A DNA stretch of 64,000 nucleotides, from assembly GCF_009914755.1 (NCBI RefSeq), contig NC_060925.1, one strand, 5' to 3'. The notes under the pieces are model-generated. The model was given only the letters and a program-made list of their open reading frames with translations. It was not told the DNA's origin and made no database searches. Positions within the stretch are counted from its first letter, which is position 1. The number at the start of each line of letters is the position of its first letter. Below are positions 1-64,000 of the stretch, one piece after another. This DNA comes from the human T2T-CHM13v2.0 reference genome, Homo sapiens. Both the position numbers and the translations under genes were made by a program.

Positions 1-114
1 AGCAGCTGTCCTCCCAGCTTTCCCCACATACTATGCCTTAGTCTCTTAATGCTAGCAGCTGATTGGTCCTGCCTGAGGTTTAACCTCAGTTGCTCATTTT
101 GCAACACAAGCTCA

Positions 115-476
<362 letters not shown>

Positions 477-1219
477 TCAGAGAAATTACTCCCCTACTGC
501 CAGACCAAAAAATGTGTTATACAAATGGGGACCCCTTCCTCCAGGTCTCCCCATATACCTGAATTCACATCACAACCCTGGGGACAAATCATTCCTAAGT
601 CCATACTTGGCTAAGGCATCCACACCACCAGGGTAGAGGACCAGAAGTGGAGCAGGAGAAGAAGGGAAGAGGTTGGGGCCAGGCATTAGAAGCTGCCTAA
701 GTATGCTGTCCCACCCCCACCACATCTGGCTTCAGGAAGTCTGGGCCATGCCTGAGCTCTCCATCTCTGAGCTCTCCGCAGCCATTCCCCTTCTCTCTAC
801 TCCTCTCACAGTCCACGTGCCTCTCTCCAAGTGTCTCTAAGTCTCTGTCTGTGGCTCTGACCTCCTAAGACCGTTCCCTTTGTTCAAGACCTGGCTCCCA
901 ACTCCTGTTCCCTATGGCAGGAGCCCTGCATCACTGACAGGGTGGAACCACAGAGACCCCGCATGGCAGCCCTCTGCAGCCTGGCTGGCAGGAATGAACA
1001 TACATGGGATATTGGTGACAAGATCCAAAAGGAAGGGAGAACTGCAGTTGGCATTAGCTGGAGGGTGTCCAGCCTGTCATGAGGTGTTCATGACATACAT
1101 ACCACACATACACATAAAGACACTTTTACTTTCCTCCTTAGCCTTCCCCTACTAAAACAGCAGATGTGATTAAAGTACAAGCACATGCATGTACATTTGT
1201 GCATGCATGTGTTTGTACA

Positions 1220-2330
1220 TTGTGTCTCTTTTTCTCCACTCCCACTGCTGGTGTTCTACATCAGGCCACTCTTATCCTAATTGCTCACCAAAGCTATGAC
1301 AACAGGTTCCTAACTGGTCTCCCTGCCTTGCATCTTGTTCACCTTGATCCTTTCTCCTCACTGGCTGCCGGCTAGCTAAAATTTCTTTATTCAACAAATA
1401 TGTATCGACTGCCTACTCCAAGCTGAATACTCTTCTGGACACTGTAGATACAGCAATGAACAAAACAGATGAAGCTCCCATGCTCATGAAGTTTATATTC
1501 TAGTGGAAAAAGAGGGATGATTACCAAATATATAAAATAATGGTGGTGGCAAGTACTGAGATAAATAATAATAGTAATAATAATGGAGTGAGGAGATAGA
1601 ATGACAATGGGCTATTCAAGATAGACTGTTGGGGAGGTCTTTCCAAAAATGTGACTTGAGCAAAGACTCGGATACAGTGAGGAAGTGAGTTGCCTAGAGA
1701 GCATTTCAGGCTGAGGGGAAAAGCAAGCGCAATTGCCTCCACAAGGAACTGTGCTTTTTATGAAACAGAAAAGAAACCCACGTAGGAGTGGCCCCTGAGA
1801 TCCAGGAGGTAATAGGGGGCTTTGCACACGTAGCACTCACGTTGCTCAGGACGCACTACACTTTGGATTTCACTCTGAGTGAGATGGAAAGCCACTGGAA
1901 AGGCAAGACCTCATTTTCCTCTGGCTGCTTTTTGGGAAAGAGTCTACGGAGGTGGGGCTGGCAAGGGTGGAAGTGGGAAGACCATCTGGAACATTTCCTG
2001 TCACTGAAATACCTGTTCCCACAGTTGCTCACCTGGTAAGCACCTGTTCAACTTTTAAACCTCAACTCAAAAGCCTCCCCTTCTATGGATCCTTTACCAA
2101 ACCTTTCCCTTCCTCACTCCAGAGCCAACCTACCTCTCTTTAGGTCCCCACTCCCTCCAATGAACACTTATGTGTGTCTACCCTCCTTAACACTCTCCTT
2201 ATTTGGTTCCAGGTCCTTTGCTCTCCCAAGATTGCAAGTTATCTGAGGTCAAGGACCATCCCTAGTGCCCAGCACAGCATGTGGCAGATTAGAGGCATAA
2301 AATACATGCTGGTTGAATGAATGGATGCAT
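1220..2330. mobile_element. L2 LINE remnants: minus-strand L2 3' end (~1380-1990) nested in plus-strand L2 pieces
   Basis: TTATTCAACAAATATGTATCGACTGCCTAC...GATACAGCAATGAACAAAACAG matches reverse L2 3' end; ...TGCTGGTTGAATGAATGG at ~2310 matches L2 terminus. Confidence 0.6.
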
Positions 2331-2379
2331 TGGGTGAGGCACTTGCGATGGGGAAGGGTATGTTTGCAGGCTATTGTTA

Positions 2380-3410
2380 ACCCAGATGAGTGAGATGCAC
2401 ATATATATGGCCATAGGTTGTAATCAGACAAGTGTTAGCATATGCCCACATATTTCTGTAAATTCTGTTCACAAGTATACGTGTTAGCATGTATGTGCAT
2501 GCTGACAAATCCCCGTGTTGGTATAGACACTCCTGTAGATTTGTTAATGGATGTGCATGTTAGAAAGTGCACCTATGTTGATATATGCCTATTATGGCAC
2601 AGACAAGTAATATGCACATGTACCTGTACACGTGTATTGTCACATCTTGTATGTATGAGGCTTATGCATGCACTTGGGCCCCCCTCTTACTCACTACCCC
2701 TTTCATCCACTAGGACCAACTTGTTGAATTTTGAAACTTCTGTAGCAATGCCAATGTTTAAGCCCTGATCCTCTTTCCCCACATACAGCCCTGAGCACCA
2801 TAGCATCTGAACAGCCTGGAGCCTGGATTTCTTACTTGGCTATCCCCAAGGCCTTATAGGTTTTCCCTCCACAAACTTCTTTCATATGATGGAGAACAGT
2901 TGGCTCCCAAGGACATAAGAATTTGAGAGACCTCAGGGAGCCTACTTTCTGGAGAAGAGCTACAAGTAGCAGGGTGATCAAGCTCAAGCTGTTGGGAAGA
3001 CACTTTTGGGTAGCCCAATGTTCAGTCAGAATCGGTCTCTCTCTTTCTTACATTTATTCACAGGTTTGCCTCAACTTGTGTACATATATTCATATGTGGT
3101 TGATACGGTACGTATATGCATGCCCCACATACATGCTCACATGCATGCTTACACTCACACAAAGGCATTACTGGATAAGCACACCACACACACACACACA
3201 GACATGCACACATTGGTTTAATTCAGTAATTTCCTTCACATTCACATATATACATGAATGCATACATAGAGTCATATATATATACACACATCCACACTTA
3301 TACAAATAGATGTGCTTATACACATATACACAGCATACTCACATATACTTATGTACATATACACAGTCATATACTCACTCACAGGCAGAAATACGCATGC
3401 ATGTGTACTG
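2380..3410. repeat. Degenerate TG-rich (~2380-2670) and CA-rich (~3050-3410) low-complexity tracts
   Basis: Alternating purine-pyrimidine composition seen directly, including a short (CA)n run at ~3185-3200. Confidence 0.8.
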
Positions 3411-5630
3411 GAGTCCCAGATCTTGCAGAGATATCCAGCCCCTCCCCTGGCTTCTATCCTTCATATTCTCTCCAAGTACATCACAAGTTTGCATTTGCTC
3501 TCTCCTCTTGCTAGTCTCCCACTTCTCTATTTGGAAAGTTGTTCCTGTTATCAATGAGATATACCCACTCCTGGACACATCCCATTCCCACCCACTCTCA
3601 GTGGGAAAAAATCGTCATTTTTTTTTTTAAAAGGGCCCTGTCATGTCCTCATCCCATGCCTAGAGAAACGAGTATTTCCTCAGACAACCTGGGTAGGAGT
3701 AACAATAAAGTAGGTGTACCTCTTCAAACCCAGGAGACAATCCCCCCGTATATGCAACCCCTTAACTCTAAAAAAGAAAGAACGAAAGAAAAGAAAGAGA
3801 AAATATCAAGGCCAAAATCCTTCCTCCCAGCACCTCTGGGTAAAGGTCTAACACTCTCAAACTCCAAAAGTTACTGGGGCAGAGGAAGAAATAGTAAGGA
3901 AATTAACTGTGGGTGCTAAAACCTCCTAGAAAACACCCCTTTTCTTCCCTAGAGGGGAGCTTCATGATCAGTGAATCCCTCCCTTCCCAGCCTGTGGGCC
4001 CTACAAGGGAGAGGGTAGACCAGGAGGCTTAAAAATGTAAAGGTGGTGACCTGGGCTCAAATAACAAAAGAAGCAAGTATTTTGAAAGCAGAAGCTGGGA
4101 AGGGAGCAGGGAGGCAAGCTGCAGACACCTCCTGGCAAGGAAGCAGCTGCTGGAACAGTGGATCAGGAAGAGCAGGACTCTCTAAGGGGCCAGGGAAAAG
4201 GGGGTGGACATCTAGCATTTCATGTGGGGGTGGAGGGGTGACTGCTTCAGGCAGTAGCAGCAGATCCAAAGTAAAGTCTTATCAAAGCTGTTATGTAACC
4301 AAGGGAGCTGAGTGGAGCACAAACACCTCCCCTCCCCAAACAGGCACCCACACCCACACCCACCACCTCCCAGCACCCACAGCAGAGGAAAACTCAGCTC
4401 CTCCCAAGCAGCTAGAGAAGGCAGGAATCATCTTGATGAGTTACATCAAAAACATGATGGGTGAGGGGCTCCTTATGAACTACAAGTCACATGTGGGAAG
4501 GGATCAACTGGTTCAGTTTGAGATCCCTAGATACCTCTCCCTTTTCTTGAACTCCCTGCCACACCCAATTTTTGCCCAGTATTATCTGGAAACTGTCTCC
4601 TTCCTCCCCTCACAGGGAGGATCCCATTTGAATATTTGATTGTGCTCTTGGGGATGGGAAGTGAAGCCACCATCATCCCTTCCTGCCTGTTGTTCCCCTA
4701 CAGACTCATCTGCATGTCCTGACATTTGGCTCTCATCCCCCTGGGATGACAAGGGAAGGGACCTTAAGAAACTCCTTGCTCTATTCCCTTCATGGTTACA
4801 AAGACAGTGCATAAGAATACAGATACTTGAAATGACCCTGACTCTAAGCCATAAGGAGAAAGATATCCAAGAGAACTAAAGACTGAAACCCAGACCTCAT
4901 CCCTCCATTTGAATATTTTTTACTCCCCCAGATCTTCCTCTTTTCCCACTGCCCTGTCTCCAGTAGCCTCCCCCTTCTCTTCTCCATGGCACTGAACAAC
5001 CCCACCCACTCCTTGAATCCTTTGCTTAAAAATCTTCCTCCCCAACAAAAGTCTCTCCCAAATGCTGCTCTGAGCTAGGTTTGGCAGTGGGCAGAACACA
5101 GGACAGGCTTGCAGAATATTTCAGTGTCCCTGTCCCAAATCCCAAAGTATGATGGGCAAGGGAATATCAAGTTGTCAGTCAAGTTATCCTGAACTCCTGA
5201 GCTGTAACCACCCCACACCTAACCAGGAAGACCGGCGTTCTCTTAATCCAGAACCACCTTGAGCCTGAAATTCTGGGACCCAGTAGGTGAAAGGCTGGTA
5301 TCAATATCTCTGAGCTTGTTGCGCTAAAAAAAAGTTCCCAGGAGATGAGATCTCACAGGCACAATATCATTCTCCAACTCTACCCCGATAATAACAGTAC
5401 AATGGTTTTGGAAGGGAGAGAGGGAACTGAAACAGCAAAAGGGGAGAGGGGCCCCTTGGGGGAAGGGTTCCTAAATACCACTAACAACTGTGAAACCTAA
5501 ACCATAGGGAGAACTCCAAATCCATATTTCCATCCATGCCCTTGGAAAGTGGGTCATCTGGGAGAATTTTTCTAGTGAGCCCTCCCCACTGCCCTCCGCC
5601 TTTCCACCATCGGGACCGAACGAAGCCTCA

Positions 5631-5651
5631 TTCAGCACTCGGGACAGCTCC
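5631..5651 (+). promoter_or_regulatory. RE1/NRSE (REST-binding) element 1
   Basis: TTCAGCACTCGGGACAGCTCC vs canonical TTCAGCACCACGGACAGCGCC; correct 21-bp length and half-site spacing. Confidence 0.8.
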
Positions 5652-5678
5652 GAAGGAGCAAATCCCCGCCGAATCCCA

Positions 5679-5699
5679 CTCAGCACCCGGGACAGTTCC
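5679..5699 (+). promoter_or_regulatory. RE1/NRSE (REST-binding) element 2
   Basis: CTCAGCACCCGGGACAGTTCC; intact TCAGCACC and GGACAG half sites with a 2-nt spacer. Confidence 0.8.
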
Positions 5700-6032
5700 C
5701 AGCGACATTGCCGGCCCCGGTAGCCAGAAACCCAGGATGCCAGGAAGGAACAGGTTTACCCCACCACACACCCCCTTTAGAACAGAAGCCCCTCTCCCCT
5801 GCCCCTCCCACTGTCGCTCCCATCCACCGGGGGCACCTGACAACCCCCCCCCACCTTCCCTCTATGTCCCAAGAGAGAAAAGAAACCCAGACATGGGGCT
5901 TCCCTGAGGGAACCTTGAGAGAGGACCCCACCCACCTTCCTTCAGCCCAGAGCCTCTCAATGCCACTCACAGCTGGTTCTAAAAACCACTTTCCTTCTTA
6001 ACCACCACCCCAAAAATAAAAGAAATACTCAC

Positions 6033-6260
6033 GTGGGGGCTCCCAGCCCTGCAGACAGATGTGGTGGGGGGAGGCAGAGAGAGGTAGCTCCCCACACCCT
6101 GTTCTGAGCCCCCTTTCTGAAGGAGCCAGCTCCCATCTGGACTGGGGGGAGGAGAGACATGTGGAAGCACTGAGTGAGGGGAGGGGAGAGGGGAGAGGGG
6201 AAGAAGCAGGAGCGAGGGACTGCGGGGCGGGGGTGTCGAGATGGGGGCGAGGGAATCCTT
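6033..6260 (-). other. Candidate alternative non-coding first exon in DLGAP3 intron 1
   Basis: Minus-strand donor CAC/GTGAGT at 6032-6027; GC-box/GA-rich promoter-like sequence at 6170-6250; 5' boundary uncertain. Confidence 0.35.
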
Positions 6261-7979
6261 TTTAATTTCATTCTCTCCCCATGTCTACATCAGCCCTGCA
6301 GGCTCAGCTCTTTAATATTTACACACAGGAAGAGGAGAGGATGAGAAAGAACAGACAGTGAGGGGGGCAGGGGCTACCTGAGCTCAAAGGGCATAGAAGC
6401 AGGGGCCTTTGGGAGCTGGGAGCTTGGGCCCCCGACACCATCCCCAGCCCACTTCCACTCTGAGCTCTTAACTGGAAGGAAGAAGAAGGAACCCTGGGAC
6501 CATTCTGTCCCTTTGTTAACAAGACACTTTGAAGCTGCATCAGAAAAAGATCAGATCCCCACCCACATACCTGGACACCCCCACAAACCCAGATTTCTTG
6601 GGTGCCTTATGTGCAGATGGTAGAGACAGTATTCAGGCACAAGCATGTTCTGATGCTTGGAAGCATGTTTGCCTGTGGGCTGCTGTGTAAAAACACATGA
6701 ACATGTCAGCTAGCCTGTATAAGTTTATACAAGCATGTTCTGAGTGTTTTCACATGTTAACAGCCCACGCAATCATATGCAAGCCTATGTAACCATATGT
6801 GTAAACCAGCTTCCAAGCAGCCTCCCCGCAGCTCTCCAGCTACAGCCCCAGGGACAAGGCCACCCACTTCTCCAGACTCCCTTATTCCCAGACCCCTCCA
6901 TCAAAGCCTTACTTTTTCTGTCTGTGACATGGGAAGAAGGGCTGGTAGGAAGAGATGCTGCATGGAGCCCAGGGGCCTGACAAGTTATTAGCAATGATGA
7001 GCTGGCACCTCGTTACCATAACGATGGTGCCACTGCCTCACCCCAGCTCAAACCCAGACTCCCCAGACGGCAGGAGGCCCGCTGAGCCAGCAGCCTTCAG
7101 ACTGGGGAGGGGCAGGGTGGATAAAGAGGAAATCAAGACATAATGCTTGCATAGTGGAGGGTACGCAGCTGTTCTTCCAACCCCCACTGAGTGACAAAGC
7201 TTTGACTCTACCAAGTGGGAATGAAATCAGAATCTGGGAAGGTTTCCTGACCGTGGGGATGGTAAGACCAGAAGGGGTCTTTGGAAGCTCCTCTAGGCAA
7301 AAGTTTTTGTCATCATTTGCTCCCTTCATCACCTCACCCCCAAAAAACTAAAAAACAACCAAATACGGGGCCCCTTGCTGAATTTCAGTCTCCCCACCTG
7401 TAAAATGGGGGTAATCCCTTTATCATTTGTCCTAGACTCCTGGAAGATTTCATTAGAAAGGGTTTGGGGGTAACTACAGACCCTTCCTAAATCAGACAAG
7501 CCCCAGAAGTTTCTCTATTCATTAGGAACCCAATAAGGTAAGGAATGGTCTATCCAGCTAGAGGCAAAATGCACTGGAAACTGGGGAGGATGAAGGAAAA
7601 CAAGCTTAGCCAGCTCGAGCCCCAACATCAGCTGGAAGAGATGATGTTAGGTGTCAGGCAGCCGCTGAAAGCAGGTACTAACATGAGAAAGTCTGGGAGT
7701 CTGGCCTGTAGCAGCTCCAGCCCCTCACCAGCAGGAATCAAGACAAGACAAGCCCATGGCCTACCTCGGTGGTGGGTGTGGCTAGGAATCCCTATCCCCA
7801 GCGACATCTGTAGCGCCCTCTCTTTGGCAAGGAGTCCCAAGCTGAAAGATGTACAGCCTTAGGCTTTTTGAGTCTTCATTTCTTTTCCAAAAATCCCCTG
7901 TACTCAGCTCTGATGGGGGTGGGGAGAGTTCAGGAATAGAAGGCAACATGGAGGATTGCAAAGTTCCTCGTCTAAGATT

Positions 7980-8100
7980 AGCCTAGGAACTCACAAATTC
8001 GTTGTGTGACCTTGGGCAAGTCCCCTCCCTTCTTGGGGCTTCAGAGTCCCCGGTTTGTAATGAAGAGGTTGGACCAAGTCAATACTAAGGTTCCTCTCCT
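7980..8100. mobile_element. MIR SINE fragment
   Basis: TGTGTGACCTTGGGCAAGTC...CTTCAG...TGTAATGAAGAGGTTGGAC MIR core. Confidence 0.75.
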
Positions 8101-8627
8101 GGCCATCACTCTACAGCTACATACAAGCTCACTCGTTGGATGTGAGCCCCCTGGCACAAAACTCAGCGGGCCCTGCCTGCCAGATCAGTGGGGCAGTGGC
8201 GGGTGGGAGATGCGGGGGCTGTATGTGAGGCCGTTCATCCTATGTTCATGTTCCTTTTAGAAACACCTGCCACCCTAGCCCTCCCAGCTCCCTTTTTAGA
8301 CCCTGATTCACTGCCAACTCACGAAGCCTCTCCCTCCCCTCCCTCCTCTCTTCTCCCCCCACCCCCCACTCTTTTAGGCATTGGCAGCTGGGTGCAGAAG
8401 TAGCCCCAGCATTCAGGGAATGCTGCGCAGTGGTAGAGGGCAGTGCCCCCAGGGTCAGAGAGAGCACACCAGGAAGTACCACTCTCTAACCTTGGCCCAG
8501 CCCAGTTCTTTGGGTCACTGAAAGACCTGGGCTGAGGTCTTTCTGTACCACTAACTAGCAGTGTGTGGTTGTGGAAAATGCAATTCATTTCTCAAGCCTC
8601 AACATCTTCATCTGTAAATCGGCATTA

Positions 8628-8714
8628 TATTTGGTTGAACCATATGAAATTGCTGTTTTTGTAGGTTAAATAAAAACAGTTGAATATTGCAGTTGCATAT
8701 GGCTTAACGTGATA
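8628..8714. mobile_element. MADE2-like mariner MITE inserted in a MIR (~8510-8820)
   Basis: Imperfect terminal inverted repeats GGTTGAACCATATGAAATTGC ... GCAGTTGCATATGGCTTAAC over ~85 bp. Confidence 0.7.
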
Positions 8715-8907
8715 CCTGTCCTGCCTGCTTCCCAAGGCTGTTGGGGAAATAAGAAGAGTTCAGAGGGCAGCATTTTCAAAAGCCCTGAACTAATATGAGG
8801 GCATTATTTTATTATTATTACTTCAAAGAGCTTAGTACAGACCCACCCGGAGCCAGTGGACTGAACCAATAACCCAGAACTTGAAGGTTTGGGACTTGGA
8901 AGTCTGG

Positions 8908-8927
8908 GAGAGCGCCACCTGCTCTGA
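8908..8927 (-). promoter_or_regulatory. Candidate CTCF motif
   Basis: AGCGCCACCTGCT core (reverse AGCAGGTGGCGCT); flank deviates from consensus. Confidence 0.35.
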
Positions 8928-9339
8928 TGACTAACAGGGCAGACGCTTCCACCTGGCCTCCTCATCTCCTAGCTCTAAAAGGCCCTTGGTGAAACATTAT
9001 TGAGATGACACAAGTTCCCAGGCCCCCAAAAGGAGAAGCAGCACACGCAGGCACATACTCCAGCTCGCCCCAGATCCCCCCTCCCACCCACCAGGGGCCT
9101 TAGCATGCAGGAAGGACACGACCAGCAACATCCCAGAGGGCACCCCCTGAGGTAGGTGAAGGTAGAGACCAAGCTGGGGAGTGCCACAAAGCTCTTGCCT
9201 GAATCAAGGGTCAGGGGTCCCCAGAGAAGGGGGGAATGATCTGACCTCGGAAAAGTCTCATCTCCCTGTCCCATATCCCACCAGGAATGGGGGGACAGTG
9301 GGGGGGACAGAGCCCAGGTGTGGGTGATTCAGAGTGAAC

Positions 9340-9730
9340 CGCGCTCAGATACACTCTCTCTCACACAGCCAACGCACGCGCGCGCACACGCACACACACA
9401 CACACACAGTCACACAGGGCAGATACCGGGACCCACTCACAGAGACAGTCACGCCGGCACACACATCCATTCACACATTCACAGACACACACAGGCACAC
9501 ATGGGGACAACACACACTCATTCACTCACATGTCCACAGATGCATACACAGTACCACCCTCCACACTCACGCTGCATACACCCACTAACATGCACACACA
9601 CTCTCGCCCACAGTGACACACGCACACACTCACGGCATACACTCACCGGCACACACAATCGCCCACAGACCCACACAGTGACACACTCGGCACAGACACA
9701 CAGCGACACGCACTCACATTCACACACCTG
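9340..9730. repeat. Degenerate (CA)n low-complexity tract at the edge of the CpG island
   Basis: Seen directly; it produces the His/Thr-rich pseudo-ORFs in the track. Confidence 0.85.
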
Positions 9731-9759
9731 CAGAGGAAACTTCTCTCCGGATCTCCCCA

Positions 9760-11310
9760 GCACCACGACTTCCCCCACAACCAGCTGGCTACTCCCTCCC
9801 AGACCCGAGCCTCCAGCCGGGCGAGGGCTGGGCCGGGGCTGGCCTGTCCCCGCGGCCCTGACCGGGAGCGTGGGTCCGCGGTCCGCGTGGTCCCCTGCCC
9901 GCCCCTCGGGTCGGGCCCGCGGGCAGCCAGGCCGGGGCAGGAGCGGGGGCAGCTGAGGAGGCCCAGCCCCTCCCCCCTCCCGGGGCCGGGAGCCGAGCGC
10001 CGGAGCCCGGGGCGTGGGCGGCGCCGGGGCCGCAGCCGGGCCGTGCCTGGGGGGCGCTGCAGAGGGAGCCGCGAGCGCGGCCCCGTCCCCACTCCTCCCC
10101 GCGGCTTACCTGGCCCGGCTCGGGCTCCGGCCGGGTTACATGGTGCCGGCGGCCCGGGCCGGGGGCGCTGCGGCGTTGGGCAGGCGGGCAGGGACCGGGG
10201 CCCGGCACTGCGGAGCCCCCAGCTGAGGGGCCGCGCCGGCTGCGGAGCCCCAAGCGAGCGCCGAGCGGCAGCGGGCGCGGGAGCGGGAGGCGGCCAAGCC
10301 ACGGAGGCTGGATTTCCCGGGGACCGGGAAGGGGAGGCGGGGGGATCCCGCCCGCGCGCTCCGCCCCCGCCCCCGCCCCCGCGCAGGGCAGCCGAGCAGG
10401 GAGAGGGAGAGGGAGAGGAAGAGGGAGGGGGACCGAGCTCCCCGCCCCCGCGCGGACCCAGGAGGGCCGAGGTCGCCGCCCGCGGGCGGCCGCCGGGGTC
10501 CCGGAGGAGCGCCCACCTCGCTGAGCGACGGTGCTGGGGGCGCCCAGCGTAGGGGCAGGAATGAGATCCCCCTCCCCGGGGACCCAGGAACAGGCACCCG
10601 AAGTGTCACGGCCACGCACAGCCGACCTGGGTACAGGGACCCAAGCCCGGCGGCGGGCGGGCGGTCGGGGACCAGCTCAGCCTCACGGACCGGGTCTCGC
10701 CCCCCGCCGAGGGGCAGTCACGCCCTGAATGTCACACACAGCCCCCAGGCCCGTCCGCTTAGGAGACTCTCCTTCGGGCTTTCCCGGTCGGCCGCCTGAC
10801 CTCAGCTCCTGGCTTGGGGTCAGGGAGCCTCCCTCTTCGGCCCCAGCCCCTGCCAGGATGGGGCGCTGTGCCCGGCCTCGGAGCCGCTGGCAGGCGTCCC
10901 CCACCCACAGTCCGCACAGCCGAGGCATCCCCAGTGTGGAGGGAGAGCCCCGCTGTACCTGCCGCCTGTGCTGGGCCCCCGCCCGTGCCCACTGTGCCCG
11001 CCCGCCTCTGGGCCCTGAGCCTGGGATTGTGCCATGGCGGGGTCGGGGTGGGGGGAAAGGGACTGTCCGAAGCACAGCTGGAGGCTGCGGAGCCCGGACA
11101 CAGGCTGCGGGAGCCGAGAGGCGGAGAGCGGACTGCAGCAGTCCCCTGGCTTGAATCCGTCTTGGCGCCCAGAGCGATGCTGTAATGGGGGGGAGGGGGC
11201 CACGGTGGGGAAGCCGCAGGGGGAGGGGCTGAAGACGTGGGGGAAGGGGTGGCTCCGGATTCCGGCTTTCCAGGGTAGGTGTGAGGAAACACTGCCTCCG
11301 GCGCTGAAAG
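9760..11310. promoter_or_regulatory. CpG island / TATA-less promoter (DLGAP3 promoter by inference), with GC-box array at 10361-10381
   Basis: Very high GC and CpG density; CCGCCCCCGCCCCCGCCCCC Sp1/EGR-type boxes just upstream of the minus-strand exon. Confidence 0.9.
10110..10320 (-). other. DLGAP3: Non-coding first exon (5' UTR) of DLGAP3/SAPAP3; intron 1 runs off the left end of the window
   Basis: Strong minus-strand donor CCAG/GTAAGC at 10110/10109 inside the CpG island. Gene identity is from recalled gene order relative to TMEM35B, since no DLGAP3 coding exon is in the window; TSS approximate. Confidence 0.6.
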
Positions 11311-11861
11311 TTGGGGGTGGAGGTTCAGTGGGCATCCTTAAAGCCCTCTTCCCTCCTCTACCTTTTCCGGTCTTGAAAGCTTGGGATGGTGAGGTGTGGG
11401 CTTGGGAGGCTTGAGACTGCCCACCTCTCTAGGAACATACCTTGGAGTTGTTCTGATTCAACGGCCCCCACCCCGCACCCCAACAACTCCCTGCTCTCTG
11501 TTTCCTTGTGGGGCCACCGGCTCTCCTCCCTGTATAAAGGGGGAAAGTGAGGCACGGAAAGGAGAAGCCAAAGGCCCAGAAGAGCTAGAACTGGGAGCCA
11601 AGACCTCTTTTCCCCAGGGAGATGATGTTTTAAGATGCCACATTACATTAAATAACATAAGGGGCTTGGAGAGCCCTCTTCCCAAGGGATACCTAGAAGT
11701 CTGGTAAGAGACTAGTAGATTGGTCACCTACCCTGCTGCTCACAAGAACGGTTCATTGTCTCTTCAATCATGAAGTGAGGTTGCAGACCATTTCCAGCCC
11801 AGGGTTCAGTCAAGAGCAGATGTCATGAAAATAAGAAAGTTGTTCCCAGGAACCCACTTTA

Positions 11862-12605
<744 letters not shown>

Positions 12606-12872
12606 TTACAATAAACAGGGACATTTAATATGGCTCTTCTTACCTTTCTGTTAAAGCTATTAGAGTTGGTGCATTTTAGAATTGAGAACATAATGTTATT
12701 TTCATTTGTTCATTCAACAACCCTTTACTGATTATACCTGGCACCTTGCTAGCCTCTTGGGGGCATACAGGTTAATCAGACAGGCTTACCTTAGACAGTG
12801 TTCTCCCATAGCCATCCAGTGATTAATAACTGATTAATAAGGGAGATGGAGATGTAAACCAATAATTACTAT

Positions 12873-13020
12873 CAGGGCCAGCTTCATGGGAGTGTGACCT
12901 GTGCAGTCGTACAGAGCCCCACATGTAGAAGGGCATCACTCTTGGTAGAATATTCTGCTGTCACTGTCTTAAAATTGTTAATAATTTTTGGACAAGGGGC
13001 TCACCCTGGGCCTAGCTCTG
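12873..13020 (+). mobile_element. MER91-like hAT-Tip100 MITE
   Basis: CAGGGCCAGCTTCATGGGAGTGTGACCTGTGCAGTC...TAATAATTTTTGGACAAGGGG resembles recalled MER91A consensus. Confidence 0.6.
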
Positions 13021-13054
13021 CCTAGGTGAAGAGGACAGTCAAAGAAGCACAAAA

Positions 13055-13405
<351 letters not shown>

Positions 13406-13709
13406 TCAGGTAGAGAGTCACATGTGCAAAGACAGAGACTCAGTGTCAATCAGTATGACAGTTGCCTTAGTTGATCTTCCCACTGAAAGCATGATAAATA
13501 GCAAAAAAAAAAAAAAAAAAAGATAAAATATTTTTATTAAAACACAATAAAGAAGAGAATATATATGTATAACTATGTACATTTTTAATATTCTTAAATG
13601 TATCAATGTGCTGGCAAGAAAATAAGAATCACTCCAGCCAAAATCTAGGTAAAGGCAGAACCAGAGAAGTAAGCAGAGCACTGAAGCCAACTTTAGCCTT
13701 GGGGGCTGT

Positions 13710-14336
13710 GAAAGATGTGTTGCAAAAAGGGCACCAATTCTCTACCTCCACCCGAATCCATCTCCTTTGCCCTGTGACTTTGCAACTCCCTGCATCAACA
13801 GGTGGACTCTTTGGAACAAGGATCTCTGAGGAGAAAAAAAAAAAAAAAGAGGCAGACCCTACTTTCCCACCCCTTAAATCTGAGTGGACTTGTAACTTGC
13901 TTTCGCCAATGGAATCTGGAAGAAGTCATGTAGTGCCAGTTCTGAGCTTAGGCCTTCAGAGACATGAATACTTCTACTATTTCTCTTGGTCTCCTGCCTT
14001 CACTATAAGAACAAGCCTCAAGCCTGAGACAGCTGGAGGATGAGTGACAAGGTGGAAGAGAGCTATACCATCCCAACTGTCCCAGCCAAGATCATCATGG
14101 ACCCGCCTATAGCCAGCAGATCTCCAAACATGTGAGAGAGCCCAGGCAAGAGCAGCAGAGATATCTACCTGTCCACAGCTGACTGCAGACACATTAGTGA
14201 GACCAGCTGAATGAGAAGAACTGTCGAGCCAATTTGAAGACTCTTGAGCAATAATGAATGCTTATTAATTTAAGCTACTGAGCTTTGGTATGGTATGGTA
14301 TTATGCCGCAATATTATGGCATTTAATAACTAATAC
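13710..14336 (+). mobile_element. MLT1-family MaLR LTR
   Basis: CCTTTGCCCTGTGACTTTGCA ... TAATAACTAATACA termini typical of MLT1. Confidence 0.65.
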
Positions 14337-14859
14337 AGGGTCATTTGCTGACAGATGAAATTTAACTTCAGTTTTCATGATCTCTCAGGGCACCAGAGAT
14401 AAAAGATAAAACCCGAGTCTGCCCAAGATGGTCACATACTCCCCTGCATAAGCTTAGAACCCCAAAGGGCTGTACTCTCAATGTACAGGAGAGCTAGAAA
14501 AAACCTCATCCCCAAACCTAGGAAATTGTAAGAAAATTGCAAGCTTTAAACCTTGGCAGTAGTAATGAGTGTAGGAAGGAAGAATCACCTCCTGAGTATC
14601 CATTACTACGAGTTAAATTTCACATCACATGCAGTCAGATCCACTCTACCTAAAGGATCTGGAAAAACTCAAGCCAAGAATTTGGTATAAAATGTACCAG
14701 ATTGGTAGTGCCTCAGGTGCCCAGCAGAAGCAAATGTAAATCTTTGTCTCAGGCCTCAAATAATTTCCACAGATAAAATTCCAAAGAAAATGAATAACTC
14801 ACAGTTAAATGTCTGTCACTGAACACACAAGGAAACATGGCACTGTAAATAAGAAACAA

Positions 14860-15373
14860 TGTGATTGTTCATTTTTATGTGTCAACTTGACTGGGTTAAG
14901 GGATACTCAGATAGCTGGTAAAACATTATTTCTCGATATGTCTGTGAGGGTGTTACCAGAAGATATCAGCATTTGAATCAGTAAACTGAGTACAGATCTG
15001 ACCTCATCAGTGTAAGCAGGCATCATCCAATCCATTGAGGTCCCAAATAGAGCAAAAAAGGCAGAGCAAGGCAAAGTTGCTTTCTTCTTGAGCTGGGACA
15101 TCCATCTTCTCCAGCCCTCGGACATCAGAGCTCCTGGTTCTCAAGCCTTCAGGCTCAAACTGAGAGTTATACCATTGTCTGCCTCAATTCTCAGGCCTTT
15201 GGGCTCAGGCTGAATTACACCACTGGCTTTCCTGGTTTTCCAGCTTTCAGACAGTGTATCGTGGGACTTCTTGGCCTTCATAATTGTGTGAGCCAATTCC
15301 CCTGATAAATCCCCTTCCATATGTCTACATATAGACCACTGGCTCTATTTCCCTGGAGAACCCTAACTGATAC
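14860..15373 (+). mobile_element. MLT2 (ERVL) solo LTR
   Basis: TGTG...TTTATGTGTCAACTTGACTGGG start; CTGGAGAACCCTAACTGATACA end. Confidence 0.85.
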
Positions 15374-16359
15374 AACCAGCAAAAACAACACATAGTAGAA
15401 AAATACCTGCAAATAACAACTAATAGTATTATGAGACACAGAATATAAAATAACTATGTTGAGTATATTTAGAGAAATAAAATAATCTTGCTCCTTTGAC
15501 TTATTTTTCTTGTCTTATTGTGCTGGCTGGGTCCTAGAGTACAATGTTGGATAGAAGCAGTGATGGTGGGTGTATTTGTCATGTTCATAACTTTAATGTT
15601 TCTGACAGTTCTTCTTTAGGATGACATTTATTATAGGGTTTTTGGAGACCCGTCTTGATCAGGTGAATGAAGTTCCACTTTATTTCTAATTTACTGAGAG
15701 TTTTTGTCAAATGTATGTTGAAATTAATCAAAGGCTGGATCTTTTCACTTGATCATATAATGTGTTCAATTATATTTAGAGATTTTCCTAATATTAAATT
15801 TTACTTTCCTGGGATAAACCCAACTCACTCATAGAGTGTTATGGTTTATTTTACATAGACAATATCATCAGATTCAATCAGCAAATATTTTGTTTTGGAT
15901 TTTTGCATCTATATTAATAAACAAAAATAAGCCTGAATTTTCCTCTTTGTTTTCTGTGATTTGGCATCTAGGTTAGTCTAGCCTTGTAGAATGAGTTAGG
16001 GGAGTATTACCTGTTTTCTTTTCTTTTCTTTTTTATCTTTTTTTGAGACAGAGTTTCAAAGTTGCTCAGGCTGGAGGGCAATGGTGCAATCTCGGCTGAC
16101 CACAACCTCCGCCTCCAGGGTTCAAGCGATTCTCCTGCCTCGGCCTCCCTAGTAGCTGGGATTACAGGCACACCACCATGCCCAGCTAATCTGTAGCCGT
16201 GCCCAACCACCTCTTTTCTTTTTCTCTGAAAAAGTTTGTATAAGACTGGAATTATCTGATATTTGTAAGTTTTTGTGAGATTTGTGTAAGACATGTGTTT
16301 CATCTGTAGAACTGGTGTTTATAATTTTTTTTCCTAGTGCTTCTATTTCCTTAACAGGA

Positions 16360-16746
16360 TGTATTAGTCCATTCTCACACTGCTGTAAATTATCCAGTTC
16401 TCACCCAAGACTGGGTAATTTATGAAGAAAAAAGGCTTAATTGACTCACAGTTCTGCAGGCTGTACAGAAAGCATGACTGGAAGCCCGCAGGAAACTTCC
16501 AATCACGGTAGAAGGCAAAGGGGACTTGAGCACGTCTTCACATGTAGGAGCAGGAGAGAGAGAGCAAAGGGGGAAGTGCTATACACTTTTAAACAGCCAG
16601 ATCTTGTGAGAACTCACTGTCATGAGAATAGCAAGGGGGAAATCCACTCCCATCTTCCAATCACCTCCCACCAGGCCCCTCCCCCAACACTGCGGATTGT
16701 AATTCAACATGAGATTTGGGTGGGGACACAGAGTCAAACCATATCA
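16360..16746 (-). mobile_element. MSTA/THE1-type MaLR solo LTR
   Basis: TGTATTAGTCCATTCTCACACTGCT...CAAACCATATCA; 5-bp TSD CAGGA. Confidence 0.85.
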
Positions 16747-16986
16747 CAGGACTATCTAAACTACTAGTTCAGGCTTTCTATTTTTTAACCACTTCTAATA
16801 GGTTATATTTTTAAAGGATATGTCTATTTTGTCTAAGTTTTCAAATGTATTGCCATAAAGTTATTATAAAATTATTTTATCATTTAAATCTCTGCTTTAC
16901 CTATAATTATGTCCTCCTTTATAATATGTATTTGCACCTGCTTTCTTTTTCTTGATTCACATTGCCAGAGATCCATATTTTAATCA

Positions 16987-17308
<322 letters not shown>

Positions 17309-17591
17309 TCAAGTGTGGCGGCTCATGCCTGTAATCCTAGCACTTTGGGAGGCTAAGGTGTGAGGATTGATCGAGCTCAGGAGTTCAAGACTAGCATGGG
17401 CAACATAGTGAGACCCTGTCTCTATTCAAAAAGAAAAAGAAAAAGAATCAAATGCTTAGCTTCTTAACTTTGTTGATCTTCTCTGTTGTATCTTTTCTAA
17501 TTTGTTGATTCTGCTCCCATTTTTATTATCTACTTCCTTCTACGTTCTTTGGGTTTACTCATTCTTTAAGTAACTGCTTAAGTTGAAAATA

Positions 17592-17822
17592 TAATTCCTT
17601 AATTTTCAGCTTTTCTTCTTTTTTAATATAAATATGTAAGGCTATAAACTATCTTTAAAGAACAGTTTTAATTCCTTAATTTTCAGCTTTTCTTCTTTTT
17701 TGGTATAAATATGTAAGACTATAAACTATCTTTAAAGAACTGTTTTAATTCCTTAATTTTCAGCTTTTCTTCTTTTTTAATATAAATATGTAAGGCTATA
17801 AACTATCTTTAAAGAACTGTTT
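17592..17822. repeat. Tandem repeat, 3 x 77 bp, near-identical
   Basis: TAATTCCTTAATTTTCAGC... copies start at 17592, 17669 and 17746. Confidence 0.95.
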
Positions 17823-18364
17823 TCACTGCATCTCATATGTTTTCATTATCATTTAGTTCCAAGTATTTTTAAATTCATATTATGATTTTTTTGACCTATG
17901 AGTTATTTGGAAGTGTATTTTTCATTTCTAGATAGTAATATTTAGTTTATATTTTTGTTGTTAACTTCTAACTTAATTGAATTGTGATCAAAGAATCTTG
18001 CCTGTATGGTACTTATTCTTTGAAGTTTGTTGAAACTTGCTCTGTGACTAGTATATGATCAAAGTTTGTAAATGTTCTGTGTGTGTGCGTAGCTGTCCGT
18101 CTCCAAGGTGGCTTCATTTACTCTCATCTCGTTGTATGTCTGACCTTGGGTAGCCTCCTCCCACATTGGATAATAGGGATAACATGTACAAGCAATAGAA
18201 TTTGCAGAAATGACAGTGTATGACTCCTTAGGCTAGATCATAAAATACATTGCAGCTTTCACCTTGCTGTCTGAGGTAGCTCAATAGCTAACTCTGGGAA
18301 GCCAGCTGCCATGTCATGAAGACATTCAAGCAGACCTACATGGGGAGGAAGTGAGCCCTCCTTC

Positions 18365-18865
18365 TGAGGTAGGAGGTGGGACTCAACTCCAGAGGTGGGG
18401 ACACGGGACCAAATAGACAACTAGCTAAAACAGGGCTGCGGTAGAAGCAGCTTTCTATAAGACATGCCCCCCGCAGTGTGCCATGTCAGTTTACCATTGC
18501 CATGGCAATATCCAGATGTTACTGCCCCTTTCCATGGCAATGACCTGACCTGGCAATGAATCCAGAAGTTAACACCCTTTTCCTAGAAATTTCTGCATAA
18601 CCTGCCCCCTAATTTGCATATAATTAAAAGTAGGTATAAATATGAGTGCAGAACTGCCTCTGAGCTGCTACTCTGGGCACACTGCCTGTAGGGTAGCCCT
18701 GCTCTTCAAGGAGCAGCAGCTCTGCTGCTACTGTGCAAGGCCACTTCAATAGAAGTTACAAGTTGCTGTCTAACCACCACTGCTAGACCTTGAATTCCTT
18801 CCTGGGTGAAGCCAAGGACCCTCCTGGGCTAAGCCCCAATTTGGGGGCTCATCGGTCCTGCATCA
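18365..18865 (+). mobile_element. ERV1 solo LTR (MER66/MER41 group) inserted in an MLT1 LTR (~18085-19110)
   Basis: TGAGGTAGGAGG...CCTGCATCA termini, internal TATAAA, 4-bp near-TSD CTTC/CCTC. Confidence 0.7.
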
Positions 18866-19973
18866 CCTCCAGCCATTAGCACCAACCTGGTGATTATGTG
18901 AGTGAGTCAGTTTGACAGCAGATCCTTCAGCTCCAGTCAAGCCATCAGATGACTGCAGCTCCTGACAACATCTCTCCGAATTTCATGAGAAATCTTAAGC
19001 CAAAATCACCCAACTAAGCCACTCCTAAATTCTGACCCACAGAATCTGAGAAATAATAAATACTTGTAGTTGTTTTACACTACCAAGTTTCTGCAGCAAT
19101 TGGACAACCAAGACAATTCTGAAGATTTTGTAGTCTCCAACTGTAAGAAGCAGAATTATGTATATGTTAAGTCTCTGTTTTTCAATTTCATTGTTCATAT
19201 CTTCAACATATTTACTAAATTTCTATCTGTTTGACCTATCAACAACTTTTAAAATGTATTGAAATCTCCCACCATGGTGGAGGATTGTCTACCTCTTGTC
19301 TTTTGTAGCCCTATCAAATTTTCTTTATATATTTTAATTCTATTTTATTAGGTGCACACATATTGGGATTAAAAAGGCAAAAATAAAGCTATCATTATTT
19401 TCAGATGACATAATAATTAACTAGAAAATAAAAAAGAATCTAAACAAATTGTTAGAGTACTTGTATTTAGCAAGGAGTCTGGATAAAATATCAATATACA
19501 AAAGTCATTTGCATGTTTATATTTGCACAATAATAAAACATAATTTTAAAAGTATACCATTTACAATCATTACAAAAAATTATATATTAATAATAAATAT
19601 AATAAAAGATTAATAAAATTATGAATATTTACTGATATTCATTTTAAAAGACTTAATAAATGGAGAAATATTTCACATTCATGGATTAAAAAATTATAAT
19701 TTGCAATGATGTCAGTTCTTCCAATATTAATCCCTAGATTCAATGCAATTTCAATCAAAATACATGCAATTTGATAACCTGATTCTGAAATTAGTATGAA
19801 AAAGTTAAGAATCAAGAACTAAGTTACAATTTTTTAACTTTTTATCATGACAAGTTTCAAACATATTTTTTAAATAAAATAGAAAAATATCTCCCCATGT
19901 ATTTGTTACCCAGATTCAATTATTATAAACTCTTAGCCAATGTTGTCTAATCCATATATATATATATATATAG

Positions 19974-20084
<111 letters not shown>

Positions 20085-20513
20085 TGAGTAGCTAGGACCA
20101 CAGGTGGGCACCACCATGCCCAGCTAATTTTTGTATTTTTAGTAGAGACGGGGTTTCACCATGTTGGCCAGGCTGGTCTCAAACTCCTGACCTCAGGTGA
20201 TCCACCTGCCTTGGCCTCCTAAAGTGCTGGGATTACAAATGTGAGCTACCATGCCCAGCCGTAATCTATACTTTCTACTCTTCCTCTCTTTGTACTATTT
20301 TGAAGCAATTGCTAAACATTGTACTTTATCAATAAATATTTTAGTAGCTATCTCTATAATAAAAAAATTTTTGATAAACATAATCACAATACCATTACAT
20401 CTAAAAATTTTAATAATTTCTTAATATCATAATAATCATTAAATATCTAGTTAAATATCCAATCAAATTTCTCTGATTTTTCTTATACATTATAATCAAT
20501 TGATGTAATCTAA

Positions 20514-20810
<297 letters not shown>

Positions 20811-21406
20811 TAAGTCTTTTTTAATCTGTAGATTCCCTCCTTCTTTTTTATTCCAGCAATTGTATTTGTTGAAGAAACCAAATCGTTTATCCTGAGAATT
20901 TCCCAGTTTGGATTTTGCCTCTGAAGTTTTATCATATTTCTCTATCCCCTATATTTCCTGTAAACTTGTAATTAGTTTTAGTGGTTTGCTCAGATACAGG
21001 TTCAATTTTTGGGCAAGATTTCATTAGTAGTGTTGTATATTTCCATTAGTAGATATATACATCTTTTGAGTAATGGTTACATAGATATACATACAGGTAA
21101 ATTTTCATCAATCAATACATTTAAGGTTGTACATTAGGTTGTATATATTAAGATCTATACCTTTAAGATGCACTTTAGTATGTGTCTTTTTTAACTCAAT
21201 AAAAATGAAAAAAGTAATAATTTGGTTCCCTTGCATATTACAAAGGTGACTAATAAGGATTTTGTGGGGTTTTCTTTGGTAAAGTTATAACTTTTTTTTT
21301 TTTTTTGAAACAGGGTCTTACTCTGTCGCCCAGGCTGGAGTACAGTGGCACAATTATGACTCACTGAGGTCTCAACCTCCCAGGCTCAGAAGCTCCTCCT
21401 GCCTGA

Positions 21407-21598
<192 letters not shown>

Positions 21599-22160
21599 TA
21601 ATGAACTCATGCATTTAAACATGTTTGATATATTTTAATCCATTGAAGGTATTCTTCTATTATGCTCTATTTTTCCCAAATTTGACCAAAGGTAGCTTAA
21701 GTTGGCTGCTGGGTCCTTCACAAGCCCATATTTGGTAGTTTCCTTGCTTTTTAATACAAGAAAGCATTTCAATTAATTTTGTGCATTTTCTGTACAAAAT
21801 AGCCATTTTTTCCAAGGATTTAGAATGCTTTTAATTCAAAATGGTATTAAAAGCTCCAAACTGGGTACTAGGAGATCTCATTAATTAACCTAAACACTTC
21901 TGAAGAAGAATAAAGAGGTGTTATTTGCCTTATCAGGATCAGGACTTATTAAAAAGATATAGCATCAAGACCATGTGATGCTGGCTCAGAGAGACAACAT
22001 GATCAGTACAATAGACTAGAGAGCTCAAAAACATATTTATATGGAGAACTTAGGTATGTAACAGAGGCAGCATGGCAGATAAGTGGAAAAAGTAGGGGAA
22101 AGGATTACCCATTTGGAAAAGTAATTAATTGAATTCCTACTTCACACAATACACAATTCA

Positions 22161-22511
<351 letters not shown>

Positions 22512-22530
22512 TTAATAAATAAAAAGAAGT

Positions 22531-23178
<648 letters not shown>

Positions 23179-24930
23179 AGAAGTATAGGCAAATGTCTTT
23201 CTGACCTTGAATTAAGAAGATTTTCTTAAACAAGTTGAAAAAAAGAAAAGGACTATCTAGGAATGAAAAGCTGGATACCTTTGACTATATTAAAGTTAAG
23301 AACTTCTATTCATAAATCATCTTAAAGAAAGTGAAAAGACAAACTATAAATGGGGAGGAGATATTTGTAACATACGTAACTGACCAAGAATCAGGATCTA
23401 GGATTTTTTTTAATATGAACTCCTTCAAATCAATAAGAAAAAGGCAATCAAATAGAAAAATGCATGATACATAAGATACATAAGCAAGATACATAAGCAG
23501 GCACTTCTCAGAGAAAACACATATAGCAGATACATGCTTGAGGACATGCTCAAATTTATTAGTAACAAGGGAAATGCAAATGAAGACCAGAATGAGAAAC
23601 CAATGTGCTCTCATCAGATTGGCAAAAATTAAGAAATCTGACAATCTCAACTGTTGGACAGAATGTGAATCAACAGGATTTCTTACACATTTTTTGGTGG
23701 TGTATAGATTAGAATAAGCATTTTAAAATAATTTGGCTTGCAAAGTTTGCCATTCATAGTCCCTCAAGGATAACATGCAAAGTTTTAACAACCAGTACCA
23801 CACGGGACTGACCAAGCAGAACAGATCCAGCCAAACCAGATGCTAGCCGACTACTAATCTTTCATACACTTAAAACTTAGCATTTCACCCCTAGTTATTA
23901 ATATGTACCCAATGGAACTTCTGCTCATATTTAATCAAGAGACAGATACAAGAATATTCATAGCAAGATTGTTCGTGGTAGGGGAAAGAAAACTAGAAAC
24001 AACCAAATGCCTGCTAACAAAAGAATGGATAAAATAGTCACAGAATAGTCACACAATGAAATATTATATAGAGCATGCAAAAATATGAATAAATCTAAGT
24101 GAATATAACATTGAGGTTTTTTCTGAAAAGTCCTAGAAGATTATATATACCATAAAGTGACTAAAACTGAATAATATTTAGGCCACATATACATTTGATA
24201 AAACTATAAAAACAAAGGGAATGTAAATCACAAATTTGGTAAAAGGCGAAAGATTTATACAATTTGAAGAGAAACCAGAGTGTAAATCACAAATTTGGAA
24301 AGGAGGAGGCAGAGTTGTAGGATAGGGGAGAGTTGGGGAGAGTACTCTTGCAGCTCTTGGGTTGGGTGGTGGGAATCTAGGCATTTATTACATTCTTTTA
24401 CAAATGTCTGCAGATATATACTCATACACAAATAAGAGGTCCATGTGCACTGATGACAGTGAACCATAAACCAAGAATTATGATTTATCCAGTTCTATGA
24501 ATCTTAAGTCCATTAAAAAATAAAAGACAAAATATGAGCAGAAAACAGAAAATTTTAAAGAATGACCAAGCAAATAAGGAAAGGACCTAAATGGAACATC
24601 TAGAAGTGAAAAATATAACTGAAACATAAAACTCAATAAATTGGTTTTACAGCCAACTGGAAGCAGGTGCTAATAGAATCAAAGAGCAAGAAGAGAGAGC
24701 TGAAAAATACACACAAAAAGCATCCTAGAGAGAGACTGTGAGAGACAAGTTAAGAAGGGAACATGAAACAGTCCAAGGTATGTCTAATCGGAAGCCCAAA
24801 AAAGAGGGAGAGAATGGAGCAGGAGCAATACGTGGAGAGACAAGGGCTGATGATTTTCCAGAACTGATGAAGATATCAAGCTATGGACGCCCAACAAATT
24901 TCAAGTAGAATAATTAAAAGGAAATCCAGA

Positions 24931-26713
<1,783 letters not shown>

Positions 26714-28287
26714 TAGGCCATGGCTAGCCAAGCCATAAATCTGCATACTCAGAACCCAACCATTCAGGGAAGGGCCTCTCCACAGTGGCAGTTGACTCCA
26801 ATCATTGCCATGTGCCATTGTTAGTGGAATTGAAATGCTGCTGCTTTGGCTTGATGCCTGAGATTAAAGTTATCTCTTGTGAAATGGAGAGAATGATTTT
26901 TCTGTGTTATGCTCAGTTGGAGAAGTCCTGCAGTGAAATTGCCTGAGCTGTTAGTTATATGGCTCTTTTTCTCATTGCCATGGACATCCAGGCAGGGACT
27001 CCATAACCTCAGGCCCTAATAATTTCACAAGAGTCAAACTCCTGCTGTAACTCTATCCCTGCTGATGTTATCACCACCACCACCACTACGAACCAATGAA
27101 GCAAGAACGCAGCCATGCCACATGCAGGTGGAGCGGGAATTCGGCCGTAGCCTGAAGGCCATGGAACTTGGAGGCTGCATTGCATTCAAGGGAGAAGGTT
27201 TGTGTTTTTGCTCCTTGGAAGTAAGAAAGAGATGCTCCCTTTGAGGAGTACTCAGTGGAAGAGAGGAGGGGATCGTAGTAAGGTTGACTGAACCTCATTA
27301 CGTTTTAGAGATCAGTGGTTTCATTCTTTCAACTCAAACTCATAACCCATGTCTCCCAGGGTGCACATCTACCACTGGAGTGACCAAATTTAAATTATCT
27401 CCAGTATCAGCCTCTGTCTTACACCTGGAACCAGCACTCCGTTCCATTACTTACGATCTATTGCTAGAGTTGGTTCATGTGCCAACTCCTTCTATTTATA
27501 GTGAGTCTCCCTCACTGACTTCTGATCTCCTTCTCTGCCCGCCGGCTTCTGTTGGGGTCACCCGCAGTCCATAGTCATATTTGTATATGTCTGAAATAGG
27601 TCAGGACTTCTCTTCAGAGATTACTCAGGTCTTATGTAAATCGTAAATACAAATGGATACAAAGGGAAGAGATTTGCCTAACTTTTCTCCGAAAGACCTG
27701 AGCCCTAATTTGTACCTAATCATGGCATTCTGTTACATTTATATAATTTAAAGCAGTTTTAGAGGTACATTTTTAAAGTACATTTTTCATTTTTAATGAA
27801 TTAAATTTTTAAAATTTAGTTTTATTAAATTGTAATTGCATTGTATATGTATATAGATGTGTATATATATCTGCATACAGTGCATAAATTAGAAGTGTAC
27901 AATTTGATAACTATGTCACAAAGTAAACATATGCCTGTCACCAACCCTGATCAAGAAACAGAACATTATCAGTATGCATGTATATGTTCAAATAAGAAGG
28001 ACTTGGTGGTAGGAGAAAGAAGAGCCCAAGATCATCCCAGAGTTTGGCTTGGATGACTGAGCGGATTGTGGTGCCATTCACTAAAATAAGAAACACAGGA
28101 GGGAAAGGAGGTATGGAGGAGAAAATTATAAGTTTGATTTTGAACATGAGTTGAAGATGCCTATGGAACATGTAAAATAATATTTCTAGTACTCGGTTGG
28201 AATTATGGGATTAGAACTCCAGGGGAATGTTGGGGCTGGATAGGTAGATTTGATGACAAACACGTTTTTGTGCTTCTCCCAGACTTA

Positions 28288-29448
28288 AGAGAGACGGGGT
28301 TTCGCCGTGTTGGCCGGGCTGGTCTCCAGCTCCTGACCTCGAGTGATCTGCCCGCCTCGGCCTCCCGAGGTGCCGGGATTGCAGACGGAGTCTCGCTCAC
28401 TCAGTGCTCAATGTTGCCCAGGCTGGAGTGCAGTGGCGTGATCTGGGCTCGCTGCGGCCTCCACCTCCCAGCCGCCTGCCTTGGCCTCCCAAGGTGCCGA
28501 GATTGCGGCCTCTGCCCGGCCGCCACCCCATCTGGGAAGTGAGGAGCGTCTCTGCCTGGCTGCCCATCGTCTGGGATGTGAGGAGCCCCTCTGCCCGGTC
28601 GCCCAGTCTGGGAAGTGAGGAGCGCCTCTTCCCAGCCACCATCCCATCTAGGAAGTGAGGAGCGTCTCTGCCCGGCCACCCATCATCTGGGATGTGAGGA
28701 GGCCCTCTGCCCGGCCCAGTCTGGGAAGTGAGGAGCACCTCTTCCCGGCTGCCACCCCATCTGGGAAGTGAGGAGCGTCTCTGCCTGGCCGCCACCCCGT
28801 CCAGGAGATGGGGGGCAGCCCCGCCTGGCCAGCCGCCCCGTCCGGGAGGTGGGGGGGCGCCTCTGCCCGACCGCCGCGTCTGGGAAGTGAGGAGCCCCTC
28901 TGCCCAGCCGTCACCCCGTCTGGGAGGTGTACCCAACAGCTCATTGAGAACGGGCCATGATGACGATGGCAGTTTTGTCGAATAGAAAAAGGGGGAAATG
29001 TGGGGAAAAGAAAGAGAAATCAGATTGTTACGGTGTCTGTGTAGAAAGAAGTAGACATAGGAGACTCCATTTTGTTCTGTACTAAGAAAAATTCTTCTGC
29101 CTTGGGATGCTGTTAATCTATAACCTTACCCCCAACCCCGTGCTCTCTGAAACATGTGCTGTGTCCACTCAGGGTTAAATGGATTAAGGGCGGTACAAGA
29201 TGTGCTTTGTTAAACAGATGCTTGAAGGCAGCATGCTGGTTAAGAGTCATCACCACTCCCTAATCTCAAGTACCCAGGGACACAAACACTGCGGAAGGCC
29301 GCAGGGTCCTCTGCCTAGGAAAACCAGAGACCTTTGTTCACTTGTTTATCTGCTGACCTTCCCTCCACTAATGTCCTATGACCCTGCCAAATCCCCCTCT
29401 CCGAGAAACACCCAAGAATGATCAATAAATACTTAAAAAAAAAAAAAA
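28288..29448 (+). mobile_element. SVA retrotransposon, 5'-truncated (older A/B-like subfamily)
   Basis: Alu-like domain, GC-rich VNTR (TCTGGGAAGTGAGGAGC units, ~28520-28930), SINE-R, AATAAA and polyA; no CCCTCT hexamer. Confidence 0.95.
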
Positions 29449-30109
29449 GGTATTCTGGACAATTCGCCAGTCAGTTGTTAGACTGTTGGTAGCTTGGCCC
29501 AGCCACGGTGCAATATTTACACCATGAGCATTGGCAATGGCTATGGCTCAGAGCTCTGAATTTTTCTGGAGAGCTGGTTTGTCACCTCACCAGGCGCTCA
29601 CCAGCCATGCTATTCTGTAGCCACTCACTCATCTGGACGTCCCAGTGAGGACAAGGTCCAGTGCGTATGTGAGGTGGACACAGCAGGCTGCATGCTGCGG
29701 ATTGTGGGGAAAACAGAGCGAGTGTTAGAGTGTGTGTGTTTAGATGTGTGTGGAAAGCCTCTTAGAGGAGACACAGTGCCCAGGACCGGATGCTGCCTTG
29801 GAACGCAAAGGCAGTGGGAATGAGCGAGAGAAACTCACTTTTTCTATATATCCTTTTGTAGTCTTTGAATTGTTTCCACATTCCAATTTTTTTTAATGTA
29901 AAAGACAATAAAACAGAAAAATCTTTTTTCAGAAAAAAAAACAAAAACAAAAACAAACAAACAAAAAAAACAGATGAACCCAGCCAGTAGCCTCTTTGAA
30001 TTGAGGCAAAAGGAGTCTATCTCTGGTTCCTGTGCTTTAGAGGGCCTTACATCACACACACATACACACACACCACAATTTATTAAAGAACACATCGATA
30101 TCTGTCTCT

Positions 30110-30975
30110 CTGAATCCAGAGCTGTTGAAATTGTATCTAATAATTATATCTAAAAAAGGCTTAAAAATAGCAACAATTGAGAGTATTAAATGAATATAAG
30201 CTTTGATATAAAACGTTGCCATGATATTCTTAAAAGAATAATGTTATGTTTTGATATTTAGCCAACAAAAGCACATTATTTCCAGGAAAGAAAAATATCT
30301 ATTTTCTAGCTTTAGTGGAAAAGATTTTGAAATTTGATGATAGAATGGACAAACATGTAAAATGGATAAAAAAGTAATGATAAACAATCACTGTCTGAGA
30401 TGGCGAGTTCAAAATGAAATTAATAGTTTAACGGGCAACATAGTGAGAGAAGAAATAACAGTCGGCCCTCTGTATCCACAGTTCTGCATCCGAGGATTGA
30501 ACCAACCAAGGATCGAAAATATTCAGGAAAAAAATGAATGGTTGTGTCTGCACTGAACATACACAGACTTTTTTCCTTGCCATTATTACCTAAACAATAC
30601 AATATAACAATTATTTATATAACATTTACCTTGCATTAGATATTATAAGTAATCTGGAGATGATTTAAAGTACACAGGAGGATGTGCATAGGTTACATGC
30701 AAATACTATGCCATTTAATATCAGGGACTTTCGCATTTGCAGATTTTGGTATCCAAGAGGGTTCTGGAACCAGCCTCCCACGGATACCAAGGAACCACTG
30801 CATACGTAAAATTTCAAAATGTAACTATTACTCCATTCAACTAGATTGTGCAGGAACCAGAGTCATGTTGAACAACTAACTTTAATATATATAATGTGAA
30901 CTACCAGAAGAAAATATGGAAGTCAAAAATAATTAGCACATCATTAGTTTTATGCTTGCTGTAAGAAATACAAGA
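30110..30975 (+). mobile_element. hAT-Tip100 (Zaphod-like) transposase fossil, N-terminal part
   Basis: Decayed translation HDILKRIM / YFLALVEKILKFDDRMDKH / VQNEINSLTGNIVREEI / NYYSIQLDCA / SHVEQLTLI matches hAT-Tip100/ZMYM1-type transposase motifs. Confidence 0.7.
30459..30800. mobile_element. MER2 (TcMar-Tigger) MITE inserted in the hAT fossil
   Basis: CAGTCGGCCCTCTGTATCC ... GGATACCAAGGAACCACTG terminal inverted repeats. Confidence 0.85.
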
Positions 30976-32091
30976 ATTTTTAAAATTGGGATGTAATTTA
31001 TAGGCAACAAAGTGCACAAATCTTGAGTGTACAGATCCACTGTTACATATGTAATTTCCATCAGATAAAGATATAGGAATTTTCAGAACCCCATAATGTC
31101 TCCTTATGCACTATATCAGCTAATACCCCTCAAGAAATATTATCACTATTCTGAACTCTATCATCATACAATATTTTACCTGAACTTTATATAAAAAGAG
31201 AACCCAAAGAGGGTAATTTTTCATGTCTTCTTTTGCTCAACTTTATGTCTGTGAGGTTCACCCATGTTATTGCATCCAGTTAATCATTTGTCATTGCTGT
31301 GTAGTATTCCAGATACAACTATACCACAATGTATTCATTCTACTGTTGACTAACATTTGGTTCACTTCAAATTCGGGGCTATTACTATTAATGCTGCTAT
31401 GAGTATGCTATATACATGTCTTTTAGTGGACATATGCATTCATTTCTCTTGGGTATATACTCAGCCCAGGAGCTGAGTTGCCCAGTCATGCATTATATGT
31501 TTGCTTAGCTTTAGTAGATGCTGCCTAGTAGTTTTCTAAAATGTTTATGGAAATTTATACTCACATAAGCAATATATGAGACTCCTAGTTTCTTTATATC
31601 TTCACCAACTCTTAGATTTCTCAGCCTATTCACTTTAGTCATTCTAAAATTAGATGGATATGAGGTGCTACCTTATGGTAGTTTTAATTTGCCTGTACTT
31701 GATAGATAATGACGTTGAACACTTTTAGAAATGTTTATTAGCCATTTGGATATCTTCTTTTGCAAAATGCCTATCCAAGTCTTTTGATCTTTTTGAAACT
31801 TGTGTTGTCAGTCTTTTTAAAAAATTGCTCTGAAAAGGTTCATGATATAGTCCAGTTATGAGTTCTTTTTCCAAAATATGTATTGCAAACATTCTCTCCC
31901 CAGTTGCGGTTTGCCTTTATACTGTCTTAAGTTTGTGACTGGTTGGGGAGAAGTTTTTTATTTTAATGAAGTCAATTACTAGTCTTTCTTTCAGTTATTC
32001 TTATGCCCTGTTTAAAAAGTCTTTGCCTCGCCAGGCGCGGTGGCTCACGCCTGTAATCCCAGCACTTTTGGAGGCCAAGGTGGGCAGATCA

Positions 32092-32199
<108 letters not shown>

Positions 32200-32382
32200 T
32201 CAAGAAAAAAAGAAAAAGAAAAAGAAATCTTTGCCTACCTGAAGGTTATGAAGATATTCTCCCATGGTTTGTTTTGAAAGCTTTATCCTTTTACACATAC
32301 GTCTATGCTCCATCCCCAATTAATTTATACGGATGATGTAAGGTAGGGATATAGTTCATTTTTTTCTCTACCATTTATTTAA

Positions 32383-32744
<362 letters not shown>

Positions 32745-34122
32745 TGATCCACCTGCCTCAGCCTCCCAAAGTGCTGGGATTACAGGCATGAGCCACCGCA
32801 CCCAGCCTAATTACACACTCTTAAAGCAATACACGTCTTGACTTTCGCTTTGAGCAATGATGGAGTAATAGGGCCCATGCTTATGCTTCTACCAAAATAA
32901 CTAGGAAACATGACAAAATATGAAACTATTTTTTTCATACATCAGACAAATGGTACAGAACTGTGAACTTGAGAAAAGGAAAATAAGCATAGTAAGCCCT
33001 ATGAATCCTAAACTTTCTCCCTGAGGATACATTCTGGACCATGGTGCAGGATAACAGATCCCAGGAGAGTATGGAAGTCTTGTTTAGTTGAGGTGAACAG
33101 AAACTGGCACTCATGGAGCCTACAGTAGTTGCAAATAGCAGGGCAAAGTTATACATAAGAAGAACTCTATAGAAAAGGAGCTTCAGAAATCTGTTTAGGG
33201 GTCCCCTTGAGTTTATGCCAAAGTCTAAGCCATGCACAAAAGGGTGAACACCACAAAGCTAGATAAAGAACATGTAGAGAGTTGTAAAGTGGAAATTTAT
33301 CAGAGCTCACACAAGGTTAGGACACATTCAAGCTCTGACCAGCCAGAGTGAAGAGTCTTCATTAAACACCCTTGGCATTTAGTAAAGAACAGAAGGGTCA
33401 TGTATTAGTAGTAGAGCAAAATTATCTGTAGATCTGGCTGAGCACAGTGGCTCAAGCCTGTAATCACAGCATTTTGGGAGGCCAAGATGGGTGGATCACT
33501 TGAGGCCAGGAGTTTGAGACCAACCTGGCCAATATGACAAAACCCCATCTCTACTAAAAATACAAAGCTTAGCTGGGTGTGCTGGCGCATGCCTGTAGTT
33601 CCAGCTACTCAGAAGGCTGAGGCATGAGAATCACTTGAACCCGCGAGTTGGAGGTTGCAGTGAGCCAAGATGGCGCCACTGTGCTCCAGCCTGTCTGGGC
33701 AACAGAGGGAGATTCTGTCTCAAAACAAACGAACAAACAAAAATCTGTAGAGTAGAGACTATTCCAGACCAGCTCTCATAAAACTTAAAAACAAGACTCA
33801 ATCCTCAATATCAAGAGGATCAATATGATCTTAAAGTAACTTAGCTGCCTCACGGGACAAAGGCCAAATTTCTTTAGAGAAAGCCACTAAAATTCTGTAA
33901 CATACATTTCACAATGCCTAACATCCAATCCAAAAATAACAGATACACCAAGAAACAGCAAATGTGATCCATAAACAAAAGAAAAAATAGTCAATAAAAA
34001 CAACATCAGAAATGAGAAAGATTATGGAATTAGAAAACAAAATAGCTATCATAGATATGTTTAATATATTCAGGAATGTGAAGAAAAATATGAATATAAT
34101 GAAAAGAGAAATGGAAGATTTA

Positions 34123-34488
<366 letters not shown>

Positions 34489-35300
34489 TTATTAGCAAAT
34501 TAGAAACTGGAGAAAAAATATCAGTGACACAATAAAAACTACTCAAAAGGAAGAATAGAGAGAGGAAGAAAGGGTGGGAAAAATAAACAGAGACTCAATG
34601 GAACAATTTCAAGTGGTTGAATATATTTGTAATTGGAGTCACGGAAAAACAGGAGGAGGAAGACAAAATACTATTTTAAGAAACAATCCAAAACTTGTCC
34701 AAATATGGTAAAACCTCTCAAGTTGTTGATCCACAAAGCCCAAAGAACCCAGAGCAGCATAAACACCAAAAAAAGCACATAAAGGCACATCATACTTAAA
34801 TTCCTAAAAAGTGGTGATAAAGGGAAAATATTAACAGCAATCAGGACAAAACACAAAATACGAATAAGAGAAACATAAATAAGGATGGAAGCAAATTTCT
34901 TATCAGAAACACAGCAAGTTCCAGAAGACAAGGAATAACATCTTGAAAGTACTGAACAGAAAACAAAAGCAAAAAAACTCCATCAACCTAGAACTCTATA
35001 TGCAGAGAAGATATTCTTCTAAAATGAAGAAAATGAGCGAACTGATGGTATGTAAATTACACTTCAATAATGCTGTTTTGAAAATCAAGAGAAGCTGAAG
35101 TTTGTTTCAGACCAAAATAAACTGAGATAATTCATAGTCACCAGGCCTGCACTTGCAGAGATATTAAAGGAAATTCTTAAGGTAGAAGAAAAATTATCCT
35201 AGATGAAAACATGGATCTACACAAAGGAATAAAAAGTGCTGGAAACAGTGCCTATGAAAACATTTTTATTATTTTTTAAAGTCTGTAAACCATAATTAAC

Positions 35301-35480
35301 GGAGGGGACATGGGGAGTTATTCAGCGGATGTAGAGTTTCAGTCATGCAGAATAGGGAGGTTCTGGGGATTTGTCACACAACAAAGGGCATGTAGTTGAT
35401 AATATTATAGTTTTACTTGGAAATTGTTGGGAGGGTGAATTGTATGCTATGTGGTTTTTTTCTGCCACGATAAAAAAAAA
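35301..35480 (+). mobile_element. Short L1MB/MA-type 3' end insertion with polyA
   Basis: GTAGAGTTTCAGT...GGTTCTGG...CCACGATAAAAAAAAA; degenerate TSD CATAATTAA/CATAACTGA. Confidence 0.7.
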
Positions 35481-35814
35481 CATAACTGATGTTTAAAGAA
35501 AAAATAGTAATAATTTGTTATAGGAGTTTATAACATATGTAGAAATAAAATGCATGGCAACACTAGTACAAAGGATGGGAGGGAGGGCACAGAAGTATAC
35601 TCTTGTGAAGTTCTCATATAATAGGTGAAATGTGAAGTAGAATAATATTAGTTGGAAGTTAATAGAAATAAGTTTATATATATATATATGGTAAATCCTA
35701 GAACCACCACTAAACAAACAAAACAAAGAATGTAGCTAATAAGCCAGTAGTGCGTGGAGATTAACTAAGAATTTTAAAATACTAACTCCAAAAGAAAATG
35801 GGAGAAGAGGATAA

Positions 35815-38525
<2,711 letters not shown>

Positions 38526-38930
38526 AAATGAGTGGCACTTACATATACACCATGGAATACTATGCAGCCATAAAAAAGGATGAGTTCATGTCCTTTGTAG
38601 GGACATGGATGAAGCTGGAAACCATCATTATCAGCAAACTATCGCAAGGACAAAAAACCAAGCACCACATGTTCTCACTCATAGGTGGGAATTGAACAAT
38701 GAGAACACTTGGACACAGCAAGGGGAACATCACACACCGGGGCCTGTCGTGGGGTGGGGGAGGGGGGAGGGATAGCAGTAGAAGATATACCTAATGTAAA
38801 TGACAAGTTAATGGGTGTAGCACACCAACATGGCACATGTATACATATGTAACAAACCTGCACGTTGTGCACATGTACCCTAGAACTTAAAGTATAATAA
38901 ATAAAATAATAAAAAAATAAAAGAAAAAAA
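38526..38930 (+). mobile_element. Second L1PA 3' end (older, L1PA4/5-like) directly after the first
   Basis: CATATACACCATGG...CCCTAGAACTTAAAGTATAATAAA with different diagnostic bases from the upstream copy. Confidence 0.9.
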
Positions 38931-39779
38931 GCAATATGGTAAATTTAAAATCAACCATGTCAATAATTACATTAATTGTAAATAGAACACTCCAATAAAG
39001 TGCCAGAGATTGTCCACTTTATTTTTATTTTATTTATTCTTTATTTATTTATTTTTGGAGAGAGAATCTTGCTCTGTCACCCAGGCTGGAGTGCAGTGGT
39101 ATGATCTCGGTTCACTGCAACCTCCATCTCCTGGGTTCATGTGATTCTTGTGTCTCAGCCACTTGAGCAGCTGGGACTACAGGCAGGCACCACCACTCCC
39201 TGCTATTTATTTTTATTTATTTATTTATTGTATTTTTAGTAGAAATGGGGTTTTGCCACGTTGCCCAGGGTGGTCTTGAACTCCTGAACTCAGGCAATCT
39301 GCCCGCCTTGGCCTCCCAAAGTGCTAGGATTACAGGCGTGAGCCATATTTATTTATTTATTGGAGCTTTGTCATCCAAGCTGGAGTGCAGTGGCACAATC
39401 ATGGCTCACTGCAGCCTCAACTTCCCGAGGCTCAAGTGATCCTCCCACCTCAGCCTCCTGAGTAGCTGGGACTACAGGCACATGCCACCACACCTAGCTA
39501 GTTTTTGTATTTTTTGTAGAGATGAGTTTTGCCATGTTGCTGAGCCTGGTCTTGAACCCCTGGCCTCAAGTGATCCTCCCACCTCGGCCTCCCAAAGTGT
39601 GGGGATTACAGATGTGAGCCACTGAGCCCAGCTAATTGTCCATGCCTGGCGCAGTGGCTCATGCCTGTTAATTCCAACACTTTAGGAGGCCCAGGTGGGC
39701 AGATCACTTAAGGCTAGAAGTTTGGGACCAGCCTGGCTAACATGGCAAAACCCCATCTCCACTAAAAATACAAAAATTA

Positions 39780-39941
<162 letters not shown>

Positions 39942-41951
39942 CTAAAAGTAAAAGGATTGAAAAGATACAGCATGCAACAAAATAAAGTGAAGTGACTATA
40001 TTAGTATCTAACAAAGTAGACTTCAAAACAAGGACTATTACCAGCAATAAAGAGCTACATTTCATAATAGTAAGGAGTTGATTAAACAAGAGGGCATAAT
40101 AACTCTAAATTTACATTCATCTAATAAAAGAGCTTTAAGCAGCATAAAGCAAAAACTGAGAGAAGAGAAAAACAATAGACATATCTGCAATTATAGTTAG
40201 AAATTTCAATACTCCTCTCTCAGTAATTGATAGAACAAGGAGACAAAAATTAGTAAATACGTAGAAGACTTGAAAATTATCAACCAACCTGACCTAATTG
40301 GCATTAATAGAAGACTCTACCAACACAGAAGAATAAATATTTTTCTCAAGTGCATAGGGAACGTACACCAAAATAAGACCATACACTGAGCCACAAAATA
40401 AATCTCAATAAATTCAAAAGGATTTCAATCATACAGAATGTGTTCTCTGGTCATAACAAAATTACATTAAAAGTAAAAAACAGCCATATATTAAAATAAC
40501 TTGTGTCTAGGAATTAACATAGTTTTAAATAATTCATGGTCAAAGAAAATATCACAAGAGAAATTAGAAAATACTTAAAACTGAATAAAAATGAAAGCAC
40601 AACACATCAAAATGTGTAAGGGTATGGCTAAAGTAGTGCTTAGCAAAGAATGTGTACTTTTTTAATTTTTTTTGAGACAGAGTCTTGCTCTGCTGCCCAG
40701 GCTGGAGTGCAATGGCGTGATCTCAGCTCACTGCAACTTCCACCTCCTGGGTTCAAGCAATTCTCCTGCTTCAGTGCCTGGGATTACAGGCACCTGCCAC
40801 CACGCCTGGCTACTTTTTGTATTTTTAGTACAGACAGGGTTTCACCATGCTGGCCAGGCTGCTATCAAACTCCCGACCTCAGGCAATCTGCCCGCCTCGG
40901 CCTCCCAAAGTGCTGGGATTACAGGCATGAGCCACCGAGCCCGGCCAAGCTTTCTAATATAAGCTTCTAAACGCTTATATTAGAAAAGAATACAGGTCAA
41001 AAATCAATAATCTAAGACTCCACCTTCAGAAAAAAAAAAGAAGCATATATTAAACTCAAAGAGAGTTTCCTTCTACTTATTAGTAGAAAGAAAGAAATAA
41101 TGAAGATAAGAGCAAAATAAAAAAAGTAGAAAACAAATAATAGAAAAATCGCCGGGCACGGTGGCATGTGCCTGTAATCCCAGCTACTCGGGAGGCTGAG
41201 GCAGGAGAATTACTTGAACTCAGGAGGCAGAGGTTGCAGTGAGCCAAGGCCAGCCACTCCAGCCTGGGTGACAGAGCAAGAATCTGTCTCAAAAAAAGGA
41301 AAAAGAAAAAAATCAATGAAATTTAAAGCTGTTCTTTAAAAGGTCAATAAAATTTATAAACCTTTAATTACAAAAAGAAGACACAATTTATTGATGTCAA
41401 ATATGAAAGGGGAAACATCATGATCCTACAGGGATTAAAATGATAACAAGATAATCTTATGGCGATTTTGTCTAATAAATTCAACAATTTGGACGTAATT
41501 GACAAATTCCATGGAAGAAACAAATAGCTAATACTGACTGGAGAAAAAATGGAAAACTTCAATAGCTCTATATTCTTGAAGCATTGGGCCAGGCACGGTG
41601 GCTCACACCTGTAATCCCAGCACTTTGGGAGGCTGAGGTGGGAGAATCACTTGAGTTTGAGACCAGCCTGGGCAACACAGGGAGACCTCATCGCTACAAA
41701 AAATAAAAATAAAAATAAAAAAACAATCCAGGTGTGGTGACACATGCCTGTGGTCCCAGCTACTCAGGAGGCTGAGGTGGGAGCATCGCTTGAGCCTGGG
41801 GGGTCGAGGCTGCAGTGAGCCATGATCGCAACACTGCACTCCAACCTGGGCAACAAAATGAGATCCCATTTAAAAAAAATTGATTTTCTAATTAAAAACC
41901 TTCCCACAAAGAAACCTCTCAACCCAGATGAATTCTGGTGAATTCTATCAT

Positions 41952-42460
41952 TGTTCCATCCAGCTGAACCCATAGCTAGAGTTTCCCCAAAAGCAATGGC
42001 AGGGGAATTCCTTCAAGGGTCTACTCCACAGCTTCTGGATATGGGGCTGGTTCGAATTCCAAAGAAAGAGGCACTAAACACCAAGGTGATCAGTCCAAAA
42101 CATGTATTAGGGCAATTTATAGCCTGATGCAGTGATCATTGCATTGAACAGTGAGAGAAAGAGAGGTTCTGCCTAAGTATGTCTGCAAGGAAGGGGATCA
42201 GGTTATGGAGTTGATATGAGGGTTTAAGGAATTTGGCTCAGAGTAAGAGCTAGTTTTTTCTACATGTTTAGCAATGTGTATTTCAGGCAACAACCTAAAC
42301 AAGTTTATCAGTGTCTGGGAATATTCAAGGCCCAGGTTTGGGTTCAAACCTGCATATGATAAAACATGCAGCTGGCCAGGGCACAGAGCAGTCAAGGCAC
42401 TCTGTGTTTCTCTGTCCGAACAAGAGGAAAAATGGGAAGAACTGAGGGACCCTAGAAACA
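41952..42460 (-). mobile_element. Probable ERV solo LTR, family not identified
   Basis: TGTT...AACA termini interrupting L1 ORF2 sequence that resumes afterwards. Confidence 0.45.
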
Positions 42461-43884
42461 TCAAATAAGAAATAATACCTTCTACACAAAACGTTTTCAG
42501 AAAATAGATAAAAACGTTTCCCAACTTGTTTATAAGATCAGCATTACTGTATTACCAAGGTCATACAAAAACCTCTCAAGAACAGAAAGCTATTGGTCAA
42601 TACACCTCATGAATATAAATACAAAAAGTCTACAACAAATATTAGCAAACTGAATCAAGCATGAAATTTAAAAATATGTCTTGATACCTGAAGTGTAAGT
42701 ATTCCAAATTAGTTCTTCTGTCAAGACTGCCTTGGCTATTCTAGGTCTTTTATATTTCTAATATGAATTTTCGAATCGGCTTGTCAATTTCCACAAAAAT
42801 AACCCTGTTTGGATTGTTACTGGATTGTATTAAATCTATGGATCAATTTGAGGGGCACTGGCATTTTAAAAACATTGAGACTTCCAATTCATGAGCATGG
42901 TATATCCCTTCATTTATATAAATCTTCTTTAAGAATATCTTAAACATTTTGTAGTTTGCAGTTTATAAGTCAAGAACATCTTTCACTGGCTTTGTTCATA
43001 GGATTTGTGTGTGTGTGTGTGTTTGTGCGTATGAGTGCATACACTATAGTGACTGATACTATTTTATTTTATTTCCTAATTATATGCTTCAATACCATTG
43101 TTTTTGCACATTGATCTTATATCCAGTGGCCTTGGTAAATTCATTTTTAAATTCTAATAGTCAATTCTTTGGATTTGTACACAATTATCTACAAGTATTG
43201 ATAGTTTTATTTCTTCCTTTCCCATCTTTTTAATATTTATTTCTTTTTCTTTCTTTATTGCACCAAGCAACGAAACTAAACCTCATAGGCACATAATAGT
43301 CAAACAGCCGAAATCCAAAGACAGTAGGAAGTCTTAAAATCATACAGAAGAAAAGACACATTTCAGTCAAAGGAGTAACAAGACTGATAAATATTTTTCC
43401 AAAGGAAATATGCAAGCCAGAAGACAATATAATGACATCTTTAAAGTGTTGAGGGGGGAAAGAACTGGAAACCTAGAAAAAATTCTTCAAAAATAAAGGT
43501 AAAAAGGTAAGGTGAGATGGTTCATGCTTGTAATCCCAACACTCTGGGAGGCTGAGGCAGGAGGACTGCTTGAGGCCAGGAGTTCAAGATCAATCTGGGA
43601 AACATAACGAGACCTCATCTCTATAGAAAATTTAAAAATTAGCCAGGGGGATAACACATACCTGTAGTCCCAGCTGCTCAGGAGGCTGAGGCAGAAGGAT
43701 TGCTCCTGCCCAGGAGTTTGGGTGGGATTGGGCAATGATCACACCACTGCACTCCAGCCTGGGTAACACAGTAAGTGAGACTCTGTCTCTAAATAAATAA
43801 ATAATTAAGGTGAAATAAGAAATTTTTCAGAGCTAGGTTGGGTGCTGTGGCTCACGCCTGTAATCCCAGCACTTTGGGAGGCTA

Positions 43885-44148
<264 letters not shown>

Positions 44149-44555
44149 TCATTAATAGATCTGTAACACAATAAAAACTAAGGTAGACCATAATAAGTCA
44201 ATATTGTAATCTCTAGGGTAAACATTAAAGGAATTATAAAAGAATATATAACAAAAGAGTTAATAGAAGTGAAAAAAATTAAGAATATCTGATTAATTCA
44301 AAAGAAGGCAAGAAAAATACATAAAACAACAACAAAAAGGTGAGACGAAGAGAAAACAAATAGCAAGATGGTAGATTTAAACCAAAGCATATTAGTAATT
44401 ACACTAAGTGTAAATGAACTGAACAATCAAATTAAGAGATAATGTTGATCTAATTAGATAAAAAACAAAAACCAACTATTTGGTTTTTATGAGATTCACT
44501 TTACATAAAATGAGGCAGAAAGATTGAAAATAAACCATGGAAAGGATCTACATTA

Positions 44556-45065
<510 letters not shown>

Positions 45066-45276
45066 TCAACACTGTTACACTGGGAACTAGGTCTTCAGTA
45101 CATACATTTTGGCAGACAAATCATATTAAACCATAGCAATGCCTTTTATCAGTTTTGAAAAGTTCTTGGCTTTCATTTCTTTAAATATGCCATCTGCCCC
45201 ATCTCTCCTCTCTTCTGGCACTACATTTACAAGCATAATGGCATTTTGATTGATCCCACATGTATTTTATGACCTA

Positions 45277-45760
<484 letters not shown>

Positions 45761-47752
45761 AATTTATTCTTAATTCTCTTTACATTCTGTTTGGATATTT
45801 TCTAATGACCCGTCTTCAAGTTGGCTAATTTTATTATTATCTACATTGAGTCCTCTCTTAAGTCCATTCAAGGAATTCCTAATTTCAGATGTACTTTTTA
45901 GTTCGAAATGTCCATTTGGTCCTTTTTTTTTTTTTTTTTTTTTGGAAAAAGGAGAAACTCAGTCTTATTTTTTGTTTTCTTGGCAAATGGTGATACCTGG
46001 GGAGTTTAATCAGAGTTGGGCTGTAGGCTCAGTTTGGAAGCCCAACTCTGACCAGTCATTGCCAATCACAGTCTTTGCTAAGAAGTAGTGTTAGAAGGGG
46101 ACCCTTCTGGCAAATACCATTCTCTGTTCCATTTGCAGTGGAAATCTGTAAGCATTTCTTTTAGCAGGGGGTATAAGCTGCTGTTCCCATTTGCTCAAGT
46201 TTGTCCCACCTTGTGATAACAGCAGGCTTTTCAGAATGGTCATTCCTCTGAATTAGCCAGAGGAATCTATTTTTTCAGCACAGCCTCTTGTTTTAGTTAA
46301 AATTCACAATGCAGAAGATAAATTATAGCACAGAATTTCAAACGTCTCCGCTTCTGACATTTGTGCTGCTAATTAGTTTCTGCTCATTGTTACATTCCAT
46401 CTTCTCTGTTTTACTTTGGAAAAAAATACATAAATGTAAATACATTTTCACATATTCAAATTTCCACTTCAATATTCAGAAGTAGATGTATAGTTTCAGA
46501 GTCTGTTCAGAGCATGTGACATGTGTTTAGATGCCACATTTCATATTCAATCATATTGTATTTTATTTATACAGCACCATAGAAGCAAATCTGCTCAAAC
46601 AAAGCCCAATTAAGAACAAAATCTTACTTGGGAGGCTGAGGTGGGAGGATTGCTTGAGCCCAGGAGGTCAAGGCTGCAGTGAGCCATGATCACACACACC
46701 ACTGCGCTCTGGCCTGGGCAACAGAGAGAGACAAAAAAAAAAAAAAAAAAAAAATCCAGCATTCCATAACCTCCATTTTTTAACTGGAGGTTAAAAAAAA
46801 ACTCAAAATAATGAGTATTTTATCTCCAAATATCAGTTGCATCCCATTTGTAAGAATTATCACCACTACCAATTGACCCCTGATATATCCAAGCACCATA
46901 TGAAATGTCTTATGGATGCTGCCTCCTCCTTTACACCTGGGAAAAACTGGGCATGTGGAAGGGCAACATTTTGCTAAGAGTCTATAGTTGGAGCATGATG
47001 GAGCTGAGATTTTATCCTAGGTCTCTCTAACTCCAGATCCCATGCTTTTTCCCATCTGTATTCCAGGCTTTCACCATGCCTTAATTTCCAAGCAGAATTT
47101 GACAATCCAAGCAAAATGATTTTAATTAATTGGAATATTAGACTTTCCATTTTCTTTCAAACCAAAATGATATCTAATTTTTTCTCAGCTGACATTTTTA
47201 CAAAGACAGTTTTCTCCTGTGATTCCCCCTTGCCTCCGAAAACTGCTGCTGTACTTAGAGTGTTCAAGGGTAACCTACCCCACCTCTAACTTCCTCTAAT
47301 GCCCCAGGATAAAAGCCCTGGTAGCTTACAGGATGTCGGGAGGACCTGGAACACTCATCCTCCTGAATGGCTGAAGCCAATAAAATATTTGATAGCAGAC
47401 TTTTCTTACTTTGTTTCCATCAGTGTTGAAATGCTAGTGATTCCTTCTTCCCAGATATCTCTGGTGAAATTTTACCATGTAACATAAATTACTAATGTTT
47501 ATTGATAGATTTGCTTCTGGCAAGAGGTCAATTAATTTGTTGTACTTTATAGGGTTTGGACTGAGAGAAATTATACAACATCGAATTCTGTTTATTAGCT
47601 GTTATTGTATTGTAAAAGAATCCCACATCCTGCTAATGTTATCTATAGTTGTCAAATCAATAATTTTATTCCTTTTTATGAATTCCAATTGTTAAAAAAT
47701 ATCCATTTTTCACTCATTTGTTAATATTTTCCTCTATTTTAAAATCACTTTA

Positions 47753-49005
47753 TTTGTTTATTTATTTTTTTATTGATCATTCTTGGGTGTTTCTCGCAGA
47801 GGGGGATTTGGCAGGGTCATAGGACAATAGTGGAGGGAAGGTCAGCAGATAAACAAGTGAACAAAGGTCTCCGGTTTTCCTAGGCAGAGGACCCTGCGGC
47901 CTTCCGCAGTGTTTGTGTCCCTGGGTACTTGAGATTAGGGAGTGGTGATGACTCTTAAGAGCATGCTGCCTTCAAGCATCTGTTTAACAAAGCACATCTT
48001 GCACCGCCCTTAATCCATTTAACCCTGAGTGGACACAGCACATGTTTCAGAGAGCACAGGGTTGGGGGTAAGGTCACAGATCAACAAGATCCCAAGGCAG
48101 AATAATTTTTCTTAGTACACAACAAAATGAAAAGTCTCCCATGTATACTTCTTTCTACACAGACACGGCAACCATCCAATTTCTCAATCTTTTCCCCACC
48201 TTTCCCCCCTTTCTATTCCACAAAACCGCCATTGTCATCATGGCCCGCTATCAATGAGCTGTTGGGTACACCTCCCAGACGGGGTGGTGGCCTGGCAGAG
48301 GGGCTCCTCACTAACCAGTAGGGGCGGCCGGGCAGAGGCGCCCCTCACCTCCCGGACGGGGCGGCTGGCCTGGCGGGGGGCTGACCCCCCCACCTCCCTC
48401 CCGGATGGGGTGGCTGCCGGGCGGAGACGCTCCTCACTTCCCAGACGGGGTGGCCGCCGGGCGGAGGGGCTCCTCACCTCTCAGACGGAGCGGCTGCAGG
48501 GCGGAGGGGCTCCTCACCTCTCAGACGGGGCGGTTGCCAGGCAGAGGGTCTCCTCACTTCTCAGACGGGGCGGCCGGGCAGAGACGCTCCTCACCTCCCA
48601 GACGGGGTCGCCGCTGGGCAGAGGCGCTCCTCACATCCCAGACGGGGCGGCGGGGCAGAGGCGCTCCCCACATCTCAGACGATGGGCGGCCGGGCAGAGA
48701 CGCTCCTCACTTCCTAGATGTGATGGCGGCCGGGAAGAGGCGCTCCTCACCTCCTAGATGGGATGGCGGCCGGGCAGAGACGCCCCTCACCTTCCAGACT
48801 GGGCAGCCAGGCAGAGGGGCTCCTCACATCCCAGACGATGGGCGGCCAGGCAGAGACGCTCCTCACTTCCCAGATGGGGTGGCGGCTGGGAAGAAGCTGC
48901 AATCTTGGCATTTTGGGAGGCCAAGGCAGGCGGCTGGGAGGTGGAGGCTGTAGCAAGCCGAGATCACGCCACTGCACTCCAGCCTGGGCTCCATTGAGCA
49001 CTGAG
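47753..49005 (-). mobile_element. SVA retrotransposon, 5'-truncated (C/D-like subfamily)
   Basis: T-rich tail, SINE-R, VNTR ~48270-48890, partial Alu-like domain; 14-bp TSD TTAAAATCACTTTA at 47739-47752 and 49006-49019. Confidence 0.97.
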
Positions 49006-49085
49006 TTAAAATCACTTTAATTATCATTATATCATTACATTATTATAATTATTTAATTATAGTTTGGGTTTTTTTTAAATAGTTT

Positions 49086-50787
<1,702 letters not shown>

Positions 50788-51074
50788 TAACTACCAAAAG
50801 TCTTGCAATTGTAAAAGCCCTCTGTACGAATTAAGCCCAATACTCAGTTCATACACAGAACAAGCAAATGTTCCCAGGAAGAAAACATCCCATGACCATC
50901 AGCTCAACTCAGAAGGGATACTCCCTGTCTGAATTCCAATTCTAGTCATTGTTGTTTCCACAGCTCTCCAGTATCTTAAACATATGATTTTTGTCATGTA
51001 TTTGGCTTTTTCTCGTTATTGCAAACAAGAGTGCAGTGTTAGGGTGCTACCTCCTATACAAATCAGAATCTCAA

Positions 51075-52765
51075 AGTACAAGTATGATTTGAATGAGGAA
51101 CTGAAAAAAAAAACCCCAGCTTTCAATTGTCAGCAATGATTTAAAGGATTGCCAATGACAAGCCTACAGTCATGATGCTAATGTGATGAACAAAGAAAGG
51201 TATGCCGGGCAAAATTCCGGCCAAAATTCTAGAAGTATTCTTTGGCCATGAAGACATAGTTTCAACTGTGCTAATACCAATGGCATTTTTGGGTGTAATC
51301 CAGATTATACACAATATTTTCTGGATATACCCAAAGATGGAACATATTGATGAAACACGTCAAATCTGACCTCGGAACTACTCTCAGACACATTATGGCA
51401 ATCCCAACTAAATGCTGCTAAATAAATTAAATTGAATGTATTTAAGATATGAGATGTACTGAAAAAGTTAAATGAGACAACCAACATTCTCAAATAACAA
51501 ATTATGGTCTTTGATGGAAAAACATATTAATTTTAGAGATGTATTATTGTTAGTGGATTTGCACTATTGTTTGCTATTTAAAATGTTAGTAAAAGCTTAT
51601 GTAAACAATTGACTAATGCTGTCATTTGGATGTTTGTCCCCTAAGCCTCCTGTTGAAATTTGATCCCCAGTGTTGGAGGTGGGGCCTAATGGAAGGTATC
51701 TGGATCACGGGGGCAAATCCCTCATGAAAGGCTTGGTGCTGACCTCGCAATTACGAGTGAGTTCTCACTCTGTTAGCTCCTGCAACTGCTCGTTACAATG
51801 AGCCTGGCACCTCCCTGCTTCTCTCTCTTGCTTCTCCTCTCACCATGGGATATCTGCACAGCCAGCTCCCCTTCACCTGCCGCCATGAGTGGAAGCAGAC
51901 TGAGGCTTTCACCAGATGCCCTATCTTGAACCTTCTAGGCAGCAGAATCATAACCCAAATAAGCCTTTTTTCTTTATAAATTACTCAGTCTCAGATATTC
52001 CTTTATAGCAAAACAAACAGACTTAGACAACTAAGTTTAACTACTTTACTTTTAAAATTAAAAAATATTTCTGTAGGTATCAGAACATGGATTTTCTAGT
52101 TTGGAAGAAAACTGCATATGAAATATACAACCAAAGTGAAATTTCAATGAAATATAAGGCAATTAGGACAATGAAAGGAAAATGTTTGCAAGACAGTGAC
52201 TGAGTTCACAGTCAAATAGTCTCAAAACTAATTTCTACAGAGACTATTTTTTGACTGTTACAGATTAAGGTATTAATTGATTGAAGAGAAATTTGAACAA
52301 GTTTAACAACAAACTGTCATTATACAACAGTGAATTTCTGTTTTTTAAATTAATAGACCATCATTGAAGATTTTGAAAAAAATAAGAAATACTGTATGAA
52401 TATAAATATGGCTTGAAGAAATAGTAAAAAAAATCACATTACGGATGATAGTAATTTATATGATGAAATTCAAATATTTTATATTTTCTGTGATAATCAT
52501 GTATCATATATGACCCAAACACAAAGTTTAAACACAATATGTAAAATTGAAGGCAGTCGTCTTTGATAATTTGCTTACTTTCAGTCCTGAAAACCACAGC
52601 TTCCCACATATTTTTCTATTTTGTCATCACAAAGGTAGATTTGTCAATGCAGAAGGATGAAATGCATTTTATTCAGCAATGTGTTAGCTTGACTTATAAT
52701 TTTTAAATATATAGACATAGAGTATGTGGGCCACCATTCATACTCTTGCCACAGATGCTACGGGT
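51075..52765 (+). mobile_element. hAT-Tip100 (Zaphod-like) transposase fossil, C-terminal part and probable right end
   Basis: DLKDCQ*QAYSHDANV (cf. DCRGQxYDxGANM), FLGVIQ, LYTIFSGYTQRWNIL, LLSDTLWQSQLNAAK (cf. LSxTRWxSR). Confidence 0.7.
51619..52030 (+). mobile_element. MST-family MaLR solo LTR
   Basis: TTTGGATGTTTGTCCCC...TGTTGGAGGTGGGGCC...CCTTTATAGCAAAACAAACAGACTTAGACA. Confidence 0.85.
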
Positions 52766-54644
52766 CAACATGAGTCCAGCATCCCAACCACAAATACATT
52801 TCAGAACTAGGCTGGTGAGCACTGAGAATAAGGGGTGAGGAAGCCTGATTTAATGACAATAGTTCCCTGTCAGGGCTAGGTGATTGGCACGTGCCATACC
52901 AAAGGCAAGAAAGGGCAGGCATAAGAGAGGCCTAGGAATGGTTGATCAAGAAAGGAGGCTGCTGTCCCTGAAGCTGGAATATAGTTCAAGGAGGTGGTTT
53001 CAAGGTCAGCAAAGGACAGCTGCAGCCCAAGGGAGATCTGCAGGACCCAGAGGGGCAAACACTATCCTCCTCCTACGGCCAGAGGAGAGGGAGACAGATG
53101 TCAAGGCAAAGAATCAGCTGCAGAGAATGCCTTGAGGCCCCAAGACAGAGATCAAGCTTGACTCTGGCAGGCTTCCCTACAGAGGCCTGGGGAGCAGGTG
53201 GCACGGGGGCTGGAAGTGAAGGTCCCAGCAGGAGCAGGCAGGGTCACAGAGGATGCATGGCTGGTGGAAGGGCCCAGGTGGGTGTGTGCACAGCCAAGGA
53301 CCTGGGCCAGTCCTGGCCAAGGTCAAGAACTGGGTTGGGCTGGGTTCAGAGACCTGGACTGTGACTGAGCTGAGGGAAAGAGTAGAGTCCAGTAGAGAAA
53401 GGGAATTTTGTTCTTTGTGTGCCAGGAGCAGCTTCCCTGGACCATGTCTGCACTTCACAGCCACAAGGTGTGGCCTGGGTGGGTAGGAGCATGGATAGGG
53501 TATTTCTGGCCCTGCAAGACTGTGGGGGAGTCTGGGGCAGACTAATTGGTAGCTACTGAGAACAGCTGCAGATGAGTTTTCCCTGAATCCTTGGAGAAAG
53601 TGGGTGTCCAGCATCTATCTAGTCAAGCTCCTTTCTTTTCTTTCCTAGAGGAAGGGAGCTCCCTTCTCCAACCAACCTGAACAACCTGGACTCCATTCTC
53701 TTCCTTGCTAGATTGAGGAAGGATCTTAGGTCAAATTCGTGATGGTTTGAAATAAGTATAAAGACTGAGAGTCCAAAAGGACTGCCAGTGCAAGGCAGTC
53801 TGTTCTCTCTCATTCCTCGGGTTCTTCACCTTTAGGTCCTCACCCAAGGTTCCTCCTTCCCTGAGTCAACGCAGAGGGAGGAGGGGACCCCCACACACTG
53901 TCACTCTAGACAGAGGCTTCTTTCCATCGTGTCTGACCTGCCAGAAGCAATCGACTCTCAGGCTCTTTTTCCCCAGGTAAGACACAAAAGACTAAGTTAG
54001 ACATTTCCCAAAGGAAACTGACTACTAGGGGAAAAGTCACATCAAAAGCATGATAGTACAAGACTGCAGGGATGGGATGCGGCCATAAGGAATTATTTTT
54101 TATTTGGGTAGAACCAAATTCCGCCTCAGGAGATTCAGCTGGCTCTAGTGTGGATGCCAGGTTATTTCTCAAAGACCCAACCTTGCATGGCCCCTGGGGC
54201 TGAGCGACTCATTCCACCACAGCAAATGAATTCATGATGTGGGCCCAGGCTGCCTCCTGGCCTTGGGCTGAGATGCTGGTCAGTGCTGCATGGCATGAGC
54301 CAGCCTAATTCCCAATGAAGGGGAGGGAATTAATTATTAAGGACCTACCAGTTTGCATTTGGGTTTTCATTTAATCCCTTCAACAAGCAAGACAGCTAAG
54401 ATTTGGCTGGTATGATATCTTAGTTTGACCCAGTCAGGTTTCAAATAGCTATGGAGGAAACTGAGAAGTCTTCTAGGAAAAAGAAACAAATTGACCATGC
54501 TCACAATTAGAATGCAGATATATTCAGATACATCTAGAGGAACTAGGGCACCAACAGAAGTCCAGACTCAAGAAGGGGCAGGTGATAATGCCCAGTGCTG
54601 GTGAGGGACGATTACATGCTTTTGATGTGTATAATTTGGTGCAG

Positions 54645-55600
54645 TGTTTTTTTTGCTATTGTTGTTGTTTGTTTGTTTATTTTGAGACGGAGTCTTGCTC
54701 TGTCGCCCGGGTTAGAGTGCAGTGACACGATCTTGGCTCACTGCAACCTCTGCCTCCTGGGTTCAAGCGACCCCAGCCTCCCGAGTAGCTGGGATTACAG
54801 GTGCCTACCACCGTGCCCGGGTAATTTTTTTGTACTTTTAGTAGAGATGAGGTTTCACCATCTTGGCCAGGCTGGTCTTGAACTCCTGACCTCGTAATCT
54901 ACCCACCTCGGCCTCCCAAAGTGCTGGGATTACAGGCATGAGCCACCGTGCCTGGCCTGGTGCAGCGTTCTTGAAGGCAATTTGCTGTCATTAAACATTG
55001 GCACACAGATATTCTTTGACAGCAGTTTCGTTGCCAGGAATTTATTCTACAGATTTACAAGTATGCAAACATTTGTTAACAAGAGCATTCACTGAAGCAT
55101 TGTTTATAACAGTAAAATAATGGCAACAAATGCCCATCAGTAGGGGACCAATTGAGTAAAACGAATACTCTGCTTCTATTGAAAAAACGAGATGAATCTA
55201 TCTATATGTGCTAATATAGAACAATATATAAGAAACAATGAGAAAAGTAAATTGCAGAAGAACCTTGCAATACTATCCCATTTGTAGGTTTTTAAAGAAA
55301 ACTGATGACATGTGGACTTACAGTGGAATCGAAAATATCTGGAAAGCTACACAAATGAGAAGCTGTGAATAGTGGCTATCACTAGGGGACTTTTACTTTC
55401 TTTTTATTTCTTTTTTGACATAGGGTCTCCCCTGTCTCCAAGGCTGAAGTGCAGTGGCGCCATCACGGCTCACTGCAGCCTTGACCTCCTGGGCTCAAGC
55501 AAGCCTTCCACTTCAGTCTCCCGAGTAGCTAGGACCACGCCCGGCTAATTTTTGTATTTTTTGTAGAGACAGGGTTTCGCCACGTTGCCCAGGCTAGTAC
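54645..55600. mobile_element. Alu - (54645-54958), old L1ME 3' fragment, partial Alu - (55395-55597)
   Basis: Consensus similarity; TSD TGGTGCAGYGTT around the first Alu. Confidence 0.85.
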
Positions 55601-56388
55601 TTCCTATCTTACATTTTTCTCTACTGCTTTGAATTTACTTTTATGAACCTATATTGCTTTTAAAATGGAAAAGAAAAAAGTTAAAGAAGGAATTAGGGAC
55701 CAATAAGAGGTAATTCATCAAGAAAAAAAGGAATTTACCAAATGTATCCTTAGAAGTCAAACTCAGCAATAGGACCTAAAGGCAGGTAAGACATGGTGGC
55801 TGATTGATGGACCCTTCCTGACAAGCTGACATGGCCAAATGAAGAGGGTTTGCTCTCATTCATTAAGCTCGATTTCCTTGAGACCCAAGCAGTCTTGCTG
55901 TGGGGCCCCAATAATGTGGCTGAGGAGAGTGGTGCCCTTTCCCATTAGAAGCAGACTGCAGAGTTGTCAAAGCACAGAAGGGGAAGCACTGGTAGCCGGA
56001 GCCCCTGGCAGAGATTGGCGCTCATGAAAGAGTCTGGAGGCAGCAGGCATTGGATCTCCAGCAGCCTGGATCTCCAGCTTACTTCCCACCAAGTCTTGGT
56101 ACAGTGGAGGTGATGGCAGAACTGCAAGTATCCAGCAACAGCAGAAGGAGACAGTCATCAGGACTGGGCTAGGAATGCATGGTCGGGGGTGGGTAAGACA
56201 AGCTTGGAGAATCTCAGAAACACTTGAGGAAAAGCTATCAGAGACTGGAATGTCTGAGTGAGTACTTAAGCAATTTAAATTAATGATATTCAGTTTTCAC
56301 TCACGCATCTGATACACTGAGCTCTTATTATATGCAAGGCACAGTACCAACCACAGGAGATACAGCAGTGAGCAAGGTAAACACAGAA

Positions 56389-56394
56389 TTTATT
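56389..56394 (-). terminator. Candidate polyadenylation signal (AATAAA) for the GPCR pseudogene transcript
   Basis: TTTATT on the plus strand ~580 nt beyond the pseudogene's terminal stop. Confidence 0.45.
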
Positions 56395-56591
56395 AAGTTG
56401 AATTGGGTGGAAATAAAATTTCCAATATTCAACTTTTGGGGACTTATAAAAATGATAATGTCTTATGGGTCAACATGAATACATTCTGGCAAGAGAGAAA
56501 GAAAACAACAACAACGCATTACCCAATTAATTGCTTGATTACAATTATGAAAAGAGCTATCAAAGAGCAATCCGATCTGATTCAGTCGTGT

Positions 56592-56623
<32 letters not shown>

Positions 56624-56974
56624 TGCCAGCCAAGAAAGGCTTCCCTATAAGGAGTTACTTTAGAGGAAGTGAGGGTGAAGAAGAACTAACTTAGTGAAAG
56701 AGAGGAACAGAGATCATTCCTGGCCAAGTCAGGTACAAAGGCCATGAAGAGTAGGAGACCGGCATTTTCCCGGGCCTAAGAAGGTGACTGCCTGCAGGGA
56801 GACGCAGGGGTGGTGGGTTAGGGAGAGAAAGGGGAGCCAAATCAGACAGGGCCTTGTAGGCCATGATAAGGACTTTGGGTTTTATCCCAAGAGGTTTAAA
56901 AAAAACACAGTGGTATATTATTTGTATCCAAAAGCTGGCAACATCCAGGGAACATTCGGGTTACAAAGAATGTT

Positions 56975-58128
56975 CTATGTCCTTGGTACAGATGAGCCCG
57001 GAGGTTCACAGCTACAGGGGTAGTATGTGGTTGCGTCAGGATTAGAATCTAGGTCTTTCCAAAGAGCTTTCTCCACCCTGGATGCCACTGGGAGGGTGAC
57101 AGGGGGGTGAGACAGGAGGGGAGGCCAGGAGACTCTCCAAGAGGAGGCCAAGGAGGCCCCATGCGCCCTGGGCGCCCCCTTCACCAGGCGGCAGCTCAGT
57201 GCCCAGCAGCAGTCCTGGTGGAAGAGGCGCACGAAGAAGCAGCAGATGAGTGGGTCCAGGCAGCTGTTGAGGCTCAGCAGCGCCAGGCTGAGGGTGTGCA
57301 GGATGTCGAGCGTGGAGGCGGCGCGACACCGGTCTCCGTTGTCTTCCCCCCCAGCCACCTAGGGCGCCAGCAGCAGGTGGTTGGGCGCCAGACTGAGGGC
57401 GAAGACCAGCAGGAACCCCAGGACCATGGTCTTGGCCGCGCGCCGGTGCGCGCCGGCGGTTGCAGGGCCCGGGCCCGGGCCAGAGGGCGCCTTGAGCGCC
57501 CGCGCCAGGCTCACGTTGGCCGCGAGCACAAGCAGGAAGGCGGCCGCGAAGGCCACCGTGGCGGAGGCCAGCCCCGAGCTTGCCCAGCGGTGCTCCAGGC
57601 AGGGAGGGGCCAGGCCCGCCAGCCAGGCGAAGGCGCAGGCAGCGCGCGCGGGGCGCCGTAGGCACCGGGCCAGGCGGGCAGCCGCCCTGGGCCCGGGACC
57701 GCGTACGAAGCCGCAGCGGCACACGCTGATGAGCGCGGCGAAGACCACCGCCGCATAGGTGGACACGTAGTAGGTGGCCCCGGCCGCGTGGCAGGCGGCC
57801 TCCGGGCCAGGCCCAGGTAGTAGGTGAGCCACAGCTGCAGCGTGAGCGTGAAGAACTCATCAACCAGAGCCAGGTTGAACAGGTAGAGAAGCAGGGCCTG
57901 GCCCAGGCGCCCGCCGCTGCGGATGAACATTGCCAGGGCCGCCACGTTGGCTGGCAGCCCCAGGCCCAGTGCCAAGGCATAGGCCGCGGGCACCACGATG
58001 AAGCGAGCAGGGTCATCCCAGAGGCTGCAGCCGCCAACACCCAGGTCCCCAACACTGCTGTTCATCTCTGACCTTGAAGTGGCAGAAGAAAGGTTACTGC
58101 GGAGGCTAGCGACAAAGGCAGCCCCCAT
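56975..58128 (-). pseudogene. GPR199P: Class A (delta-group) GPCR pseudogene, PTAFR-like, with intronless coding region
   Basis: TM1 PAAYALALGLGLPAN, TM2 YLFNLALVD..LTLQLWLTYY, frameshift ~57806, TM3 CHAAG..TY..ISVCR, TM4 W, ECL2 CLEH, TM5, TM6 FALSLAPNH, TAG at 57361-57359, TM7 NSCLDPLIC. The symbol (formerly LOC653160) is from memory and less certain than the family call. Confidence 0.9.
57150..58045. promoter_or_regulatory. CpG island over the GPCR pseudogene body
   Basis: Dense CpG and very high GC content. Confidence 0.85.
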
Positions 58129-58789
58129 TCCACCTTCTCCCACCCCAGTCTCCTCTTCTTCAGCCCTTGCTGGGAGGGGACACTAGAGGCAGAGTCCATG
58201 TGAGAGGGAATGAAGACCGAACCTGGCCAGCAGCTGCTGAGAGGAGGGTATGGACTCCAGAGTTTTTGGTGACAAACTGTGGGAAGCGAGGAAGAGGCAG
58301 GAGTCCTAGATAACTTGGAAATTTCCAACCTTAGTGACTGAGAGGGTAGAGATGCCCCTCACAGATGGAGTATGGTTCATACATGTTGGGCCACAGACCT
58401 GTGCAGTAAACCCACGTAGGACTGAGCCAACAGGGAGTTCTGGAGAAACAGGCTGAAATATAAAGAAGAGGCCTTTCCAGAAAAAGCCCCAACACCCGCC
58501 CCCCCCTCCCCGCCCCCATCCCTGTGCCACCCAGATGAGAAGCATGGATGGAGGAATGGGCTTGCGGTGCAGTGCCTATGCACACTGACCTCAGACTTGC
58601 CTTGGTGAAGGTCCTCTCCCAGAGAGGTGCCCCAGCGCTTGCCTGGAGCACCCTTGGCTGGGCTGAAAAGCTTTTGCCACTCTCAAGCCTTTCATCCTGT
58701 TTCCTCCCCCCTCACTTTTTGACCACAAAGAGGTCCTGGGTCAGACTCAAACCTCTGGACAGAAAAGCAAAAAGTGCACAGACCCAGCA

Positions 58790-58945
58790 ATCAGGCAGAT
58801 TCTAGATAACACACATCTATTTGCCATGTGACCTTGGGCAAATTACTCAGCTTCACTGAGCCTGTCTTTGCTGCAGTAAAATGGAGATGAAAATACCTAC
58901 CTCACAGGGTTGTTGGGAGGATTATGAGAAAACCTAAGTAAAACT
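58790..58945. mobile_element. MIR fragment
   Basis: TGTGACCTTGGGCAAATTACT...GTAAAATGGAGAT...CTACCTCACAGGGTTGTTGGGAGGATT. Confidence 0.8.
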
Positions 58946-60092
58946 GAGCCCTGTGGCTGACACTGGGGAGATACTTCATTACTGTTAGTTCCCTTCCCTT
59001 CTAGGCAGCACATAGATAAATGTGTACACTCACACAGGCACACACAGTGTGTCAGAGACACAGACACCCCAGGCACACAAAACAACACAAAAACATCTGG
59101 GCATATTCCTACCCTCTTCCCAAGGGAGTAAGTGCACAAACCAATGTCCTGTTACTATTTGTGACACACTTACACACTCCTAGGATGTCCTAAAACTCAG
59201 TTCTTCCAAAATCTGCATTTTTGCCTTTGAGCATCTCAGGCTCCAATCCTTTCTGAGACCCTGGGTAACTGTATTTCCTTTCCCACCTTCCTCTATTCTG
59301 TTCTCCATGCCTGTAGCCCCACCCTGACCCATCCCCTGCCATCCTACCAGACTGTTCCTTTCTTGCCTCTTGCTATAATGGCTGCTGGAGTTCTCTCTGG
59401 GGTCCTGACTTTAAGGATCTGAGACAGGGGAGAATCCCCTCCCACCCACACATCCCAGACCCTCCTATCGCCAGCTAATCCCAAGAAACGACATGAAGAA
59501 TGGGTCCGACAGCTGGAAGGGCTGGAGCCCACCTGTGGCAGCTATGAGCTGGGTTTTTGGGGCTGCAGTAGGGCCCCAAGGGAAGGGAGTGTCATCGGAG
59601 GACAAGAAAGCCTTCAGCACAGGGAGGGAGATAAAAATGTATTAGGAAGGGCAGGCAGCTGAACGTCATCGTGCTGAGCTGACCTAGATTTAGGCTGTAG
59701 TTTGGGGGGCACGTTTCCTGAGGCCTGGCTTCTCCTTGGGCTGCTAAGGAGGCACTGCTTGGGCTCAAGATCCTCCTGCTGCTGTCAATCCCAACTGCTC
59801 GTACACACCAGCTGCCCAGCCTACTCCTCTAGCACCCTGACTTTCCTGCAGCTGCTGGGCAGTCCTACAGCCAAGCTTGGGGGGCCCAGTAGCTGCTTAT
59901 CAGCCTACAGACCCAGACTTGGTAAACAGGAGCCCTCAATCTAATGCTAGCTGCGAGAGGTTTTACTCAAAGTCCATCCTGGCAGGAGACGGGCTGGCGG
60001 TGGCATCCTGGAAGGGGTGGAGAAAGAATAAGGCCAGGATCCTCGGGGCTCCAGGCTCTACTTTCAGGGGCTTCAAAATTTTCAAGCAAGAT

Positions 60093-60217
60093 GGGCACAG
60101 TGGCTAATGCCTGTAACCCCAGCACTTTGGGAGGCCAAGGCAGGTGGATCACCTGAGGTCAGAAGTTCGAGACCAGCCTGGCCAACATGGTGAAACCCCA
60201 TCTCAAAAAAAAAAAAA
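60093..60217 (+). mobile_element. Alu left monomer
   Basis: Alu left-arm consensus ending in polyA. Confidence 0.9.
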
Positions 60218-60718
60218 TTCCAATCAGAGGGGAAATGCTGGGAAAGCAGAGCAGATTTCATCACCCCAGACAGGTCATCCCATCTACCCTCAGATTGAAG
60301 AGAGCTGGGGTGCCATGCCTGTCCATTTTCAGCTTTGGCAGCTGGTGCAGTGAAAAGTTTGAGTTCTGGAATCAATTAGGACTTAGTTCTAGTTCCAGGT
60401 CTGATATATAGGCACTCAAGCTTTCCAAATGCATTTTCTCATCTGTAAAACAAATCAATATTTAATAATGACTAGCATTTACTGAACATTTACTATGTGC
60501 CAGGCTATGAAATAGTTACTATCATTATCCATAGTTTTCAAATAAGCTAGTAAGTGACAGAAACCATTGTCTACCCCCTCTTCTTCCTTGCTGACCAGTG
60601 TGGGTAAATCTTAGTCTAAGTCCATCATGGGAATTCCATTCTCCTGCCAGTCATTAGTCTAGGAATGGAAATGGGACATAGCTCTGCCCAGTGAGATCCA
60701 TGCGAAAATCTAGGGTCT

Positions 60719-61037
<319 letters not shown>

Positions 61038-62239
61038 AAATCTAGGGTCTTCTAAGGCACCCTTCCTCTCTTTTCACCTTTCAATATTATAGCAAATGCA
61101 CTGTCTGGAGCTGCTGCAGCTATTTCGCAATTCTGAGGGCAATAGCCAATACACTGAAAGCAGCAGAGCAGAAAGTTTAAAGAATGTTGATTCTTGATGC
61201 CATCATTAGGCAAACTGACCAACATTGAAACTGAAGTGGTTATCTCTGGACCTCTTACATGAGAGAAAAGGTTTCCTTATTGTTTTGACACTACCATTTA
61301 TTTAGTGTAATCTATCTATCCTTACTATAGGCAGACTACACCACTATGCTTTCAGACTCAGAAGAAAAAAATCCAACTGAGAGTGTCACCTTGCCTGAGG
61401 TTCACACTAGTCAGAATGGGAATTAGCATTTTGTAGTGAACATGAAATGGAGTAATAGAGACTTCTTTTCCACCCTCAAAGCAATCTGTAGGCTGATAGC
61501 TAGAATATTTGCATAAATAAGTGAACTGTTTCTCACTATAGTCCCTCATGGGAGGTACATCACTTCCCAAAAGCCCACAGCCCTGCCAACCTAAGATAAA
61601 GATGGTGGTGACATAATAGCAGGTGCCCTAACGTGTTGTCCACTTTTCCCCTGAGAACTGTCACACATATGCACCCTTCCTACCCCCAAGGACCTCTGGG
61701 ATTCCTCCCAGGCTTTGGGCCCTGCTGTACCATTCAGCATTTCATGGAGTTGGCTGTCCCTCATCTCCACGTAGGTGTCAAGGAGCACTGGACTGGGTGC
61801 CACAGATCACCACCAGAGCTTGATTTCAGGTCCTGTCAAATGACTCAATGCCTACCTGTTAGCTCTGCACATCTAATATGTCAGAGAAAAAAAGGAGTGG
61901 GAGGGAATCTCTAATATGTCTCAAAGGGCATAGGCAGAAGCAAGTACTTAAGCTCTGCATACAGAACCTGTACGTTTTAAATATGTATTAAAAACCTTAA
62001 AAACATGCATGTGTTTTGAACCAGCACCCTCACTTCTAGGGGAAGAAAATAAGTATGCAAAAGTGATTTACTGTGAGGCTTACGAGAGCAAAAAATTGAG
62101 AATAACCCAAATGTTCCTCATGGGGGATTAAATACATTATAGTACATCCTTGCAATGGAATACTATGCAGCCATTAACAGCAATGAGGCAAAAGAGACAT
62201 GAAACAGTGTTATAGTTTATAAGGTTTTAAAAGGAGGAA

Positions 62240-62613
62240 ATAAAATAGGATATATGGTTTTATTTTCATTTAAAAAAAATATATATCTGTTTAAAGGCAC
62301 AGAAAAAAGTTCAGAGGTATACTTACACCAAGGCATTAAAAGTGGTTATTTGGGGCATCAGAATTTTGGTTGATTTAAATTTCTTTTCTGCTTATTTTGT
62401 ATTTTCATATGACATGAGGAATGTTAATATGCATAACATGTACTCCTCACAAAAGAGTAGTAAAGCTAAAAAGAGAAAGCAGTGCCAGGTAGACAAAATG
62501 TCTCTTTCAACACTGGCTGACCCTGGATATTATACTGGTAACAAGATGATAGACTCTGTGTTCTACCATGTTCCTGCTGTGACAGCTGCATGGCATAAAG
62601 AGACAGAGATGCT
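62240..62613 (-). other. TMEM35B: TMEM35B 3' UTR with candidate AATAAA at 62264-62259
   Basis: Follows the TAG stop; TTTATT on plus at 62259-62264; cleavage site approximate. Confidence 0.6.
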
Positions 62614-62847
<234 letters not shown>

Positions 62848-63127
62848 TCAGGGCTCTCTAGTTTAGGCTGACCCACTCCAGCCCAAGCCCTCCCATTAAA
62901 CACCCCCACCACTCCTAACGCACATTCCCAAAACTAGCGGCATTCATCTCTAGCCTCCTGGAGAAAGCAGGACCAGGAAATTAGAAGCCTCTTGAACAAC
63001 AGCAGCAGTGGCAACAGTTGCCCCTCTCAGAGGACAAGAAAGAAACGGGAATGACCCAGCCAAATAGGGCAGTGGCTAGAGTGGATAGATTTTAGAAAAA
63101 AAAATCTCCCTGATCCTTCTCCTTTCC

Positions 63128-63445
63128 TTTTTTTTTTTTTTTTTTTGAGGCAGAGGCTTGCTCTGTCACCCAGGCTGGAGTGCAATGGCGTGATCTCCTG
63201 CCAGCCTTCTGAGTAGCTGGGCTACTGGGTTCTGGGTACTGGCTTCAAGCGATTCTCCTGCCTCAGCCTCCTGAGTAGCTGGGATTACAGGCGCGCACCA
63301 CCACGCCCGGCTAATGTTTGTATTTTTAGTAGAGACGGGGTTTCATCATGTTGGTCAGGCTGGTCTTGAACTCCTGACCTTGTGATCCGCCCGCCTCGGC
63401 CTCCCAAAGTGCTGGGATTACAGGCATGAGCCACCGTGTCTGGCC
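63128..63445 (-). mobile_element. Alu with an internally rearranged right arm
   Basis: Alu consensus; duplicated CTCCTGCC..AGCCT..TGAGTAGCTGGG segment; TSD CCTTCTCCTTTC. Confidence 0.9.
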
Positions 63446-63967
63446 CCTTCTCCTTTCTTAATCCTACATCTACTAAGATTAAGATGGAGGGAAGGACTAG
63501 CCCAGGGGCTGTTGGTTGGAGGTATGGGAAAGATCTGAAAATGGGAGAAGCTCCAGAGATGGAAGCAAGCCTGGTAGCAGTGGCAGCAATGGTAACAGAT
63601 GCCAGGGCATATAGAAGAGCCTGAAGATATCTGGCCTTTGAAGCAACAGCTGTCTTTGTACATCAGCAGTTCCTGTGGGCAGAGCTACTTGAGGGGGACT
63701 CCCTAGGGAAATTCTCTGCCTTCCTGTTCAAGGTTCTCCAGCTTCCCTGCTCTCTACACCAATCTGCCAGACACATGCATCAAATGGCAGCTGCTCCTCC
63801 ATCCCCTCATCCTAGGAGTGGATGTGTGGAGGAAGGAGCAGAGGCGCTGAGCTTGCAATATATCTTCACAAGGCAATACTATGCAGCCATTAGAATTGAG
63901 GAGGTAGAAGGTACACTTAACATGTGATAATGTTCTAGCACATTAAGTTTAAAAAGTACCTGTGCTA

Positions 63968-64000
63968 GGCCGGGCATAGTGGCTCAAGCCTGTAATCCTA
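63968..64000 (+). mobile_element. Start of an Alu, cut by the window end
   Basis: GGCCGGGCATAGTGGCTCAAGCCTGTAATCC. Confidence 0.85.

What the first reader, a model, noticed from the sequence alone, without database searches (positions are those of the whole stretch)
56975..58128. Lost paralog of the platelet-activating factor receptor: a disabled PTAFR-like GPCR
Seen: three ORF pieces join into a 7TM class A GPCR. From recalled human PTAFR sequence, the match is specific rather than generic: CHAAG..STY vs CNVAG..NTY; ECL2 CLEH vs CFEH; FLLVLAANVSLARAL vs FLIILFCNLVIIRTL; APNHLLLAP* vs VPHHVVQLPW; HTLSLALLSLNSCLDPLICCF vs [21 protein letters not shown]. Lesions: an ECL1 frameshift (23 nt between YY and the TM3 Cys, against 36 nt in PTAFR); an apparent in-frame loss of about 20 codons of TM4/ECL2; a TAG where PTAFR has the TM6 Trp; and Y-to-C in DPxxY. 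Inference: this is too divergent to be a PTAFR retrocopy. It looks like a unitary pseudogene of an ancient second PAF/lipid receptor that may still be functional, and orphan, in other vertebrates.
Basis: partly seen in the sequence, partly recalled or inferred. Interest (0 to 1): 0.8.

Follow-up and report, generated by a model that had tools for sequence, protein, structure and literature searches.

The report
GPR199P, a dead PAF-receptor-like gene

Summary
On the minus strand, three ORF pieces (58065-57805, 57805-57362, 57358-57140) join into a class A GPCR. Four defects disable it: a 13-nt ECL1 deletion that shifts the frame, a net loss of 19 codons at TM4/ECL2, a TAG at 57361-57359, and Y-to-C in DPxxY. 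Human also differs at 20 of 110 columns that are invariant in 11 intact orthologues.

Intact 320-350 aa orthologues, auto-named "PAF receptor-like", turn up in afrotherians, a xenarthran, carnivores, cattle, a mole, marsupials, platypus, birds, reptiles, salamanders, lungfish, coelacanth, a chimaera and a teleost. In a maximum-likelihood tree this clade (100/100) is sister to PTAFR. The split of the two from 27 other purine-branch receptors has 100/99 support.

The ECL1 and ECL2 deletions are shared with gibbon and Old World monkey gene models, so the gene was dead before the catarrhines diverged. Among the catarrhine sequences examined, only human has the TAG.

It is not new. RefSeq names the locus GPR199P, and Rinne et al. 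2019 named the GPR199 clade "near PTAFR". What I add is the lesion map, the dating, and one residue result: GPR199 keeps W73, W255 and H275, listed as essential for PAFR activation (the last two in 0 of 27 outgroups), but not Q252 or H188. The ligand remains unknown.

The parts
57805..58065 (-). Coding remnant 1: N-terminus, TM1, ICL1, TM2 and the start of ECL1 (87 codons, ATG at 58065-58063). It keeps the NSS glycosylation sequon, the TM1 Asn (57946-57948), the TM2 Asp (57859-57861) and the Trp equivalent to PTAFR W73 (57829-57831). The TM2 Pro that is invariant in the orthologues is Gln here (57835-57837).
   Evidence: Pfam 7tm_1 16.9 bits on this piece alone, below the cut-off; best solved-structure match is GPR4 at 31.7 bits, with PTAFR at 26.4
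57805..57807 (-). ECL1 lesion site. About 13 nt are missing: the four codons H-W-P-F that 9 of 11 intact orthologues have here (the Trp in all 11), plus one base. This gives a -1 frameshift, and the last codon of piece 1 and the first codon of piece 2 share base 57805.
   Evidence: (alignment to 11 orthologues; 23 nt between YY and the Cys codon against 36). Frame 1 read on from the ATG stops after 184 codons.
57362..57805 (-). Coding remnant 2: end of ECL1, TM3 (Cys 57791-57793; CRC at the DRY position, 57713-57721), ICL2, shortened TM4/ECL2, TM5, ICL3 and TM6.
   Evidence: Pfam 7tm_1 25.3 bits on this piece alone
57602..57607 (-). TM4/ECL2 lesion site. Two Pro codons stand where eutherian orthologues have 21 residues (CAAPS...GGAAR), an in-frame net loss of 19 codons. 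The ECL2 Cys (57599-57601) is kept.
   Evidence: The same 'GLAPPC' junction is in 5 of 6 non-human catarrhine models.
57359..57361 (-). Premature stop TAG. It replaces a Trp that is invariant in 17 of 17 GPR199 sequences and in PTAFR (W255), at the extracellular end of TM6.
   Evidence: Gibbon models have W (2 of 2) and Old World monkey models have R (4 of 4).
57140..57358 (-). Coding remnant 3: ECL3, TM7 (NSCLDP at 57251-57268; TGC Cys at 57242-57244 where the orthologues have the DPxxY Tyr), helix 8 with one extra Cys codon (57206-57211), and the C-terminal tail.
56975..57139 (-). Open frame beyond the point where 9 of 11 orthologue models end. It starts with a TGG at 57137-57139 and runs to TAG at 56975-56977. 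It is probably not ancestral coding sequence, although seal and mink models also run on here.
56369..58072 (-). Terminal exon of the annotated transcript NR_037869.1. It holds the whole receptor remnant. An AG acceptor lies at 58074-58073, AATAAA at 56394-56389, and a (GT)18 tract at 56588-56623.
   Evidence: hub annotation

Best explanation
The locus is GPR199P. It is the non-processed (unitary-type) pseudogene of GPR199, a single-coding-exon class A GPCR of the purine/lipid (delta) branch and the sister paralogue of the platelet-activating factor receptor PTAFR.

Shown here:
- The ancestral gene predates the split of cartilaginous and bony fishes.
- It is still an intact, conserved 320-350 aa ORF in many mammals, birds, reptiles, salamanders, lungfish, coelacanth, a chimaera and a teleost.
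- In the human lineage it lost function before the ape / Old World monkey split. Those species share the 13-nt ECL1 frameshift deletion and the 19-codon TM4/ECL2 deletion.
- Further damage then built up: TAG at the W255-equivalent Trp, Y-to-C in DPxxY, and changes at 20 of 110 otherwise invariant positions.

Inferred:
- The human locus makes no receptor. At most it makes a 184-aa TM1-TM2 fragment followed by out-of-frame sequence. It persists only as a spliced, polyadenylated non-coding transcript.
- The intact receptor in other species probably binds a choline-phospholipid-like or other amphipathic ligand in a pocket related to PTAFR's but not identical to it.
For: Anatomy and lesions.

GPCR identity: Pfam 7tm_1 scores 41.7 bits against a cut-off of 30.5 on the read-through.

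Closest solved receptor: PTAFR scores 43.3 bits against 33.4 for the next, using the human TM3-7 read-through. With the profile of 11 intact orthologues, PTAFR scores 174.9 bits against GPR183 150.9, GPR34 145.3 and GPR4 141.3.

Orthologues: 36 hits with the human read-through and 141 with the profile, of which 120 were listed. They span the taxa named above.

Tree (49 rows, 340 columns, IQ-TREE LG+C20):
- Human sits among the eutherians.
- GPR199 clade 100/100.
- PTAFR clade 99/94. It holds the human PTAFR crystallisation construct P0146, P0134 (PTAFR 290.8 bits against 150.8 for the next) and P0140 (213.9 against 156.6).
- The split of both clades from 27 other representatives has 100/99 support.
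- A first quick tree of 77 rows gave the same grouping (98).
- Forcing GPR199 together with the GPR4-like clade costs 14.4 lnL, p-AU 0.018.

Shared derived residues: W255 and H275 of PTAFR are present in 17 of 17 GPR199 sequences and 0 of 27 outgroups.

Relaxed constraint:
- Human differs at 20 of 110 columns invariant in 11 orthologues. Leave-one-out controls give 0-2 for eutherians and marsupials, 5 for platypus, and 9-10 for turtle and bird.
- The human terminal branch is 0.22, against 0.03-0.13 for the other eutherians.

Dating (sequences):
- The ECL1-deletion signature is in 5 of 6 non-human catarrhine models; the sixth splices the region out.
- The ECL2 junction is in 5 of 6; the Pygathrix model skips the region.
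- Ser for the TM6 Cys is in 6 of 6.

Prior knowledge: RefSeq annotation GPR199P / NR_037869.1 (hub); Rinne et al. 2019.
Against: The tie to PTAFR is not visible in raw identity. GPR199 sequences are 25-30% identical to human PTAFR, the same as GPR4-, CysLT2- and PAR1-like representatives are. The N-terminal human piece alone scores better against GPR4 than against PTAFR (31.7 against 26.4 bits).

The AU test group was chosen after the tree was seen, and its p of 0.018 is only moderate.

Ten rows, among them the human row and five mammalian GPR199 rows, have an amino-acid composition unlike the rest of the alignment (Ala/Gly/Pro/Leu-rich, GC up to 0.79). This can distort trees.

I removed 29 representatives between the first and second tree, after seeing the first. 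The first tree, which included them, agrees.

The deletion sizes come from protein alignments, because no orthologue DNA was available. Synteny in other species was not tested.

Predicted protein models are not proof of function. Several models (harbour porpoise, seals) look damaged themselves.
Confidence: 0.95

Rival explanations
1. It is a processed pseudogene (retrocopy) or a recent duplicate of PTAFR that has diverged.
For: PTAFR is the best-scoring solved receptor. The whole coding remnant lies in one exon, as a retrocopy's would.
Against: Identity to human PTAFR is only 24.6%, against 74-80% to eutherian GPR199. The locus nests within a clade that reaches cartilaginous fish. The annotated transcript has two upstream non-coding exons and a proper AG acceptor (hub annotation). 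The only tandem repeat in 56300-59400 is a (GT)18 tract, with no A-run.
Confidence: 0.01
2. The locus still encodes something useful: a truncated or re-spliced receptor-like protein (such as the 290-aa model P0001) or a TM1-TM2 micro-protein.
For: The locus is transcribed and spliced (NR_037869.1, hub annotation). The ATG at 58065 opens a 184-codon frame. A database model, P0001, splices around the lesions.
Against: P0001 lacks TM3 and TM6. The 184-aa frame is out of frame after TM2. Human has changes at 20 of 110 invariant positions, including the DPxxY Tyr and the TM2 Pro. Old World monkeys carry different additional frameshifts, so no frame is conserved among catarrhines.
Confidence: 0.03
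3. The pseudogene transcript has acquired a regulatory non-coding RNA role.
For: It has three exons, an AATAAA 20 nt before its annotated end, and a RefSeq 'transcribed pseudogene' status. It appears in expression and ChIP gene lists. Its possible older symbol LOC653160 also appears in such lists (listing only; the link between the two symbols is recalled, not checked).
Against: No functional study turned up in the searches. Being transcribed is not evidence of function.
Confidence: 0.1

Closest known systems
GPR199 (orphan clade named by Rinne, Tanoli, Khan and Xhaard, Sci Rep 2019, PMC6504862) and its human entry GPR199P (RefSeq NR_037869.1)
   Same: It is the same gene. The window locus is annotated GPR199P. 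Its read-through groups with the 'PAF receptor-like' proteins of other vertebrates at 100/100. The paper places the clade 'near PTAFR' and lists gar, coelacanth, sauropsids and two mammals.
   Different: Nothing differs in kind. The passages I read do not mention the human pseudogene, its lesions or their age. The species range found here is much wider. The paper's supplements could not be opened.
PTAFR, platelet-activating factor receptor (solved structures 8XYD, 5ZKP, 5ZKQ)
   Same: It is the sister family in the tree (100/99) and the best profile match (174.9 bits).

Shared features:
- a 12-residue stretch between YY and the TM3 Cys;
- C-[FL]-E-H after the ECL2 Cys;
- an Asn/Ser/Cys-Arg triplet instead of Asp-Arg at the DRY position;
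- DPxxY instead of NPxxY;
- W73, Y77, H249, W255 and H275 identical in 17 of 17 GPR199 sequences, with W255 and H275 in 0 of 27 outgroups.
   Different: It is a paralogue, not an orthologue, and identity is only 25-30%. Residues reported to contact the phosphate and acetyl groups of PAF differ: Q252 is Leu or Ile in 17 of 17, H188 is never His, H248 is Tyr and F97 is Tyr (residue roles from PMC12648956, passages read). PAF binding therefore cannot be assumed.
Other human unitary GPCR pseudogenes, such as GPR33 and GPR42 (recalled, not tested here)
   Same: A receptor gene intact in other mammals but disabled in the human lineage and still transcribed.
   Different: GPR199P is much older and more heavily damaged, with deletions shared across catarrhines. 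This makes a polymorphic or recently lost status implausible.

Membership tests
Class A (rhodopsin-like) GPCR, Pfam PF00001 7tm_1 | Profile match above the curated cut-off | tested here: met
   41.7 bits against a cut-off of 30.5 on the TM3-TM7 read-through with X at the stop. The single pieces fall below the cut-off (16.9, 25.3, none).
Class A (rhodopsin-like) GPCR, Pfam PF00001 7tm_1 | Seven helices with the landmark residues intact: TM1 Asn, TM2 Asp, TM3 Arg, the TM3-ECL2 Cys pair, TM6 Pro and the TM7 (N/D)PxxY Tyr | tested here: not met
   The Asn, Asp, Arg, both Cys and the TM6 Pro are present. TM4/ECL2 is 19 residues short, the frame breaks in ECL1, TM6 ends in TAG and the DPxxY Tyr is Cys. 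It is a remnant of a member, not a working member. The helix-position labels are my reading of the alignment.
GPR199 clade (Rinne et al. 2019) | Phylogenetic grouping with the vertebrate 'PAF receptor-like' orphan set, apart from PTAFR | tested here: met
   Clade support is 100/100. Human sits among the eutherians at 74-80% identity. The paper's own reference sequence (an Ensembl gar protein) was not available for direct comparison.
PTAFR orthologue group | Grouping inside the PTAFR clade | tested here: not met
   It is the sister clade, not inside. Identity to human PTAFR is 24.6%.
PTAFR orthologue group | Conservation of the residues reported as essential for PAF activation (W73, F97, F174, E175, W255, H275) and of the PAF head-group contacts (Y77, Q252, H188) | tested here: inconclusive
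   In GPR199, W73, W255, H275 and Y77 are identical in 17 of 17, E175 in 15 of 17 and F174 in 13 of 17. F97 is Tyr in 17 of 17, Q252 is Leu or Ile in 17 of 17, and H188 is never His. The residue list comes from PMC12648956, a docking/MD paper citing the 8XYD structure paper, which I did not read.
Unitary (non-processed) pseudogene | Disabling lesions in a gene whose orthologues are intact elsewhere, with no close functional copy in the same genome | tested here: met
   Lesions. Intact orthologues. The nearest solved human receptor is PTAFR, at paralogue-level similarity only. The human genome itself could not be searched for a second copy.
Unitary (non-processed) pseudogene | Same syntenic position as the intact orthologues (DLGAP3-TMEM35B interval) | not testable with these tools
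   No vertebrate genome DNA was on hand. There is one indirect hint: the macaque model made of this sequence is named 'transmembrane protein 35B isoform X1', and several others are named 'transmembrane protein-like'.
Processed pseudogene (retrocopy) | High identity to a parent gene, no own introns, poly(A) remnant | tested here: not met
   Identity to PTAFR is 24.6%. The annotated transcript has three exons (hub annotation). The only tandem repeat found is a (GT)18 tract, with no A-run.

The most novel reading that the evidence does not exclude
GPR199 may be a working receptor for a choline-phospholipid mediator (PAF-like, lyso-PC-like or oxidised PC). It keeps the PTAFR-specific activation residues W255 and H275 and the aromatic/acidic cage (W73, Y77, Tyr for F97, E175), but it has replaced the phosphate and acetyl contacts (Q252, H188).

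It appears intact in cattle, bears, afrotherians, marsupials, birds and reptiles. It is dead in all catarrhines examined. No rodent protein appeared among the 120 listed hits. If so, a second PAF-like signalling axis could exist in livestock and wildlife that human and mouse pharmacology would not reveal.
Probability: 0.25. Interest if true: 0.55.

Novelty: already known. Interest (0 to 1): 0.2.

Why it matters
For the human genome this is bookkeeping. The locus is correctly annotated as a transcribed pseudogene, and it has no receptor function to discover.

The useful residue is comparative. GPR199 is an orphan receptor next to PTAFR that catarrhine primates lack, so PAF-family lipid pharmacology worked out in human cells may miss a receptor present in cattle, carnivores, birds and reptiles. 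The lesion map and the shared PTAFR-type residues give a concrete starting point for deorphanising an intact orthologue. The catarrhine-wide deletions also give a minimum age for the loss.

Tried and rejected
PTAFR retrocopy: rejected.

Raw pairwise identity as a test of PTAFR affinity: uninformative. It is 25-30% to PTAFR and equally to the GPR4-, CysLT2- and PAR1-like representatives.

The regex for the TM5 Tyr in the table also matched a TM1 'PAAYA' motif, so I did not use that column. The TM5 residue was read from the sequences instead. Human has Asn there, gibbons Tyr, colobines Cys. PTAFR itself has Asn at the aligned position, so this change alone need not be disabling.

The position of PTAFR H188 in GPR199 differs by one residue between HMMER (Tyr) and MAFFT (Ala). 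Neither places a His there.

Literature:
- 'GPR199P' gave 1 paper, a ChIP-seq gene list.
- 'GPR199' gave 4 papers. Two are misprints of GPR119, one is the gene list, and one is Rinne 2019.
- 'platelet-activating factor receptor-like' gave 0 papers.
- 'LOC653160' gave 5 expression-type papers, seen as a listing only.

Earlier findings of this scan were not open.

Not attempted, because the tools hold no vertebrate genome DNA: dN/dS, exact nucleotide boundaries of the deletions, synteny, and a search for orthologues in New World monkeys, strepsirrhines, rodents or bats beyond what appeared. No such proteins were among the 36 and 120 listed hits, which is not evidence of absence.

No structure prediction was run, because a 7TM fold would not tell GPCR subfamilies apart.
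Full report
**What is in the sequence**

On the minus strand between 58182 and 56975 there are three stop-to-stop ORFs of 223, 165 and 127 codons. Together they read as a class A GPCR.

- The first piece holds a conserved start (ATG at 58065-58063, MNSS...), TM1 and TM2, and ends its sensible reading at ...LTYYLGLA (codon 57807-57805).
- The second piece is in the frame one base back. It picks up at PEAAC... (first codon 57805-57803) and runs through TM3, a short TM4/ECL2, TM5, ICL3 and TM6 to a TAG at 57361-57359.
- The third piece is in the same frame as the second. It carries ECL3, TM7 (NSCLDPLICCF), helix 8 and a tail.

Pfam's 7tm_1 model scores each piece below its cut-off. It scores the TM3-TM7 read-through, with X at the stop, at 41.7 bits against a cut-off of 30.5 (E 1.2e-10).

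The 23-nt against 36-nt spacing between YY and the TM3 Cys is also exact.

**What it is**

A search of about 5.8 billion predicted proteins with the read-through returned 36 hits. The top hits are 320-350 aa proteins, auto-named 'platelet-activating factor receptor-like', from a golden mole, aardvark, elephant, anteater, bears, seals, mink, cattle, a mole, two marsupials and platypus. More distant hits come from a guineafowl and a turtle.

A profile of 11 intact-looking members (alignment A1) found 141 proteins, of which 120 were listed. These add many birds, turtles, crocodilians, squamates, two salamanders, a lungfish, two coelacanth copies, the chimaera Callorhinchus and the teleost Scleropages.

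Human is 74-80% identical to six eutherian orthologues, which are 80-89% identical to each other.

**Relation to PTAFR**

The A1 profile scored against all solved structures puts PTAFR first: 174.9 bits, against GPR183 150.9, GPR34 145.3 and GPR4 141.3. The human TM3-TM7 read-through alone also ranks PTAFR first, 43.3 against 33.4 bits. The short TM1-TM2 piece ranks GPR4 first, 31.7 against 26.4 for PTAFR.

For a tree I ran the profile against 1.84 billion cluster representatives. That gave 6476 hits at E up to 0.001, 95 at E up to 1e-30, and 150 listed. Of the 131 proteins new to the session, 91 covered at least 270 profile positions and were no longer than 520 aa.

The first tree was a quick ML tree of 77 rows: human, 16 named GPR199 proteins and the 60 best representatives. 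It joined the GPR199 clade (SH-aLRT 99) to a three-row clade (97), with support 98 for the pair.

I labelled clades by searching members against the PDB:
- P0134 is a PTAFR orthologue (290.8 bits against 150.8 for the next family).
- P0140 is PTAFR-like (213.9 against 156.6).
- P0152 is GPR4.
- P0143 is CysLT2-like.
- P0155 is PAR1-like.

The second tree was a careful one (49 rows, 340 columns, LG+C20+F+G4, 1000 ultrafast bootstraps). For it I removed 29 long or redundant representatives, chosen after seeing the first tree. I added P0146, which matches the human PTAFR-lysozyme crystallisation construct. The results were:
- GPR199 clade 100/100.
- PTAFR clade 99/94.
- The split of the two from 27 other representatives 100/99.

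Forcing GPR199 together with the GPR4-like clade costs 14.4 log-likelihood units, p-AU 0.018. That group was named after the tree was seen.

Three caveats apply. Raw identity does not show the relation, since it is 25-30% to PTAFR and the same to the other families. Ten rows, including the human row and five mammalian GPR199 rows, have a skewed composition, and GC reaches 0.79 in this stretch. The root is not inferred.

**Lesions**

Against the 11 intact orthologues (coordinates), human shows:

1. A missing stretch of about 13 nt in ECL1: the four codons H-W-P-F (present in 9 of 11 orthologues, the Trp in all 11) plus one base. This gives a -1 frameshift at 57805.
2. A net in-frame loss of 19 residues at the end of TM4 and in ECL2. 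Two prolines at 57607-57602 replace 21 residues. The ECL2 Cys is kept.
3. Loss of one Phe codon in TM5.
4. TAG at 57361-57359 in place of an invariant Trp.
5. Cys for the Tyr of DPxxY (57244-57242).
6. Smaller changes:
   - Gln for the invariant TM2 Pro;
   - Ser for the TM6 Cys;
   - Asn for the Tyr after the TM6 Pro;
   - Asn for the TM5 Tyr;
   - two extra codons in a GGCCCG repeat in ICL3;
   - four fewer codons in ECL3;
   - one extra Cys codon in helix 8.

In total, human departs at 20 of 110 columns that are invariant across the 11 orthologues. When each orthologue is left out in turn and tested the same way, the counts are 0-2 for eutherians and marsupials, 5 for platypus, and 9 and 10 for turtle and bird. 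The human terminal branch is 0.22 substitutions per column, against 0.03-0.13 for the other four eutherians in the tree.

The frame that opens at the ATG would give 184 residues, out of frame after TM2.

The Trp lost to TAG is the equivalent of PTAFR W255, at the extracellular end of TM6. It is not the CWxP toggle position, where this family has Leu and PTAFR has Phe.

**Age of the loss**

The six non-human catarrhine gene models among the hits are all broken or mis-spliced: two gibbons, baboon, macaque and two colobines. Their peptides can still be read.

| Feature | Non-human catarrhine models |
|---|---|
| Peptide signature of the ECL1 deletion, in one of the three frames | 5 of 6; the sixth model splices the region out |
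| 'GLAPPC' junction of the ECL2 deletion | 5 of 6; the sixth skips the region |
| Ser for the TM6 Cys | 6 of 6 |
| Residue at the position of the human TAG | Trp in 2 of 2 gibbons; Arg in 4 of 4 Old World monkeys |
| DPxxY Cys | both gibbons; Old World monkey models are already in another frame there |

So the gene was disabled before apes and Old World monkeys split, roughly 25-30 million years ago by the usual primate timescale (recalled). The stop arose later, on the lineage to humans after the gibbon split.

No New World monkey, strepsirrhine, rodent, lagomorph, bat or horse protein appeared among the listed hits. That may reflect loss, or poor assembly of a very GC-rich gene, and I cannot tell which.

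**How the intact receptor might work (inference)**

A docking/MD paper on PAFR (PMC12648956, passages read) lists W73, F97, F174, E175, W255 and H275 as residues previously recognised as essential for PAFR activation. It places the choline near W73, Y77, F97 and E175, the phosphate near Q252 and H275, and the acetyl group near H188 and Q252.

I mapped these onto 17 GPR199 sequences, 3 PTAFR-like representatives and 27 outgroups:

| PTAFR residue | In GPR199 (17 sequences) | Same residue in outgroups (27) |
|---|---|---|
| W73 | identical, 17 of 17 | 6 of 27 |
| Y77 | identical, 17 of 17 | 15 of 27 |
| W255 | identical, 17 of 17 | 0 of 27 |
| H275 | identical, 17 of 17 | 0 of 27 |
| E175 | identical, 15 of 17 | 18 of 27 |
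| F174 | identical, 13 of 17 (Leu in the four eutherians) | 9 of 27 |
| F97 | always Tyr | 23 of 27 |
| Q252 | always Leu or Ile | 2 of 27 |
| H188 | never His | 1 of 27 |
| H248 | always Tyr | 1 of 27 |

The pocket is therefore related to PTAFR's in its aromatic/acidic cage and its two family-specific residues. It differs where PAF's phosphate and acetyl groups sit. A choline-lipid ligand is plausible but unproven, and identity with PAF cannot be assumed.

**Comparison with what is known, and verdict**

RefSeq annotates the locus as GPR199P, 'G protein-coupled receptor 199, pseudogene', with a three-exon transcript whose last exon (56369-58072) contains the whole remnant (hub annotation). The AG acceptor at 58074-58073 and an AATAAA 20 nt before the annotated end agree with this.

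Rinne et al. 2019 (PMC6504862; abstract, outline and two passages read) named a clade 'near PTAFR', with gar, coelacanth, sauropsid and two mammalian members, GPR199. They counted it among the receptor clades without human orthologues.

In the open literature searched, no paper describes the human lesions, their age or a ligand.

The additions here are incremental: the lesion map, the pre-catarrhine dating, the wider species range and the residue comparison with PTAFR.

Noticed in passing
window 56588-56623: A (GT)18 microsatellite lies inside the terminal exon of the GPR199P transcript, downstream of the receptor remnant.
   Followed up: no
window 57713-57721 and orthologues P0004-P0033: At the DRY position, eutherian GPR199 (human included) has Cys-Arg-Cys. 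Platypus and turtle have Asn-Arg-Tyr, marsupials Ser-Arg-Tyr, and PTAFR Asn-Arg-Phe. The mammalian stem branch is long (0.63), and the mammalian proteins are strongly Ala/Gly/Pro/Leu-rich. This may reflect GC-biased evolution of the gene in mammals.
   Followed up: partly
proteins P0005, P0017, P0020, P0023, P0028 (seals, porpoise, narwhal): Several marine-mammal models lack parts of TM4/ECL2 (the grey seal model lacks the ECL2 Cys) or have other gaps. Several cetacean models are short fragments. This could mean independent decay of GPR199 in marine mammals, or just poor models of a GC-rich gene.
   Followed up: no
proteins P0052, P0067, P0077, P0024, P0003: Automatic names are misleading. Some bird and alligator GPR199-clade proteins are named plain 'platelet-activating factor receptor'. 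The macaque model made of GPR199P sequence is named 'transmembrane protein 35B isoform X1', and gibbon and whale models are named 'transmembrane protein-like'.
   Followed up: no
window 57450-57749: GC content peaks at 0.79 within the receptor remnant, against 0.34-0.5 in the flanks.
   Followed up: no
window 57464-57481: The two extra ICL3 codons in human sit in a GGCCCG triple repeat (GPGPGP), which looks like replication slippage.
   Followed up: no
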